Positions 1 to 64,000 of a stretch of 64,000 bases of DNA are shown piece after piece. Source of the stretch: an uncultured Spirochaetota bacterium (GTDB taxonomy: Bacteria > Spirochaetota > Spirochaetia > SZUA-6 > Fen-1364). The notes below the pieces were generated by a model. It was not told where the DNA came from and did no database searches. It saw nothing but the letters and a program-made list of their open reading frames with translations. Position 1 is the stretch's first letter; the number at the start of each line of letters is the position of its first letter. Location: contig CAWGAA010000001.1 in NCBI GenBank assembly GCA_963820525.1, positions 2,368,001 to 2,432,000 of the forward strand, written 5' to 3'. Position numbers and translations under genes: made by a program.

Positions 1-4
1 CGAG

Positions 5-247
5 GTGGAAATACACGAATCAAAAGACTCGTATGTCATGGAAGTGGACCTGCCCGGGCTCGTGGAAAAAGATGTTGAAGTGAAGCTCGAAAACGGCCTG
101 CTCGTCATCTCCTCTGGAAAGGAAAACGCGGACTTCCTCCGGCGCTTCGTCGTTCCCGCCGACGTGGACAAACAAAGGATCTCCCGGGAGCTGCGAAACG
201 GAAAACTGATCCTCAGCTTCCCGAAAAACCGCGCTGAAGCCCTGTAG
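5..247 (+). CDS. Hsp20/alpha-crystallin small heat-shock protein, probably 5'-truncated by the window edge
   Basis: EVDLPGL..DVEVKLENGLLVIS and F.RRFVVPADVD...I...LRNGKLILSFPK alpha-crystallin motifs; frame is open to the window start. Confidence 0.8.
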   Translation: MEIHESKDSYVMEVDLPGLVEKDVEVKLENGLLVISSGKENADFLRRFVVPADVDKQRISRELRNGKLILSFPKNRAEAL

Positions 248-280
248 AGCGCTTCGCGCCGGGGTCCTTTCCAGCCGCCG

Positions 281-1792
281 CTACACCTTGATGATCGCGC
301 AAAACCTCTCGTAGGCCCGGGACCATTCATCCGCCTTGCCGGGCTTGAACTCGCGGATGGGGAAGGAGCTCTTCACGAGCGGCATGGCATCGGAGAGCTT
401 CTCGAACACCCCCAGCCCGAGCGCCTGAACCAGGGAATTGCCGACGGCGGTCGCCTCCTCGGGGCCGGCCACCACCTTCAGGCCGCAGGCATCCGCCGTC
501 ATCTGGTTGAGCAGCTCATTGCGCGACCCACCCCCCACAATGTGAACCACCCTGTTGGGCTTGCCGCTCACCTCCGCGATTCTCTCCGCGACCATCCTGT
601 ACTTGAGCGCGAGGCTCTCGTAGACCGCGCGCAGCGTTGCACCCCTGTCCCGCGGAGGCTCTTGGGATGTGCGGCGGCAGAAGGCGACGATGGCCTGCTC
701 CATGTTGGCGGGGTTGTAGAATCCCCTGTCGTCGGGATCGAGAAAAGCTGAGAAGCCCGCGGCCTGGGACGTGAGCCGCGTGATCTCCTCCCAGCTCATC
801 TCGCGCCCGTCGCGCTCCCGCCATCCGCGGCGAAGCTCCTGCGCCAGCCACGTGCCCATGCAGTTCTTCAGGAAGCGGACATTGCCGATCCCGCCCTCAT
901 TGCTCATGTTTGCGGCCATCGCCTCGGGGCTCGTGATGGGTTTCTTGATGAGCTTTCCCACAAGAGACCAGGTGCCGGAGCTGATGATGAGGGCGCTGGA
1001 AGGGTTGGAGACCGGCGCCGCGGCGAACGCGCTCGCCGTGTCGTGCGAGCCAACCGCGACGATCTTCGCCCGATCCAGCCCTACGGACTGCGCCACTTCC
1101 TTTCCCAGCTCCCCGACCACCGTTCCCGGGGCCACGATATCCGGCATGATCCACGCAGGTATGCCGAGGGCGCGAAGGACTTCCCTGCTCCACTTCAGCT
1201 TCTTGGAATCCATGAGCTGGGTGATGCTCGCCCAGGAGGAATCCACCTGCGTTGCGCCTCCCAGCCAGTAGGCGAAGAGGGTGGGAACCGGAAGGAAGCG
1301 AACCCCTTTCTTGAGGAGGGAGCGACGGTTGGTCACCCACCAGAGAAGCTGGTTGGAAACGTTGAAGGGTTGGAAGTGGATGCCGGTGATCTGGTAGAGG
1401 CGCTGGGCGTCGATGCGGGCCTTCACCTCCTCCACCATTGCATCGAGGCGATGATCGCGGTACGCGTACATCTGGCCCAGCGTGACCCCGTCCTCCGTGA
1501 CGAACGCCCCGTCGGCGCCCCAGGCATCGATGCCGATCGAATCGGCGCGGTCTCCCACCTCGCGGCGGAACGCGCGCAGGCCCGCCATCACGTTGGTATA
1601 CAGAAAGACCTCGTCCCAGACAGACCGCTCTTCCATGCGCCCGCTCGCGTCGGCAACCCAGAGCGTCGCCGCCTCATGGCTGAAGCGGTGGACCTCCTTC
1701 AGGGAGAATCCGTTCTCGTCGAAGCTGCCGGCGAAACACTTGCCCCCCGATGCCCCGAGATCCACGGCGATGGTCCGCGCAGACTTTTTCAT
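281..1792 (-). CDS. rhaB: Rhamnulokinase family FGGY sugar kinase
   Basis: AVDLGASGG, SIGIDAWGAD, VGSHDTASA, ISSGTWSLVG, NEGG, LKNCMGTW and VGGGSRNELLNQ motifs. Confidence 0.88.
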   Translation of the reverse strand: MKKSARTIAVDLGASGGKCFAGSFDENGFSLKEVHRFSHEAATLWVADASGRMEERSVWDEVFLYTNVMAGLRAFRREVGDRADSIGIDAWGADGAFVTEDGVTLGQMYAYRDHRLDAMVEEVKARIDAQRLYQITGIHFQPFNVSNQLLWWVTNRRSLLKKGVRFLPVPTLFAYWLGGATQVDSSWASITQLMDSKKLKWSREVLRALGIPAWIMPDIVAPGTVVGELGKEVAQSVGLDRAKIVAVGSHDTASAFAAAPVSNPSSALIISSGTWSLVGKLIKKPITSPEAMAANMSNEGGIGNVRFLKNCMGTWLAQELRRGWRERDGREMSWEEITRLTSQAAGFSAFLDPDDRGFYNPANMEQAIVAFCRRTSQEPPRDRGATLRAVYESLALKYRMVAERIAEVSGKPNRVVHIVGGGSRNELLNQMTADACGLKVVAGPEEATAVGNSLVQALGLGVFEKLSDAMPLVKSSFPIREFKPGKADEWSRAYERFCAIIKV

Positions 1793-1803
1793 GGCATGCG
1801 CCT

Positions 1804-2301
1804 TCAGCCTAAGGCGAGCTTCTTCTGTCTATCGATGAGCATCCCGATGTGCTTGATCTCCTCATTGATGAGGGGCTCGATCTTATCGTGCCCCAGCTCG
1901 GGGGGCACGACCTTTTTCATCGTGATATAGAAGACGACGGAATCCTTCTCGAAGGTGAGGGCGAGGTTGAGGATGGTGAAGGGATCCTTGCATTCGCCCA
2001 CGAGCCCCACGACATCGATCTCCTTCATGAACACGTGGCTGTCCGCCGTTGCGCGAAGGTACTGCTCCGCCTCTCCCGTGGGGTCATGGATCTCCACGGC
2101 CCCCGCGTCGGGGGGGAGCGCGTCGCGGAGGCTCTGGAACAGCGCCACGTGCCGCCCCTCCCATGCGGCGAGCTCCGTGAAGAGATCCCGCACCGCTCGG
2201 CCGCCGGATTTCTTCGCCGCCTCCTCATAGAAGCTTTTTCCGTTCTGCTCGATCTGCAGTCCCATGTCGAAGATCTCGCGGGCATTGAAGTTCAAGCTCA
2301 T
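1804..2301 (-). CDS. Ferritin/rubrerythrin-like diiron protein
   Basis: E..G..FY, E.RH, FEKDSVVFY and EE.KH diiron helices; start at 2301 chosen for the upstream GGAGGA RBS. Confidence 0.82.
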   Translation of the reverse strand: MSLNFNAREIFDMGLQIEQNGKSFYEEAAKKSGGRAVRDLFTELAAWEGRHVALFQSLRDALPPDAGAVEIHDPTGEAEQYLRATADSHVFMKEIDVVGLVGECKDPFTILNLALTFEKDSVVFYITMKKVVPPELGHDKIEPLINEEIKHIGMLIDRQKKLALG

Positions 2302-2349
2302 TCGGTCCTCCTGTGTGCTTGAGGGCACACTCCCGGTCCCGGGTTGCCC

Positions 2350-3480
2350 TTACGGGCGGCTCATGGTGCTCCGCTCCCCGGGGAGCGGAGCCGTCTCGAG
2401 CGCCTGCTCCACCTCGAATCTCTCCAGGGCAAGCCTGATCAGCCTGTCGACGAGATCCCCGTAGGAGATACCGCTCGCTTCCCAGAGCTTCGGATACATG
2501 CTGATCCTGGTGAAGCCGGGAATCGTGTTGATCTCGTTCACGAGTATCCGCCCGTCGGCCTGGAGAAACATGTCCACGCGCGCCATGCCCTCGGCGGAAA
2601 GCACGGTGAAGGCGCGTGCGGCGAGCCTCCGCACTTCCGCCGTAGTCTGGGGGTCGAGGCGCGCCGGGATCTCCAGCTCGGCCCCGTTCTCGTCTATGTA
2701 CTTGGCCTCATAATCGTAGAAATCGTGGGTGGCCTTGATCTCTCCGGGGACCGAGACGAGAGGCTCGCAGTTGCCGAGAACCGAGCACTCGATCTCACGG
2801 CCGTTGATGCACTCCTCGATCAGCGCCTTCGTGTCGTAGCGGAAGGCGAGCTCCAGCGCAGCCGCGAACTCCTCCGGAGTGCGCACCTTGCTCACGCCCA
2901 CCGAAGAGCCGAGACAGGCGGGCTTCACGAAAAGGGGAAGGCCCAGCTCCGCGGTGGCCGCGACAAAGGAGAGCGCTTCCCTGCGGGCGCGCGTAAGCAC
3001 GAAGAATCGTGGCGTGGGAATTCCCGCGTCACGCAGGAGCCTCTTCATCACGTCCTTGTCCATGCCCACGGCGGATCCGAGAATCCCCGCCCCGACGCAG
3101 GGGATATTGGCCAGCTTGCACAACCCCTGCACCGAGCCATCCTCGCCATAGGGGCCGTGAAGCACGGGAAATATGACGTCGAGAGAGCCCAGGCCGCGAT
3201 TGGAGGAGAGATCGAGCAGCTGGGAAGAGCGCCCGCTCGGAGCCAGCGCCACTTCCCGCGCGCCCTCCGATGCCAGCTTCGGCAGCCCCTTCCCCTGCTC
3301 GAGCAGGGGAAGGGATCGCTCGTTCAAATACCAGCGTCCCTCCCTGTCGATTCCGAGGAGCACAACGTCGTAGAGATCGGGATTCATCGCCTCGAGGATA
3401 TTCCTTGCGGATTGGATGGAGACCTCGTGCTCAGCAGAGCGGCCGCCGAATACCACCCCGACTTTGATCTTCTTCGCCAT
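2350..3480 (-). CDS. ddl: D-alanine--D-alanine ligase
   Basis: FGGRSAEHEVSI, FPVLHGPYGEDG, GSSVGV, YDYEAKY and NEINTIPGFT.ISMYP motifs; start 3480 or 3489. Confidence 0.95.
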   Translation of the reverse strand: MAKKIKVGVVFGGRSAEHEVSIQSARNILEAMNPDLYDVVLLGIDREGRWYLNERSLPLLEQGKGLPKLASEGAREVALAPSGRSSQLLDLSSNRGLGSLDVIFPVLHGPYGEDGSVQGLCKLANIPCVGAGILGSAVGMDKDVMKRLLRDAGIPTPRFFVLTRARREALSFVAATAELGLPLFVKPACLGSSVGVSKVRTPEEFAAALELAFRYDTKALIEECINGREIECSVLGNCEPLVSVPGEIKATHDFYDYEAKYIDENGAELEIPARLDPQTTAEVRRLAARAFTVLSAEGMARVDMFLQADGRILVNEINTIPGFTRISMYPKLWEASGISYGDLVDRLIRLALERFEVEQALETAPLPGERSTMSRP

Positions 3481-3583
3481 GGCTCTCATCAAGAGTATTG
3501 GAATCGGCCTCCCCTGTCCAGAAACCGCGCGACCGGGAAAAGCGCTGCGCGGCGGCAGGCTCCCTCCGTGGGGCTTTCGGTTT

Positions 3584-5041
3584 TCACTGCGCCGCGGCCG
3601 AAAGGAGCGCGGCAAGATCCCTGTCTCCCGAAGCACGCGCGACGGACAGCGGCGTTCGGCCCTGCTCGTCGGCGGCTTTCGGGTCCGCCCCGCGGGAAAG
3701 AAGGAGCGCCGCCTCCTCGCGCTTTCTTGTTTCCACCGCGCGCAGGAGAGCGGTTTCTCCGCCGGCGTTTCGCTCGTCCACCGGCGCCCCCTGCTCCAGG
3801 AGCAGCTTCACCACATCGAGTCCCGGAAGGCCCGTTCGGGTCTCCACCGCGTAGAAGAGGGGTGTGTTTCCCTTCTCGTCGTGGGAATTGATGTCCGCGC
3901 CGCGCGAAAGCAGGTAGCCGGCCATTTCGAGATTGCGGGCCTGGACCGCCTCGATCAGGGGGGTCGTCCGGCCCTTGGGATTCACCTCGGCGCCGCGCGA
4001 GATCAGGATTTCGGCCACTGCCGCCTTGCCCTGGCGGGCCGCGAGCTCCAGGGGGGTGGATCCCATCTCCGCGGGCTTGTTGGGATCCGCGCCGGCATCC
4101 AGCAGCATCCGGATGATCGTTTCATCTCCCCTGGCGGATGCGATGGAGAGCGGCGTTCTGGAGAATCTGTCGACGGCATCCACGTCCACTCCGCGGGAGA
4201 TCACCTCGGCCGCAAGCTCCTCCAGCCCCTGCTGGGCCGCGATATGAAGGAAGGTTCGGCCCCTGGAGTCTGCAGCCGAGGCATCGGTGATCCGCTGGGT
4301 AAGGATGCGGGCGATGCGGGCATCTCCCCGGTCGTAAGCTTCCGCCACAGCCGAGGCATCCACGCCCTTCTCGGAAAGCAGGAGGGCCATCTCCCCGTCG
4401 TCCTGCCGGACCGCGTACCAAAGAGGGGAGGAGCCTTTCTCGTCGGCCAGGAGAGGGTCCGCCCCGCCGGCAAGGAGGGTTCGGGCAACGTCGAGGTAGG
4501 CGCGCCTCCTGTCGCCGGCCTCGACCCCCGCGTTGGCCGCCGCCAGGGAAAGGGGCGTGCGTCCCGCGTTGTCGCGCGGGTCGACGTCCGCCGCCGCCTG
4601 GCAGAATACGGCGACGCTTTCAGCCGAGCCCGCGGCGGCAGCCGCATGGAGCGGCGTCCGCCCCGAGGAGTCTTTGGAGGAAAGAAAAGCGGTGAGAGAC
4701 ATCACGTCCGCTCCCTGATCCAGCAGGAGCCTCACCGCCGCGCCCTGGAGGCTTGCGGCGGCCCGAAGGAGCGGAGTCATCCCGTAAATATCCCTGGCCC
4801 CCAAAGGAGCCTTGTTCTTGACCAGAAGCTGGATCACATCGAGGCTCCCGCGAGCCGCTGCATAGTGAAGTGCGGTACGGCCGAACTGATCGGTGACCCC
4901 GATGCGGGCTCCTTTTTTCAGCGCGCTCTGTACGGCGGTGGCGCTTCCCTGGGATGCTGCCTTCAGAAGGTCGTCATTGGCGTTGGCGGCGGCCGCGATC
5001 GGGACGAGCAGCAGCGCAAGGAGGACCCGGAGCTTCTTCAT
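3584..5041 (-). CDS. Exported ankyrin-repeat protein
   Basis: Signal peptide MKKLRVLLALLLVPIAAAANA followed by many G.TPLH/L.AA...G....V.LLL..GAD.N ankyrin units. Confidence 0.9.
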   Translation of the reverse strand: MKKLRVLLALLLVPIAAAANANDDLLKAASQGSATAVQSALKKGARIGVTDQFGRTALHYAAARGSLDVIQLLVKNKAPLGARDIYGMTPLLRAAASLQGAAVRLLLDQGADVMSLTAFLSSKDSSGRTPLHAAAAAGSAESVAVFCQAAADVDPRDNAGRTPLSLAAANAGVEAGDRRRAYLDVARTLLAGGADPLLADEKGSSPLWYAVRQDDGEMALLLSEKGVDASAVAEAYDRGDARIARILTQRITDASAADSRGRTFLHIAAQQGLEELAAEVISRGVDVDAVDRFSRTPLSIASARGDETIIRMLLDAGADPNKPAEMGSTPLELAARQGKAAVAEILISRGAEVNPKGRTTPLIEAVQARNLEMAGYLLSRGADINSHDEKGNTPLFYAVETRTGLPGLDVVKLLLEQGAPVDERNAGGETALLRAVETRKREEAALLLSRGADPKAADEQGRTPLSVARASGDRDLAALLSAAAQ

Positions 5042-5057
5042 GGCCCGGTCGGCCCGG

Positions 5058-6410
5058 TCATACCGCCTTTTCCCGCGCCGCAACTTTAGGAAGGATCACG
5101 GTCTGGTAGTATTTGCGGGTGATGGGGTAGAACGAGAGCACGACCACCCCGGCGATGAAGAATACGACGGCAACGGGCCCGACGAGGAGGCGGATGCCGA
5201 GCTTTGCGCTGTCGGTCTGGGCTACGTTTGCCAGGTAGCCGAATGCGGCGAGGATCCAGCCGCTCAGGGCGTTGGCGAAGGCCACCGCAACCTTGTTCAT
5301 GAAGTTCCACAAGCCGTAGAAGGTCCCTTCGCGCCGAACGCCGTTTTCAGCGAAGTCGAGCTCCACCACGTCGGGGACGATCGCATAGGGCATCACGTAG
5401 TTCGTGGCGAACCCAATACCCGCAACGGCCATTGCGATGTACATGATGATCGGCCCCTTGGGCCCCACGAAGAAGGCCCCGAGGACGGCGACGACCACGA
5501 TCGCCATGCCGATGTTGTACGCCCACTTCTTGCCGATCCGCTTGGAGAGTATCGTCCAGATCGGAATGAAGATCAGGGCGGGCACCAGCAGGCAGACCCC
5601 GGCGATCAGGAATGAGCCGGCCCCCCCGTAGATATATTTGAAATAGAAGATCAGGGCTCCCTGCACCACCGTGGTTCCGGCGATATGCAGGGCGTAGGTT
5701 GAAAAGGCCATGACGAAGGGCTTGTTCTTCAGGGCCGCCGCGTACGTCTTGAGGAAGTCCTGCTGTTCGGCCGCTTCCTGCGCCGCGCGCTCCGGCTCCT
5801 TTACCGTGAAGACGGTGACCATGGCGGTGACCAGCATGACGGCGCCCATGATCGCTGCCATCGCCGTCCAGCCAGTGTCCACGTTGGTGAAGGCGCCGAC
5901 GACCATCAGCGTCAAGCCGAGCCCGATGAACGTGCCGACAACCGCAAAGCTCATGCGGAAGGCGTTCAGCACGGTCCGCTCGTCGAAGTCGCGGGTCAGC
6001 TCCGGGGTGAGAGAGCCGTACGGGATGCTCACCATCGTGTACGCGGTGGTGAGAAGGCAGTAGGCCACGGCCATCCAGACGAAGAGCCAGAGCTGGCTCT
6101 GGATATGGGGATTGGTGTACTGGAGGATCATCGTGAAGAGAAGCAGGATCGAGCCCAAAAACATCCACGGACGCCTCCGGCCCCAGCGGCTTCTCGTGCG
6201 GTCTGAGAGATAGCCCACGGTGGGGTCCGTGATCGCATCGCAGACCTTTCCGATCAGCATGGCGGTGCCGGCAAGGCCCGCTCCAAGGCGCGCCACGTCC
6301 GTCATGTAGTTGAGGAGGTAGAAGCCCATGATCGTGAAGAAGAGGTTTCCGCCAAGGTCGCAGATGCCGAAGCCCAGCTTCGTTTTCAGGCTCAGACCCG
6401 TGCCCGCCAT
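5058..6410 (-). CDS. Glycoside-pentoside-hexuronide (GPH) family MFS sugar:cation symporter
   Basis: DAITDPTVGYLSDRTRSRWGRRRPW, PYGSL..ELT and RREG.FYG motifs; about 12 hydrophobic segments. Confidence 0.9.
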   Translation of the reverse strand: MAGTGLSLKTKLGFGICDLGGNLFFTIMGFYLLNYMTDVARLGAGLAGTAMLIGKVCDAITDPTVGYLSDRTRSRWGRRRPWMFLGSILLLFTMILQYTNPHIQSQLWLFVWMAVAYCLLTTAYTMVSIPYGSLTPELTRDFDERTVLNAFRMSFAVVGTFIGLGLTLMVVGAFTNVDTGWTAMAAIMGAVMLVTAMVTVFTVKEPERAAQEAAEQQDFLKTYAAALKNKPFVMAFSTYALHIAGTTVVQGALIFYFKYIYGGAGSFLIAGVCLLVPALIFIPIWTILSKRIGKKWAYNIGMAIVVVAVLGAFFVGPKGPIIMYIAMAVAGIGFATNYVMPYAIVPDVVELDFAENGVRREGTFYGLWNFMNKVAVAFANALSGWILAAFGYLANVAQTDSAKLGIRLLVGPVAVVFFIAGVVVLSFYPITRKYYQTVILPKVAAREKAV

Positions 6411-6538
6411 ACGATCCCCTTCCTCCCGTGGAATGAGGGGATTATGGAAGGGGCGGGTGCCGATGTCAATGCGGAATTTTCTCCAGAGAGTGACTTCTTA
6501 TCGACGTCGGCGGGCGTCTCGGCTCGGGCCCGCGTCGA

Positions 6539-6928
6539 TCATCCGGTGGAGGAGACCGCGGCGCGCGAGTCGATATCCCCGGGATATGCCAGGGCATCGC
6601 TTCCGCGCTCGCCGGTCCTGATGCGCACGATGTCCTGCACGGGGGAGATGAAAATGATCCCGTCCCCTTCCCTGCCCGTGCGCGCCGCTTTCGAGATGGC
6701 CTCCACCGTCCTTTCCACGTTGTGATCGCTCAAGACAATGTTGAGTTGAATCTTGGGCAGCATGTCCTCCTGGTAGTAGGTGTACCGCAGGGAATGCTCT
6801 TCCGCCCCCTGGCGGCCGCACCCATGAATCTCGAAGACGTTCATACCCACGATCCCGATTTCACGCAGCGCGCTTTTCACGGCGCCAAGCGCTTCTTCCC
6901 GGATAATCGCCTCGATTTTGTTGAACAT
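6539..6928 (-). CDS. P-II family nitrogen regulatory protein (GlnB/GlnK-like)
   Basis: KIEAIIR, GRQ, LPK and AARTG.EGDG.IFISPV..VRIRTGERG motifs. Confidence 0.93.
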   Translation of the reverse strand: MFNKIEAIIREEALGAVKSALREIGIVGMNVFEIHGCGRQGAEEHSLRYTYYQEDMLPKIQLNIVLSDHNVERTVEAISKAARTGREGDGIIFISPVQDIVRIRTGERGSDALAYPGDIDSRAAVSSTG

Positions 6929-6971
6929 GGAGCTCGATCCTCCTTTGCTCCTTTAAAGCACATCTACTAAA

Positions 6972-6988
6972 AGCAAATGCCATGCCAA
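6972..6988 (-). promoter_or_regulatory. Sigma54 (-24/-12) promoter of the P-II gene
   Basis: Minus strand TTGGCATGGCATTTGCT = TGGCA...TTGC with GG-N10-GC spacing, about 45 bp upstream of the ATG. Confidence 0.75.
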
Positions 6989-7040
6989 GGGAAGAAACCG
7001 CCTGGCTCGAAAGAAAAGACTGAAAAAAAACAGGAGAAAT

Positions 7041-7057
7041 TGCACCGTTTCAGCGCG
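7041..7057. promoter_or_regulatory. Possible NtrC-type enhancer site
   Basis: TGCACCGTTTCAGCGCG has one perfect half (TGCACC) of the TGCACC-N5-GGTGCA consensus and lies upstream of the sigma54 promoter. Confidence 0.35.
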
Positions 7058-7145
7058 GTATTCGTTCGGGGAAGAGCCGAAGCTACATTCCTGTAGATTC
7101 GGGTGAGAAAACCTACAATCCTGTCTTGTCAGCCGGCGCTCCCGG

Positions 7146-8117
7146 CTATCGCTTCGGTGCTGGCCTCTTCGACTTGCCGCCTGCGGCCGGCTTTTTTCCG
7201 GAACCCGACTTCACGGGTTTTGATGCCTTCTTCGCGGGCTTTGCCTTCAAAGTCTTTTTTCCGGCGCTTTTCGACTTCGGCTTGGACTTGGATGCCGGGG
7301 CGGCCTTCGGCTTTGCCGGAGCCTTCGCTTTCGGCTTTGCGACCGCCTTTGGCTTTGGCTTTGCGACTGCTTTGGGCTTCGGCCTGGCGGCCGGAGACGG
7401 CTTTGGCTGGGCCTTAGCCGCGGGCCGGGCTTGAACGACGGGAGCCGGCTTGGGTGCGGTGAATGCCGCCGGTTTGGGCGCTGCGGCGGCGGGCGACGGC
7501 TTCGTTTCGGTTGTGGGCCTGGGCGGCACCGTGGGGGCCGGCTCCGGTTTGGAGACGACGGGAGCCGGCTTGGGGGCGGTGAATGCCGCCGGTTTGGGCG
7601 CTGCGGCGGCGGGCGACGGCTTCGTTTCGGTTGTGGGCCTGGGCGGCACCGTGGGGGTCGGCTCCGGTTTGGAAACGAAGGGAGCCGGTTTGGGGGCGGT
7701 GAATGCCGCCGGTTTGGGCGCCGCAGCTGCCGGAGTCTCCACTTTGGGAGCAGCGGCCGCCGGCTTTATCTCCCCTGCCGGCCTCGGCGGGCCTGCGGGC
7801 GGCATCGGGGCGGCCGCAGGAATGGAGACGACCGAGTTGTCGCTTCCGAAGGCGTTCAGGACGTGCGAATCAGCGGCCGGATCGTTGTGCCAGCGGCTGG
7901 ACTGGTCGCGGAAACGATACTGGTACTGGCGCCCGGCCGGAAGCTCGAGGGAAACGCTCCACGAGCCGTCGGCGCGGCGGCCGAGCGGGGTCGCCGTATC
8001 ACTCCAGCCGTTGAAGTCCCCGACAAGATAGAGCGCCTCGATTCCCGATGAGCCGGGAAAGGAGAAAGTGACGAGGAACTTACCTCCCTGGGATGGCCTT
8101 TTCTCGATCATGATCAT
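7146..8117 (-). CDS. Glycogen-binding CBM48/early-set domain fused to a Pro/Ala linker and a histone-H1-like Lys/Ala/Pro tail
   Basis: N-terminal VTF...LVGDFNGW......L....DGSW..L.LP.G..YQYRF.....W.NDP......N.FG..NSV; C-terminal KPKAVAKPK/KPAKKASK repeats. Confidence 0.8.
   Translation of the reverse strand: MIMIEKRPSQGGKFLVTFSFPGSSGIEALYLVGDFNGWSDTATPLGRRADGSWSVSLELPAGRQYQYRFRDQSSRWHNDPAADSHVLNAFGSDNSVVSIPAAAPMPPAGPPRPAGEIKPAAAAPKVETPAAAAPKPAAFTAPKPAPFVSKPEPTPTVPPRPTTETKPSPAAAAPKPAAFTAPKPAPVVSKPEPAPTVPPRPTTETKPSPAAAAPKPAAFTAPKPAPVVQARPAAKAQPKPSPAARPKPKAVAKPKPKAVAKPKAKAPAKPKAAPASKSKPKSKSAGKKTLKAKPAKKASKPVKSGSGKKPAAGGKSKRPAPKR
7435..7726. repeat. Intragenic 120-bp tandem repeat, about 2.4 copies (40-aa unit)
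   Basis: 7441-7560 and 7561-7680 differ at only a few positions; a third partial copy starts at 7681. Confidence 0.95.
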
Positions 8118-8133
8118 ACCTCCTGCGGTGGAT

Positions 8134-8937
8134 TCAGACCGGAGCCTTGCTCATCAGACCTTTCGCCATCCTGACGAGAAGCCCTCTCGGCGCCAGGCGC
8201 GCCAAGGCCATCATGAGCTTGTTGTACCAACCCGAAACGATCTTCCGCCTTCCTCTCATCATGGCCCGGTAGCCGATACGGGCAACCGCATCCGCCGACA
8301 TCGCATTGGCCTTCACTAATTTGATATTCTCGGTATTGGCCCTGGAGCTGAAACCGGTGACGGTGTTGCCGGGGCAGAGAATGGTCATGGTCACGCCGGT
8401 GCCGGAAAGCTCTTCCGAGATTGCCAGCGAAAAGCTCAACACGAAAGCCTTAGTCGCACAGTACACGGCCATCAAAGGAGAAGGAACGAAAGAACCGGTA
8501 GAGCCGATGTTCAGGATCCTGCCCCGGTGCCTCCCCATCATGCCGGGCAGCATCAGCTGTGTGAGGTGAACCAGGGACTCGACGTTCACCTGGATCATCT
8601 GCCGCTGGGTTTCCCAGTTGGACCCCGCGAATGGGCCCCAATCGCCGAACCCGGCGTTGTTCACCAGCACATCGACGGTGATTCCCCGGGCGTCGAGCTC
8701 TGAGCCGATTTCGGCAGGCGCGCCGGGGGCGGCGAGGTCTTTCGCGATGGTGAGGGCATCGCTGCCGTGCTCGTCGCGCAGCCGGGCTGCGGCCTGCGCG
8801 AGCCTTTCGGGGCTGCGCGCCACAAGCACGAGGTCATAGCCCTTGGCGGCGAAGAGACGGGCGATCTCGAAGCCGATCCCTCCGGAGGCGCCCGTGATCA
8901 GGGCCGTCTGGCGGCGATTCGGCTGTCCCTCAGGCAT
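8134..8937 (-). CDS. Short-chain dehydrogenase/reductase
   Basis: TGASGGIG, LVNNAGFG and YCATK catalytic motif. Confidence 0.92.
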   Translation of the reverse strand: MPEGQPNRRQTALITGASGGIGFEIARLFAAKGYDLVLVARSPERLAQAAARLRDEHGSDALTIAKDLAAPGAPAEIGSELDARGITVDVLVNNAGFGDWGPFAGSNWETQRQMIQVNVESLVHLTQLMLPGMMGRHRGRILNIGSTGSFVPSPLMAVYCATKAFVLSFSLAISEELSGTGVTMTILCPGNTVTGFSSRANTENIKLVKANAMSADAVARIGYRAMMRGRRKIVSGWYNKLMMALARLAPRGLLVRMAKGLMSKAPV

Positions 8938-9141
8938 GCGAGGTCCCTCCTGGTGAAAGTATACTCCGAGCTATCGCTGCTCTGTCAATGCTCGACCGGC
9001 GACGCGCAGCCTCCTCGTGGTGCGGTCATCCGACGGGGCCGCGCGCGCATCAACCGGCGCGTCCGGCAGCGGGGCAGCCGCGAGAACCTGGCGACGCGGC
9101 GGTGGATGGGGTTTCATGCGCCGGTTGAGCTTACGCCGGCG

Positions 9142-10008
9142 TCACCCCTTCACGGCGCCCGAGGTGAGCCCTTCCACGAGGCGCCTCTGCACGAAGGAGA
9201 ACATGATGATGGTGGGAACGATCGTGAGGACGGTGGCGGCCGCCACCTGCCCCCAGCGGAGGATGAGGGCGCTTCCCAGCCGCTGAAGGGCCAGGGTCAC
9301 GGTCGCGGTGTGCTGGCTCTGGGAGATGACCGACACGACCAGATAGTCGCCCCAGGAGACCACGAAGGAATAGAACGCCGCGACGGCGATCCCCGGGGCG
9401 GACATGGGAAGCACGACCCGGATGAGGATCTGAAAGAGGTTGCATCCGTCGATGCGCCCCGAGTCCTCGATGTCCTTGGGGAGGTTGTCGAAGTAGCCCT
9501 TCAGCATCCACACGGCGAAGGGAAGCACCAGCATGAGCTGCCCCAGGACCACGCCGAGGATCGTGTTGAAAAGTCCGATGGAAAAAATCACGTTGTAGAT
9601 GGGGATCAGGAGGAGCACCACGGGAAACATCTGGGTGGAGAAGACCCCCATGATGTAGGCGTTTTTCGCGCGAAGCTGGTAGCGGGAAAGCCCATAGGCT
9701 CCCAGGATCGACAAAAGCATTGCGAGCGCCGTCACCAGGAGCCCGATACGGATCGAGTTCCAGAAGTAGATGGGAAAGTCGGTGACGGAGAGGATGATGC
9801 GATAGTTTTCCAGGGTAAAGAGCCGCGAGGGAGTCGCGATCTTCCCGCTGAACAGCGCGTCGGGCGCCCGGAAGGAGCTGTAGATGATCCACAGCATCGG
9901 GCTGATGAAGAAGAACAGCGCCGCTATGCAGACGATGTACGTGGCGGCGATACGCGCCACGTTCCTCTGGCTCTTCGTCAACATACCGTCACCTCTGCTG
10001 CCTTTCAT
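9142..10008 (-). CDS. Carbohydrate ABC transporter permease (MalG-like)
   Basis: EAA-type loop IEDSGRIDGC; C-terminal VQRRLVEGLTSGAVKG. Confidence 0.9.
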   Translation of the reverse strand: MKGSRGDGMLTKSQRNVARIAATYIVCIAALFFFISPMLWIIYSSFRAPDALFSGKIATPSRLFTLENYRIILSVTDFPIYFWNSIRIGLLVTALAMLLSILGAYGLSRYQLRAKNAYIMGVFSTQMFPVVLLLIPIYNVIFSIGLFNTILGVVLGQLMLVLPFAVWMLKGYFDNLPKDIEDSGRIDGCNLFQILIRVVLPMSAPGIAVAAFYSFVVSWGDYLVVSVISQSQHTATVTLALQRLGSALILRWGQVAAATVLTIVPTIIMFSFVQRRLVEGLTSGAVKG

Positions 10009-10864
10009 AGATGCGGATGTACACGAGGAAGTAGATCATGAGCAGAACGAACATCACCGTCCCGATGCTCGACGCATAGCCCACGATGTAGGAGGACCAC
10101 GCCATCTGGTACAGGTACACGGGGAGCACCTCCGTGGCGAAAACCGGCCCGCCTCCCGTGGTCAGGTAGACCATGTCGAAGTTGTTGAAGGTCCACAGCA
10201 CGTGGATCGTCACCATGACGATGACCATGTTGCGCGCTCCGGGCACCGTGACCGCCATGAATCGCCGCCACGGCCCCGCCCCGTCGATCTCCGCGGCCTC
10301 ATAGAGACTCTTGGGGATCGCCTGGATGGCGGCCAGGAGCGCGATGCCGTAGAACGGGACATTGCGCCAGAGGTGCAGGAGGATGATGAAGGGAAAGGCG
10401 AAGGTGATGTCGCCGAACCAGTACCTGTTGGCATTGATGCCGAAGAGCTTCAGCACGATGTTGACGTATCCATAGCCGGGCTCGGTCATGAACTGGAACA
10501 TCACCGCCGTGGCCGCCACCGGGATCACCCAGCTCGCCATGACGACGCTTCTGAAAAGGCGGATAAAGGGGATTTCCTGCTTGAGGGCGAGCGCCAGGAT
10601 GAAGCCGAAGACAAGCTGGAGGATCACCGCCGCGGCGGTCAGGACCAGGGAGTGCCACAGAGACTCCCAGAACACGGGGTCCGCCGCGAGCTGCCGGTAG
10701 TTGGCGAGGCCCGTGTAGAGAAAGCCCTTGGCGAGGAGGTTGGAGTTCGTGAAGGACAGTCGGATCCCCTCGAAAAGGGGAAGCACCGAAAAGAGGGCCA
10801 TGATGAGAAGGGTCGGAAGGATGAGAGGGAGCGCGCTGTTCTCTCGCACGAATCGCGGTCTCAC
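9989..10864 (-). CDS. Carbohydrate ABC transporter permease (MalF-like)
   Basis: LYEAAEIDGAG.WRRF..VTVP and TGGGP motifs; GTG start. Confidence 0.9.
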   Translation of the reverse strand: MRPRFVRENSALPLILPTLLIMALFSVLPLFEGIRLSFTNSNLLAKGFLYTGLANYRQLAADPVFWESLWHSLVLTAAAVILQLVFGFILALALKQEIPFIRLFRSVVMASWVIPVAATAVMFQFMTEPGYGYVNIVLKLFGINANRYWFGDITFAFPFIILLHLWRNVPFYGIALLAAIQAIPKSLYEAAEIDGAGPWRRFMAVTVPGARNMVIVMVTIHVLWTFNNFDMVYLTTGGGPVFATEVLPVYLYQMAWSSYIVGYASSIGTVMFVLLMIYFLVYIRIYERQQR

Positions 10865-11001
10865 GAATACCCTCTGGAGCGAACCTTAAACCTTTTACCC
10901 GGGTGGGGCAAGATCATCATCGGTTGATGAAGAGAAATCGGCCGGCTCCCTTCGGCGCCTCAGCGCGGGAGAGAGCCGGCCAGTACGGGAAACTCGAGGG
11001 C

Positions 11002-12321
11002 TTAGATCTGGCCGCTCTGCATCAGGCCCTGGATCGTGTCGAACAAATATTGGGCCGCGTCATGAGGCGACTTCTGATCGTAGATCACGTAGTCGACGGC
11101 CCGCATCTCGGCGTCCGATACGGGACCCCAGTTGACAGGCTCCTGAGCATGCGCATGCGGCAGCAGGGCGGCGAACATCTTGATCCAGTTGCCCAGAGGG
11201 CCCTGGAAGGCGGGGAGATCCAGCGAGTCCCGCCGGGCGGGGATTCCGCCCGAGCTGGAGTCCCATCCCGCCATCTCCTCCTTGGACGTGATGAACTGGA
11301 TGAGCTTCCACGCCGCGTCCTTGTCCTTGGCAAAGTGGTTCATCATGATCGGCTTCACCTCGAGGTATGTGGAAGCCGCCATGCCGGCGGGGTACGGAAG
11401 CGTGGTGACGATGGAAGTGTCCAGGATGTCGCCCGCCGTCTGGTCGCCTGAACGCCTGCCCCACAGCCACGGTCCCTCGGGGGCCATGGCCCACTTGCCC
11501 GAGGTGTATCCCGGATCCTCGCTGGGCCAGCCGTTTCCGCGCTCATCGGGGCTCACGGCGGGGAAGTCGCCGGAGAAGGCCTTGTCATAGAGGGTGAAGA
11601 TCTTCTCGAACTGATCCACCGTCGCATTGAAGGTCTTCTTTCCGCCGGACACGGTGAACATGGGCTTTCCGCCGCTCACCTGGAAGTACCACGAGATGAA
11701 CTCCTGGGGAGCGCGGGGATCCCCCACCTTGGAGCAGAGGAACAACCCCCACATCTGCTTGTTGCTCGCCTTGGTAATGGCCTGGGCCGTGGTGATGAGA
11801 TCGTCCCAGGTCTTGGGCACCGGGAGATTGTACTGCGCCAGCACGTCCTTCCTGTAGATGAGCCCGCGCGCGTTGGTGTTGTAGGGGATGCCGTAGAGGT
11901 GGCCGTTGATGGTCAGCGGCGCGAGAGTGGCGGGGACGAACTGGTCCTTTTCACTCCAGGCGTTGAAGTAGCTGTCCAGCGGCTCGATGACTCCCTTGTC
12001 CACGTACACGGCCGTGTCCTCCAGCAGCCCCTCCACGACATCGGGGGCGCCGCTTGCGGCCTGGACGAGATAGGTCGTTCGAAGCTTTCCATAGTCTCCA
12101 GGCCCGAAGAAGTCGGCCACCGCGTACTGCGGCAGTGCAGTTTTCACGTTGGCCACCCATGCCTTGACGTAATCGGGGGACACTTCCTGGGTGACGAAGG
12201 GCATGTTCCAGAAGGAAAGCGCCTTTCCCTTTTCCTTCCCGCCGGCTGCAAACAGCGTCGCGACGCTCACAACCATGACCGCCACGACGATCAGAAGCAC
12301 GATTAACCGCTTACTCCACAT
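11002..12321 (-). CDS. Sugar ABC transporter solute-binding protein
   Basis: Signal peptide ending FAAGGKE; LYGIPY, PKTWDDL and AAWKLIQF family-1 SBP motifs; upstream of two permeases. Confidence 0.88.
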   Translation of the reverse strand: MWSKRLIVLLIVVAVMVVSVATLFAAGGKEKGKALSFWNMPFVTQEVSPDYVKAWVANVKTALPQYAVADFFGPGDYGKLRTTYLVQAASGAPDVVEGLLEDTAVYVDKGVIEPLDSYFNAWSEKDQFVPATLAPLTINGHLYGIPYNTNARGLIYRKDVLAQYNLPVPKTWDDLITTAQAITKASNKQMWGLFLCSKVGDPRAPQEFISWYFQVSGGKPMFTVSGGKKTFNATVDQFEKIFTLYDKAFSGDFPAVSPDERGNGWPSEDPGYTSGKWAMAPEGPWLWGRRSGDQTAGDILDTSIVTTLPYPAGMAASTYLEVKPIMMNHFAKDKDAAWKLIQFITSKEEMAGWDSSSGGIPARRDSLDLPAFQGPLGNWIKMFAALLPHAHAQEPVNWGPVSDAEMRAVDYVIYDQKSPHDAAQYLFDTIQGLMQSGQI

Positions 12322-12403
12322 GCTTTTTCACTCCTTTTCCGAAAAAAACTCTCTGGTGAGAGACTTCGGGGCCAGAAGGCTCGCGGCACCCCCGAGCCTT
12401 CCC

Positions 12404-12715
12404 TCAAGACTGCTCTCCGGCACCTCCTTCCGCCGACAAAATCGGCCTGGTTTGGGCGCGTCTTTTCAGCGGGATTGATGCGCGCGTCATACTTTCGAGT
12501 TTCCTTTTAAAAAAGTACTCAAGCGGCGCCCTCAGGGGCAACATTGTCCTCTGGAATACGGTCCAACTGGAGGAGGTCTCCAGGCGCGCCACCGCCCTAG
12601 CTGCCTGCGCAGAGGATGAAGCCTGATCCCTGGCTGCATGCTCACGTGTACCTCCACCGAACAGCAGGGGAACGGCCAGGAGCGGGGCGGCAATGAAGAG
12701 AGCTTGAAACTTCAT
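12404..12715 (-). CDS. Small hypothetical exported protein or gene remnant
   Basis: Signal-peptide-like start MKFQALFIAAPLLAVPLLFGGGTRE; remainder unrecognisable and lower in GC. Confidence 0.3.
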   Translation of the reverse strand: MKFQALFIAAPLLAVPLLFGGGTREHAARDQASSSAQAARAVARLETSSSWTVFQRTMLPLRAPLEYFFKRKLESMTRASIPLKRRAQTRPILSAEGGAGEQS

Positions 12716-13049
12716 TCCCGTTAGTATCCGAATAGCCTTATTATTGCATGAACCGAGCCAACCGGGGGCAGCGGAGAAGAAAGCCCTTCATTTTGATATC
12801 TCATAAGAAATAAAAGAGTTTTTTCTGCTCCGGGCATTGCGCTCCATCCCAGCCGCGGAACGCCGCCTTTACTCGAATTGGGTAAACGTGAGTAGGAGTG
12901 GGAAGCCTTGTAAATAGTCTTTCTGCTCATCCCGAGCTCGCGTGAGGCACGGGAGGCTCTACCCTCGGCCGTCACTTGCCGGCATCCGTTAGCCACCGAG
13001 AAAGCGCTCTGCCTTGACATCTCCGCCCCGTATCTCCCATACATGAGGG

Positions 13050-13814
13050 ATGGCATGCTCGTGGCGGCGGGGCGTCAGACAGCGTCCCCTGGTGATCGGT
13101 CATCGGGGCTATAAGGCACGCTACCCGGAAAACACGCTCCTTTCCTTCCGCGAGGCCTTCGCCGCGGGCGCCGACGGGGTGGAGTGCGATGTTCAGAAAA
13201 CGGGGGACGGCCGGTACGCGATCATCCATGACGCCACGTTGGGCAGGGTCGCGGGCAGCGGGCTCGCCGTGGGCGAGTCGAGTCTCCGCCGGCTCAAGGA
13301 GCTCGACGTCGGCCGAGTGGAGAAGATCCCCGAGCTTGCCGAGCTCCTGGAGGCGATCCCGCCGGCCCGGCTTCTGGATCTGGAGCTGAAGACCGACACG
13401 CTTTCGGTCCGGGATTGCCGGCGCATCCGCGGCATCCTTTCAGCGGCAATCGCGCCGCGTCGGGTCATGATCTCTTCGTTCGAGCCGCGGCTCCTTTTCC
13501 CCTTCCGCCGCTCGGGCTTCACGGTTGGCCTTCTCATTGGAAGCCAAACGGCATCCCACGGCGCGGCGCGGCTTGCGCTCCTTCTGGGGCGGCTTCGTCC
13601 ATCGTTTCTCAACGTGCCCCTTCAGGCCGTCGACATCCTGGGAAAGCGCACGGCCCGCTTGCTCGCCTTTGCGCTGCGCATTGCGGGAATCTCCCTCCTG
13701 CTCTGGACGGTGAATGGAGAACGGGAGATCGAAAAGTCCCGGGGGCTCGCCTGCGCCCTGGTGACGGATGATCTTGCGGGCACCCTCGCGTCTATCGCTC
13801 AGTGGGTGAAGTGA
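13050..13814 (+). CDS. Glycerophosphodiester phosphodiesterase (UgpQ/GlpQ-like)
   Basis: IGHRG, PENTL, GVECDVQ.T.DG, HD.TL.R, ELK, SSF and WTVN motifs. Confidence 0.9.
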   Translation: MACSWRRGVRQRPLVIGHRGYKARYPENTLLSFREAFAAGADGVECDVQKTGDGRYAIIHDATLGRVAGSGLAVGESSLRRLKELDVGRVEKIPELAELLEAIPPARLLDLELKTDTLSVRDCRRIRGILSAAIAPRRVMISSFEPRLLFPFRRSGFTVGLLIGSQTASHGAARLALLLGRLRPSFLNVPLQAVDILGKRTARLLAFALRIAGISLLLWTVNGEREIEKSRGLACALVTDDLAGTLASIAQWVK

Positions 13815-13827
13815 GTATCTTTACTCC

Positions 13828-14235
13828 ATGAAGACTCAATCCATCACGGTATCCGCCACCATCCCCGCTCCACCGAAACGCGTATACGAGGCCTGGATGA
13901 GCGGCAAGGAGCATGGGGCCATGACAGGGGGACAGGCAAAGGTCACGGCCCGGGTTGGCGGCAAGTTCAGCGCCTGGGACGGATATATCGAGGGCAAGAC
14001 CCTTGAGCTCGAGCCGAACAAGAAAATCGTGCAGGCATGGCGCACGAGCGAGTTCCCGCAGGATGCCCCCGACTCCCGCCTGGAGATAACATTGAAGCGG
14101 GAGAAGTCCGGCACCCGCATCACCCTCAGGCATACCGAGATCCCCAGCGGACAGGCCGCCGGCTACAAGAAGGGCTGGATCGATTTCTACTTCAAGCCGA
14201 TGAAGGATTACTTCAAGACCGCGTCCGGCAAATAG
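13828..14235 (+). CDS. SRPBCC/AHSA1 (START-like) domain protein
   Basis: VYEAW, GGKFSAWDGYI.G, KIVQAWR, TRITL.H and GW..FY motifs. Confidence 0.85.
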   Translation: MKTQSITVSATIPAPPKRVYEAWMSGKEHGAMTGGQAKVTARVGGKFSAWDGYIEGKTLELEPNKKIVQAWRTSEFPQDAPDSRLEITLKREKSGTRITLRHTEIPSGQAAGYKKGWIDFYFKPMKDYFKTASGK

Positions 14236-14329
14236 TCGTGCTGGAGCAAAGGCCGGCCAGCCGCGCGAGGAACGCGCGCGCACCGGCCCTTGCTCCGACG
14301 CAGGGAAGAGGCGGCTCCGGCGGCGCCTC

Positions 14330-15067
14330 TCATCCCAGCTTCCTGCTAAAGAAAGTTACCATCTGACGGTAGGCGTCCTCCGCCATGTCGCTCCTCGCGA
14401 GCTGGCCGTTCTGCACCATGAAGCCGTGGGGAAGCCCCTGATAGACCTTGAGCTCGAAGTACTTGCCCGCCTTCTGCAAGGCTTGGGCGTACTGGAATGT
14501 GTTGGCGATCGGGCTCGCCTGGTCGGCGCTTCCATGGATCATGAGCAGGGGACTGTTCAGTGAATCGATCTCGTCGGCAGGCTTCACGGGCTGTGCCGCT
14601 GTGCCGCCATTATAGGGGAAGCCGTACCATGCGACCGCGGCCTTGAAATCCATGATCTGGGGAAGCAGAAGCTCCGTGTACCTCCCGCCCGCACAGAAAC
14701 CGGTGAGACCGAGCCTCTGGGGATCCACGTCGGCTCTTGCCTTCAAGAACGCCATCGCATCCCTGACAAGCTGGCCCACGACAGCATCGGATGGGCTCTT
14801 ATCGAAGGTCTGCCACCCGACTGCCAGGACGACAAACCCGTCGGACGCCATGCGGTCCACCATATCCTTGTATCCCTGCTCAAGGCCGTTGAAGGAATGG
14901 ACGAGGACGATTCCCGGCTTCATGCCCGCCGTCTGCGGAGCCGACAGGTACGATGCATAAGCCTTTCCGCCGCTTACCACATTCACGGCGGATCCCATGT
15001 TCTGGGCCATCGCGGGCACGGCGGCAAGAATCAGGAGATATATGACAGGGAAACTGCGTGTTTTCAC
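14330..15067 (-). CDS. Exported dienelactone hydrolase family protein
   Basis: GFCAGG nucleophile motif, HG..D and HGF; signal peptide; GTG start. Confidence 0.88.
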   Translation of the reverse strand: MKTRSFPVIYLLILAAVPAMAQNMGSAVNVVSGGKAYASYLSAPQTAGMKPGIVLVHSFNGLEQGYKDMVDRMASDGFVVLAVGWQTFDKSPSDAVVGQLVRDAMAFLKARADVDPQRLGLTGFCAGGRYTELLLPQIMDFKAAVAWYGFPYNGGTAAQPVKPADEIDSLNSPLLMIHGSADQASPIANTFQYAQALQKAGKYFELKVYQGLPHGFMVQNGQLARSDMAEDAYRQMVTFFSRKLG

Positions 15068-15156
15068 AAAAACCTCCTCCGGAGCGTTCCACGCGGGGGC
15101 GCCGGAACGTTCCGATAGGAGGAATATACTAAGCCGTCACACGAGAGTGAGATCCC

Positions 15157-16752
15157 CTATGCGCGGGGCAGGCGAACCTCGAAGACCGCGCCGCCGGACT
15201 TTCCGTTCGACGCCTCCACGGTTCCCCCGCAGCCATCGACAATCGCCTTCACGATGGCAAGCCCGAGGCCCGAATGAAGCCTTCCCGGGTTTCCCTGCGG
15301 CCTGAAAGTAAAAAACCGCTCGAATATCTTCGAGATGTGCTCGTCGGGAATCCCCAGCCCCTGGTCTGATACGCGGATGCAGACCTCATCGCCGTCATTT
15401 TCAATATCGATGCGCACGCAGCCGCCCTCTGGAGAAAAACCGACGGCGTTGTCCACGAGGTTTTCCAATACCTCGAGGAGCCTCTCCGGCGGGACCGCGA
15501 CCTGCTCGCAGTCCCCACTCACCAGGAGCTTCACGCTGTGCGCCACACGGCGGCGCCGCATCCCCTCGATCATGCCCTCCGCGATCGCCTTTGGATCTAC
15601 CGGCCGGGCCTCCACGCCGTGCGTTTCCGAATCCAGCCGTGAAAGCTCACGCACTGCCGAGAGCATCCGTTCCATCCTGCTCACGTCTTCCAGAACGAAA
15701 GAAACAAGGTCCTCGCGGCGGTGCTCGTCCTGCTCGCGAGAGAGCAGCTCGGAGGCCGAGCGGATTGAGGCAAGAGGATTCTTGAACTCATGAGAGATGT
15801 CGGAAGCGAACGACTCGGCCAGCCGGATCTGCCTCTCTATGCTCAGCGTGAGCTCGCCGAAGCGGCGCGACAGGTCGCCTATCTCGTCCCGGCGGCGCGT
15901 CGGTGGAAGCCGCCCGCGGAGCCTCCCGCTCTTGTCCAGGATGAGTCCGGCCTGGGCACGAAGGCGGCGCAGGGGGACTGTGATCGTTGCCGAAACCAGG
16001 AGGCTCAAGACCGCCGCGGTGCCGACGGAGTAGAGAAAAAGGGTGAAGATATCGAGGCGCAGGGCATAGAGGTCTGAGAGGATGCGGTAGGTGGACTGGG
16101 AGACCAGAACGGCTCCCACCACTCCTCTCTTGCCCGTTACCGGGATGGCGCTGTACAGGGTCACGGATCGCTGCCCTGCGGCGGATACGCGCGTGGCGGC
16201 CCCATAGCGGCCGTCAAGGGCTGCCTGGATCTCGGGCCCCGAAAGAACGCGGGCGCCTGAATAGAAATCCGCGGATTCCAGCGGGGGCTGGGGCGGGCGA
16301 AAGAGCTTCCGGTATGCCTTGATGGGAAACAAAGCAAGACGATAGAGGAGTGTCTCGCGCGTGTCCCGGCCGCGTTCGATGCCGGCGGACCCGGCTTCGC
16401 CCACAGCCTCGTCCTGCCCCATCGGTTGCGCTGCCCTAGGCGAAGAGGCGCGGCTGGAATCAGCCAGAAGCGCCCCCCGAATGTCCACGACCCTGATGCG
16501 CGCCTCCTGCCGCTGCCGCATGGCGTCCAGGATGCGCCGTGAGTTCGGTCCCAGCTCTCCGGGAGCCGAGCCGTCCAATGCGGCCGCGAGAACCCTTCCC
16601 TGTTGAACCAGGGCATGCTCCAGATCTTGGAGAAGCTGCCGCTCGTAGGTGCCCAAGGAGAGAATTCCGGCAATGGGAAGGAACGCTATGAGAAAGTTGA
16701 AGGCGAAGATGCGCACAGAAATGCGTGAGGCGAATGCCAGGAGCTTCTTCAC
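15157..16752 (-). CDS. Membrane sensor histidine kinase, ChvG/CreC-like
   Basis: Two TM segments, HAMP (RRDEIGDLS), H-box FASDISHEFKNPLASIRSA, and N/G1/F/G2 boxes. Confidence 0.9.
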   Translation of the reverse strand: MKKLLAFASRISVRIFAFNFLIAFLPIAGILSLGTYERQLLQDLEHALVQQGRVLAAALDGSAPGELGPNSRRILDAMRQRQEARIRVVDIRGALLADSSRASSPRAAQPMGQDEAVGEAGSAGIERGRDTRETLLYRLALFPIKAYRKLFRPPQPPLESADFYSGARVLSGPEIQAALDGRYGAATRVSAAGQRSVTLYSAIPVTGKRGVVGAVLVSQSTYRILSDLYALRLDIFTLFLYSVGTAAVLSLLVSATITVPLRRLRAQAGLILDKSGRLRGRLPPTRRRDEIGDLSRRFGELTLSIERQIRLAESFASDISHEFKNPLASIRSASELLSREQDEHRREDLVSFVLEDVSRMERMLSAVRELSRLDSETHGVEARPVDPKAIAEGMIEGMRRRRVAHSVKLLVSGDCEQVAVPPERLLEVLENLVDNAVGFSPEGGCVRIDIENDGDEVCIRVSDQGLGIPDEHISKIFERFFTFRPQGNPGRLHSGLGLAIVKAIVDGCGGTVEASNGKSGGAVFEVRLPRA

Positions 16753-16755
16753 GGC

Positions 16756-17466
16756 TCACTCGCGCCAGCGGTAGCCCAGCCCGTAGATCGTCTCGATCCC
16801 ATCAAAGGCCGGGTCCACGTCGCACAGCTTCCGCCGTATCCGCTTGATGTGGCAGTCCACCGTCCTGTCGCTCATGTACGCGTCTTGGGGGAACGCCGCG
16901 GAGAGCAGATCTTCACGCGAACGTACGAAGCCGGGCTGTCGGGCGAGAGCGGAAAGGATTCGAAACTCGGTCACCGTAAGCCTCACAGGCTTGTCGTTCC
17001 ACGCGGCGGAGAACCGGTCCGCGTCCATAACGAGATGCCCGGAAGAAATCCCTTCGCCCAAGCCCGGCTCCCGCCCCTCCACGGCGATGCCGGCCCTACG
17101 GAAGAGGACCCGCACGCGCGCAACCAGCTCCCGCAGGGAAAAGGGCTTGCAGAGGTAGTCGTCGGCGCCCAGCTCCAGCCCCAGCACCCGGTCGAACTCC
17201 TCGTCGCGGGACGTGAGAAAGATGACGGGGACCTTCTCGGATACGGAGCGTATCCTGCGGCACAGCTCCAGGCCGTCCATGCGCGGCATGACGATATCGA
17301 GGATCACGAGGTCGGGAAGGTCCTTCTCGAGCTCTTGCCATGCCGAAAGGCCGTCGGGGTAGCAGCGCGCCGCGAAGCCCTCTTCGCCGAGGGCTTGGGA
17401 CAGAGTGGCCCGGAGATGATCCTCGTCGTCGACGATCGCGATGAGCGGTTGGCGGAGGCTGGGCAT
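16756..17466 (-). CDS. OmpR-family response regulator, ChvI-like
   Basis: REC domain plus winged helix LTVTEFRIL.AL...PG.V.SRE.L...DRTVD.HIKRIR.K...D..FD.IETIYG.GYR, close to the ChvI C-terminus. Confidence 0.9.
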   Translation of the reverse strand: MPSLRQPLIAIVDDEDHLRATLSQALGEEGFAARCYPDGLSAWQELEKDLPDLVILDIVMPRMDGLELCRRIRSVSEKVPVIFLTSRDEEFDRVLGLELGADDYLCKPFSLRELVARVRVLFRRAGIAVEGREPGLGEGISSGHLVMDADRFSAAWNDKPVRLTVTEFRILSALARQPGFVRSREDLLSAAFPQDAYMSDRTVDCHIKRIRRKLCDVDPAFDGIETIYGLGYRWRE

Positions 17467-17507
17467 CGATTCTCATTCTACCACGCCGGGCAGCTGGATG
17501 CTAATCC

Positions 17508-17560
17508 TTGCCATGCCTGTCGCCCAATGACTGCAACATTCCCGCCACAATCTTGCCCAA
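17508..17560. promoter_or_regulatory. 11-bp-periodic GCC direct repeats, candidate response-regulator binding site
   Basis: GCC/GCA cores at 17522, 17533, 17544 and 17555 (also 17510) in the divergent intergenic region. Confidence 0.5.
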
Positions 17561-17641
17561 GAGAAACCACGAGGATGGCGGGATTCAGCCACGGTGGCCC
17601 GATACCCTTCACTTCAGAATCCGATCGAAAAGGAGAGAAGA

Positions 17642-19042
17642 ATGGATGCAACGACAAAGCTGTCGACCCACGTCAAAAGGAACCCCGCCATCGTGAAGAT
17701 CGTGATCATCGCCGCCCTTGTTCTGCTCCTCCTCATCCCGCTGGCCATGATCCGTTCTCTTGTGGACGAGAGGCAGGGCGTGCACAGGGAAGCGGAAGCG
17801 GAAATACTCAAGAGCTGGGGAGGGGGCGAGACCATCGGGGGCCCGGTCCTCACGGTCCCGTACCTGGAATACTCCCTGGACGCCAAGGGCAAGCGCCTGG
17901 AGACCGTGAGGTACGCCCGCTTCCTGCCCGACAGGCTGTCATTCGACGGTGAGGCTCTGCCGGAGGTCCGCTCGCGCGGGATCTACGACGTCGCGGTCTA
18001 CACGGCGCGGATTCACGCAAGCGGGACCTTCCGCCGTCCGTCCTTCGGGGGATGGCGGATTGCACAGGAGGCGATTCTCTGGAACGCCGCGTTTCTCTCG
18101 GTTGAGCTTCCTGACATGCGAGCAGTGCAGGAGCGAGTCACCCTGACGTGGGGCGCCCGGAAGAACCCCTTCGAGACATCGACGGCGAGCCTGGGGCTGT
18201 TCGTCGGTGAGCTTCGCGCGGCCGCGACCGATCTCGCCCTCACCCAGCCGGGGGAGCGCATCACGTTCTCCTTCGATCTCGTTCTCAGGGGCGGCGATAC
18301 CCTGGAGTTCCTGCCGCTGGGAGAGGAAACCACTGTGAGCTTGCGGTCCTCCTGGAAGAGCCCCAGCTTCAACGGCGCGTTCCTCCCCGTAAGCCGCTCG
18401 CTCTCGGACTCCGGCTTCGAGGCGACGTGGAAGGTCCTCTCCATGGCGCGGATCTATCCCCAGCGATGGCTCCCCGAACAGATCGAGCCCCAGAGCATCC
18501 ACTCCTCGGCTTTCGGGGTAAGCCTCATGACGCCCGTCGACTCTTATATGAAGGTGACCCGGGCGACGAAATACGGCATACTTTTTCTGCTCCTCCCGTT
18601 TCTTACCCTCTTCTTTTTCGAGATTTTCGCCGTCCGGAGAATCCACCCCCTGCAGTACCTGTTCGTGGGGTTCGCAGAATGCATCTTCTACCTCCTGCTC
18701 CTGTCCCTCTGCGAGCACATCCCCTTCCTGGCCGCCTACATCGCCGCCGCCGCGGCCTCCATCGGCCTCATTGCCTCCTACACCTTCGCCATTTCATCGC
18801 GGTGGAAGGGGAGCTTCCTGATCCTTCCCGTTCTTATCACCGCGTACGCATTCCTCTATCTGGTTCTCCGCTCCGAGGACTACGCTCTCCTCGTCGGATC
18901 TCTGGGGCTGTTCATCATCCTTTCGGCCGTCATGGCGCTGACCCGCAAGATCGACTGGTATTCGATCGGGCTTCCCAGAACCGCGCCGGAAGCGAAGGGG
19001 CGGGGTGATGGGGTGGAGGGAGGCGGAGGTGAAAAAAGTTGA
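17642..19042 (+). CDS. creD: Cell-envelope integrity inner-membrane protein CreD
   Basis: LLLIPL.MI..LV.ER, GPVL.VPY, RGIY.V.VY, SPSF.G.FLP, R..KYG.LF, IHP.QY..VG, LLLSL.EH and EDYALL.GS motifs. Confidence 0.92.
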   Translation: MDATTKLSTHVKRNPAIVKIVIIAALVLLLLIPLAMIRSLVDERQGVHREAEAEILKSWGGGETIGGPVLTVPYLEYSLDAKGKRLETVRYARFLPDRLSFDGEALPEVRSRGIYDVAVYTARIHASGTFRRPSFGGWRIAQEAILWNAAFLSVELPDMRAVQERVTLTWGARKNPFETSTASLGLFVGELRAAATDLALTQPGERITFSFDLVLRGGDTLEFLPLGEETTVSLRSSWKSPSFNGAFLPVSRSLSDSGFEATWKVLSMARIYPQRWLPEQIEPQSIHSSAFGVSLMTPVDSYMKVTRATKYGILFLLLPFLTLFFFEIFAVRRIHPLQYLFVGFAECIFYLLLLSLCEHIPFLAAYIAAAAASIGLIASYTFAISSRWKGSFLILPVLITAYAFLYLVLRSEDYALLVGSLGLFIILSAVMALTRKIDWYSIGLPRTAPEAKGRGDGVEGGGGEKS

Positions 19043-19049
19043 TTCCAGA

Positions 19050-19078
19050 TTGACAAAAAAATCCCTTGGGGAAACAGT
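19050..19078 (+). promoter_or_regulatory. Candidate sigma70 promoter of the radical SAM operon, possibly leaderless
   Basis: Perfect TTGACA, 17-bp spacer, weak -10 AACAGT, then ATG 6 nt later with no SD. Confidence 0.45.
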
Positions 19079-19084
19079 GATGCG

Positions 19085-19717
19085 ATGCCAGTCAAGCACC
19101 CGTTTCTTCTGTATCTCCGCTCCCGGCTGAACCTCTGGGTCTCTGCGGCCGCCGCGGGCCTCATCATCGCCGCGGCGGTCTTCCTGGGCTCCTGGCTCCT
19201 TGCGGCGGCCATCCTCGTCCTTTTCGCGTACCTCGTCGCCACCTTCCTCCTGTTCTTCTCGCACAGGGGCGCCCGGGAAGTCGTCGAGGAAAGCGAGCAG
19301 GACAGAATGAAGAAGGTTCGGGAGAAAATCGACTATTACGCTCGAATGCGGGAACAAATCGCAGTTCTGCGCGTTGGAGACGAGGCCATGAGAAAGAGCC
19401 TGGAGTACTTTCTCCTCGAATCCGGCGCGTACATAGAGAAATGCCGCCAGGCCGGACTCTATTCCCCCCGGGCGAACAAGAGGATCGAGGACGCGCTGGA
19501 GATCTGCCAGGCTTTTCTCGGGGAGCTGGACGAGAGCTCCACGGAAAAACGCTACGGCGTGCGGGATGGGGAGAGCTTCGAGGAGTTCGCAAAGAGGTCA
19601 GTGGATGCGGTGATGGCGGCCGGCTCGGACATCAAGGAGTGGACCACCGAGGACCTCATCGGCCTGAGCGCCCAGGACAGGCTGTCCATCATCGAGGAGC
19701 TGGAAGGGAAAAAATGA
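19085..19717 (+). CDS. Hypothetical membrane protein (two N-terminal TM helices and a charged helical domain)
   Basis: Hydrophobic residues about 16-60 followed by an E/K/R-rich helical region; stop overlaps the next start (ATGA). Confidence 0.75.
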   Translation: MPVKHPFLLYLRSRLNLWVSAAAAGLIIAAAVFLGSWLLAAAILVLFAYLVATFLLFFSHRGAREVVEESEQDRMKKVREKIDYYARMREQIAVLRVGDEAMRKSLEYFLLESGAYIEKCRQAGLYSPRANKRIEDALEICQAFLGELDESSTEKRYGVRDGESFEEFAKRSVDAVMAAGSDIKEWTTEDLIGLSAQDRLSIIEELEGKK

Positions 19718-21339
19718 GCAGAAGGTTTGCCCCGGTTGTTCTCGCGTTCTGTCTGGCGGCGAGCGCCGCATTCGGCCTGGACGTCCGGCTCAACTCCGCG
19801 GAGATGGACGTCGTGGTGCGTCCGGACGGCAAAGCCGCCGTATTCGAGAGCCTCGACTGGATGGCTTCCGGCGGTCAGATGCACGGGTTCTACTTCCAGG
19901 GGGCGGCCGCCCCGCCCGTCTTCAACCTGGACCAGTGCCACGCCGACCTGGCGGGGGGGACGCGCGTCGGCCTCCAGATCTCGGACCTGGGCTCCGGCAA
20001 ATACGACGTCGTGCTGGCGGGCGGCCGCGGATTCAGCGGCTCCGCCATGTACTTCCTCAACTACGGCCAGGACCTGGCGAGGACAAAGCTCATCGGCACC
20101 ACCGAGTCGAGCCAGCTGGGAAAGCTCTTCTACTTCGACTGGGCGCCGGAGGAGTGGGAGTATCCAATGGACCACAGGACGGTCCGGGTTGTCCTCCCCA
20201 TCAAGACGGGAAGCGATGTCGGCCAGGCTCTCATCGACAAGATCGACCTTCGCACCGAGCCGTACGTCAACCAGGAGAACAAGATCGACTACTTCGGCAG
20301 CAAGGGAAGCGACGGCTCGTACTATCTCACCATCCGATTCCACCAGCAGAGCGTCGCCCCGAGGCAGAGCCAGCGGATCCAGTTCTACATCAAGGCGGAT
20401 CAGGTGCCCATGACGGTCTCCCTGACGGAGAGCACGCAGGTCCCGCAGGCGGGTGCTCCTTCCGGAAGCCAGGGCGAGACACAGCCGTCAGAGATGTACC
20501 CCGAGCGGACGCGGCTCCTCCCGAACCCCCTCATCTCCGCCCCCTTCCTGGGAGCCCTCATTGTCCTCGAGATCGTTCTCTACCTCCTGAAGGTGAGAGG
20601 ATTCGCAAAGACCGTGGAAAAGGTGGAGAGCATCCGCTGGGCGGGCGACAACTGGATTCCGCCCAAGCTCTACGTCGGCACGTATCAAGTGAAGGGCAAG
20701 ATCGTCAAGGACCTCCACCCCATCGAGGCCGCGCTGCTGTTGGAGCTGCCCCTCGCCCGGGTGGTGGCGATTATGCTTGAAGGCCTCAAGCGTCAGGGCA
20801 TCATCGAGGTGGTCACGGAGGACCCCCTCCAGATCAGGATCCTCACGGCCCGCAAGGCCGAGCACGAGTACGAGGAGCTTTTCCTCCAGGCCTTCGACAC
20901 CAAGGGCAATGTTCTCTCGGGGCTCCTCTCCGACTTCTTCGAGAAGGTGCTGGCCAGGCTCCAGGAAAAGATCTGGGACTGCGACATCGAGGCGACGAAG
21001 GACTTCTATAGAAAGAAGCTCGAGCAGAGGGAGGAAACTGAAGCGGACCGCCTGGAGCCGCACTACTGGTACTGGACCTCCTACCGCTACATCTACTGGA
21101 ACGCGGCCGTCTACCCCCACATCCACCTGCCGGCCGAGTTCTCCTCCGGCTACCAGCAGTTCATGGCATCGGCCTCCTGCTTCAAGGGATGCTTCGCTCC
21201 GGCGCAGGCAATGACGGGCGGAGTCGGCGCCTGCTATTCAGCGTGCCATAACGCCTGCCACTCCGCCTGCCATTCAGCCTGCCATTCGGCCTGCCACTCC
21301 GCCTGTCATTCAGCCTGCGTCTCCGGGGGGGCGCACTGA
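19714..21339 (+). CDS. DUF2207-like single-pass membrane protein with a C-terminal (A-C-H-S)n Cys/His repeat; putative radical SAM target
   Basis: Signal peptide MSRRFAPVVLAFCLAASAAFG, extracytoplasmic domain (V.V.PDG.A.V.E; W..P.....V.V.LP), one TM, DL.P.EAALLL/G.IEV/YE..FL..F region, tail ACYSACHNACHSACHSACHSACHSACHSACVSGGAH. Confidence 0.8.
   Translation: MSRRFAPVVLAFCLAASAAFGLDVRLNSAEMDVVVRPDGKAAVFESLDWMASGGQMHGFYFQGAAAPPVFNLDQCHADLAGGTRVGLQISDLGSGKYDVVLAGGRGFSGSAMYFLNYGQDLARTKLIGTTESSQLGKLFYFDWAPEEWEYPMDHRTVRVVLPIKTGSDVGQALIDKIDLRTEPYVNQENKIDYFGSKGSDGSYYLTIRFHQQSVAPRQSQRIQFYIKADQVPMTVSLTESTQVPQAGAPSGSQGETQPSEMYPERTRLLPNPLISAPFLGALIVLEIVLYLLKVRGFAKTVEKVESIRWAGDNWIPPKLYVGTYQVKGKIVKDLHPIEAALLLELPLARVVAIMLEGLKRQGIIEVVTEDPLQIRILTARKAEHEYEELFLQAFDTKGNVLSGLLSDFFEKVLARLQEKIWDCDIEATKDFYRKKLEQREETEADRLEPHYWYWTSYRYIYWNAAVYPHIHLPAEFSSGYQQFMASASCFKGCFAPAQAMTGGVGACYSACHNACHSACHSACHSACHSACHSACVSGGAH
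21229..21324 (+). repeat. Eight 12-bp coding units encoding A-C-x-x
   Basis: GCCTGCTATTCA GCGTGCCATAAC GCCTGCCACTCC GCCTGCCATTCA GCCTGCCATTCG GCCTGCCACTCC GCCTGTCATTCA GCCTGCGTCTCC. Confidence 0.97.
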
Positions 21340-21341
21340 GA

Positions 21342-22721
21342 ATGACAACGAAGAAAGGCGCCTCCGCGCCGGTAACCGTGGCGGACCTGGCCTGGATAGA
21401 CGAGTTCTACCGTGAAATGCGGCCCTACCTCTTTGTGCGTGAAGAAGACGAAGTGGTGATCCTTCCGCCCAATCAGGTCTACAAGGCCAATTCTTCGGGG
21501 ATAGCCCTGCTCAAGCACCTGGAGCGCGGCCGGAGGATCTCCCGGTTTGCCGGGCTCCAGGATGGAGAGCGGGCGCACCAGGTGAACGACTTCTTCGCCG
21601 ACCTGCGCGACTTCTGCGCCGGCGACACGAGGGGCATGGACTCACGGCCTTCGGTGGAAAGGATCCCCTACACCTTTCACTACACGGCCCTTCCCATTCT
21701 CGGCGAGATCGCCGTCACCTACCGCTGCAACAACTCATGCCTGTTCTGCTACGCCTCGTGCGGCAGCGGCGCTCGCGGCTGCGGCGGCGGCCCCCAGGCG
21801 CTCGGCGGCGCAGGCGGAGAACGCAGCGAGATGACCCTGGCCGAGATCAAGCGGATAATCGACATCTTCAAGACCGAAGCCCATATCCCCTTCTTCTCTT
21901 TTACGGGAGGCGAGCCGCTCCTGAGGAGGGATCTGGAGGAGATGATCCGCTATGCCCGCGCAATAGGATTGCGGGTCAACCTCATCACCAATGCGACGAT
22001 GGCGGATCCCTCACGGTCGCGCCGGCTCCGCAAGAGCGGCCTCACCACTGCCCAGGTAAGCGTTGAAAGCCCCGACGAAGAGATCCACGACCGTCTCACG
22101 GCCAGTCCCGGCTCCTTCCGCCGGACCCTCCAGGGAATCAGAAGCCTTCAGGAGGCGGGTATCGCGGTGCAGACCAACACCACCATCACGGCGGCAAACG
22201 CCGGTTCGGCGCCGCAGATGCCCGCGTTCCTCGCCGGCCGGGGAGTGAGCCGCTTCGCAATGAACCTCTACATCCCCGTCTCCGCCGGCGGGGCGCACAA
22301 CGGCTTGTTCTTTCCCTACTCTTCAATCGGCCCCGTGATCGAGTCGGTGCGGGCGGCCGCGCTTGGCCGGGGCCTCACCTTCTATTGGTATTCACCCGTT
22401 CCGCACTGCATCTACAATCCGATCGCAAAGGGGCTGGGAAACAAGTCGTGCGCAGCGATGGACGGGCTTCTGTCGGTATCGCCTTCGGGGGAGGTCCTTC
22501 CCTGCTCTTCCTACCCCCGGTCGATGGGCAGCCTTCTGACGAAGAGCTTCCGCGATGTGTGGTTCTCCGCGGAGGCGGCCCATTTCAAGAACAAGGAATA
22601 CGCTCCCGCCTGCTGCGCGGGCTGCGAGAGCTTTCGCGCCTGCCAGGCCGCCTGCCCCCTGTACTGGGAGCAGGCGGGAACGGCGGAGATCGCGGGCGCG
22701 CGTTCGCTGAAGGAGGCATGA
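21342..22721 (+). CDS. Radical SAM/SPASM-domain protein with a PqqD/RRE-like N-terminal extension
   Basis: CNNSCLFC (CX3CX2C), FTGGEPLLR, SPASM C...SPSGEVLPC...MG.L...W...CAGCESFRACQAAC (CX2CX5CX3C); about 110 extra N-terminal residues. Confidence 0.93.
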   Translation: MTTKKGASAPVTVADLAWIDEFYREMRPYLFVREEDEVVILPPNQVYKANSSGIALLKHLERGRRISRFAGLQDGERAHQVNDFFADLRDFCAGDTRGMDSRPSVERIPYTFHYTALPILGEIAVTYRCNNSCLFCYASCGSGARGCGGGPQALGGAGGERSEMTLAEIKRIIDIFKTEAHIPFFSFTGGEPLLRRDLEEMIRYARAIGLRVNLITNATMADPSRSRRLRKSGLTTAQVSVESPDEEIHDRLTASPGSFRRTLQGIRSLQEAGIAVQTNTTITAANAGSAPQMPAFLAGRGVSRFAMNLYIPVSAGGAHNGLFFPYSSIGPVIESVRAAALGRGLTFYWYSPVPHCIYNPIAKGLGNKSCAAMDGLLSVSPSGEVLPCSSYPRSMGSLLTKSFRDVWFSAEAAHFKNKEYAPACCAGCESFRACQAACPLYWEQAGTAEIAGARSLKEA

Positions 22722-23638
22722 AGAAAATGCTGCTCGCCTACACGATCCCCAAGGTCCCGCTTACCGTCCGCCTCCTTCTCTTCGCCGCATTCGCGGCGGC
22801 GGGAGCAGCGGTCCAGCTCCTCCTGGGCGACTTCGGCGTCTTTCTGGGCGCCATCCTGATGGTACCGGGGCTCATCTTCGTCTGGGCAAAGGGCTATCGG
22901 AACAAGCCGGTTGACCTCGGCTTCCAGGACTGGCAGCCCGTTTCAGCCGCCGAGTTCGGAAGGATCAAGAGCAATCTTGCATTCACGCGAAAGGGGCGCT
23001 ACTCAGTGATCTACAAGCCGGGATTCGGGGTCTTCATCATCATCGCCCTGGGAATCCTCGCGCTCGTGTTCCTCTTTTCGGAGGCCGCCCTGGCCGCCCT
23101 GTTCTCCTTCGACGCGGCCGTGCTCCTCCTCCCCTTCCTCTTCTCCGGCAACGTGAGGCTGTGGACGCCGCAGGAGCTCGCCTTCAAGATGCACGGCTTC
23201 GATACAATCGTCGGATCCGAGCCGACTGAAGGCGGCGACATCATCATCACCCCGTACCTCCGCCTGGACAAGGACAAGGAGGGGAGGAGGATACCTGAGG
23301 ACATCCGCCTCATGGTGGAGCCGCGCAGGAAGCCCGCAGACTTCCTGGGAGTGCAGTTCCAGGTTGCCATCAACAAGGGCCCCAACGGGCCAGTGCCGTA
23401 CATGTACGCCGTATTCCTCTGCAAGGGTAAGGGAGAATCATTCAGTTGGGTCGATTCCCAGCGCTTCTCCGGCATGGAGCAGGAGCCGGGAGGGGACAAG
23501 GAGTACGGCTATGTCGTGGTCCGCCAGAAAACCTCGGGAACGGGCTATCACACGACCGACTCCGACATCAAGAGGCTCTACGGCATCGTCAAGGAAAAGC
23601 TCCTCGCGATGAAAGGCGGCGACAAGGCGGCCAATTAG
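22718..23638 (+). CDS. Hypothetical polytopic membrane protein (about 4 TM plus soluble C-terminal domain)
   Basis: AGGAGG RBS, ATGA overlap with the radical SAM stop, two hydrophobic hairpins. Confidence 0.78.
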   Translation: MKKMLLAYTIPKVPLTVRLLLFAAFAAAGAAVQLLLGDFGVFLGAILMVPGLIFVWAKGYRNKPVDLGFQDWQPVSAAEFGRIKSNLAFTRKGRYSVIYKPGFGVFIIIALGILALVFLFSEAALAALFSFDAAVLLLPFLFSGNVRLWTPQELAFKMHGFDTIVGSEPTEGGDIIITPYLRLDKDKEGRRIPEDIRLMVEPRRKPADFLGVQFQVAINKGPNGPVPYMYAVFLCKGKGESFSWVDSQRFSGMEQEPGGDKEYGYVVVRQKTSGTGYHTTDSDIKRLYGIVKEKLLAMKGGDKAAN

Positions 23639-23722
23639 GTCCGCAGCCCTGCTGCGCGCGGCTCCAACCGCAGGCAAGTCCGCACGCTGCCGCAAGGGCG
23701 CCGCGCCTGCGCGCAGCTGCGG

Positions 23723-26261
23723 CTACCTCGCTTTTATCTTGCAGGCGAGATCCTTGCTGAAGGCAGGAACGTCCAGGGTCAGCGCACCGTCCCGGGCGGT
23801 CAGGGTCTGCTCGGAAACAAGCCTTCCGGTCTGGGGGTCCCAAAGCTGGACGCTCCACTTTGAAGAGGCGGAATCCTCAGCGCGGCCTCCATCTCCGCCC
23901 GAGCCGCCCGCCGATGCTCCGGCTTTCAGGCCGACGGGGATGTCGATGGTGAATCCCTCCAGGGTCGGAAAGACCACGTTGCCCAGGCCCTCGCTGATCG
24001 CCAGATCCTCGAAGCCCTGATACGAATAATGGGAATCCTTGATCCAGACGAAGCTCTCCTCCGGCCCGGAAAGCCGATAGATACGGACTCCGGTGCGCTT
24101 TTCCATCGGGGCGGGCGCCAGATTCATCCCCGCAAGGTCCATCGCCGGCGAGGAACCGGGAGAGGGCCCGAATTGTCCGTAGAGATCGTTCGGCTCGATG
24201 TACTGGTCCCACCACCACAGCATCCCCCCGGCGGCAGCCCCGGCCATGAAGCTTCCCCACATCCCGTCATGGAGGATGATTCCCTCCTTGTCCGGGATAT
24301 CGCCGCTGATGCCGTACTCCCCGAAGAAAAAGGGCTTGTCGGCGTCGGATCTGGCCTTGTCCGTTTCACGCTTCATGTATGCGGCCCAATCGCCCAGGCT
24401 GTACTTGTGCTCCTGCACGAAATCCATCATCTGCCAGGACGGATCGTCGGCCGAAACGGGAATGGAGTAGCTGTTGCTCACCATGTGCCTGCCCAGATCC
24501 AGGCTCCTGATGCCGTCTGCCGTCTCTTTCAGCCAAGGGACCCAGTCGGGGGAGCCAATGACGCCATCCGCGAAGTTCACCTCGTTCCACAGCTCCCAGG
24601 CGAAGATGTGCGTGCTGTAGCCCCAACGCGAGACGATATAGCGCATCCGCTGCATGAAGAGCTTTTTCGCCCTCGGGTCCGAGAGGAATTGCGCAGGCGT
24701 ATCCAGGAATCCCCCCGCGGCCCTGTTGTAGGGATTGGACTGCCACTCCGGATTCGTCCCCGTGCTGAACGCGCCGTGATTGAGCAGGCAGAGCATGAGG
24801 TAGATGCCCTTCTTCCCGGCGAGGTCCACTACAGAGTCGAGCTCCCATGCCTGGCGCTGCCGCGCCGAATAATCGCCTAGCCCCGTGTCCGACCACTCCT
24901 GGGCAAAGCCCCAGCTTGCAAACCAGATCCGCGCGTAATTGGCGCCCGCGCCGCCCATTTTTCCGAACCAGAGGTCGTAGGCGGAGATGCCGCGCGGGTC
25001 GTACCAGGCGACGTTGCTGCCGATGGGAAAGAATGTTCCCCCCCGCTGGAACTCGAAGTAGTGGCGGTCCCGCGTCGAGACATGGATGTAGCCTCGATCC
25101 GAGCCGGCAATCGTGTCGAAGCTGCGCAGATCCGATTCAACCGCTTGTTCCGGGGCCGGGGAGGCGCTCCCCGATTGTAGCTGCCTCCATTTCCGCGCCA
25201 CGAGCTTGTACGACCACTTCCCTTCTTCGCTCGGCGCGAATCTGACCTTCCACCAACCGTCCCCCTCGGGCCTGATTGACTCCTGCGAGACGGACGTGTC
25301 CCGCGCAAAAGGGACATACCAGAACGCCGGAACGCGCGAGGTCTTGCCGGACGGCGAGGTGAACAGGGCATCGAGAGTGAGCTCCGCCGGATCGTAGGGA
25401 TTGGCCGCGCGAAGGGAGAAGCTCGGCGTCGATCTCGAACTTCTCGAACACGGGAACTCTTGCCGCAGCCATGATCGAGCTGAACGCGAAGGCCTGCCCC
25501 GCGGCGGGAGACCCCGTGGCGGGAGATTCCGGAGCCCGCCGGGCCGATGGGGCCCCTCGCGCGGAAATGAGACGCAGGTTGTCGAAGAGCACGCTCCCGG
25601 CCGGGTTTTCAAGGCCGGTAATGGAAAAGCCGATCAGCGAAACGTTCTGGGCATTGCGAATGTCGGCCACTCTCCTGCCCGAGGTCTCGGGAGAGCTGAA
25701 TGTCCGGCCGTGGAAGTCGAAGGAGAGCGTGGACGTTGAGTGAGGCACGATGCTGAATACCTGTGACCTCTGGGCCGATCCATCCTGGCCGGCCTCCAGG
25801 AAAAGGGAGATCATGAGCCTTTCGGTGCAGCGGCTGACCACGTCTATCTCCAGGCCATCCACCCTGCTCCAATCCTGCGGGGGCGTCAGCCTGCGAAAGA
25901 AGTCCACGGATGCGAGGCCGGTGATGGCAAAGCTCACCTCCAGGGCGCCCGAACCCTCGGTCTGGCCCTCGCGCACGATCCGCAGCGATGCCTGCGCCTT
26001 GCCCTCGGATCTCACCTTGAGGGATGCACCCGCTTCGAAGGGTCCCTGCGCCGATTTCCATCCCGACTCCACATCGAAGCTGTCCCACGGTATTCGATCC
26101 AGCGGTGTCCCCCTCCCTGGCGCCTCTGCTCCCGGCGCCGCCAGACCAGGCGCCTCCGGAGAGGTTCCACAGCCCGCCATCGCCGCGAAAACGAGAAGGC
26201 CCGCAAGGGCGGGAAGCGATGTCCCGCCGCGCGTCGCGCGGGTGTGTTTGGATGGGCTCAT
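23723..26261 (-). pseudogene. Frameshifted lipoprotein glycoside hydrolase (CBM-like domain, DUF5060-like Ig domain, clan GH-A catalytic domain); pseudogene or sequence error
   Basis: Lipobox AMAGC in ORF 25137-26360; VPVFEKFEIDAE continues as ..LRAANPYDP in ORF 23723-25612; WELWNEV and GEYG catalytic motifs. Confidence 0.75.
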
Positions 26262-26308
26262 GCTGTCATTCTTTCCAAGGTTGTCGGCGCCGCTTGAGCA
26301 AGTCTTTC

Positions 26309-28285
26309 CTACTTCACGCGCTCGCCGATAATCTCGATCTCCCACAGGGAGAATCCCCATTGGGTGCCGCGGACCTTCGCGTCAAGCTTCACGGAGCGCA
26401 CCTTCGCGGGCGCGAGCGCCACCTCGTCGATTCCGCCGTCCGAATCCGCCACGCTTGCGAGGAGGGTCCAACTCTCCCCATCGGCGCTTCCCAGGATATC
26501 GTAGAGCTTGCCGTAAGCGGCCTCCCAAGCGAGGACCGCCTTCGTCACCGTGAATGTGCCCTGGAGGTCGATGACCAGCCACTGGCCGTCCTTGTACTCG
26601 CTGGACCAGCGGGTCTTGGGATTCCCGTCGTTTGCGTATGCGGCCAGGCTTTCCGTGTTCTCCACGCTGCTCGCGACGACCGGCTTCAGAAGCGCCACAT
26701 TGCCGCGATCCGGATCGATGACATGAATCATGAAGCTTGCCGGCGTCTCATTGTCAGCCTTGTCCCGCGCGATCAGGGAGACGGGGATGCTTCCGAGCTT
26801 CCCCGCTCCGGCGAGGGTGACGGAGAGCTTCCCCGCCGGGCTCAGCGAAAGGGAGGCAACCTGCGAGTCCCCCGGTACGACAAGGGCGAAGGTGATGTCT
26901 GAGCCGTCCTCCGGATCCTGGACAAAGGCTTTCAGGTCAAGGACGTCGGGCCAGGAGCGCTGCGCCACGTTCAGGATAAGATCCGTGAGCGGCTTTACAA
27001 CCCGGGGACCGCGGTCCAGTCCCGAACGATCCAGGGCGATGAAGCTTGCGTAGTCCTCGCTGATTCCGCTCATGGCATCGGCGCAGTGGAAGAACCCGCC
27101 ATATCCGTCGTGGTTGGTCATTGTCCAGGAAAGGGCGCCCGCGTACCCGTTTTCGATGGCGTAGCGGTACGCTTCCTCGCTCGACAACCGGCTCTTCGGG
27201 GCGAATCCGCTGTGACCCGTGATCGGAACGATCCCCTTGGCGGGGAACTCCGCGATCACCAGCGGCTTATCAAGGCCCCAGTGGCTCTTGGGGTTGTGAA
27301 AGGGCGAGAGCCCCTCGTCGAAGTATTCGGGATAGTAATGCACGGAGTAAAAATCCAGAACGCCATCCTTGTCGCCCCCGGCCTCGATCAAGCGGTCGTC
27401 GCGGTAGTAGTTGATCAGGCCGCCGATGTCGGTGGCCACCTGGATATTCCAGCTTCCGTTCGTGACGAGGCTGCCGGGAGCCTCGCGATGGATGGCTCCC
27501 GCCACCCTGTTGATGAAGCCCTGCACCGCCTCCATCGAAGTGCGCTTGGATGTCCATCCGAAAGAGGGGAGCATCCCCTCCGGCTCGTTGAAGACTTCCC
27601 ACGCAATCAGGCCGGGATGGCTTTTCACCCTTCGCACCAGGGGCAAGAGGGCCCTGTCGATGAAGGCCTTCGTCGCGGCCGGATCCTCGATCAGCCTGAC
27701 GTTTCTGGCAAGATCGGCGCCGGCCTGCTTTTGCAGAAGGTCGAAGGACCAGAGACAGAGGATGAGGCCGACGCCCCGCTCGAAGGCGATATCCAGGGCA
27801 CGTTTCACAACCAGGATCTGCTCGGGAGCAAGCTCCTTCACGAGCCCGTCCTCCCCGAACGCGGGGGAGCGCGAGCCGTTCACGAAGATCCACCAGCGGA
27901 TGCAATTGCCGCCTGCGGCCGCGATGTTCTCCGCCTGCTCCGTGAACTTCCCTTCATTGAAGCGGTCGAGGTCTTTGGCGTAGTCCATCCACGCCAGATT
28001 CATCCCGTTCAGGAAAATCCTTTTCCCGCTGTGAGGGATGAGGTTGGCAGGGTCGATGGCCGCCCCGCTTGACGCCGGGGCAGGAGCGGGAACCTTGACG
28101 CCGTCCTCGGCGGGCGCGGAGGGAGCCGGGGCTTGGGCGCTCGGCTGCGAAGCGGGCGTGGCCTTCTCTGCGGAGCTTTCGGGCTTGCTCGCGGCCGGCG
28201 CCGAGGCGCACGCGGCAAGAACGGCGATTGCCGCTACGATCGCCGCAGCGCGAAGGCACGTCATCCACGGAAGCCTCATGTCCAT
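26309..28285 (-). CDS. GH5 endo-beta-mannanase-like lipoprotein with C-terminal F5/8 type C (CBM32) domain
   Basis: Lipobox LAAC, NGMNLAW, WEVFNEP, HYY and IAEFP motifs; C-terminal NVAL.KPV.ASS..DGN..TRWSS..W..IDL; located in a mannan locus. Confidence 0.85.
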   Translation of the reverse strand: MDMRLPWMTCLRAAAIVAAIAVLAACASAPAASKPESSAEKATPASQPSAQAPAPSAPAEDGVKVPAPAPASSGAAIDPANLIPHSGKRIFLNGMNLAWMDYAKDLDRFNEGKFTEQAENIAAAGGNCIRWWIFVNGSRSPAFGEDGLVKELAPEQILVVKRALDIAFERGVGLILCLWSFDLLQKQAGADLARNVRLIEDPAATKAFIDRALLPLVRRVKSHPGLIAWEVFNEPEGMLPSFGWTSKRTSMEAVQGFINRVAGAIHREAPGSLVTNGSWNIQVATDIGGLINYYRDDRLIEAGGDKDGVLDFYSVHYYPEYFDEGLSPFHNPKSHWGLDKPLVIAEFPAKGIVPITGHSGFAPKSRLSSEEAYRYAIENGYAGALSWTMTNHDGYGGFFHCADAMSGISEDYASFIALDRSGLDRGPRVVKPLTDLILNVAQRSWPDVLDLKAFVQDPEDGSDITFALVVPGDSQVASLSLSPAGKLSVTLAGAGKLGSIPVSLIARDKADNETPASFMIHVIDPDRGNVALLKPVVASSVENTESLAAYANDGNPKTRWSSEYKDGQWLVIDLQGTFTVTKAVLAWEAAYGKLYDILGSADGESWTLLASVADSDGGIDEVALAPAKVRSVKLDAKVRGTQWGFSLWEIEIIGERVK

Positions 28286-28453
28286 GTTCAGGATCCTCCC
28301 GAATAAAGGCGCGGCCGCCCCGGCGGCGTCGGCGCGAAGCGCGACACCGCCAGCAGGGCGGCCGCGGTCCTTCCTGCCCAGCTGTTTCTCCGGTCACTCG
28401 CCATCGATGAGCAGCCGCTCATGACGCTCTCGGCCCCCACGCCGACTCGAGCC

Positions 28454-29311
28454 CTATTTCAGGTCCGTGACGCTTATACCCCGCTCGAAATATCTCTGCC
28501 CGAAGATATAGATCACGACCGTCGGGATGAGGGCCAGCGCAATGGCGGCGAGCTGCACCGTCCATTCCTTTTCCGTGGGGGACTCGAAAAACATCAGGCC
28601 GAGGGGGAGCGTGTACAGCGCCTTGTTGCTGAGGTAGATGAGGGGATCGATGAAGTTCTTCCAGCTCCAGAGGAACGTGAAGAGGCATGTCACGACGATG
28701 GCGGGCTTCACCTGGGGAAGAACGATGTTCCAGTAGGTCTTCCAGGTGCCGGCGCCGTCGATCCACGCCGCCTCGTCGATCTCCTTGGGAACGCTCAGCA
28801 TCAGCTGGCGGATGAAAAAGATGTTCCACGCGCTGCCGAAAAAGCCGGGCACCACCAGGGGCAAGAAGGTGTTGGTCCAGCCCAGGTCCCTGAACAGGGT
28901 GTACAGGGGGATGAAGGTGATTTCGTTGGGAAGCATCAGCGTGCTCAGGAGAACCATGAAGAGGGTGTTCTTGAGCGGGAACTTGAAGCGGGCGAAACCG
29001 TACGCCACGATGGCGGAGGTGAACACGGAGGAGCTGGTCTGGATCACGGCCAGTACGATGCTGTTTCGAACGTAGGAGAGAAGCTCGTACTGCATGATGG
29101 CCCGCGTGTAGTTGGTGGGGTGAAGCGGCCAGGGAAGCCACATCGTCTTGAGGTCCGTGCTGGCGAACTGCCCCAGGTCCTTGAAGGAGGACACCAGCAG
29201 GTAGAAGAAGGGGATGACGATGAGGATCGCCAGGAAGGTGAGGAAGACGAAGCCCAGGGTGACGTGCAAGCTCGGGAACATGCGCCCGATGAGCATCCGC
29301 CGCCTTCTCAT
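28454..29311 (-). CDS. Carbohydrate ABC transporter permease
   Basis: IDEAAWIDGAG EAA loop; AYGFARF motif. Confidence 0.9.
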   Translation of the reverse strand: MRRRRMLIGRMFPSLHVTLGFVFLTFLAILIVIPFFYLLVSSFKDLGQFASTDLKTMWLPWPLHPTNYTRAIMQYELLSYVRNSIVLAVIQTSSSVFTSAIVAYGFARFKFPLKNTLFMVLLSTLMLPNEITFIPLYTLFRDLGWTNTFLPLVVPGFFGSAWNIFFIRQLMLSVPKEIDEAAWIDGAGTWKTYWNIVLPQVKPAIVVTCLFTFLWSWKNFIDPLIYLSNKALYTLPLGLMFFESPTEKEWTVQLAAIALALIPTVVIYIFGQRYFERGISVTDLK

Positions 29312-30285
29312 ACCTTCTCCGCCTCGCCGGCTTCAGCCCTGCCGCGCCTGCGCAGGTAGGTGACGATGAAGAGCGTCAGGATGAACCCGATGATGAAGAC
29401 GATCCAGCCGAGTGCCGCGGACTCTCCCATCTTCCAATCTCCCCACCCTTTCCTGTAGAGATAGAAGACAAGGGTGGCGAGGCTGTTGTTCGTTCCCATG
29501 AGGTTGCTCGTTGTGTCGGCCATTCGGGCAAGGGACGCTGCCAGATCGAAGATGCGAAGCCCATAGATCAGGCCCTGGATGGCCTGGAAGGTGATGATGG
29601 GGGTGAGAAGCGGGACCGTCACCCGCAGGAAACGGGTCCACCAGCCGGCCCCGTCGAGCTCGGCCGCTTCGTAGTACGACTTGGGAACGCCCGCGATGCC
29701 CGCCATGAAGATTATCATCGTCGCCCCCACGTACCAGAAGTTGGTGATGATGAGAATCCAGATGGCGTTCCGGGGGTTGCCCAGCCAGTTCACGGGTTTT
29801 CCCCCGAGCATCGTGATGAGAACGTTGAGAAGCCCGGTCTGGGATCCTCCCTCGGTCCCGCCCATGAATATCGGCACCATGAGCAGGCCGAAGGACACGG
29901 GGATCACCAGGGAGGGAAGGAAGAAGATGACCCGGAAGGGCCTGTGGCCCGGGACCTTGTCGTTCATGACGGCGGCCATGAGGAGGGCAAGAACGTTGCC
30001 TCCTACCACGGCAAAGAGCATGAAAAGGGCATTATTGCGGACCGCCCTCATGAAAAGCACGTGCCTGATGGTCGTCAAATCCGCGGGCCAGATGTAGGCG
30101 ATGTAATTCCTCAACCCGACGAACACGCGCTCGCCTATCCCATCCCACTTCAGAAGGCTTATGTAGAACGAGGTGATGATGGGATACAACTGGAAGACGA
30201 GGAAGCCGATAAGCCAGGGAAGCACGTAGAGATACCCCTGGCGGTTCCTCCCCCACTCAAGCCCGCTCTGTGCTCTCAGGCGCAT
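29308..30285 (-). CDS. Carbohydrate ABC transporter permease
   Basis: YYEAAELDGAGWW.RF.RVTVPLLTP motif. Confidence 0.9.
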   Translation of the reverse strand: MRLRAQSGLEWGRNRQGYLYVLPWLIGFLVFQLYPIITSFYISLLKWDGIGERVFVGLRNYIAYIWPADLTTIRHVLFMRAVRNNALFMLFAVVGGNVLALLMAAVMNDKVPGHRPFRVIFFLPSLVIPVSFGLLMVPIFMGGTEGGSQTGLLNVLITMLGGKPVNWLGNPRNAIWILIITNFWYVGATMIIFMAGIAGVPKSYYEAAELDGAGWWTRFLRVTVPLLTPIITFQAIQGLIYGLRIFDLAASLARMADTTSNLMGTNNSLATLVFYLYRKGWGDWKMGESAALGWIVFIIGFILTLFIVTYLRRRGRAEAGEAEKV

Positions 30286-30302
30286 GGATGCTCTCCTCGA
30301 AC

Positions 30303-30329
30303 ACCGGCGCCGCGTGGCGCGGCGCCGGT
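30303..30329. other. 12-bp-stem hairpin between the SBP and permease genes (mRNA stabiliser or partial terminator)
   Basis: ACCGGCGCCGCG-TGG-CGCGGCGCCGGT perfect inverted repeat. Confidence 0.6.
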
Positions 30330-30341
30330 TTGAAGTTCATC

Positions 30342-31607
30342 TCATTCGAACAGCGACGAAATGATGTCCTTGCCGTCCTTCTCGATCTTTGCGGCGGTCT
30401 GCTGCGGAGTTGAGCGTAGCTGGAACAGGTCCGTCAGGGCGGACTCCAGCACCCCGGTGAACTCGGTTGTCGGGAGCATGGGCCCTGTGATGACGAAGGG
30501 AATCTCGCTGAAGAAGGGCTTCATCATGTCCTTCGAATAGGGATACGGGTTCTCATTCTGCGCCTGGATGAAGGCCTTGCTGTTGGCGGGAAGGTCCCCG
30601 GTCTTCGTGAACTCAAGCTGCCCTTCGGCGCTCGTCATCCACTTGATGAACTCCCACGCCGCGGCGGTGTTCTTGGAGTTGCGCGAGATTGCCAGGGAGT
30701 TGAAGTAGCCGCGGGTCGAGCGCACCTTGCCCATCGGAAGCGGAGCGGTGCCGACGTTGATCCCCTTGTCCAAGAGTGGGGGGAATCCCCAGGGTCCGGT
30801 CTGCTCGAATACAACCTTGCCGGTGGCAACGGCGTCGTCGGGGGTGCCGAACTCCGTCTGCCATTCCCCGGTGTACGGGGGAAGCACGTTCTGCTTGAAG
30901 AGGTTCTGCAGAACGGTGAGGCCCGCGATGCCTTCCTTGGAGTTGACAAGGATCTTCGTGGGGTGGGTGTAGCTGTCCATGAGCTTTCCGCCGGCCCCGA
31001 CGATGAAGGACTCGTACATCTCCATGACATGGAAGCGCGCGGTGTACTGGACGAACTTGTCCCCGTCCTTCACGGTGAGCTTCTTCGCGATCTGGACGAA
31101 CTGGTCCCACGTCATCGGCTTCACGGGATCGGGGTAGGCGACCCCTGCTGTGTCCAGCAGGTCCTTATTGTAGATCATGGCCCGGACTCCGGCGCCGACC
31201 GGTATCGCCCTGATCTTTCCGGTGACGATGTCGGCGGCCTGCGCGCCCGGAGCCATCTGGGCATACAGCGCCTTTGCGCCGGGAAGGTCATCCAGCACCT
31301 TGAACACTCCCCGGGTGATGTATGCGCCCTGCTCGACGTTGGAAAGAGAGATGACGTCGGCGGCGTTTCCCGCCAGCACCGTTGTGCGAACCTTCTCCCA
31401 GTAGGCAGACCAGGGCAGGAACTCGGTCTTGACCTGGATGTCGGGGTGCGACGCCACGAAGGTATCGACCAGCTTCTGGAAATCAGTCGCCTCCTGTGTG
31501 CCCGCCCACCGCGTATAGGTGATGGTGGTCTGGGCGAAGACGTTCGGCGCCGCGAATGCCGCGATAAGCGCCAGCGTCAAGAGGACCAAGAAAATCCGAC
31601 TCCTCAT
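30342..31607 (-). CDS. Sugar ABC transporter solute-binding protein (likely manno-oligosaccharides)
   Basis: Signal peptide; YNKDL.D.AGV.YP, TWD.F and AAWEFIKW motifs; substrate inferred from context. Confidence 0.88.
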   Translation of the reverse strand: MRSRIFLVLLTLALIAAFAAPNVFAQTTITYTRWAGTQEATDFQKLVDTFVASHPDIQVKTEFLPWSAYWEKVRTTVLAGNAADVISLSNVEQGAYITRGVFKVLDDLPGAKALYAQMAPGAQAADIVTGKIRAIPVGAGVRAMIYNKDLLDTAGVAYPDPVKPMTWDQFVQIAKKLTVKDGDKFVQYTARFHVMEMYESFIVGAGGKLMDSYTHPTKILVNSKEGIAGLTVLQNLFKQNVLPPYTGEWQTEFGTPDDAVATGKVVFEQTGPWGFPPLLDKGINVGTAPLPMGKVRSTRGYFNSLAISRNSKNTAAAWEFIKWMTSAEGQLEFTKTGDLPANSKAFIQAQNENPYPYSKDMMKPFFSEIPFVITGPMLPTTEFTGVLESALTDLFQLRSTPQQTAAKIEKDGKDIISSLFE

Positions 31608-31671
31608 AATAACTCCTCCTTCGCTATAGTGTCCGGCCCACAGGGGGCCGGAAGATCCCGATTAAAAGCCT

Positions 31672-32694
31672 TCAGACGACGGGGTCCTCCTTGATGAAAT
31701 CGAGGATCTCCCCGATGTACCCGAAGGCGAGGTTCACGCAGGTATCTGCCCCGCCGTAGTAGATCGCGATCCTGCCCGAGGCCGGATCCTGCACGCTGGA
31801 GCAGGGGAAAACGACATTGGGAACGTCTCCCACGCATTCGTAGGAAGCCTGCGGCGAGAGAAGGTAGCGCCTGCCGCGGGCGCGGACCTTCCAGGGTTTC
31901 TCCAGGTCCAGGAGGGCGGCGCCCATGCTGTAGACGAAACCGTTGCAGCTGGTGAGCACGCCGTGATAGATGAGAAGCCATCCTTCGGGGGTCTCGATGG
32001 GAGCAGCCCCGGCGCCCACCTTGGTGCTCTGCCAGGGGCTCTCGCCGCCCAGGGTGCCCATAACCCAGCGATGCCTGCCCCAATAGGTGAGGTCGGGGCT
32101 CTCGCTGTAAAAGATGTCGCCGAAGGGGGTATGGCCCGAATCGCTGGGGCGGTGCAGGACGGCGAACCTGCCGTCGATCTTTCGGGGAAAGAGAACGCCG
32201 TTTCTATTGTAGGGAGGGAGGATGTTCTCGGTTCTGAAGAAAGTCTCGAAGTCGAAGGTGTATCCCGCCCCGATGCTTGCGCCGTGATTGCCATCGCACC
32301 AGAGAAGGTGGTAGCGGCCCTCGACGCGCACCACGCGCGGATCATACTTGTACTGGGAATCGGGCAGATCGGGATCCGCGGGAGCGAACCTGATGGGCTC
32401 GGGGTCGATTCGCCATCTGACGCCGTCCTCGCTGAATCCCCTGTGTATGTTCATTCGGCGGGCGTCATCGTCGACGCGAAAAACTCCGGCAAAGCCCTGC
32501 CCGAAGGGCACGACGGCGCTGTTGAACACGCTGTTCGACCTCGTTGTGGCATGACGGTCGATTATGGGATTGCCGGAGCACCGCCAGAGAGGCGAGACGC
32601 ACTCCCTGGGACGATCCTCCCAGGGAATCCTCCGCATTGCATTTTCGGCCGGCTCGGCGCGCTCAGCTGCGGCTTTCCTTTTCACTTCAGGCAT
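31672..32694 (-). CDS. GH130 beta-1,4-mannooligosaccharide phosphorylase
   Basis: NSVFNSAVV, YDPRV, PYNRNGVLFPRKI, RPSD.GHTPFGDIF, GDVPNVVFP and YYGGADT motifs. Confidence 0.9.
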   Translation of the reverse strand: MPEVKRKAAAERAEPAENAMRRIPWEDRPRECVSPLWRCSGNPIIDRHATTRSNSVFNSAVVPFGQGFAGVFRVDDDARRMNIHRGFSEDGVRWRIDPEPIRFAPADPDLPDSQYKYDPRVVRVEGRYHLLWCDGNHGASIGAGYTFDFETFFRTENILPPYNRNGVLFPRKIDGRFAVLHRPSDSGHTPFGDIFYSESPDLTYWGRHRWVMGTLGGESPWQSTKVGAGAAPIETPEGWLLIYHGVLTSCNGFVYSMGAALLDLEKPWKVRARGRRYLLSPQASYECVGDVPNVVFPCSSVQDPASGRIAIYYGGADTCVNLAFGYIGEILDFIKEDPVV

Positions 32695-32725
32695 GCGATT
32701 CCTCTGGGCTTTTCGTTTGATCGGT

Positions 32726-32743
32726 ATGGAAACCGGTTTCCAT
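32726..32743. promoter_or_regulatory. LacI-family operator O1
   Basis: Perfect 18-bp palindrome ATGGAAACCGGTTTCCAT with a central CG, between the leftward promoter and the GH130 start. Confidence 0.8.
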
Positions 32744-32785
32744 TTTTATGCAATCAACACCAGATTTCTTGCTGGGCACCAAGCC

Positions 32786-32813
32786 AGATTACCATAGATC
32801 GGCCACCTGTCAA
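32786..32813 (-). promoter_or_regulatory. Sigma70 promoter of the leftward mannan operon
   Basis: TTGACA-16 bp-TAATCT with an upstream TG (extended -10). Confidence 0.6.
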
Positions 32814-33031
32814 GAGTTTTTTTGCCGCCACCGAGTCTCTCCTTTCGCACCTGGGCCTTTCCGGGGGTCACTGGCATGAAATAATAATGTAAATAATTAT
32901 ATGTAAAATAATTATATTGCAGCCATATCAATAAGAAGCAAATGTAAAAAGCGACCTGAGGCTCGCCTCGCGCCGAATATGGGGCCGATGAGGCTCATCC
33001 TTTCCAGATAGAGAAGCCCCGGAAACGACCC

Positions 33032-33060
33032 TTTACAAAGAAACCGATTTCCACGAGAAT
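33032..33060 (+). promoter_or_regulatory. Sigma70 promoter with LacI operator O2 in its spacer
   Basis: TTTACA-17 bp-GAGAAT; spacer contains AAGAAACCGATTTCCA, a variant of O1. Confidence 0.65.
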
Positions 33061-33066
33061 GATCCC

Positions 33067-34266
33067 ATGATTCCGGAAGATCTTCGCCTCATGGCCTCGG
33101 AGATGGAAAACGAGCTTCGCGTGAATATTCTCCCATTCTGGACGAAATACGTGGACCGCGACAACGGCGGCTTCTTCGGATTTGTAGCGAATGACGGCTC
33201 CGTGGACCGGCGCTCGGACAAGGGAATCGTGGCGCACTCCCGCTTCCTCTGGACCTACGCCGCTGCGTCGCGGATTCTCCGCGATGCGAGCCTCCTCGAA
33301 ACCGCGAAATCCGCCTACAGCTTCATCGTCGACGCTCTCTACGACAAGCGGCGCAAGGGATTCTTCTGGATCACGGACTACCAGGGCGCTCCCAGGACCG
33401 AGAAGAAGGTGATATACGGCCAGGCATTCGCTCTCTACGCTCTGGCCGAGTACGCCCGCTCGGGGGGGCCGCCCCGCGCCCTCGAGCTCGCCATGGAGAC
33501 CTTCGATCTGCTGGAGCGGGTTGCGCGCGACGCGAGCCGGGGCGGCTACTTCGAAGCTGTCGAGCCGGACTGGTCCGCCCCCATCGTCTCCTCATTGAGC
33601 GAGGCGGACTCTCCCTGCGCGAAGAGCATGAACACGAACCTCCACGTCATGGAAGCCCTCTCTTCCCTGTACGCGGCGAGCGGGGAGCCGCGTGTGCGCG
33701 AAGCGCTTGGCTCCCTGATCGAGGTTCATCTCCGGCATATCCTGGCGTCCGGGGACCACCTCGGCCTGTACTTCGACGCGGACTGGAGGCGCCAGGACCG
33801 GACGCTCAGCTTCGGCCACGACATCGAGGCGAGCTGGCTTATCACGGAAGCCGCCGGCCACGCATGGGACGGGGGGCTTTCGGAGAGGATCAGGAAGCGG
33901 GTTCTCGCGGTCGCCGCGGCGACCGCCCGCGCGCTTGACGACAACGGCGGCAGCCTGCCCAATGAGCGCGGGGACGATGCACTGGACGCAGACCGGATCT
34001 GGTGGGTGCAGGCCGAGGCGATCGTCGGGATGGTGAATGCCTGGCAGCTTTCCGAGGACCCCGCCTACCTCAGACGCGCGCGCTCGGTCTGGGAGTTCGT
34101 CAAACGCCGGATCATCGATCGCGAGCACGGAGAATGGCTCTGGGGCGCCCACGCTGACGGAAGCCCCATGGAAGACCGTCCCAAGGGCGGCATCTGGAAG
34201 GCAAGCTATCACAACGGCCGCGCATGCATGGAGATAATGTCACGCGCCGCGGGGGGCTCACCATGA
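33067..34266 (+). CDS. Cellobiose/mannobiose 2-epimerase (AGE family)
   Basis: ILPFW, GGF.G, R.LW, YGQAFALYAL, KSMNTNLH.MEA, SFGHDIEASWL, WWVQAE and WK..YHNGRAC motifs. Confidence 0.92.
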   Translation: MIPEDLRLMASEMENELRVNILPFWTKYVDRDNGGFFGFVANDGSVDRRSDKGIVAHSRFLWTYAAASRILRDASLLETAKSAYSFIVDALYDKRRKGFFWITDYQGAPRTEKKVIYGQAFALYALAEYARSGGPPRALELAMETFDLLERVARDASRGGYFEAVEPDWSAPIVSSLSEADSPCAKSMNTNLHVMEALSSLYAASGEPRVREALGSLIEVHLRHILASGDHLGLYFDADWRRQDRTLSFGHDIEASWLITEAAGHAWDGGLSERIRKRVLAVAAATARALDDNGGSLPNERGDDALDADRIWWVQAEAIVGMVNAWQLSEDPAYLRRARSVWEFVKRRIIDREHGEWLWGAHADGSPMEDRPKGGIWKASYHNGRACMEIMSRAAGGSP

Positions 34267-35444
34267 AGCAGGGGACGTACGCCCGGCGGAGGGCCGCGCT
34301 GGAACGCGAGCACGGCAAGCTCGTTTCCCGGAGGAATGAGCCTCTTCTGCCGGGCAATGGGATCTTCATCCGCTACCGCTACCCCATCCTCACCGCGGCA
34401 CATGCCCCCCTGGAGTGGCGCTACGACTTCGACCGGCGGGTCAACCCCTTCTTCATGGAACGGCTGGGCGTCAACGCCGTGTTCAACGCGGGGGCCATCG
34501 CGTGGCAGGGGAGCTACTGCCTGATGTGCCGGATGGAGGGCTGGGACAGGAAAAGCTTTTTCGCGATCGCCCGAAGCTCAACCGGCATCGACGGCTTCCG
34601 CTTCGATCCCGAACCGCTCCTGCTGCCCCAGACCGAGGAGCCCGACGTCAACGTCTACGATATGCGCCTCACCCGGCACGAGGACGGATGGATCTATGGA
34701 GTTTTTTGCAGCGAGCGCAAGGATCCCGCGGCCCCGCGGGGCGATACCTCAAGCGCGGTAGCCGCCGCGGGAATCGTTCGCACGAAAGACCTCCTCCAAT
34801 GGGAGCGCCTCCCCGACATGATCTCGGCTTCCCCGCAGCAGCGCAACGTCGTGCTCCACCCCGAGCTGGTCAAGGGCAGGTACCTTCTCTACACGCGGCC
34901 GCAGGACGGGTTCATCGACACGGGCTCGGGAGGCGGCATCTGCTGGGGCCTGGTGGACGACATGAGGGACCCCCGCGTTGAAGATGAATCCCTCCTGGAC
35001 CCCAAGGAATACCACACGATCAAGGAGCTGAAGAACGGGGCGGGCGCCCCTCCCATCAAGACCCCGAAGGGCTGGCTGCACATCGCGCACGGCGTGCGGG
35101 CAACCGCCGCGGGGCTTCGCTACGTGCTGTATGCCCTGCTTACGGATCCGGCGGATCCGACACGGGTAGTCGCGCGGCCGGGCGGCTATCTCATCGCGCC
35201 GGAAGGCGAGGAGCGCGTCGGCGACGTTTCCAATGTCTGTTTCACCAATGGCGCCATCACGGATGACGACGGGCGCCTCCTCATCTACTACGCAAGCTCC
35301 GACACGCGGCTCCACGTGGCGGAGACCTCGATCCCGCGCATGCTGGACTACTGCCTGAACACCCCGCCGGACCGCGGGGCGAGCCGCGCCGGCGTCGAGG
35401 AGCGCCTGCGGCTACTCAGGGCAAACCGGGTGCTGCGGGGATGA
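34263..35444 (+). CDS. 4-O-beta-D-mannosyl-D-glucose phosphorylase (GH130)
   Basis: RY.YPILTA.H.PL.WRYD, MER.G.NAVFN.GAI, YDMRLT.HEDGWIYG, QQRNVVLHPE, TRPQDGFI and YYASSDTR motifs. Confidence 0.92.
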   Translation: MKQGTYARRRAALEREHGKLVSRRNEPLLPGNGIFIRYRYPILTAAHAPLEWRYDFDRRVNPFFMERLGVNAVFNAGAIAWQGSYCLMCRMEGWDRKSFFAIARSSTGIDGFRFDPEPLLLPQTEEPDVNVYDMRLTRHEDGWIYGVFCSERKDPAAPRGDTSSAVAAAGIVRTKDLLQWERLPDMISASPQQRNVVLHPELVKGRYLLYTRPQDGFIDTGSGGGICWGLVDDMRDPRVEDESLLDPKEYHTIKELKNGAGAPPIKTPKGWLHIAHGVRATAAGLRYVLYALLTDPADPTRVVARPGGYLIAPEGEERVGDVSNVCFTNGAITDDDGRLLIYYASSDTRLHVAETSIPRMLDYCLNTPPDRGASRAGVEERLRLLRANRVLRG

Positions 35445-35520
35445 GCCCGATCTTGCGCAGAACGAGCGCTCTTCCTTGCCGCCGGATCGTCGTTTACGCT
35501 ATCATGAACCGAGGGGATCC

Positions 35521-36636
35521 ATGCAGCGTACCATAACTTCGATCACGATCAACGAAATAGCGCGGATCGCCGGTGTGGCCAAGGGGACCGTGTCCAAGGT
35601 CCTCAACAACTACCATGGGATCAACGAGCGCACGCGCCAGCGGGTCCTGAAAATCGTCAAGGACCTGAACTACGAGCCCAACTCGGCTGCCCAGACCCTC
35701 GCGCTTCGAAGAACCGGCAACATCGGCCTGATCATCCCCCACTCCCCCGAGCATTCCCTCACCGGCGCCTACTGGTCTTCCCTGGTGAGCGCGATCACCC
35801 GCGAGGCGACGCGACTCGGCTACAGCCTTGCCCTCCTCCTCCCCCAGGCTGAGGGACTGCTCCCGGACCTGTTCCGCTCCATCGTGCGCAAGAAAAGGGT
35901 CGACGGCCTGATCGTCGGCGCCGAGCTCATGGACAAGGGGTACTTTGCCACCCTCCTGTCGACGGAGGCCCACTTCGTGATGCTGGGCAGAAACCCCGCT
36001 TTCATCCACCACTGCGTCGACATCGACAACCGCGCGGCCGGCGCCTCCATCGCCTCCTACCTCATCGGCCGCGGCTATCGAAGGCCGCTGTTTATCGGGG
36101 GGCCTTCCGAGTACTACTACATGGCGGATCGTGCCGCGGGCTTCGCCGAAAGCGTGCGCGCCGCCGGTCTGGAGCCTCTCCAGGCGTTGTTCCTCCCCTA
36201 CGAGGACCGCGAAACGATGAAGAGCGTCCTCACCGGAGTCGTCGAGTCGGGCGGGCCTGATTCGGCCGTCGTGGGGGCGGGCGGCGACTTCATGTTCGAC
36301 GCGCTGGCCGCCTTCGAGGCATTGGGCCTCCGCCCGCCCGAGTTCGGCTTCGCCACCTTCGACGATTACCGATTCCTCGACTTCCTCAAGCCGCCCATCA
36401 CGGCCGTGGCCCAGCCCGTGAGCCGCATGGGCAAGGAGGCGGTCAGGATACTGGTGGAGCTTCTCAAGTCGCCCCGGGAGCCGGCAGGCCGGGATCGGTG
36501 CGTGATCCTGGACACGTCCATCATCGGCCGCGCGAGCTGCGGCGAGACGTACCCGGTTTCGGCCGCTCAGAAGGACTGCGATTTCTTCGCTTTCCAGCGC
36601 GATCAGAAGACAACCAGGCGCCGCGGCCAGACCTAG
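35521..36636 (+). CDS. LacI-family transcriptional regulator of the mannan locus
   Basis: TINEIARIAGVAKGTVSKVLN HTH, Y.PN..A..L hinge, and sugar-binding domain. Confidence 0.92.
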   Translation: MQRTITSITINEIARIAGVAKGTVSKVLNNYHGINERTRQRVLKIVKDLNYEPNSAAQTLALRRTGNIGLIIPHSPEHSLTGAYWSSLVSAITREATRLGYSLALLLPQAEGLLPDLFRSIVRKKRVDGLIVGAELMDKGYFATLLSTEAHFVMLGRNPAFIHHCVDIDNRAAGASIASYLIGRGYRRPLFIGGPSEYYYMADRAAGFAESVRAAGLEPLQALFLPYEDRETMKSVLTGVVESGGPDSAVVGAGGDFMFDALAAFEALGLRPPEFGFATFDDYRFLDFLKPPITAVAQPVSRMGKEAVRILVELLKSPREPAGRDRCVILDTSIIGRASCGETYPVSAAQKDCDFFAFQRDQKTTRRRGQT

Positions 36637-36850
36637 ACCTGCGGCGGCTTTTCGAGCGAAGTGAGAAAAACGCCGCTGGGAGGGCGGAGGCGCGCGGAGC
36701 CCTGTGGCGATAGTCCGCCGCATAAGGCGGCAGCGCGCCCATAGACCTGCGGCGGCTTTTCGAGCGGAGCGAGAAAACGCCGCTGGGAGGTCGGAGGCGC
36801 GCGGAGCCCTGTGGCGGTAATCCGCCGCATAAGGCGGCAGCGCGCCCTAG
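36633..36850. repeat. Two tandem ~107-bp GC-rich hairpin-forming repeats (REP/MITE-like), bounded by CTAG
   Basis: 36634-36740 and 36742-36847 are near-identical; internal inverted repeats; CTAG at 36633 and 36847. Confidence 0.85.
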
Positions 36851-37096
36851 GAGAACACTCTCTTCAGCCCCGGGATCTTGCGCAGCAGGAACACCACGGC
36901 GAAAGCGAGCGGGAGCAGGATCAGGGCCGCCGCTTCCCACTTGGCCAGCGGGTGCGCGCCCCAGGGCTTCAGCAGAAAAAGAGATACGGCAACCAGAATG
37001 GGCGCGTGAAAGACGTACACGCCGAAGGCATTTTCGGAGAGGAACTTCGAGAACGCGCCCCGCTCCTTCGCCCTGTCGCGGAAGAGCACGAGCAGG
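36847..37096 (-). pseudogene. C-terminal fragment of an acyltransferase-3 family membrane protein
   Basis: LSENAFGVYVFHAPILV ... LLRKIPGLKRV is a typical acyltransferase-3 C-terminus; no room for the N-terminal part. Confidence 0.65.
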
Positions 37097-37993
37097 TCAG
37101 AGGGAAAAACCGTACTTCGCCAGAATCTCTGTCGGAAACTCGAAGCGCACCGTTTTCAGCGGATCCACGATCTGGCAGAACTTCAGCTCCCCCACGAGGC
37201 TCATGAGCATCCCCGCGTCGTTCAGCGGAATGCCCACAAGGTCTGTAAGGAACCTTGCCATCCTGTGCGTGGCCTCTGAAGCGGCTTCATCCGACGTGGG
37301 CGCAGCCACGATCGTGGCGACCACCTTTTTATTCGAAACGAAGGGCGTGGGAAGCCCCGGAAGATCCACCACCCGGGCTTTGAGCCGGACTTCTCCGGGG
37401 GTTTCGGCGCCGCAGACCACGATCTCCCCGTCTCCCATGGCCGCGTGAAGGTCTCCCGCGCCCAAAAGGGCGCCATCCACGCCGACGGTCAGGAACAGAC
37501 TCGCCCCGGCGCCGATGAGGGTGCAGTCCATGTTTCCCCCGTGGGCTCCCGGAGTTCCATTGGGGACCTCTCCCGCGGCGGGGGCAACTCCGATCACGCC
37601 GATCATCGGGCGCTTGGCAACGCGCAGATTCCGAAACAGAATCTCGTCCCCTTCCCGACGCAGGACCGCCGTCTCCATCTTGGTGATCACGTCTCCCAGG
37701 GCGCCTTCACCGGGGATGGTCACCATTGTCGAGGTTTCCCCCACGGATACCTCCAGCAGGTCGACGCGCAGGATGTCCCCCGGCTTCACCCCTTCGATGT
37801 AGACGGGACCCGTGGCGGGATTCACATGGCTCCAATCAAGGGCTGAAATCAGGTCGCGCTCGCTTTTGAGCTGGCCCTGGAAGCAGTCATGGGTCTCGAT
37901 GACCACCTCCTCACCCTGCTTGACGCGCGCCACGGGGTGAAGCGAAGGGCTGAAAGCGAAAAACACGTTATCTCTCGAAACCCTCACCGCCAT
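37097..37993 (-). CDS. Acetamidase/formamidase family protein
   Basis: ET.DC, NPATGPVYIEG..PGD.L, PMIGVIGVAP, HGGNMD and GDLHAAMGDGE motifs. Confidence 0.9.
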   Translation of the reverse strand: MAVRVSRDNVFFAFSPSLHPVARVKQGEEVVIETHDCFQGQLKSERDLISALDWSHVNPATGPVYIEGVKPGDILRVDLLEVSVGETSTMVTIPGEGALGDVITKMETAVLRREGDEILFRNLRVAKRPMIGVIGVAPAAGEVPNGTPGAHGGNMDCTLIGAGASLFLTVGVDGALLGAGDLHAAMGDGEIVVCGAETPGEVRLKARVVDLPGLPTPFVSNKKVVATIVAAPTSDEAASEATHRMARFLTDLVGIPLNDAGMLMSLVGELKFCQIVDPLKTVRFEFPTEILAKYGFSL

Positions 37994-38014
37994 CTCCCCA
38001 CCCTCCTTCAGCCT

Positions 38015-39310
38015 TCAGGCAGGCATCCCGGTGAGCCCGGCTTCCGCGTTCAGCTTCGCCCACATCCGCCGGTATGCCGGGTCCTTGAATGAAAGATCGC
38101 CCCGGGAGCGCAGGCGGGCAATCCACGCCTCCGTCTCCTCGAGCGCCGTCCGGAAGCAGTGCTCCATGAAGTCGCGCTTCTCGGCCGCCGTGCCCTTGCG
38201 GACCGTAGGGGCCGCCTTGAGGAACCCGCTCTCAAGAGCGTCGAAATCGGAGCGGATCTCGGGCACGATCCTCGTGAAATCGGCCATCGCCCGTCGATGG
38301 AGAAGCTCGTGCTTCCACCACAGGGAGCGTGGATCGAAATGCTCGGTGGGAAGCGGGCCGATGTCGGGAAGCTCGAGGCCGGGGAACACGGGTTTGAAGA
38401 TCGAGAGGCAGGTGCCGGAGGTGCCGGTGACCCACGCCAGGATGTCTTCGCCCCTGATGTCGGCCACCATGACCCCGTCCGCCTGCCACCAGCGGTCCTT
38501 CTGCGGGCCCGCGTGCATGCACAGGCTGGAATGAACGGGAGCCGTGGCCGGGTCGTAGCCGTCTCCATGCAGCCGCATCAGATTGAAAATCGTGGCTGCC
38601 GTGATCGAGCCTTTCGACTCTCTCAGCCCGTCGGAGCTCGTCCGTTGCCGCTGGGGCGCCCCCAAAGCCGGGGGAACCTCGGGCAGGGCGAAGGTGGAAG
38701 CCCAATCCAGGGACCCTTTCTCATCCGCCTCCGAGCAGCGCTCCCAGTCTCTGCGGATGCCCAGCATGTTCGAGATCGAAGCGATATTCTCGACCCCGCG
38801 CACCGCCCACTTGCGGCCGGCCGTCTCCAGCACGTACGCTTCGCGGGCATCGGCCATGAGGAAGCTTGAGTCGAAGTGGGAGTTTCCCTTGAGCTCGGCG
38901 CTCCCTCCCTGTCCGTAGGTTTCCAGCAGGCGCGTCATCACCTCGATTGCTTCGCGGCAGCTCCTCGCCCGCTCCAGGCCGAGCCTCATCAGGTCGGGAC
39001 CGATGATCCCGTCCCCCGCCTCTTTCATCTCCGTGGTGAATACGGCTTCCTCGCCCATGCAGAGGCCGAACTCGTTCACGCCGATCTCGCATCCGTAGGT
39101 CCAGAAGGCCTTGGTGAGGATGAGCTCGAAGGTCTCATCGGCCTGGGGGATGACGAGGTGGGTCAGGCGCACAGCCTCCCCGGGAACGTGGCGCGCGCGG
39201 GGGATGTGCACGAGGGCATTGGCCTCGTTCACCTCGCAATCGGCGCTCTTAGCGAAGAGAACGGCGCCGTCGGCGGCTGCCGGCGGCAGGGCGACAAGGG
39301 AATCGCACAT
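38015..39310 (-). CDS. Peptidase C69/secernin-like Ntn hydrolase
   Basis: N-terminal MCD nucleophile; FAK..D...NE, W..G.E.GVNE.G, G.DL.RL.LER, E.YGQGG and S.FKP motifs. Confidence 0.85.
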   Translation of the reverse strand: MCDSLVALPPAAADGAVLFAKSADCEVNEANALVHIPRARHVPGEAVRLTHLVIPQADETFELILTKAFWTYGCEIGVNEFGLCMGEEAVFTTEMKEAGDGIIGPDLMRLGLERARSCREAIEVMTRLLETYGQGGSAELKGNSHFDSSFLMADAREAYVLETAGRKWAVRGVENIASISNMLGIRRDWERCSEADEKGSLDWASTFALPEVPPALGAPQRQRTSSDGLRESKGSITAATIFNLMRLHGDGYDPATAPVHSSLCMHAGPQKDRWWQADGVMVADIRGEDILAWVTGTSGTCLSIFKPVFPGLELPDIGPLPTEHFDPRSLWWKHELLHRRAMADFTRIVPEIRSDFDALESGFLKAAPTVRKGTAAEKRDFMEHCFRTALEETEAWIARLRSRGDLSFKDPAYRRMWAKLNAEAGLTGMPA

Positions 39311-39322
39311 AGAGGCCTCCCG

Positions 39323-40378
39323 CTAGGAATCCGGCGAGCGCTTCCGCTTTGCCAGGGAGGCGATGTCTTCCCAGACGAGCTCGCGGCCGCCCATGATGCC
39401 GGAAGGACGGAGGATCAGGATTACGATCAGGAGGCACGCCATGACCACCTCGGTGAATCCCACCAGGCTGCTGGGAAGTATCCGGGACATGTTCACGTTG
39501 TTCTCGATCGAGCGAAGCCCCTCCCGCAGTATCGTCACCAGCACCGTGCCGATCACGGCGCCGGAAACGCTCTGGGGTCCTCCGATCACCAGCATGGCGA
39601 GGAAGACGAACATGGCGGGGAGGTAGAAGGAGTAGGGGGAGAAGGAGGTGATGAAGTGGGCCCACAGCGCTCCGGCGAATCCGGCCATGAACGCGCTCAG
39701 GATGAAGGAGATGTAGCGCATCACGACGATGTTGATTCCGATGCAGGAAGCGGCGCTTGAGTCGTCGCGCGAGGCGCGCAGCTTCAGCCCGATAGAGGAC
39801 TCCTTGAACCACCAGGCCACGCCGAGGAACAGCACCCCGAAGACGGTGGCCGTTCCCAGGTACGTGAAGCGGTCGACGCCGAAGAGAGTCCGCGGCCCGT
39901 TGGTGACGGCGGACCAGTGGACCAGTACCACGTTGATGATCACCAGCAGCGAGAAGATCGTGATGACCCCGGCCGCATCGGAGAGGCGCATGAGGGGATA
40001 GCTCACGATTGCCGCCACCAGGGCGGCGATGAGCCCCCCGATCAGGAGGGAAGCGAGAAAGGGAAGCTGGACATGCGTGAGCAGCGGGTAGAGGTCCGGC
40101 AGGGCCGCGGCCTTGGCGGCGGGGCTCATGGAGAAGAGCACCGAGCCGTACGCGCCGATCCCCATGAATCCCGCCACGGCGAAGGAGAGGATCCCCGAGT
40201 TTCCCATGAACACCTGGAGCGCCAGCACGAGGATGAGGTCCATGAACAGCACCGTGACGATGCGCTCGATCAGGGTATCTCCTATCAGGAAGGTGACGCC
40301 GGAAGCCAGCAGGAGGGGTACGGTCAGGATGAAGAACGTGGAGTTTCTGGAAAGCCAGGGGGTGAGCTTCATTGTCAT
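39323..40378 (-). CDS. livM: Branched-chain amino acid-type ABC permease (LivM-like)
   Basis: G..GILSF..AGF.GIGAY, G..LRA.RD...A...GI and RP.G..G motifs; ATGA overlap with livH. Confidence 0.85.
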   Translation of the reverse strand: MTMKLTPWLSRNSTFFILTVPLLLASGVTFLIGDTLIERIVTVLFMDLILVLALQVFMGNSGILSFAVAGFMGIGAYGSVLFSMSPAAKAAALPDLYPLLTHVQLPFLASLLIGGLIAALVAAIVSYPLMRLSDAAGVITIFSLLVIINVVLVHWSAVTNGPRTLFGVDRFTYLGTATVFGVLFLGVAWWFKESSIGLKLRASRDDSSAASCIGINIVVMRYISFILSAFMAGFAGALWAHFITSFSPYSFYLPAMFVFLAMLVIGGPQSVSGAVIGTVLVTILREGLRSIENNVNMSRILPSSLVGFTEVVMACLLIVILILRPSGIMGGRELVWEDIASLAKRKRSPDS

Positions 40379-41268
40379 CCAATCCGTTTGGAAGAGGTGG
40401 CCCCGCGGATGAGCCCTTCGGGACGGAAGAGAAGGATAAGGATCACGATGACGAACATGAACGCCTCGCGGTACTCCATCAGGCCCGGGGGCAGGAGAAC
40501 GCCGATGAGGCTGAAGACGATTCCGTAGATGTAGCCGCCCACGACGGCCCCGGCGAGACTCCGCATTCCGCCGATCACGGTGGCCACGAAGGCGACCAGC
40601 AGGGGCGCCCCGCCGATGGTCGGCGTCACGGATGCCGTGCGGCCCACCCAGAACAATGCCACCACTCCCGCAAGGAGGCCGCTGATCGCGAATGCGGCCG
40701 AAATCACCAGGTTTGCCGGCACTCCCAGGATGCGCGTCATCCTGAAGTTGTCGGAGGCGGCGCGAAGCGCGATGCCAAGAACCGTTTTTCTGAGCAGCAG
40801 GATGAGCAGGAAAAGAAGGGCAAGGCTCGTGACGATTGCCAGGATGTTTCGGATGGGAATGTCCTGACCCAGAACCATGACGCTCTGGCTGAAGGCACCC
40901 GGCAGGGGCACGCCGCGGGCGCGCGGGGAAATGATGAGCAGGGCCGCGTTCTGAAGCAGGGCGCTCACGGCAAAGGAGGTGATCAGCATGGCCGTGGGAG
41001 AGTGCTCCCTCACCGGGCGGAACGCCACGCGCTCGGTGAGGTAGCTTGTGAGAACCGCCACTCCCACGGAAAGGACCGCCATGACGATCCAGGGGAGAAC
41101 GGGCCCCAGGGCGAGGACGAAGAGCGAATACCCCGTGATCATGAGAAGCTCGCCGTAGGCGAAGTTCACGAGGTTGAGGATGCCGTATACGATCACCATC
41201 CCCAGCGCGAGCAGGGCGTACGTGCTTCCCAGGCTGAGGGCATTGATGATGAAGTCCAGGGTTATCAC
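40375..41268 (-). CDS. livH: Branched-chain amino acid-type ABC permease (LivH-like)
   Basis: GS.YALLALG...YG...NFA.GE, T.LG.A.RA and FRPEGL motifs. Confidence 0.88.
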   Translation of the reverse strand: MITLDFIINALSLGSTYALLALGMVIVYGILNLVNFAYGELLMITGYSLFVLALGPVLPWIVMAVLSVGVAVLTSYLTERVAFRPVREHSPTAMLITSFAVSALLQNAALLIISPRARGVPLPGAFSQSVMVLGQDIPIRNILAIVTSLALLFLLILLLRKTVLGIALRAASDNFRMTRILGVPANLVISAAFAISGLLAGVVALFWVGRTASVTPTIGGAPLLVAFVATVIGGMRSLAGAVVGGYIYGIVFSLIGVLLPPGLMEYREAFMFVIVILILLFRPEGLIRGATSSKRIG

Positions 41269-42008
41269 GACGCTCCCTCCTCCCCCGGCTTCCGCCTGTG
41301 GTCGCCGAGGTAGACACCTTCGACGTCGACGAAGCTTCGGATGTGATCCGGCGTTCCTTCCACTTCGATGCGCCCCGTGTGCAGAAGGTATGCGCGATCC
41401 ACGATGTCGAGGGCCCTCTCCACGTTCTGCTCCACCAGGAGGATGGTCACGCCGCGCTCTCGCAGGCGCACGATGAGCTGGAAGATCTGGTCCACGAGAA
41501 CGGGGGCGAGGCCCAGCGAAGGCTCGTCGAGCATCAAGAGCTTGGGGTGGGACATGAGGGCGCGGGCTATGGCGAGCTGCTGCTGCTCGCCGCCGGAAAG
41601 GGTTCCCCCGGCCTGGCGCAGGCGTTCTCCGAGGATTGGGAAAAGCTGGATCATCTCCTCCAGGTCCCGCTGGAACTCGGCCCTCCGGTAGCGGACGAAC
41701 GCTCCCAGGCGGAGGTTCTCGGCCACCGTCAGGCTGGGCAGGATGTCGCGGCCCTCGGGAACCAGGGCGATGCCCTTGCGGGTGATGTACTCGGGAGGGC
41801 GGCCCTGGATCTGCTCTCCCTGGAAGACGATGCTGCCGGCAAAGGGCTTGAGCGCACCGGCGATCGTGGAAAGGGTGGTCGTCTTTCCCGCGCCGTTCAC
41901 CCCGATCAAAGCCACAAGCTCGCCATCTGCGACGGAGAGCGACACGTCCCGCACGGCGCTTATGGCCCCATAGCGGATCGACACGCCGGCGACGGAGAGG
42001 ATGCTCAC
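41265..42008 (-). CDS. livF: ABC ATP-binding protein (LivF-like)
   Basis: G.NGAGKTT, VPEGR, LSGGEQQ, LDEPSLGLAP and VEQN motifs; GTG start overlapping the livG stop. Confidence 0.9.
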   Translation of the reverse strand: MSILSVAGVSIRYGAISAVRDVSLSVADGELVALIGVNGAGKTTTLSTIAGALKPFAGSIVFQGEQIQGRPPEYITRKGIALVPEGRDILPSLTVAENLRLGAFVRYRRAEFQRDLEEMIQLFPILGERLRQAGGTLSGGEQQQLAIARALMSHPKLLMLDEPSLGLAPVLVDQIFQLIVRLRERGVTILLVEQNVERALDIVDRAYLLHTGRIEVEGTPDHIRSFVDVEGVYLGDHRRKPGEEGAS

Positions 42009-42763
42009 CGCCGCACCTCCGTGGAGCCCAGGTATGCCTCCACCACGGCGGGAATGGCCCTGACGTGCTCCGGGGTCCCCTCGCCGATCGTGCGGCCGTA
42101 GCTCAGGACGTGGAGGCGATGGCAGAGGCGCATGATCAGCCGCATGTCGTGCTCCACGATCATCATCCCGAGGCTCTTCTGCGCGGGGATGGGGGCCAGC
42201 ATCTTCAGAAGCTCGTCGCTCTCCTCCTCGTTCAGGCCCGCGGCGGGCTCGTCGAGGAGAAGGAAACGGGGCTCCATGGCCAGGGCGCGGGCCACCTCGA
42301 CTCTCCGCTCCAGGCCGTAGGGAAGCGCTCCCGCTTTCTGGCTGCCCCAATCGGAAAGGGCAAGCTCTCCGAGAACCGTCTCGGCGCGCCGGCGGGCTTC
42401 GAAGAGCGAGAGGCCCATGCTGACCGCGGCAACCTGGACGTTCTCCAGCACCGAAAGATCGCGGAAAAGTCGTATGGTCTGGAAGGTCCGGGCAAGCCCG
42501 CTTCTGGCGATCCTGAACGCGGGCTTGTTGGTTATGTCGACGCCGCCAACGAGCACCTTCCCGCTGCTTGCCGGCAGCAGCCCCGTGACCACGTTGATCA
42601 AGGTTGTCTTTCCGGAGCCATTGGGGCCGATGAGCCCGAGGATCTCGCCTTGAGCGAGCTCCAGGCTGACGCCATCCAGCGCGCGAAGGCCGGCGAAATC
42701 CTTTGTCACCCCCTCGAGAACGAGGAGAGTCTTTCCATTGCCCGCCGCGTGTATTGAATCCAT
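42005..42763 (-). CDS. livG: ABC ATP-binding protein (LivG-like)
   Basis: GPNGSGKTT, ARTFQ, LDEPAAGLN, EHDM and V.EAYLG motifs. Confidence 0.9.
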   Translation of the reverse strand: MDSIHAAGNGKTLLVLEGVTKDFAGLRALDGVSLELAQGEILGLIGPNGSGKTTLINVVTGLLPASSGKVLVGGVDITNKPAFRIARSGLARTFQTIRLFRDLSVLENVQVAAVSMGLSLFEARRRAETVLGELALSDWGSQKAGALPYGLERRVEVARALAMEPRFLLLDEPAAGLNEEESDELLKMLAPIPAQKSLGMMIVEHDMRLIMRLCHRLHVLSYGRTIGEGTPEHVRAIPAVVEAYLGSTEVRR

Positions 42764-42841
42764 CTCGTGTGTCTGGGATGGGGAGAGGCGCGCGCCCCTC
42801 CCCTATCCATCTCTATCTCATTTCCGGTTGAAAGCCGAACC

Positions 42842-44032
42842 CTATGGCGCGGGGATGTCCTTGGGACGGACCCAGCCGATGAACTTGGGTACGGCCTTGT
42901 CCAGCTGAACCAGGGGCGCCTCGATGTCGGGCTCGTGCCCGGTATCCGCGCTGGACCACTTCAGCTTGCCGGTGAGCAGGTTGAACTCCATGCCCTCCAT
43001 GGCCTTGGCCATGGCGGCGCCGTCCGTGCTGCCCGCCTTCTGCATGGCCTGCGTCAGGATCATCACGGCATCCCAGCCCGTTGCCACCCACACGGCATCC
43101 GGCTCGGAGTTGTACTTCGCCTTGTAGGCCGCGAGGAAAGCGTCCATGCTGGGAGTGACCCCCGGAGCGAGGAAGCTATGGGTGTCGAAGTAGATGTCGC
43201 TTCCGTACTTCTCCCCCAGGGCCTTGAACAGCCCGGGGTCGTCATAGGAATCCCCACCGACGATGGGCACGGTGATCCCCGCCTCGCGGATGGTCCTGAT
43301 GATCGTGCCCAGGTCCGGCATGTAGGAGGAGATGAAGATGAACTCGGCCTTCTTGCCCGTCGCCTTCAGGCGCGCCAGCTGCGCGGAGAAATCCTGGGCG
43401 CCCTGCACGTAGGTGTCCTCGAAGATGATCGTGCCGCCCAGCTTCTTGAAGTGCTGGATGAAGTAGCGGCTCAAGCTCTTGGTGTAGTCGATGAAGGTGT
43501 CGGTCACCACGTAGCCGGTTCTCCAGCCCTTCTGGTTGTAGGCGAACTCTGCGGTGGCGGCTCCCATGGTCGTGTTCCACATCGACATGGTGAACTGCTT
43601 GTCGCCGAGGGTCTTGGAGCCGTACAGGGGAGAGGAGGCCGCGGGAGAAATTCCCACGATCCCCGCCTTCTGCGCCTCGCGGCTCGAGGGGCCGCCGAAA
43701 TCGAAATCGCTGGGTGCGATAATGGCCTTGGCCCCCTTCTTGATCAGCTCAATCGCGACGTTTCCCACCGTGACCGGGTCGCTCTTTCCGTCGAGGTTGA
43801 CGAACTCGACCTTGCGTCCCAGCACTCCGCCCTGCTTGTTGACCTCGTCAACGGCGAGCTGGGCGCCGCGGACCGCGGGCTCGTCGAGCGGGGCCTGGAT
43901 GCCGGTAAGGCAGAGGGCGCCGCCGATCAGGATCGATCCGCTTTCCTTCTTGGTCTGACCGCAGGAAAAGAGAAGAATGCCCGCGGCAACGATCGTCACG
44001 ATCAGGCCAAGCCGTTTCAGCTTCTTGTGCAT
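42842..44032 (-). CDS. LivK-type ABC solute-binding lipoprotein
   Basis: Lipobox LFSC; LAV.E.N..GGVLGR and QDFSAQL motifs. Confidence 0.88.
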   Translation of the reverse strand: MHKKLKRLGLIVTIVAAGILLFSCGQTKKESGSILIGGALCLTGIQAPLDEPAVRGAQLAVDEVNKQGGVLGRKVEFVNLDGKSDPVTVGNVAIELIKKGAKAIIAPSDFDFGGPSSREAQKAGIVGISPAASSPLYGSKTLGDKQFTMSMWNTTMGAATAEFAYNQKGWRTGYVVTDTFIDYTKSLSRYFIQHFKKLGGTIIFEDTYVQGAQDFSAQLARLKATGKKAEFIFISSYMPDLGTIIRTIREAGITVPIVGGDSYDDPGLFKALGEKYGSDIYFDTHSFLAPGVTPSMDAFLAAYKAKYNSEPDAVWVATGWDAVMILTQAMQKAGSTDGAAMAKAMEGMEFNLLTGKLKWSSADTGHEPDIEAPLVQLDKAVPKFIGWVRPKDIPAP

Positions 44033-44171
44033 GCCGTGCTCTCCTTTCGAGTGAGTATCCTGTAGAATATAAGAACCGCAGACCGACGAGAAAAGACCGC
44101 GATTGCCCCGCCGTCAGTCGAGGATAGTACCGCCTCACGCCGCCGCCGTCAATTTGCCGGCCGTTTGCGTG

Positions 44172-45134
44172 TCACTTTCGACCCAGAACCCTCAGGCACA
44201 AGAAAGTCAGCCACCTCGACGGCTCGCGTTTCTGGCCGAACTCCCACTCTTTCCACGCGGTCCACACGGACTCCGCGGTATAGCGGCCCAGAGCGTCCGC
44301 GTTCTTCTCGATGACGGCGAGAAGCGATTTCAGGCCGCGGTCATTGCGCAGCCGGGGGAACTGGGTGAGCACCTCGGCAACGTGAAGGATATCGTACCAG
44401 ACCAGGGGGGCTTTCATCTTCGAGAAGTCGGTGCCCATGAAGAACATGTAGGGATGATCCTTTCGCCGGTTCTCCCAAAGGCTCAGGATCGCCTCGGCGC
44501 CTGCCCGGCTTGCCGGGCCGTCCCTCAGCCGGGGAAGCCGCGCCATCGCCTTGAGCATCACCAGATTTGCGTAGGGGCACGGATCGTCCTTTCTGCCGGG
44601 CCCGCGGAACCTGCCGAGCTCGGGGGAGACCGCGCACGGCCAGCCGTTTTCCCTGACCAGCCCAAGAAGCTTTCCGATTGCCGCCTGAACGCGCGGATCC
44701 TCTGACAAGCCGAGCTTCAAAAGAGCGAAGACGAGTATCGGCGCATCGCAGAGCGCCCATCCCCATTCATCCTTCCCCGTTCCGCCGAAATGCGCCGGGA
44801 TATTCATGAGAACCTGGAATGGCCCGTCCGCCGCCTGATGAGCGACAATGCGGGAAACGATCTTCTCGATACCGGGGTCGTCAGAGCGAAGCCCGATATC
44901 TGCAATGAACGCAAGCTTGTGCACGGGATGTCCCGCGCTCTTGTGGCTGGAGAGAATGGGGCCGGGCCAATCGGCAAGCTCGGTGATGAGCCCGCGAATC
45001 TGGGGATCGTCAAGCATCGCGGCGCGCGATTCCATCACGTCGGGATGGCTTTCAGGCTGCCCCAGGAGATCGCGACGGACGCGATAGCGCACCCACGACG
45101 GCCCTTCCAATAGCCATTGCACGAGATCGTTCAT
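44172..45134 (-). CDS. Conserved hypothetical protein, possible alpha/alpha-barrel (prenyltransferase-like) fold
   Basis: WLLE..WVRY...DLL start, Q..DG.F and GW.C repeats, PS.W.T...LRVL C-terminus. Confidence 0.65.
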   Translation of the reverse strand: MNDLVQWLLEGPSWVRYRVRRDLLGQPESHPDVMESRAAMLDDPQIRGLITELADWPGPILSSHKSAGHPVHKLAFIADIGLRSDDPGIEKIVSRIVAHQAADGPFQVLMNIPAHFGGTGKDEWGWALCDAPILVFALLKLGLSEDPRVQAAIGKLLGLVRENGWPCAVSPELGRFRGPGRKDDPCPYANLVMLKAMARLPRLRDGPASRAGAEAILSLWENRRKDHPYMFFMGTDFSKMKAPLVWYDILHVAEVLTQFPRLRNDRGLKSLLAVIEKNADALGRYTAESVWTAWKEWEFGQKREPSRWLTFLCLRVLGRK

Positions 45135-45321
45135 CGGCGACAGACGATACACCTTCTGACGCTCCACGCCAAGGAGGTGGGAGCGCCGCGCGCGTCCGCC
45201 GAGGAGCCGTCGGGCGGGCCTTTCCCGGGACGCCGAAGAGCGTCCGGTTGCTGGGGGGCCGCCGCGGTTCGTACATTTGTCCCATGTCATTGTCATGAGT
45301 CTGTTATGTGGAGGTAACGGT

Positions 45322-45510
45322 ATGTCGCTTCTCCAAGTGAACTGGCTCGCCGTCGTGGCAGGCGCGATCATCAGCATAGTCCTCGGATTCCTCTGGTACG
45401 GTCCCTTCTTCGGAAAGATCTGGCGGGGCATCATGGAGACGAAGATGGGAAAGAAGCGGGATCAGATGAGAGGCTCGGGCGGCGTGTACGTCCTGAGCAA
45501 CGCCATCTTC
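45322..45510 (+). pseudogene. 5' part of a DUF1761-like membrane protein, truncated
   Basis: GGAGG RBS; NWLAVV.GA....LGFLWYGP.FGK.W signature; frame runs into the antisense strand of the GGDEF gene. Confidence 0.65.
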
Positions 45511-48022
45511 CCCGCAGGATCTCATCCCTCGTTCCCCCGTGCTCGGGAAAGACCGCGACGCCGAAGGAGAGCGAGACGGGCCCGAGGCGCCGGTCGGCCA
45601 GCCGCACGTCCAGATCCTTCACCGCCAGCCTCAATTCCTCCGCGCGCTGCCGCGTCGCCTCACGGGAGGCGTCGGGAAGGATCAGGAGGAACTCCTCACC
45701 GCCGTAGCGGCAGGCGAGGTCCCCGCCCCGAAGGCGTGCGCGGAGGAAGGCCCCTATGGCGCGCAAGAGCTCGTCTCCGGCCGCGTGCCCATGGGCGTCG
45801 TTGAACGCCTTGAAGTGGTCGATGTCCAGCATGACGATTCCAACGGGTTGTCCGCCCCGCTCGGACCGCTTGAGCTCCATCAAAAGAGCCTCCTCCATGT
45901 AGCGGCGGTTGAAAAGCTCGGTGAGGGGATCGTGGATGGAGAGGGAACGCAGATCGCTTCTGAGCCTGAGGTTGGAGAGGGCAAGCGCGATATGCTCGGC
46001 GGCCGACACGGCGAGCGAGCGCGCCTGCGCGCCGAGGTTGAAAGCATGGAACAGACCGATGGTCTCTCCCATCGATGTGAGGGGTATGCAGATACAGCCG
46101 GCGCCCCTGTCGGCGGGAGCATGGGCGCAGGAGAGATCCGAAAAGGAGCCGGTGACGGTATTGACGCGCCCGCGCCTGAGCGCCCAGCAGTCGTCCGTCG
46201 CCAGCACGGAGAGCTTCGGTTGGGCGCTCCCCCACTGAGAGGCGACGCTCAAGAACCTCTTTTCGGCGTCGTACATGTACAGGACGCCAGACGTGCCGGG
46301 GAGCAGCCGGGGGGCATAGAGGGAGATCACGGGAAACGCTTCCTCCGAAGAAACGCAGGACTGCAGCAAGTCGCCCGTCTCGTTGAGCAGCACGACCTCA
46401 CGATTGCGCTGGTCGAGCTGCTCTGCCCGTGAGGCGATGCTCTTTCGAGAGGCCTGCAGAGCCCGCTCCAGCCTCCTGTGCCGCGAGACCTGCACGCGAA
46501 GCGCCCGGGTTCTCTCGGCAACGAGCCTCTCGATGCCGGCGGTGCACCGCATCCTCTCGAATACGGACAGCCCCGCAAATGCCGTGAGGAGAAAGCCGCC
46601 TGCCAGGAGAATCCAGGGCTCGGCAGTTCGCCGCCCCCGCGTGAACGAATCCGTCGCGTAGGCGCGGACCGTCCACTCCCTCTCGCCGAAGTCGATGGGT
46701 CCGCTCCAGGAAAGTGCGGGGTGCCGGCCGGGCGTTTCCCAGGTGCTGGAAGCGCGAGAGTGGTGATAGTAGAGAAGACTCTTGTCCGCCGGGGCCGACG
46801 CGTCTCTGATCTCCAGGTCGATGCCGGCGGGACTCATGTCCTTCAAGGCCGATTCCACGAGCGTGTCCACGCGGAAAGCGTACGCGGCGAACCCCATGAG
46901 CGTTCCGGCGGCTCGCCCGCTTCCGTGCAGCGGGCGGACAAGCCAGATTATGGGCTCGGAATCATCGGGCAGCCCGACCAGCCCCGTCGATATCATATGC
47001 CCGGTTATTGCGGCGCGTTGAAGCGTCGAGCGGATCTCGGGAACCGTGAGCAAGTCCAGCCCCAGGATCTGCCCGCTGCGTTCCCGCGGCTCGCTGACGG
47101 CAACGGCGTAGTACTCGCTTCTCCTGCCCGCTACGACGGTCGCGTTCTCACCGGAGAAATCCCTGATCGCGAATGAAGGATCCAGTGCGGCCCGAGCGCG
47201 CGTCTCGAATGCGCCTCGTTCGGACTGCGCCACGCGAAGCACCAGGCCGATCAGAACGTTATCCTCTTCCTGCCACGGCAGCGACTGCACGAGCCTTCGA
47301 AACTCGCCCGCGAACGCCTCCAGCTTGTCCTCCTGGAGCTCGTTGGAGGCCGCGAAGAAGGAGCCCAGAAGGCCGATCTCCACCCTGTCTTCGGCCAGGC
47401 CGGCGCTGATCGCGTTCGCCCGGTCTAAAGCGAGGCTGGTGAAGTCCGCCATGAGGCGAGCGCGCGAGGCGCCGAGAAGCAGGAGAAACGCCGCCACGCT
47501 CACCGTGATCCCGCCGGCAAGGGTGAGCCCGAGGGGCAGATATTTACGCCAGGACGGAAGGATCGCCGCCGCCGCGGGAGCGCGGCGGGCGCCCGCCCGC
47601 GTTTGCGGGGGAGTCACTCCATCCATCCTTCCCGTCTCCAGGGCCCTGGAGAGCCGGGGCACCACGGCCGCGAGATCTTCAACACGAACGGCCCACGTCC
47701 CGCGGGCGGGATGGCTCCCGCCGCGAGGACGCTCGGCGGACGCCGTGGAGACGAGAATGAGAGGGGGTCTCTCGCCCCGTGATTCGATGAGCGGGGGGGC
47801 CGAATCCCCGAAGGACCTCCACAGCCTCGCGCTCGCGACGACGAGGTCCCATGGCTGCCCCGCCAGAGCGGATTCCGCGGCGTTTCGAGAGGCGGTCCAC
47901 TGGGACTCAAGAGCGTATCCGGCGCGCTCAAGCTCCCTCTGGGCTCGCCGGGCCCCCTCTTCGGTCTCGAAGATCAGGAGCGTACGAAGGAGCTTGCTCT
48001 CTTGGGGTTTCTCCGGATTCAT
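45431..48022 (-). CDS. Diguanylate cyclase (degenerate REC-like, CHASE, GAF, GGDEF), C-terminally truncated
   Basis: DPLT.LFNRR, DIDHFK.FND.HGH..GD and RYGGEEF motifs; normal AD.ALY.AK ending replaced by unrelated sequence after DEILR. Confidence 0.82.
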   Translation of the reverse strand: MNPEKPQESKLLRTLLIFETEEGARRAQRELERAGYALESQWTASRNAAESALAGQPWDLVVASARLWRSFGDSAPPLIESRGERPPLILVSTASAERPRGGSHPARGTWAVRVEDLAAVVPRLSRALETGRMDGVTPPQTRAGARRAPAAAAILPSWRKYLPLGLTLAGGITVSVAAFLLLLGASRARLMADFTSLALDRANAISAGLAEDRVEIGLLGSFFAASNELQEDKLEAFAGEFRRLVQSLPWQEEDNVLIGLVLRVAQSERGAFETRARAALDPSFAIRDFSGENATVVAGRRSEYYAVAVSEPRERSGQILGLDLLTVPEIRSTLQRAAITGHMISTGLVGLPDDSEPIIWLVRPLHGSGRAAGTLMGFAAYAFRVDTLVESALKDMSPAGIDLEIRDASAPADKSLLYYHHSRASSTWETPGRHPALSWSGPIDFGEREWTVRAYATDSFTRGRRTAEPWILLAGGFLLTAFAGLSVFERMRCTAGIERLVAERTRALRVQVSRHRRLERALQASRKSIASRAEQLDQRNREVVLLNETGDLLQSCVSSEEAFPVISLYAPRLLPGTSGVLYMYDAEKRFLSVASQWGSAQPKLSVLATDDCWALRRGRVNTVTGSFSDLSCAHAPADRGAGCICIPLTSMGETIGLFHAFNLGAQARSLAVSAAEHIALALSNLRLRSDLRSLSIHDPLTELFNRRYMEEALLMELKRSERGGQPVGIVMLDIDHFKAFNDAHGHAAGDELLRAIGAFLRARLRGGDLACRYGGEEFLLILPDASREATRQRAEELRLAVKDLDVRLADRRLGPVSLSFGVAVFPEHGGTRDEILRGRWRCSGRTRRPSLSSDPASFPSSSP

Positions 48023-48037
48023 GACGTGCCGCGCCTC

Positions 48038-48064
48038 AAAAAAAAGGGGGCCGACCTGCCCCCT
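48038..48064 (-). terminator. Rho-independent terminator of the RRM gene
   Basis: Minus strand AGGGGG-CAGGTCGG-CCCCCT stem-loop followed by a T run. Confidence 0.75.
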
Positions 48065-48089
48065 AAAGTCCTGAGCTTACGCTCGCCGC

Positions 48090-48383
48090 TTAGTAGCGGT
48101 CGCGGTAGCCGCCGCCGCCGCCGGAAGAACGCTCTTCCCGCGGTTTCGAAAAGTTCACGGTCAGGCTGCGCCCCTCGTGCTGGGAACCGTTGAGAGCCTG
48201 AATGGCGCTCTCCGCTTCCGCCTGGGAGCCCATCTCGACGAAGCCGAAGCCGCGCGAGCGGTCCGTGTACTTGTCCATGATGACCTTGGCGGATTCCACC
48301 GTCCCGTGGCCGGCAAAAAGCTTTTGAAGCTGATCGTCCGTTACGGAATACGACAGGCCGCCGACATAGAGTTTCTTGTTCAT
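48090..48383 (-). CDS. RRM-type RNA-binding protein with a Gly-rich tail (Rbp family)
   Basis: RNP2 LYVGGL, RNP1 RGFGFVEM, tail GGGGGYRDRY; AAGGAGG RBS. Confidence 0.95.
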   Translation of the reverse strand: MNKKLYVGGLSYSVTDDQLQKLFAGHGTVESAKVIMDKYTDRSRGFGFVEMGSQAEAESAIQALNGSQHEGRSLTVNFSKPREERSSGGGGGYRDRY

Positions 48384-48543
48384 GTTCTCCTCCTTAAGGA
48401 GTGTTTTTATCATCGCCCTTTGATACTCACCGGCAAAGGAGCAGAACGTGGCAGGATGAACCTTGCACAGCTGTCTGGTCGGACGTTCCTTCGTGGTATG
48501 TTACGAAAGGTTCGAATGATGGGACTTCCACCTTTGGAAGTCC
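48384..48543 (-). promoter_or_regulatory. ~160-nt structured 5' leader of the RRM gene
   Basis: 5' hairpin GGACTTCCA-AAGG-TGGAAGTCC and an anti-SD segment complementary to the SD and AUG. Confidence 0.6.
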
Positions 48544-48549
48544 TACGAA

Positions 48550-48578
48550 AGACTACACGTCTATTGGAAAATAGTCAA
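48550..48578 (-). promoter_or_regulatory. Sigma70 promoter of the RRM gene
   Basis: TTGACT-17 bp-TAGTCT. Confidence 0.65.
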
Positions 48579-48592
48579 CAGCATAACAGAAG

Positions 48593-49129
48593 TCATTCGA
48601 ACACTCTGTCGAACTCTTTTTCGAGGTCGTACGAGTTTCCCCTGTCCAGCGTGATCCGAATGATTTGTTTTGGCTGGGGCTTCAGGGACAGGCGCCAGCA
48701 GATCACCCCGCCCTCATAGTCCACAGCCTTGCTCGCCAGCCAGAACTCTTCCCGGGTGAGAAGAGACGGTATGACGCAGGCGAGCGCCTGATTGTCGATG
48801 CGGAGCCTTCCGCTCCGCCTGTCAAGATATCCCACCGGCTTGTCGGCCGGCCTGAAGAGAATGGAGAGGCGGTCGCCCGGTATCTCCCTGAACACCCGGT
48901 TCCATGCCGTCTTGATGATCGCGTACTTCGAGATGTCCCTGTCCATGATGCTGAACAGGCCGTGCTTCGCCTCGATCTTTCTGTGCTCGCCAAGGTACCT
49001 CGTGTATGCATCCGCCGGATCCGAATCGAAGATCGCCACCTGGATCACGGGAGGGTAGAGGTCCGGCATGACGAGCTCCGGCTGCACGGCCCACCCCTGC
49101 TTCCGCGGACCCTGGCCCGGATCGCTCAT
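48593..49129 (-). CDS. Hypothetical protein
   Basis: Protein-like composition from MSDPGQ or MPDLY; start uncertain; no family recognised. Confidence 0.6.
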   Translation of the reverse strand: MSDPGQGPRKQGWAVQPELVMPDLYPPVIQVAIFDSDPADAYTRYLGEHRKIEAKHGLFSIMDRDISKYAIIKTAWNRVFREIPGDRLSILFRPADKPVGYLDRRSGRLRIDNQALACVIPSLLTREEFWLASKAVDYEGGVICWRLSLKPQPKQIIRITLDRGNSYDLEKEFDRVFE

Positions 49130-49394
49130 TGCAGCCGCGCTCTCACCACGATCGAGCCGTCGCTTTTCATGTCCCGCCCGCCTCCCCGCCAGTATACTCC
49201 GCAGATAGACAGGCAAGGTAGTGGTGCCCCGCACGCTGCATCCACGCACGCCGCTTGGTCCGCCGCACTCGCGCGCCCATTCCGCGCTGCGATCGCCTCG
49301 TCCCGGAAGGGTTTCCGCTTGACCATCCCCGCACGATCTTGTAAGGATTGAGGGCTGCATCCGCTCAAGAGAGCACTTTCAAAAGGCGGGGAGA

Positions 49395-50720
49395 ATGGAC
49401 GAACACCGAGTCAACGTGGGAATGGTTGGATTTGGCACTGTCGGCACCGGCGTGGCCAAATTGATATTGGAAAAGGGGGACCTGATTGCCGCCAAGACGG
49501 GAATCCGGCTCCATCTCTCCTGTATCGTGGACACGGACATCACGCGGCCCCGCCCTGTTTCCATCCCCCACGGCGTCCTCACCAGGGATTTGAACGCGCT
49601 CGTCAAGAATCCCGACATCCAGATCGGCGTCGAGCTTGTCGGCGGAACGGGCGCGGCACGGGACGTGCAGAGAAAGCTCCTTGAATCCGGAAAGGATGTC
49701 GTTACCGCCAACAAGGCCCTGCTGGCGACGCACGGGAGCGAGCTCTACGACCTTGCCCGCGCGAAAGGCCGGTGCATCGCCTTCGAGGCGAGCTGCGGCG
49801 GCGGGATCCCCATCATCTCGTCGATCCGCGCGGGGCTGGCCGCCAATGAGATCCAGGCGATCTTCGGGATCGTCAACGGAACCAGCAATTTCATCCTCTC
49901 CAGCATGACGGCGAAAGGCCTCTCCTTCCCCGAGGCGCTCGCCCTGGCCCAGAAGAAGGGATACGCCGAGGCGGATCCCAGCCTCGACATCGGCGGCGGC
50001 GACTCCGCCCACAAGCTGGCCATCCTCGCCTCCATAGCGTTCGGCGACGAGATCCTGCTCGAGGACATCGCGGTGGAGGGTATCCAGGGAATCTCGCATG
50101 ACGACATCCGCTATGGCGCCGAGATGGGCTATTCACTGAAGCTCCTGGCGATCGGCCAGAAAAGCGGGGCGGGCAAGATCTCTCTGCGGGTCCACCCCTC
50201 GTTCATCGACAAGGAAAGCGAGCTGGCGCGGGTCGACGGCCCGTTCAATGCCATCAGCGTCTTCGGTCACGCCGTCGGTCAGGTGATGTTCTACGGCCGC
50301 GGGGCGGGCATGATGCCGACGGCGAGCGCCGTTGTGGCGGACATCATCGACGTCGCCCTGGGCAACTCCGCCCAGGTCTTCAAGCACATGCTGATCCGGC
50401 CCCGTGCCGAGGCTGCCGGCCGCATCGAAAAGATCGACGACCTGGTGAGCAGATTCTACATCCGTGTCATGGCCAAGGACGAGCCGGGAGTCTTCGCCGC
50501 CCTGAGCAGGATCCTGGCAGACCATCGCATCAGCATCTCCGGCGCCCTGCAGCACGAGGGCACCGGTCCGGACAACTCCGTTCCGGTCGTGATCGTCACG
50601 CATGCCACGGGAGAGCGGAACATGGCGGCCGCGCTGAAGGAGCTCTCGACGCTCAGCGTGGTCAGCGGCAAGCCCGTCCATATCAGGATCGTCGACATCC
50701 CCGAGGACAGGGACGGGTAG
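49395..50720 (+). CDS. hom: Homoserine dehydrogenase with ACT domain
   Basis: GFGTVG.GV, VVTANKAL, FEAS.GGGIP, GI.NGT.NFIL, GYAEADP and GRGAG..PTASAV motifs. Confidence 0.95.
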   Translation: MDEHRVNVGMVGFGTVGTGVAKLILEKGDLIAAKTGIRLHLSCIVDTDITRPRPVSIPHGVLTRDLNALVKNPDIQIGVELVGGTGAARDVQRKLLESGKDVVTANKALLATHGSELYDLARAKGRCIAFEASCGGGIPIISSIRAGLAANEIQAIFGIVNGTSNFILSSMTAKGLSFPEALALAQKKGYAEADPSLDIGGGDSAHKLAILASIAFGDEILLEDIAVEGIQGISHDDIRYGAEMGYSLKLLAIGQKSGAGKISLRVHPSFIDKESELARVDGPFNAISVFGHAVGQVMFYGRGAGMMPTASAVVADIIDVALGNSAQVFKHMLIRPRAEAAGRIEKIDDLVSRFYIRVMAKDEPGVFAALSRILADHRISISGALQHEGTGPDNSVPVVIVTHATGERNMAAALKELSTLSVVSGKPVHIRIVDIPEDRDG

Positions 50721-50734
50721 GCAGGAATCGCACG

Positions 50735-51922
50735 ATGCCCAAGTACGTGATCATCGTGCCGGATGGCGCCGCCGATGAGCCGATGGGCGAACTCGGCGGA
50801 CGGACGGCATTCGAAGCCGCCGAGATCCCCCAGATGGACCGCATCGCCGCAGATGGCCGGCTGGGGATGGTGCGGACGGTGCCGCGGGGGATGGAGCCGG
50901 GCAGCGACGTGGCCCAGATGAGCCTCCTGGGCTACGATCCGGCGCTGTTTTACACCGGCCGGGCGCCGATCGAGGCCGCTGCCAAGGATATCCGCCTGGG
51001 ACCTCGGGACTGGGTGTTCCGCTGCAACCTCGTCACGATCGCGGACGGAAAGATGGCGGACCACAGCGCCGGTCATATCTCCACCGAGGAGGCAGCGAGG
51101 CTGATTTCTGATCTGGCCCGGCAGGTCGGCACGGAGAGCCTGGAGTTTCATACCGGAGTCAGCTATCGGCACCTTATGGTGTGCAGGGGAATGGATTTCG
51201 ACGTGCGCACCTGTCCTCCCCACGACCATCTGGGCAAGGCCGTCGAAGAGCTCATGCCGCAGGGCACGGGAACCGATTTCATGCGGGGCCTGATGTCCCG
51301 ATCCGTCTCGCTTTTCCAGAACCACGAAGTCAACAAGGCCCGCCGGTGTCTGGGAAAGAATCCGGCCAGCTCCATCTGGCTGTGGGGCCAGGGCAGGCAG
51401 GCCGTGCTGGAAGGGTTCCAGCGGCGCTTCGGGTTTTCAGGCGCCGCAATTACCGCGGTGGACCTTGCGCGGGGGCTTGCCAAGCTGATCGGCTTCGACG
51501 TCATCGAGGTCCCCGGGGCCACGGGTTTCTTCGATACAAACTACGCGGGCAAGGCCGCTGCCGCGATCCAGGCCCTGCGAGATCACGACCTTGTTTTCAT
51601 CCACATCGAGGCCCCTGACGAAGCGTCCCACGCGGGAAACGCCGAGATCAAGGTGAAGTCCCTGGAGCGGATAGACCGGATCGTCGTCGGCCCCGTGCTC
51701 GATGCGCTCAAAGGCTACGAGCATTGGCGGATCCTGGTAATGCCGGATCATCCCACCTCCGTGCGAACGCGCGGCCACTCGGACCAGCCAGTTCCATTCG
51801 CCATGGCCGGGTCCGGCATTGCGGCTCGGGAGAAGAAGCCGTTCACGGAGTCCAATGCGGCCGCCTCCGGCCTTTGCATCGATAAGGGCCACGAGCTCAT
51901 GGAGTACTTCTTCAAGAGCTGA
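50735..51922 (+). CDS. apgM: Cofactor-independent phosphoglycerate mutase, ApgM type
   Basis: DGAAD, PGSDVA, YTGRAPIEA, FRCNLVT, PPHD, H.EAPDEA.H and DH.T motifs. Confidence 0.88.
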   Translation: MPKYVIIVPDGAADEPMGELGGRTAFEAAEIPQMDRIAADGRLGMVRTVPRGMEPGSDVAQMSLLGYDPALFYTGRAPIEAAAKDIRLGPRDWVFRCNLVTIADGKMADHSAGHISTEEAARLISDLARQVGTESLEFHTGVSYRHLMVCRGMDFDVRTCPPHDHLGKAVEELMPQGTGTDFMRGLMSRSVSLFQNHEVNKARRCLGKNPASSIWLWGQGRQAVLEGFQRRFGFSGAAITAVDLARGLAKLIGFDVIEVPGATGFFDTNYAGKAAAAIQALRDHDLVFIHIEAPDEASHAGNAEIKVKSLERIDRIVVGPVLDALKGYEHWRILVMPDHPTSVRTRGHSDQPVPFAMAGSGIAAREKKPFTESNAAASGLCIDKGHELMEYFFKS

Positions 51923-51959
51923 AGAGCCGCCCCCGCGGCCTCGGCGGTATATTCATTCC

Positions 51960-52424
51960 GTGACGGTCGTCATTGTCGTCCTCTGCTCTCTGTTGGCTGT
52001 CACGCCGCTCTTCTCCCAGGCCAAAGGATGCCCGGATCCCCTGGCTGTCGTAGAGAAGTTTTACGCTTCCAACGACGCGGCGCGCTACGGGGCGAGCGCA
52101 GCGCTCCTGACTCCCGATGCCACGCTGGCTTCATGGTCCGAGGGCGTGAACGGGCATCACATGCTGGAAAGGCGCATCAGCGGCACGGAAAGGATCCGGC
52201 CCTTTCTTGGAACGCCCGGTTTCCGCCATGTCTCGGGCAGGCCCGACGGCATGATCTACCGGGAGACGAAAACCGTGGTCTCCCGGAACGCGGTGATTTT
52301 CATGCTGGTTCCCGATCGACAGCGGCCCAACGGCAGGCCCTACAACCCGTATCGCGTGGAGATCGTTCTGCGGGGATGCGCCATCGCCTCCCTCACCGTC
52401 GTTGAATTGATTACGTGGCTCTGA
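51960..52424 (+). CDS. Hypothetical exported protein, possibly NTF2/SnoaL-like
   Basis: GTG start with signal peptide; P.AVVE.FY...A..LL.PDA pattern. Confidence 0.55.
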   Translation: MTVVIVVLCSLLAVTPLFSQAKGCPDPLAVVEKFYASNDAARYGASAALLTPDATLASWSEGVNGHHMLERRISGTERIRPFLGTPGFRHVSGRPDGMIYRETKTVVSRNAVIFMLVPDRQRPNGRPYNPYRVEIVLRGCAIASLTVVELITWL

Positions 52425-52473
52425 TGCCCGGCGAACCCGGCCAGAGGGTTGCCTGCCTCTCATCCTCGGGCAT

Positions 52474-54897
52474 TCACCCTTCCAGCACCTTTCGCACGGT
52501 CCTCGCCAGCATCTTCGGGGTAAAGGGCTTCTGGAGATACGCCGTGCCCTCCGCGGAAGCCATTCCGCCGGGAGCGCCCTGCTCCGAGTAGCCGGAAATG
52601 AAGAGCACCTTGACCCGCGGGAACATGCTGGTGAGGCGGTCTGCCAGATCGCGGCCTCCCATCATGGGCAGAACGACATCCGTGATCAGAAGGTCCACGG
52701 GGGTTTGGCTGGAGGGAATGAGGCTGAGCGCCTCTTCTGCGGATCCGCACGGTACAACCGAATAGCCGAGGTGAGTCAGAATCCGGTTGGCAAGCTTGCG
52801 GACGATCTCGTTGTCCTCGACAAGGGCAATCCTCTCCGTTCCCCGCGGTATCGTATCGAGGTCCGGCTTCTCCAGGGCGGAGGGAGTCTCCTGGTCGAGC
52901 CGGGGCAAAAGGACCCGAACGGTCGTGCCCTTTCCGGGATCGCTTTCAACGGAGATGTGACCGCCGCTCTGCTTGACGATGCCGTACACGGTGGCGAGTC
53001 CCAGCCCGGTGCCCTTCCCTTCCTCCTTTGTCGTATAGAAGGGCTCGAAAAGGTGCCCCTGAACCTCCTCGCTCATGCCCATGCCGGTATCGCGGACCGC
53101 CAGCATCACGAAGGAGCCGGGCTGGGCGCCCGGCTGGCCGCGGGCATACCCTTCGTTGACGTCCACGTTTTCCGTGGAAATGACGAGGTCCCCGCCGCCG
53201 GGCATGGCATCGCGGGCATTGACCACCAGGTTCATGATGACCTGCTGGATCTGCCCGGGGTCCGCCGTGACCAGACAGGCGCGCGGATCCAGGAGCACTT
53301 TCAGCGAGATATCCTCCCCGATGAGGTGGCGGAGCATCTTCTCGATGTCGGTGACGATCGCATTCACGTCGAGAAGCTGAGCCTGGAGAACCTGCTTCCT
53401 GCTGAACGCGAGAAGCTGTCGGGTCAGCCCGGCGGCCCTGTCGGCCGCTTTCTTGATCTCGTCAATCTCGGCCCGTGACGGGCTTTCCGGCGGGATATCG
53501 CTCGCGAGCAGCTCCGAGTACCCCATGATCGCCGTGAGCAGGTTGTTGAAATCGTGGGCAACGCCGCCCGCCAGGCGGCCGATCGCTTCCATCTTCTGAG
53601 CCTGGAGGTACCGGCTCTCCAGCTGAAGCTCATTGGTGATATCGCGCTGCACGTCCACGAAGTTCACGACCGTTCCGCCCCCGTCCCTGACCGGCGTGAT
53701 GGAGGCGTCCACCGTATAGGGGGCGCCGTCCTTGCGCCTGTTCTCGAAGCGGCCGCGCCATTCCCGGCCGCCGATGAGGGTCTCCCACATTTCCCGATAG
53801 AACTGGGAATCCTGCCTGCCGCTGGAAAGGAAGGATGCGTCCTTGCCGATCACCTCGGCGCGCCCGTATCCCGTCATCCTCTCGAATCCGGGATTCACGT
53901 ACTGGATGAGGCCCTCGGTGTCCGTGATGATGATGCTGTCGGCGGACTGCTCGATGGTGGTGCTCAGGCGGCGGCGGTCCCGCTCCAGTCGCGTGCGGGT
54001 CACGGCGCTGGACAGGTGACCGGCCACGCTGCCGACCAGCTCCGCCTTGTCCTCCGTGAAATGACTCGCCTCCGAGATCGCCAGCACCAGCCCGCCCACC
54101 GTCTCTCCCGCCACGCTCAACGGGATGAGCGCGAGAGAGGAGATCGGGCGGGCGGAGAGCACCTGGTGAAGGCTCGGCAGGCGCGGGTCCCGCGTGAGCC
54201 GATCCACGATCAGGGGCGCCTTGAGGCCGGAAAGGATCGCGATCATAGAGCTCTCGGAAAGGGGATACGGCTCTTCGAGGAGGGAAAGCGCATCGTCCTC
54301 GGCTCGGTATTCCGCCATGGCGCGAAGCTCGGTGCGCTGCTCGTTGAACAGGAAGGCCGCGGTCTGAAAGGCGTTCAATGCGAGGGTGAGCTCGCGGCAG
54401 GCGATCTGCAGGAACGCCCGTTCATCCGTGCTGTCCGCCGAAGCGGCGATGATCCTGTTGAGGAGGGTGAGCTCGGTATTGCGGAAACGGATCTGCTCTT
54501 CGGCGCGGAGCTTTTCGTCCTGGAGCTTCCTCGCCTCCAGCGCCTGGTGGATGGCGGGCCCCAGCCTTGCCAGCCGGTCCTTCAGCAGGTAGTCCGTGGC
54601 GCCTTCCTTCATGCACGAGACGGCCGCCTCTTCGCTGATGCTGCCGGTCACCACGATGAACGGCACGCTCAAGCCCTTCTCTTTCAGGAGCCTGAGGGCG
54701 TGAAGCGCATCGAACTGGGGAAGGGCGAAATCGGCCAGAATCACATCGAGGCAGGGATCGAGGGCGGAAACGAAGTCCCTCTCATTGTCGACGTGCCGGT
54801 ATTCCAGGTCGAAGCCTGCCTTGCCCAGCTCGTAGACGATCAGCTCGAGGTCGGTGGCCGTGTCTTCCAGGATCAGCGCGCGCAGGGGCTCCGGCAT
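52474..54897 (-). CDS. Hybrid sensor kinase (REC-GAF-PAS-HisKA-HATPase-REC)
   Basis: QAQKMEAIGRLAGGVAHDFNNLL, NLVVNARDAM, FEPFYTTK..GKGTGLGL; REC domains at both ends. Confidence 0.92.
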   Translation of the reverse strand: MPEPLRALILEDTATDLELIVYELGKAGFDLEYRHVDNERDFVSALDPCLDVILADFALPQFDALHALRLLKEKGLSVPFIVVTGSISEEAAVSCMKEGATDYLLKDRLARLGPAIHQALEARKLQDEKLRAEEQIRFRNTELTLLNRIIAASADSTDERAFLQIACRELTLALNAFQTAAFLFNEQRTELRAMAEYRAEDDALSLLEEPYPLSESSMIAILSGLKAPLIVDRLTRDPRLPSLHQVLSARPISSLALIPLSVAGETVGGLVLAISEASHFTEDKAELVGSVAGHLSSAVTRTRLERDRRRLSTTIEQSADSIIITDTEGLIQYVNPGFERMTGYGRAEVIGKDASFLSSGRQDSQFYREMWETLIGGREWRGRFENRRKDGAPYTVDASITPVRDGGGTVVNFVDVQRDITNELQLESRYLQAQKMEAIGRLAGGVAHDFNNLLTAIMGYSELLASDIPPESPSRAEIDEIKKAADRAAGLTRQLLAFSRKQVLQAQLLDVNAIVTDIEKMLRHLIGEDISLKVLLDPRACLVTADPGQIQQVIMNLVVNARDAMPGGGDLVISTENVDVNEGYARGQPGAQPGSFVMLAVRDTGMGMSEEVQGHLFEPFYTTKEEGKGTGLGLATVYGIVKQSGGHISVESDPGKGTTVRVLLPRLDQETPSALEKPDLDTIPRGTERIALVEDNEIVRKLANRILTHLGYSVVPCGSAEEALSLIPSSQTPVDLLITDVVLPMMGGRDLADRLTSMFPRVKVLFISGYSEQGAPGGMASAEGTAYLQKPFTPKMLARTVRKVLEG

Positions 54898-54918
54898 TGT
54901 CGGCCTCCGGACCGGCGG

Positions 54919-55398
54919 CTACCCGTCATGCCCGACGGATGCACCGTCCTGGAAATCCGCGCTCGCCCGCTGGTTCAGCTGCAGCCAGTAGATCCCGATT
55001 CTCTGGACCGTGTGAGCGAACGCGTCGAAGTCCACGGGCTTCACGACGTAGCTGTTCGCCCCCAGCCGGTAGCTTTCCTCGATGTCGGGCTCCTCCTTCG
55101 ACGAGGTCAACACCACCACGGGGATCGACTTCGTTCGCGGATCGGACTTTATCCTGCGCAGAACCTCGATCCCGTCCACCCGAGGCAGCTTCAAATCGAG
55201 CAGCACCATCTTCAGGGCGCCTGGTCCGCCGCGCGTGGAGAAGCGCCCCGTGCTGAAGATATAGTCCATCGCTTCCACCCCGTCTCCAACCACCTCGATG
55301 CGGGTGGCGAGCTTGTGCTTCTTCAGGGCGTACAGGGTCAACTCGACGTCGCGGGGATTGTCTTCCACCAGCAGAATCTCTCCGGCATCTGCGGTCAT
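54919..55398 (-). CDS. Single-domain response regulator (Rcp1-like)
   Basis: ILLVEDN..D, LLDLKLP..DG, IPVVVLTSS, LGANSY..KPVDF and YW motifs. Confidence 0.92.
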   Translation of the reverse strand: MTADAGEILLVEDNPRDVELTLYALKKHKLATRIEVVGDGVEAMDYIFSTGRFSTRGGPGALKMVLLDLKLPRVDGIEVLRRIKSDPRTKSIPVVVLTSSKEEPDIEESYRLGANSYVVKPVDFDAFAHTVQRIGIYWLQLNQRASADFQDGASVGHDG

Positions 55399-55568
55399 GA
55401 GAGCCTCCAGGCGGGGGAAACGGGCATGGAGAAATTATAGTGGGACTCAATCGATCCCGCAAGGAGAATCCTCTGCGGGAGGGAATGAACGGGAGGCGGC
55501 CAAATTGAGCCCGGGGGGCGGACGCGCTATACTCACTCGAGGCTGCCGCGGAGCTCGAGGGGGATGCC

Positions 55569-58538
55569 ATGAATGCCGGAAGACCGAAATCGCGTCCGAG
55601 GATCGGATTCCTGACCTACGGGATCTGGGACCCGTTCGGGATGAGCATGTGGCACGGCGTCCTTGACGGCGCGGCCGAAGAAGACGCCGATCTCGTCTGC
55701 TTTGTCGGAGGAGACCTCCAGGCGGACCCGCGCGTCCAGGACGCTCAGGCCAACATCATCTACGAGCTTGCCGGCCCGAAGACAGTGGACGGCCTGGTCA
55801 TGTGCGGAAGCGCGATGAGCAGCTACATCGGTGCGGATGCGTTCTCCCGTTTCTGCGGCCGATTCCGGCCGCTTCCCATGGTGAACATCTCCACTGCTGT
55901 CGAAGGAATCCCCTGCCTGTTCGTGGACAATTATCAAGGAATCCGTGATGTCATGACCCACCTCTTCGACGTGCACGCCTGCCGGCGGGTGGCATTCATT
56001 CCCGGCCCACCGGGAAACCCCGAAGCCCAGGACCGCTACCGGGCGTATGTCGACGCGCTTCAGCAGCGCGACATCCCCTTCGAGGCAGGCCTGGTAAGCC
56101 CGCCGGGAGACTGGAAGCCAGGATCGGCGTACCAGGCCGTCCGCGTCCTGCTGGACCAGCGCAACGCCCGTCCCGACGCCATTGTGGCGGCCAACGACGG
56201 CATGGCTATCGGCGCCCTGCAGGCATTGCGCGCCCGGCGCATCGGCGTGCCGGATGACATCATCGTCACGGGATTCAACGATTCCGAGGAGGTCAGCTTC
56301 ATGGACCCTCCCCTGACCACGGTACGCGCCCCCGTGTATGAACAGTTCGCGAAGGCCACGAAGATGGCCCTGGCGCAGGTTCGGGGCAAGAAGGTCCCGT
56401 GGCGGCTCGTGCTCCCCGCAGCGCTCGTTGTCCGGCAGTCCTGCGGCTGCATGGACCCGAAGGTGCTCCAGGCGGCCATGGGGCAGGCGGCGGACTTCGA
56501 AAGCGCCGGCATCCCTCTCCCCCATTCCGAGCACGAGCGGATCTCGCGGGAGCTGGCGGTGGCCACCGAGGGACGGCTCCCGGCCCATCCCGCGCGGTGG
56601 GCCTCGAGCCTGCTTGATGCTCTGATCGCCGAGGTGGAGCGGGGCCGATCCGGCGAGTTCCTGCATACGCTGAACAGGGAGATGAGTCTGGCCGTGGCGG
56701 CGGGAAGCGATCCCAGCGATTGGCACGCGGTCCTCTCCGCGCTTCGCCGAAACATGGCGGGCCGATTCGGCGGGATCAAGAGCTCGCGGGCCGAGGATCT
56801 CTGGCAGCAGGCGCGCGTGACGATCGGGGAAGCGGGGCGCGTGGTTGAAAAGCGCCAGGCATGGAACAAGACGCAGCAGGCGCAGATGATGGCGGAGATC
56901 GAGGGGGCCATTCTCGCCACTTTCGACCAGGCCGAGATGATGGACCTGCTGGCTTTGAAGCTGCCGAGGCTCGGCATCCCGGGCTGCTACATTTCGCTCT
57001 ATGAAAGTCCCTCGGCTCCCCGGGAATCCGCGCGGCTGATCCTCGGCTATAGCGAGGGGGGCCGCGTGCCGCTGGACTCCGATGGGATGCGGTTTCCCGC
57101 CGTCGACCTCATTCCCGAGGAGCTTCGCGCCGGAGAGAGGCGATCCTCCTTTCTCGTGGAGCCGCTGTACTTCCAGGAGAGCCAGCTCGGCTTCGTCGTG
57201 TTCGAGGTCGGACCGCGAGACGGGACCGTCTACGAGATCCTCCGGCGGGAGCTCTCCAGCGCCCTGCAGGGGGCGCTCCTCGGGCGCCGGCTGCGGGAAC
57301 ATGCGGCGCGCCTGGCGCGCCAGCAGTACATCCTCGACACCTTCATGGAAAACGTTCCCGATTTCATCTACTTCAAGGATCGCGAGGGGAAGTTCCTGCG
57401 GACCAACAACGCCCTTGCGGCCCAATTCGGCCTGAGCGATCCCGAGACGCAGATCGGAAAGAGCGATTTCGACTTCTTTCCTCCCGAGGAAGCGCGGAAG
57501 AAAAGCGAATTGGAGCACGCGATCCTCGAAAGCGGCAGGCCGGTGAGCATCGAGGAGCAGAGCACGCGAAAAGGCGGCACAAAGGTCTGGATGCTTACCA
57601 CCAAGATGCCGCTTTGCGACGAAAACGGCGACATCATCGGCACGTTCGGAATATCGCGCGACATCACGGAGATGAAGCTGGCGCAGGCGGCGCTGGAAAG
57701 CGCATACACCGAGGTTGAGAAGCTGGTGGAGAAGCGCACCGCCGAGCTCAAACGGGAGATCTCCGAGCGAAGGCGCGCCGAGCAGGAGGTCCAGCAGCTC
57801 AACGCCGCGCTGGAGCGGAGGGTGGCCGAGCGCACGGCGCAGCTGGAAGCGGCCAACAGGGAGCTGGAGGCATTCGCCTACTCCGTCTCCCATGATCTTC
57901 GCGCCCCCTTGCGGGCTATCGACGGCTATACCCGAATCCTCATCGAGGAATATGGAGCGGCGCTGGACAGCGAAGGAATGCGGGTGTGCAACGTCGTGAG
58001 CGCCGAAACCCGCCGCATGGGGAAGCTCATCGACGAGCTTCTCGCCTTCTCCCGCCTCCAGAGGGCCGATATCAAACCTTCTCCCATCGACATGGAGGAG
58101 CTGGTGAAATCCGAGTTAGATCGCGTGACGACACCGGAGGATCGGCGGCGTACCGAGCTGCGCCTGTCGCCGCTGGAGCCGGCCGTGGGAGACCCGACCC
58201 TGATCCGTCAGGTCTGGACAAACCTTCTTTCCAACGCCGTCAAGTTTTCATCCAAGAGAGAACGGGCCCTCATCGAAGTGGGCTCGAGGAAGGAGAGCGG
58301 GGAAATTCTGTACTGGGTGCGTGACAACGGAGCCGGTTTCGACATGCGCTACACGGCAAAGCTGTTCGGCGTGTTCCAGCGCCTGCACAGCGAGCGGGAT
58401 TTCGAGGGAAGCGGCGTAGGCCTGGCCATCGTGCAGCGCATTCTCCATCGTCATGGGGGCCGCGTCTGGGCGGAAAGCGAGGTGGACAACGGCGCCACAT
58501 TCTTCTTTACCCTTCCGCAGTCTCACGGAAGCGGCTGA
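55569..58538 (+). CDS. Soluble histidine kinase with an N-terminal LacI-type sugar-binding domain and PAS
   Basis: LacI effector-domain motifs (VDN..G, AANDGMA.G, VPDDI.V.GF.D, PPLTTV, VVR.SCGC) without HTH; PAS; FAYSVSHDLRAPLR H-box. Confidence 0.88.
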   Translation: MNAGRPKSRPRIGFLTYGIWDPFGMSMWHGVLDGAAEEDADLVCFVGGDLQADPRVQDAQANIIYELAGPKTVDGLVMCGSAMSSYIGADAFSRFCGRFRPLPMVNISTAVEGIPCLFVDNYQGIRDVMTHLFDVHACRRVAFIPGPPGNPEAQDRYRAYVDALQQRDIPFEAGLVSPPGDWKPGSAYQAVRVLLDQRNARPDAIVAANDGMAIGALQALRARRIGVPDDIIVTGFNDSEEVSFMDPPLTTVRAPVYEQFAKATKMALAQVRGKKVPWRLVLPAALVVRQSCGCMDPKVLQAAMGQAADFESAGIPLPHSEHERISRELAVATEGRLPAHPARWASSLLDALIAEVERGRSGEFLHTLNREMSLAVAAGSDPSDWHAVLSALRRNMAGRFGGIKSSRAEDLWQQARVTIGEAGRVVEKRQAWNKTQQAQMMAEIEGAILATFDQAEMMDLLALKLPRLGIPGCYISLYESPSAPRESARLILGYSEGGRVPLDSDGMRFPAVDLIPEELRAGERRSSFLVEPLYFQESQLGFVVFEVGPRDGTVYEILRRELSSALQGALLGRRLREHAARLARQQYILDTFMENVPDFIYFKDREGKFLRTNNALAAQFGLSDPETQIGKSDFDFFPPEEARKKSELEHAILESGRPVSIEEQSTRKGGTKVWMLTTKMPLCDENGDIIGTFGISRDITEMKLAQAALESAYTEVEKLVEKRTAELKREISERRRAEQEVQQLNAALERRVAERTAQLEAANRELEAFAYSVSHDLRAPLRAIDGYTRILIEEYGAALDSEGMRVCNVVSAETRRMGKLIDELLAFSRLQRADIKPSPIDMEELVKSELDRVTTPEDRRRTELRLSPLEPAVGDPTLIRQVWTNLLSNAVKFSSKRERALIEVGSRKESGEILYWVRDNGAGFDMRYTAKLFGVFQRLHSERDFEGSGVGLAIVQRILHRHGGRVWAESEVDNGATFFFTLPQSHGSG

Positions 58539-58552
58539 AAAGGGGTCAGTCG

Positions 58553-59590
58553 ATGATGAAAACGCGTCATATCGTCCTGGCCGGCATCGGGGCCGTCGCT
58601 CTTGCTGCCGCAGCCTTTCTGCTCTGGGTCTTTGCGACATTGTACTCCGGCGGGTCACCCGCCGTTCTTCCCGTGGGACGGTTGGAACCCGAGGCTGTCA
58701 GGGCCCTCCGGCGCATACCGACCATGAGCAATATTCAGGCTAAATACAGGATGATCCGCGTCATCGAAAGGCTGACTCCGCCGGCACGAGACATCCCCAT
58801 GGCCAGAATCGAGGACAGAGGGATCCCGGGGCCCGCGGGCGCCATCCCCGCCAGCGTGTATGTCCCCCAGGGAGACGGGCCGTTCGGCATCATCCTCTAT
58901 ATCCACGGCGGAGGGTTCATCATCGGAAGCATCCCCCTGGTGGACCGCATTTCGCGCACCCTCGCCAGGGACAATGCCTTCGTCGTTGTTTCAATAGAAT
59001 ACCGCCTCGCGCCGGAGCACCCCTTTCCCGCTGCGCCGGATGACTGCTATGCCGCCCTGCTCTGGACGGTCGCGCACGCCCGTGAGCTGAACTGCGATAC
59101 ATCGCGCCTGGTTGTCGCCGGAGATAGCGCGGGGGGAAACCTGGCCGCGGTGCTCTGCCTGATGTCCCGCGACAGAGGCGGCCCCCGGATAGCAAAGCAG
59201 GTGCTGTTCTACCCCGCCGTGGACTCGCACGAGCCTGAATCTGAGCGCAGATACCCTTCCCTGGCCGAGAATGCCGAAGGTTTCATGCTCACGGCGGAAG
59301 GCATGAGGGAGTTCGGCCGCATGTATTCCCCCGACCCCGCCAGTGAAAACAACGCTTACCTTCATCCCATGAAAGCCAAAAGCCTGTCCGGACTTCCTCC
59401 AGCCTTTATTTCGACGGCGGAATTCGATCCCCTGCGGGATGAAGGGGAGGCTTATGCGAAACGCCTTGCGGCGGACGGCGTGAGCGTGGAGCTCATGCGC
59501 ATCCCCGGCGTTCCCCATGGGTACATGAGCATGCTCGCCTCGGCCTCACGAAAGACCTTCGACGCGGTACAGGCTTTTCTGGCGAACTGA
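58553..59590 (+). CDS. Alpha/beta hydrolase, HSL-family esterase with N-terminal anchor
   Basis: HGGGF, YRLAPEHPFPA, GDSAGGNL, DPLRDEG and HG motifs. Confidence 0.92.
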   Translation: MMKTRHIVLAGIGAVALAAAAFLLWVFATLYSGGSPAVLPVGRLEPEAVRALRRIPTMSNIQAKYRMIRVIERLTPPARDIPMARIEDRGIPGPAGAIPASVYVPQGDGPFGIILYIHGGGFIIGSIPLVDRISRTLARDNAFVVVSIEYRLAPEHPFPAAPDDCYAALLWTVAHARELNCDTSRLVVAGDSAGGNLAAVLCLMSRDRGGPRIAKQVLFYPAVDSHEPESERRYPSLAENAEGFMLTAEGMREFGRMYSPDPASENNAYLHPMKAKSLSGLPPAFISTAEFDPLRDEGEAYAKRLAADGVSVELMRIPGVPHGYMSMLASASRKTFDAVQAFLAN

Positions 59591-59618
59591 ACGCTCCTGC
59601 GTGGGGCGCCCCCCCTCT

Positions 59619-60401
59619 TTACTGGATGAGCTTCCTGGTGAGCCGGCGAATCGCGAAGTATCCCGCGGCCGCAGTAAACGCGGCGATCACCAGCAGGTCC
59701 ACTGCGGATTGGAACGTCACCGGCCCCAAGCCGAGCTCGCGCGCCATGCGCACGGAGTGAGTGAGGGGGAAGATCTCGGCCGCCGGACGGAGGATCGGGG
59801 GCAGATTCGCGATGGGAAAGACCACCCCGGAGAAGAAGAACATGGGAGAGAGGAACCCCGTGAAAAAGAAATTGAACTGGTTGATGCTCGATACGATCGA
59901 GGTGATCAGAAGGGAGATCGTTGCGAACATCACGCCAGTGAGAAAGCCGACGAATCCCGAGAGGAGGCTCGCCGGCATGGGAACGACCCCGAAGAGCGCC
60001 TCGACGACGACGACGGCGAGGGAGAAAAAAATACCCTTGCTTCCGGCCCAGAGGATCTCGCCCACGAGCAGATCGTTCACCGTGATCGGCGCCGCAAGCA
60101 TCCCGTCGTAGACCTTGTCAAACTCCAGCCTCACGAATGTCCCGAAGGTGCATTCGAAGGAAGCCGTGAACATAGCGGCGGTGATGGGAAGCCCTGTGGC
60201 GAGGAACACGAGATACGGCATCCCGTCCATGCTCACGATGTACTTGCCCATCCCCAGACCGATCCCGGCCAGGAAGATCAGCGGCTCAAGGAAGGGCGGG
60301 AGGCCATTGCTGATGAGGCTTTTAGTGTAGACCCGGTAATGGCGGTACCAGACGCTCGTGATCCTGTGCACGAGCGGCGGGTAGGCTCTACTGGTTTTCA
60401 T
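59619..60401 (-). CDS. ABC-2 type exporter permease (NodJ-like)
   Basis: EPL..L..G.G.G, E...W and PM.FFSG..FP...LP......PL.H.V motifs. Confidence 0.85.
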   Translation of the reverse strand: MKTSRAYPPLVHRITSVWYRHYRVYTKSLISNGLPPFLEPLIFLAGIGLGMGKYIVSMDGMPYLVFLATGLPITAAMFTASFECTFGTFVRLEFDKVYDGMLAAPITVNDLLVGEILWAGSKGIFFSLAVVVVEALFGVVPMPASLLSGFVGFLTGVMFATISLLITSIVSSINQFNFFFTGFLSPMFFFSGVVFPIANLPPILRPAAEIFPLTHSVRMARELGLGPVTFQSAVDLLVIAAFTAAAGYFAIRRLTRKLIQ

Positions 60402-61326
60402 CGAGCGTGCTCCCCGTGGCCTGGAGGAACAGGTCTTCCAGGTTCGTTTCCCTGATGTGATACTCCCCGGGGCTCAACCCCTCCGCGAGACTCTTCAGGG
60501 CTGCGCTCTCGTTGGAGAACAGCCTCACGGGATCCGGCGAGTCGCCGATGCGCACGGTTGGACGGCTTGACGCGCCCAGGCGCTTCTGAGCCTCCCTGCC
60601 GCGGACCTCCAGCACGAAGCGCTCGATATTGTCCTCGATGAGCCTGCGCGGGGGTTCCTCCATCATCCGTGCGCCCTTGTGCATGATGAGGACCGAGTCG
60701 CAGATCTGGAAAGCCTCCTCCATGTAGTGGGTCGTGAGCAGGATGGAAAGACCCTCCCCCTTGAGCCGGCGGAGCTTGTCCCAGATGAGGTGCCGGACCT
60801 GGGGGTCCAGGCCGGTGGTCGGCTCATCGAGAATGAGGAGCCGCGGGTTGTTGAGAAGCGCCCGGGCGATGATCAGCCGGCGTTTCATCCCTCCGGACAG
60901 CTCCTTGATCTTCACCGCGCGCTTCTCGCCCAGCTCCATGAACTCGAGCAGCTCCCGGATCCGCTCCTCCGCCTGGCGCCGCGGCATCCCATACAGCTTC
61001 GAATAGACCCACAGGTTCTGCCAGACATTGAGCTCCTCGTCCAGGTTGTCCTCCTGCGGCACGACCCCGGAGAGAAACTTGATCTCCAGCTCATGATGCG
61101 CCGGGTCCCAGCCGAAGACCGAGATCGTCGCGTCGGGCCCGCGGTCCCTGAGGCATTTGCCGTAGATCATCTTCATCATGGTGGTTTTCCCCGCGCCGTT
61201 GGGGCCAAGAAGCCCGAAGCAGACGGAGGGACCCACGGAGAAGCTCAAGGATTTCACGGCGATGAGGGAGCCGTATGATTTTGAAACGTTGGAGACGCTT
61301 ATGACGGCATCTGAAGGGAGCTGCAT
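60388..61326 (-). CDS. ABC exporter ATP-binding protein (NodI-like)
   Basis: CFGLLGPNGAGKTT, VVPQ.DNLD, LSGGMKRRL, DEPTTGLDPQ.RH and TTHYMEEA motifs. Confidence 0.88.
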   Translation of the reverse strand: MQLPSDAVISVSNVSKSYGSLIAVKSLSFSVGPSVCFGLLGPNGAGKTTMMKMIYGKCLRDRGPDATISVFGWDPAHHELEIKFLSGVVPQEDNLDEELNVWQNLWVYSKLYGMPRRQAEERIRELLEFMELGEKRAVKIKELSGGMKRRLIIARALLNNPRLLILDEPTTGLDPQVRHLIWDKLRRLKGEGLSILLTTHYMEEAFQICDSVLIMHKGARMMEEPPRRLIEDNIERFVLEVRGREAQKRLGASSRPTVRIGDSPDPVRLFSNESAALKSLAEGLSPGEYHIRETNLEDLFLQATGSTLDENQ

Positions 61327-61521
61327 TTCAGCACCATAATCAGGGGACGCCGTCAGAGTCTACCACCCCGAAGGGCCCCGCATCTGCGCACGCTGCGCGC
61401 CGGAAGCGGCGGGCCGGCATCTTACGCGTTTCCGTCGGGGCGCGGCGTCCCCCCCTGCGAAGGGGCTCTTATTTCAGGTATTCTGCCCGAAGCGCAACCC
61501 AGTTGATCCTTCCCACACCGG

Positions 61522-62319
61522 TCATTTCTCCTCCTCCTTTCGAGAGCGAACCCAGACGATCATGGCAAGGATGGCAACGACGAGGGTTGGGGCCGCGATG
61601 CTCCGAAGGCCGTATTTCTTGGTCAGCCAGGCGCCCAGCGCGGCTCCCACCATGAATCCCAGGAGCGGGATGCCCGATTTCCTGGCGTGGCGGGCCGCTT
61701 CGCGTTTGGCTTTGGCGCGCTGCCGCGGATCTCCGTGCTCGGCGGGGAAGAGAAACTCGACGAAATCAATCGTGAACTGGGTGAGATTTCCCGTCATCAG
61801 GGTGGTCTGGGCGAAGCTCCTGAGGGCGCCCTTCATGAGCGCGTTCTGGACTCCCATTGCTATCACGCCCAGGCCGCCGATGACCGCCACGGCCCACGAA
61901 TCGGGATGTTTCACGTACGGACCGAGCATGTCGCCGGCAAGACAGAAGAGGGCGAGCATCACCGTCATGAGGGCGAGCAGAGGTGCGAGGGTGGCAGCGC
62001 CCCGGCGGCGAATGGCCCGGGCAAAGAGGGTTATCACCGCGACGGTGACCATGAAAATGGGGATCATGGCGAGGCGCACTCCCGCGCCGAGGTTGGGGCC
62101 CTCCGCCATCGTGGCGGCGGCGGTTACCAGGTCTCCCGTGACATGCGCCGTGAACAGCCCGAAGAGCGCCAGAAAGCCCGCCGTGTCCACGTAGCCGGCC
62201 ACCGTGCTCAAGACCACCGAACCGAGGGCCTCGTTGCCGAGGGCTATCGCGGCGCGCTTCGCGGTGCGGGAAGCTTCATCGGGGTTTCGATCAACGAGCG
62301 CTCCCAATCGACGACTCAT
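61522..62319 (-). CDS. YoaK/DUF1275 family membrane protein
   Basis: AGYVD..GF..L..F.AH.TG, AMG.QNA, T..MTGN.T and F..GA..GA motifs. Confidence 0.85.
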   Translation of the reverse strand: MSRRLGALVDRNPDEASRTAKRAAIALGNEALGSVVLSTVAGYVDTAGFLALFGLFTAHVTGDLVTAAATMAEGPNLGAGVRLAMIPIFMVTVAVITLFARAIRRRGAATLAPLLALMTVMLALFCLAGDMLGPYVKHPDSWAVAVIGGLGVIAMGVQNALMKGALRSFAQTTLMTGNLTQFTIDFVEFLFPAEHGDPRQRAKAKREAARHARKSGIPLLGFMVGAALGAWLTKKYGLRSIAAPTLVVAILAMIVWVRSRKEEEK

Positions 62320-62449
62320 AGATTGACCCTTTTCGCGTGATTCTTGCTGGACACAGTACACTCTGGTGGGTTATTCCTTCAAGGGCGTACGGGGTGGTGA
62401 TTTTTCCGGCTCGAATCGCTATATTAGTGCAAAGATAGGACAATACGTG

Positions 62450-63112
62450 ATGGATCAAAAATTCCTCGCTCACGTCAAGGCATTTCTCATCTCCCACCAG
62501 ATTGGGGACGACCCGAAAAGGAACCTGGCAAAGATCAAGGTCATCGCCAACACCAATCCCGATCTCTGGGACGGGAAGCTTCCCACAGCGGGTATTCGAC
62601 CCGACGCCGACTACTGCAAGGTCTCGGAGGCCGCCGAGAGCCGGCCGATTCTTCCCTGGTGGTGGTACGCGAAAGAGCACGAGCCCGTTCCATCGGTCGT
62701 CCAGGACATCTACAAAAAGCTTGCCTTCGATTTCTCCCTGGTATATCCCCAGGAGAATACATACATCTATGTCTGCGTGGAGCCGCCCGTCGAGCTTTTG
62801 CCGCTCCTGGCGCGGCAGGACCAGCTTCGGGCATTCATCCTGATTTCGCTCATCAACAAGAAATTTTCGCCTTCGCAGAGGGAGAGCAGGCGACTTCGCC
62901 TGGGCACCGTGCTAGGCTCCAAGGACATCGGCAGGGTCTTCCCCTTTATCGCGTTTGTCGAAAACGACGCGAGATACAACCCCGCGCTCGGCAAGATCCC
63001 GACTATCACCCGTCTCGTGCATCCCGCCTCGAATACTGCCAACTGGAGCGTCAGGCTGCCCAAGGATTCGAGAGTCTACGGCTCTCTTCGAGAGATCGTC
63101 GCAGCGTCCTGA
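62450..63112 (+). CDS. Hypothetical protein
   Basis: Protein-like ORF with AGGA RBS and TATATT upstream; no family recognised. Confidence 0.65.
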   Translation: MDQKFLAHVKAFLISHQIGDDPKRNLAKIKVIANTNPDLWDGKLPTAGIRPDADYCKVSEAAESRPILPWWWYAKEHEPVPSVVQDIYKKLAFDFSLVYPQENTYIYVCVEPPVELLPLLARQDQLRAFILISLINKKFSPSQRESRRLRLGTVLGSKDIGRVFPFIAFVENDARYNPALGKIPTITRLVHPASNTANWSVRLPKDSRVYGSLREIVAAS

Positions 63113-63137
63113 GCCACCTCTCCCGACAGGCTTCATG

Positions 63138-63740
63138 CTATTCCCTCGGCCGGATACCGAGAGCGGCGAGATTGTTCTTCATATCTTCAAAGCCGCGGGC
63201 CAGGAATGCCCGGATACCGAGCCTTCGCGCCGCCTCGACGTTGAGCTCGAGGTCATCGACGTAGACGATCCTTTCCGGCGGGACATCGAGCTCTTCGAGG
63301 ACGCGGCGGTACACGGCTTCATCCGGTTTCAAAAGCCCGATCCGATGCGAGAGGAAACATCGATGAAACAGCCGCTCGACATCGGTTTCACTGCAAAGCC
63401 GCTCCCAGTGCAGGACATTCGTGTTGGAGAGCGTGGCGGTGATAGAGGTCTTGGAGAGGGATCTGATGTAGTCGACGGCTCCCGGGAAAAAGCCCTTGGG
63501 GAACTGAATGAAGCGCCTCAGAAACAAGTCGGGATCGACGCGGAGCTCAAGCTCCTCGATTGTGCGCTCGGCGAACTCTTGCGGGCCGATCCGGCCAGTC
63601 TCAAAGTCCCGGACTGAAACGCACTCGAGCCAACGGCTCCACAACCGTTTCTCGTCGAGGCCGCTCCAGGCGATCATCTGGGCAACGCCCATCAGCTCGA
63701 CTAACACGCCGCCCAGATCGAACAGCAGGATATCTTCCAT
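63138..63740 (-). CDS. HAD-superfamily phosphatase (YihX-like)
   Basis: FDLGGVL, LSNTN..H, G..KP and VDD...NVEAA..LG motifs. Confidence 0.9.
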   Translation of the reverse strand: MEDILLFDLGGVLVELMGVAQMIAWSGLDEKRLWSRWLECVSVRDFETGRIGPQEFAERTIEELELRVDPDLFLRRFIQFPKGFFPGAVDYIRSLSKTSITATLSNTNVLHWERLCSETDVERLFHRCFLSHRIGLLKPDEAVYRRVLEELDVPPERIVYVDDLELNVEAARRLGIRAFLARGFEDMKNNLAALGIRPRE

Positions 63741-64000
63741 GGGAATTCGTAGCACAATTCGCGACATCACGGCAAGCCCAAGCATCTGCAGGGAGTGACT
63801 TTTTCAGCATGCCAGGGGGTTGACTAGACTGTGAAAATCATATTTGATCAGTACTAACGTAATAGTGCACTATGATTCTAAGCAGAGTGCAATCATTAAA
63901 GGGGGGCGCAAGTTTATCCAATAGACAAGGAAAAATTAATTTAATTAAATCCAATGAACGATAATTAAACCTATTGACACTTTATTTTAATTATTGTATT

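Follow-up and report, generated by a model that had tools for sequence, protein, structure and literature searches.

The window analyzed here, a stretch of 64,000 nucleotides of genomic DNA from an uncultured Spirochaetota bacterium, encodes a 541-aa predicted type I membrane protein that ends in a ladder of four-residue Cys- and His-containing units, and this ladder tail is very probably the substrate of a predicted maturase encoded by the adjoining gene. The membrane protein, referred to below as the host of the ladder, is encoded at positions 19714-21339 of the plus strand (ORF, hydropathy, structure model), while the enzyme, a 459-aa RRE-radical SAM-SPASM protein (Pfam, structure model, structural and profile alignment), begins 2 nt after the host stop and occupies positions 21342-22721 of the same strand. 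The reading that we favor for its action, that it makes tandem Cys(i)-to-(i+3) thioether rings on the tail, we put at a little short of an even chance. Ring-stapling modification of this kind is so far known mostly from small peptide antibiotics, and validation of radical SAM cross-linking in large proteins has been called limited, QhpC and CrpA being named (PMC13692751). If true, the favored reading would add to these cases an integral membrane protein whose core is strictly periodic, in a system found in 20 of 301 sampled genomes of the phylum, in a second phylum and in at least 516 metagenome stretches, and could yield a processive multi-stapling enzyme.

The ladder, the predicted modification core delimited by repeat finding and alignment of relatives, consists of eight in-frame 12-nt units at positions 21229-21324 of the plus strand (nine in close relatives), which read ACYS ACHN ACHS ACHS ACHS ACHS ACHS ACVS and are followed by GGAH and a stop at 21339. 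The C-terminus of the host is thus CFKGCFAPAQAMTGGVG-ACYS-ACHN-(ACHS)5-ACVS-GGAH. An upstream C-aromatic-x-G/A-C motif, CFKGC in the window (21178-21192, plus strand), is seen in the sequence and in the conserved tail pattern. The last 54 residues contain 10 Cys and 7 His, and the remainder of the protein contains 3 Cys. Tandem Repeats Finder reports a period of 12 with 7.6 copies, 75% matches, no indels and a score of 105. Codons vary between units (Ala GCC seven times and GCG once; Cys TGC seven times and TGT once; His CAT four times and CAC twice; Ser TCA three times, TCC three times and TCG once), Ala-Cys is the same in all eight, and the three non-synonymous differences (Y, N and V) recur at their positions in relatives. 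The counts and codons reproduce the preliminary description, which had reported eight units, 10 Cys and 7 His, codon variation, invariant Ala-Cys and an upstream CxxxC. The other two plus-strand frames across this stretch are closed by stops. In the 5.0-Mb genome this is the sole Cys/His ladder at an ORF end, the other seven of the eight C-x3 runs listed lacking the His/Ala pattern. Being unique in the genome and in frame in 76 of 80 related loci, the ladder is far beyond chance.

These loci come from a scan of one genome per species that gave 107 stretches, 89 relatives and finally 80 loci, nearly all from records with Spirochaetota MAG titles; one further record is Myxococcales and two are unclassified. 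They show 42-77% identity in the best segment, the tail having been kept out of the search words. The tail is complete in 76 loci; L053, L072 and L079 (contig end) and L021 (deletion) were left out, and a few long-read loci that are frameshifted upstream of the tail were read in the frame that ends at the stop. Within the last eight units Ala and Cys never vary among the 76 relatives, and comparison of the last five units of the window with them gives 754 synonymous differences and a single non-synonymous one in 1520 codon comparisons. Over the 57 close alignment rows the ladder averages 97.5% identity, the cytoplasmic domain 66%, the ectodomain 53% and the membrane helix 31%. The proposal that the motif is old, selected and conserved at the protein level is therefore strongly supported: the homologs do have the tail, read it in the same frame and retain its Cys positions.

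The predicted layout of the host would place the ladder within reach of an Fe-S enzyme. A signal peptide with a putative cleavage site is predicted at residues 1-21 (19714-19776, plus strand; residues 6-24 are hydrophobic and follow two Arg, and the model has a helix at 2-19). It is followed by a predicted extracytoplasmic beta-sandwich at residues 22-235 (19777-20418, plus strand; pLDDT 95-98 over residues 21-230), which in Foldseek matches M1 aminopeptidase N-terminal domains and an oligosaccharyltransferase subunit, which we take to be ribophorin I, with E values of 3e-7 to 1e-5 over about 230 aligned columns. A single transmembrane helix is predicted by hydropathy and the model at residues 273-291 (20530-20586, plus strand), with two Lys/Arg before it and four after, and an alpha/beta domain at residues 336-437 (20719-21024, plus strand; pLDDT above 90) is predicted to be cytoplasmic, residues 300-440 being 66% identical on average in 57 close relatives. 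The model as a whole (mean pLDDT 83) comprises the beta-sandwich, a disordered linker, the membrane helix, the folded alpha/beta domain and a low-confidence tail, and a third hydrophobic stretch (337-355) lies inside the soluble domain. The tail is thus predicted to be cytoplasmic because of the single helix, the excess of Lys/Arg after it and the layout of the model. AlphaFold draws the ladder as a helix at pLDDT below 50, which we discounted as evidence for a helical ladder. The host shares its single-pass architecture with DUF2207 proteins (PF09972) and has a weak N-terminal match to them, but at 21.1 bits it stays below the gathering score of 24.4, and among nine full-length homologues one exceeds the cut-off (P0009, 24.8). 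For PF20990 (DUF2207_C) hmmscan gave no match with the host, and an ESM Atlas value of 0.83 is taken as a lead only.

Of the 67 genome loci that leave 1.5 kb of room, 65 have an intact enzyme ORF directly after the host, as do all 65 metagenome loci, a linkage on which the thioether reading also draws; the other two genome loci give tblastn matches. The gap between the genes in 65 loci is -4 in 52, -1 in 6, +2 in 5 and another value in 2, and the host stop and the enzyme start overlap in 58 genome loci. A third core gene (22718-23638, plus strand), recognized in the loci survey, encodes a 306-aa protein of no assigned family that has a conserved soluble domain besides its four predicted membrane helices. 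This gene follows in all 64 genome and all 45 metagenome loci with room; of the 377 homologues of the protein, none of the 120 listed is named or has a Pfam assignment. Upstream, a 210-aa membrane protein gene whose stop overlaps the host start (19085-19717, plus strand; ORF, loci survey) gives no family at cut-off; as a spirochaete-specific accessory it accompanies 58 of the 65 genome loci that have room for it, but only 3 of 80 metagenome loci. Beyond the core and upstream genes, no same-strand family of at least 120 aa occurs in more than 15 of 160 loci; creD, found upstream in 3 of 80 loci, was rejected as a member of the unit. An apparent host-enzyme fusion (P0010, L021) was likewise rejected, its deletion jumping into the ladder and leaving three units out of frame. 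A scan for promoters and terminators found nothing notable at the boundaries of the unit, and no RNA data set was listed as containing the locus of the window.

The system is patchy but widespread. The host was found in 26 of 41 relatives, and when 301 genomes drawn evenly from the phylum were scanned at E < 1e-60, the host profile matched 20 of them and the enzyme profile 22, among which were all 20 with the host. Of the two enzyme-only genomes, G274 has a ladder directly upstream of the enzyme gene and G307 (94% complete) has none; in a further genome (G087) the two matches lie on different contigs, with the enzyme at a contig end. In a second phylum, that of the Myxococcales record, the enzyme profile matches 10 of 251 genomes, and of nine matches above 380 bits, the centre genome included, eight have a ladder within 1.5 kb, while in the remaining one (G557) the ladder is on another contig. 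The metagenome survey returned at least 516 stretches with the system, in 30 of the 64 parts scanned. In trees of 111 host-enzyme pairs, 50 of 69 supported host splits recur in the enzyme tree and 13 conflict, with a distance correlation of 0.89; we discounted this agreement as a sign of co-evolution because kin share history.

It is this near-obligate linkage to a maturase bearing an RRE that weakens the purely metal-binding, unmodified tail that had been offered as one of three explanations. According to it, the ladder binds metal or Fe-S clusters or senses redox state, and the enzyme either acts elsewhere, on the product of the third gene, a cofactor or a lipid, or only loads clusters. The Cys/His-rich composition (9-12 Cys in the last 70 residues of the distinct tails), the retention of the enzyme without a ladder in G307 and the haem-pathway families that head the NCBIfam matches of the enzyme, all far below cut-off, speak for it. 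Set against them are the fused RRE, a mark of peptide-modifying enzymes, the persistence of the ladder-enzyme pair where the third gene has been replaced (family f47) and an invariant Ala at +3 that would exceed the usual need of a metal site. We consider this explanation improbable.

The assignment of the enzyme rests on several features. Both of its Pfam matches, PF04055 with 98.3 bits and PF13186 with 35.6 bits (cut-off 21.5), exceed their cut-offs. The CX3CX2C motif of the SAM cluster (C129, C133 and C136; 21726-21749, plus strand) is present in all 121 aligned enzymes, and C140 is kept in 106 of them. In the SPASM region (PF13186; 22407-22655, plus strand) Cys 356, 370, 388, 425, 428, 434 and 438 are each found in 119-121 of the 121 sequences; they form the motif CX12GX4C...CX2CX5CX3C, which lacks the canonical final Cys, has no Cys past C438 and is preceded by the extra Cys356. 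An N-terminal, PqqD-like RRE is predicted at residues 28-92 (21423-21617, plus strand), where the model has three strands and then helices that align with the N-termini of SkfB and SuiB; hmmscan found no match to PF05402, and PqqD clusters of the ESM Atlas (0.88) serve as a lead only. The nearest solved relative of the enzyme model (pLDDT 86, pTM 0.88) is the sactisynthase SkfB (Z 26.2, rmsd 3.5, 333 aligned residues, model 28-440 to chain 12-387), but its lead is small: anSME follows with Z 25.1 and SuiB with Z 24.8 (model 22-452 to 2-439), viperin (Z 24.2) and ChlB (Z 23.5) are within the same pack, and SuiB tops the Foldseek list where the profile search ranks SkfB first. The alignments with SkfB and SuiB take in their RRE. 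None of the best 25 of 68 NCBIfam matches exceeds its cut-off, the top one scoring 122.7 bits against 500; the window locus is matched by none of TIGR04115, TIGR03974 and TIGR04269, and its TIGR04463 score of 27.9 bits compares with a cut-off of 525.

The cluster ligation of the enzyme is ambiguous. CteB and PapB are described as binding cluster 1 through three ligands and cluster 2 through four (PMC10177961), and for AlbA seven SPASM Cys suggested an open site (PMC6231123). In the enzyme the extra linker residue Cys356 could, by analogy, fill cluster 1 as in SuiB, which forms C-C bonds, while the equivalent Cys of SkfB is reported to lie about 12 A off the cluster (PMC6231123). Near the active site, Y137, T188, S240, S389 and S390 are invariant or nearly so among the 121 enzymes. 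By manual mapping the active-site set is Y/T/(I or T)/S/S/S, which differs from the F, F, T, S, H, Q profile of CteB (PMC10288494) and matches neither SkfB nor PqqE fully, PqqE sharing as many positions. A complex prediction of the enzyme with host residues 440-541 scored 0.00, the fold of the partner being uncertain, and was given no weight for or against the pairing.

The pattern of residues around the ladder Cys is what sets thioether formation first. In 146 distinct tails, 1142 of 1143 non-final ladder Cys have Ala at +3 and all 146 final ones have Gly or Ser there, one Thr being the sole exception to Ala, Gly or Ser; the first upstream Cys has Gly or Ala at +3 in 113 of 113 cases, whereas Cys+2 varies freely, Gly included. 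The tail thus appears to have Cys donors alternating with nearby small acceptors, as in type 2 sactipeptides. A small residue, Gly included, at +3 of every ladder Cys fits S-to-C-alpha rings like those of streptosactin, whose unnested sactionines join Cys25 to Ser28 and Cys31 to Gly34 (PMC8172795), and CrpC is reported to put thioethers on a 29-kDa protein (PMC13692751). Should the tail be modified, we would give about half of the weight to such an S-to-C-alpha bond at i+3, by analogy with streptosactin. According to the thioether reading, the RRE would recognize an internal leader in the F-x2-Y-x2-FM segment that precedes the ladder, and the enzyme would join the sulfur of each ladder Cys to the small residue three positions on, so that eight to ten thioether rings would sit end to end on the predicted cytoplasmic tail. 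The objections to this reading are several. The cysteine pattern of the enzyme differs from that of CteB and PapB, the last cluster 2 Cys is missing and Cys356 might complete cluster 1 as in SuiB. The unnested sactisynthases GggB and QmpB have been described as ranthisynthase-like (PMC10288494), and the enzyme has no TIGR03974 match. The small lead of SkfB over anSME and viperin and the equal share of PqqE in the active-site positions also weigh against it, as do the Pro or His at +3 of the second upstream Cys, the enzyme without a ladder in G307 and the ladder on another contig in G557. Finally, the His at Cys+1 is as invariant as the Cys itself, yet thioether rings have no need of it.

That aromatic residue is the core of the main rival, three-residue His-x-Ala cyclophanes, in which the aromatic ring would be joined to the beta-carbon of the Ala two positions on, leaving the Cys thiols free for metal or Fe-S binding. 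Cys+1 is His in 997 of 997 inner units, His or Tyr in 141 of 146 first units and Phe, Tyr or His in the upstream motif. In the last unit Val replaces it in 145 of 146 tails and the Ala is lost together with it; with this joint loss cyclophanes fit the inner units equally well, but not the upstream motif, whose aromatic-x-Gly has no beta-carbon. The FxsB-type family TIGR04269, presumably triceptide-type, gives no match at the locus, and the best 25 of the 68 NCBIfam matches include no recognized triceptide synthase family. The invariance of the Cys would, moreover, be left to a second function. On the other hand, a Cys356 completing cluster 1 as in SuiB, and the first place of SuiB in the Foldseek list, would suit this chemistry, and HaaB is described as making His-Ala-Ala cyclophanes (PMC11499958). 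We regard cyclophane formation as doubtful, while the thioether ladder fits best among the explanations first offered.

It is also conceivable, but unlikely, that the tail is a substrate for some other chemistry: an S-C-beta bond (lanthionine-like on Ala, ranthionine on Ser or Asp), a Cys-His thioether, C-alpha epimerisation or thiol oxidation. The near-invariant residues around the active site do not fully match CteB, SkfB or PqqE, no NCBIfam family is reached at cut-off and CrpC is reported to form ranthionines at C-A-x-x motifs (PMC13692751). The Gly residues at Cys+2 and at the final Cys+3 rule out a uniform beta link there, and the absent TIGR03974 match and the poor TIGR04463 match argue in the same direction.

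By analogy, the unit would work like the RiPP-type protein modification of QhpC/QhpD, CrpA/CrpC and HxsA, yet it reaches none of the family cut-offs tested. CrpA/CrpC of Methanococcus voltae (TIGR04463) also pairs an RRE-radical SAM-SPASM enzyme with seven SPASM Cys and a large protein with a repeated C-terminal Cys region, but CrpA is a 29-kDa protein with a 17-residue repeat and ranthionines (PMC13692751), whereas here a 541-aa membrane protein has a four-residue Cys-His repeat and the enzyme misses the cut-off of the Crp system. Type 2 sactipeptides (streptosactin/GggB and QmpA/QmpB; SkfB) share the small residue at Cys+3, but they are short released peptides with two rings, and the 541-aa host is no short protease-released precursor. 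The triceptide cyclophane systems (HaaB, HtkB; PMC11499958) share repeated His-x-Ala triads beside a SPASM enzyme, and the aromatic-X-X motif appears, as a pattern, as His/Tyr-x-Ala in all units but the last; the ladder differs in having a Cys in every unit, a large membrane substrate and an enzyme that TIGR04269 does not match. In the CXXX-repeat system (target TIGR04117, maturase TIGR04115) a Cys likewise recurs at every fourth residue by a radical SAM gene, but the tail scores 12.9 bits against a cut-off of 50, the 98-position TIGR04117 model is far shorter than the host and the enzyme lacks a TIGR04115 match. Ranthipeptide/SCIFF systems are set apart by the missing TIGR03974 match at the locus and by the lack of the CteB-like profile. 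The HXS antiphage system (HxsA-D) also has a radical SAM-matured protein with His/Ser repeats, but HxsA is described as a Cys-free His-x-Ser repeat protein that is exported to the periplasm and accompanied by HxsD and two radical SAM enzymes (PMC13128918), unlike the His-Ser-Ala-Cys repeat, single enzyme and predicted cytoplasmic tail found here; the HxsC4 model gives 70.5 bits against 500, and PADLOC gives generic viperin matches only. A literature search conducted mostly outside subscription journals found no description of a ladder-enzyme-membrane gene system, and a term search of three supplementary files of PMC13692751 found no ladder motifs and neither "Spirochaet" nor "DUF2207".

More speculatively, the modified tail may stay on the protein and work with the four-helix membrane partner, the rigid rod displaying a comb of His residues that could bind metal or another ligand at the inner face of the membrane. 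The boldest form of this scheme, in which a processive enzyme closes eight to ten rings on a membrane-tethered, never-released receptor-like protein, the rigid His comb is a metal- or ligand-signalling rod and codon alternation guards its length against slippage, we consider possible but rather far from probable. It would allow for a Cys-His-Ala chemistry that is possibly new because the active-site set of the enzyme matches no compared profile.

The length of the ladder bears on the further proposal that slippage plays no part in it, which stands for the long term but not for the allele of the window. Nine units are present in 75 of the 76 relatives and ten in one; the eight of the window are one below the norm of the close family. 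All 28 complete ladders from other genomes of the family or order, a set that overlaps the 76 and includes some identical genomes, have nine units, the L021 remnant apart. In sequencing run X1 a 6.5-kb contig (depth 13) covers the whole 1201-nt test stretch and departs from the window by two substitutions and by 12 nt inserted behind position 21261, an exact tandem copy of the next 12 bases that makes nine units; the 12-mer at 21262-21273 (plus strand; runs X1 and X4) is thus single in the window and a tandem pair in a near-identical strain, and the allele of the window differs by a slippage-type indel. The sequence of the window recurs unchanged in a 669-nt contig of run X4 and, as far as 21287, in a contig of X6, but these runs belong to one study and may include the source of the window, so they lend no independent support; X2, X3, X5, X7 and X8 do not cleanly bridge the ladder and thus say nothing about the number of units. 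Assembly collapse is unlikely to have produced the eight-unit allele, because at about 26 nt the perfect repeat falls short of a 31-letter word, and since the family norm is nine, loss of a unit in the window appears likelier than gain in the relative. Eight units are a normal length elsewhere: the 80 metagenome loci taken as the best of 516, in a search that used the ladder as one of two patterns, have eight units in 37 cases, nine in 35, ten in 3, eleven in 3, twelve in 1 and none in 1.

Over the long term the adjacent units are less alike in DNA than expected. At lag 12 the longest identical run averages 10.6 nt over 74 distinct nine-unit ladders. When codons are shuffled within each ladder the average is 12.6 +/- 0.5 nt (none of 500 shuffles is as low), and under the codon usage of the gene it is 11.7 +/- 0.5 nt (73 ladders, none of 300 as low); at lag 24 the value is above all shuffles. 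The deficit is what codon alternation against slippage would give, but kin do not count as independent cases. That the ladder is a slippage-made, length-variable, low-complexity tract with no specific function is highly improbable. The 8/9-unit indel between near-identical strains speaks for such a tract, but the 754:1 synonymous excess in the codon counts, the near-constant nine units of the genome loci, the 8-12 units of all 79 metagenome ladders (with the ladder as one search pattern) and the avoidance of DNA identity between neighboring units all contradict it. Seven database proteins (P0003, P0006, P0012, P0019, P0039, P0053 and P0056), taken as deposited, have only 3-7 units, which would likewise suit a functionless tract; some of these short forms may, however, reflect assembly collapse or strain-level loss, because locus L208, which has the same flanks as the seven-unit P0012, carries nine units.

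A variant form of the unit is found in one family of the same phylum (f47), at L204:8388-5620 (genome G295), L205:8473-5222 (G283) and L198-L200. In all these loci the host protein is longer, at about 920-1080 aa, and its C-terminal ladder of A-C-H-S-type four-residue units is interrupted, with 3 or 4 units followed by VH in a pattern that is repeated until the ladder terminates in CVSSF. The gene for the long host is followed by that for the enzyme, the RRE-radical SAM-SPASM protein predicted to be the maturase of the ladder, and two genes stand in place of the 306-aa gene: the first encodes a protein of 428-480 aa, the second a membrane protein of 186-190 aa that contains CxxC...CxxC. In G307, which is congeneric with G295, the enzyme gene is present (L201, G307:C23:1-7000) and the host gene is absent from its expected place, the genes upstream being counterparts of those flanking the host gene in G295; the absence may reflect genuine loss or misassembly.

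The second phylum includes four genomes (L210-L213) where the ladder, which has 11 units in L210, L211 and L213, ends ~1 kb ahead of the enzyme, a gap that would accommodate one intervening gene. The homologue P0010 (L021:613-3357), annotated as a radical SAM protein, appeared to be a host-enzyme fusion; this was ruled out, as a deletion has instead left three ladder units out of frame. Another radical SAM/SPASM gene of the window's genome (G000:C2:545789-546796) scores 123 bits against TIGR04269, below the cut-off of 370.

Directly upstream of the host unit, on the same strand, lies creD (17642-19042; NF008712, 471.7 bits), encoding a cell envelope integrity protein, which is present in just 3 of 80 related loci.

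Tandem Repeats Finder also reported repeats with periods of 120 nt (7434-7721; 2.4 copies, 96%) and 107 nt (36634-36847; two copies, 94%). An AT-rich 15-nt repeat (32879-32917; 2.9 copies), in a genome of 60% GC, lies close to the start of a glycoside-phosphorylase-like gene (31672-32694) and is a possible operator.
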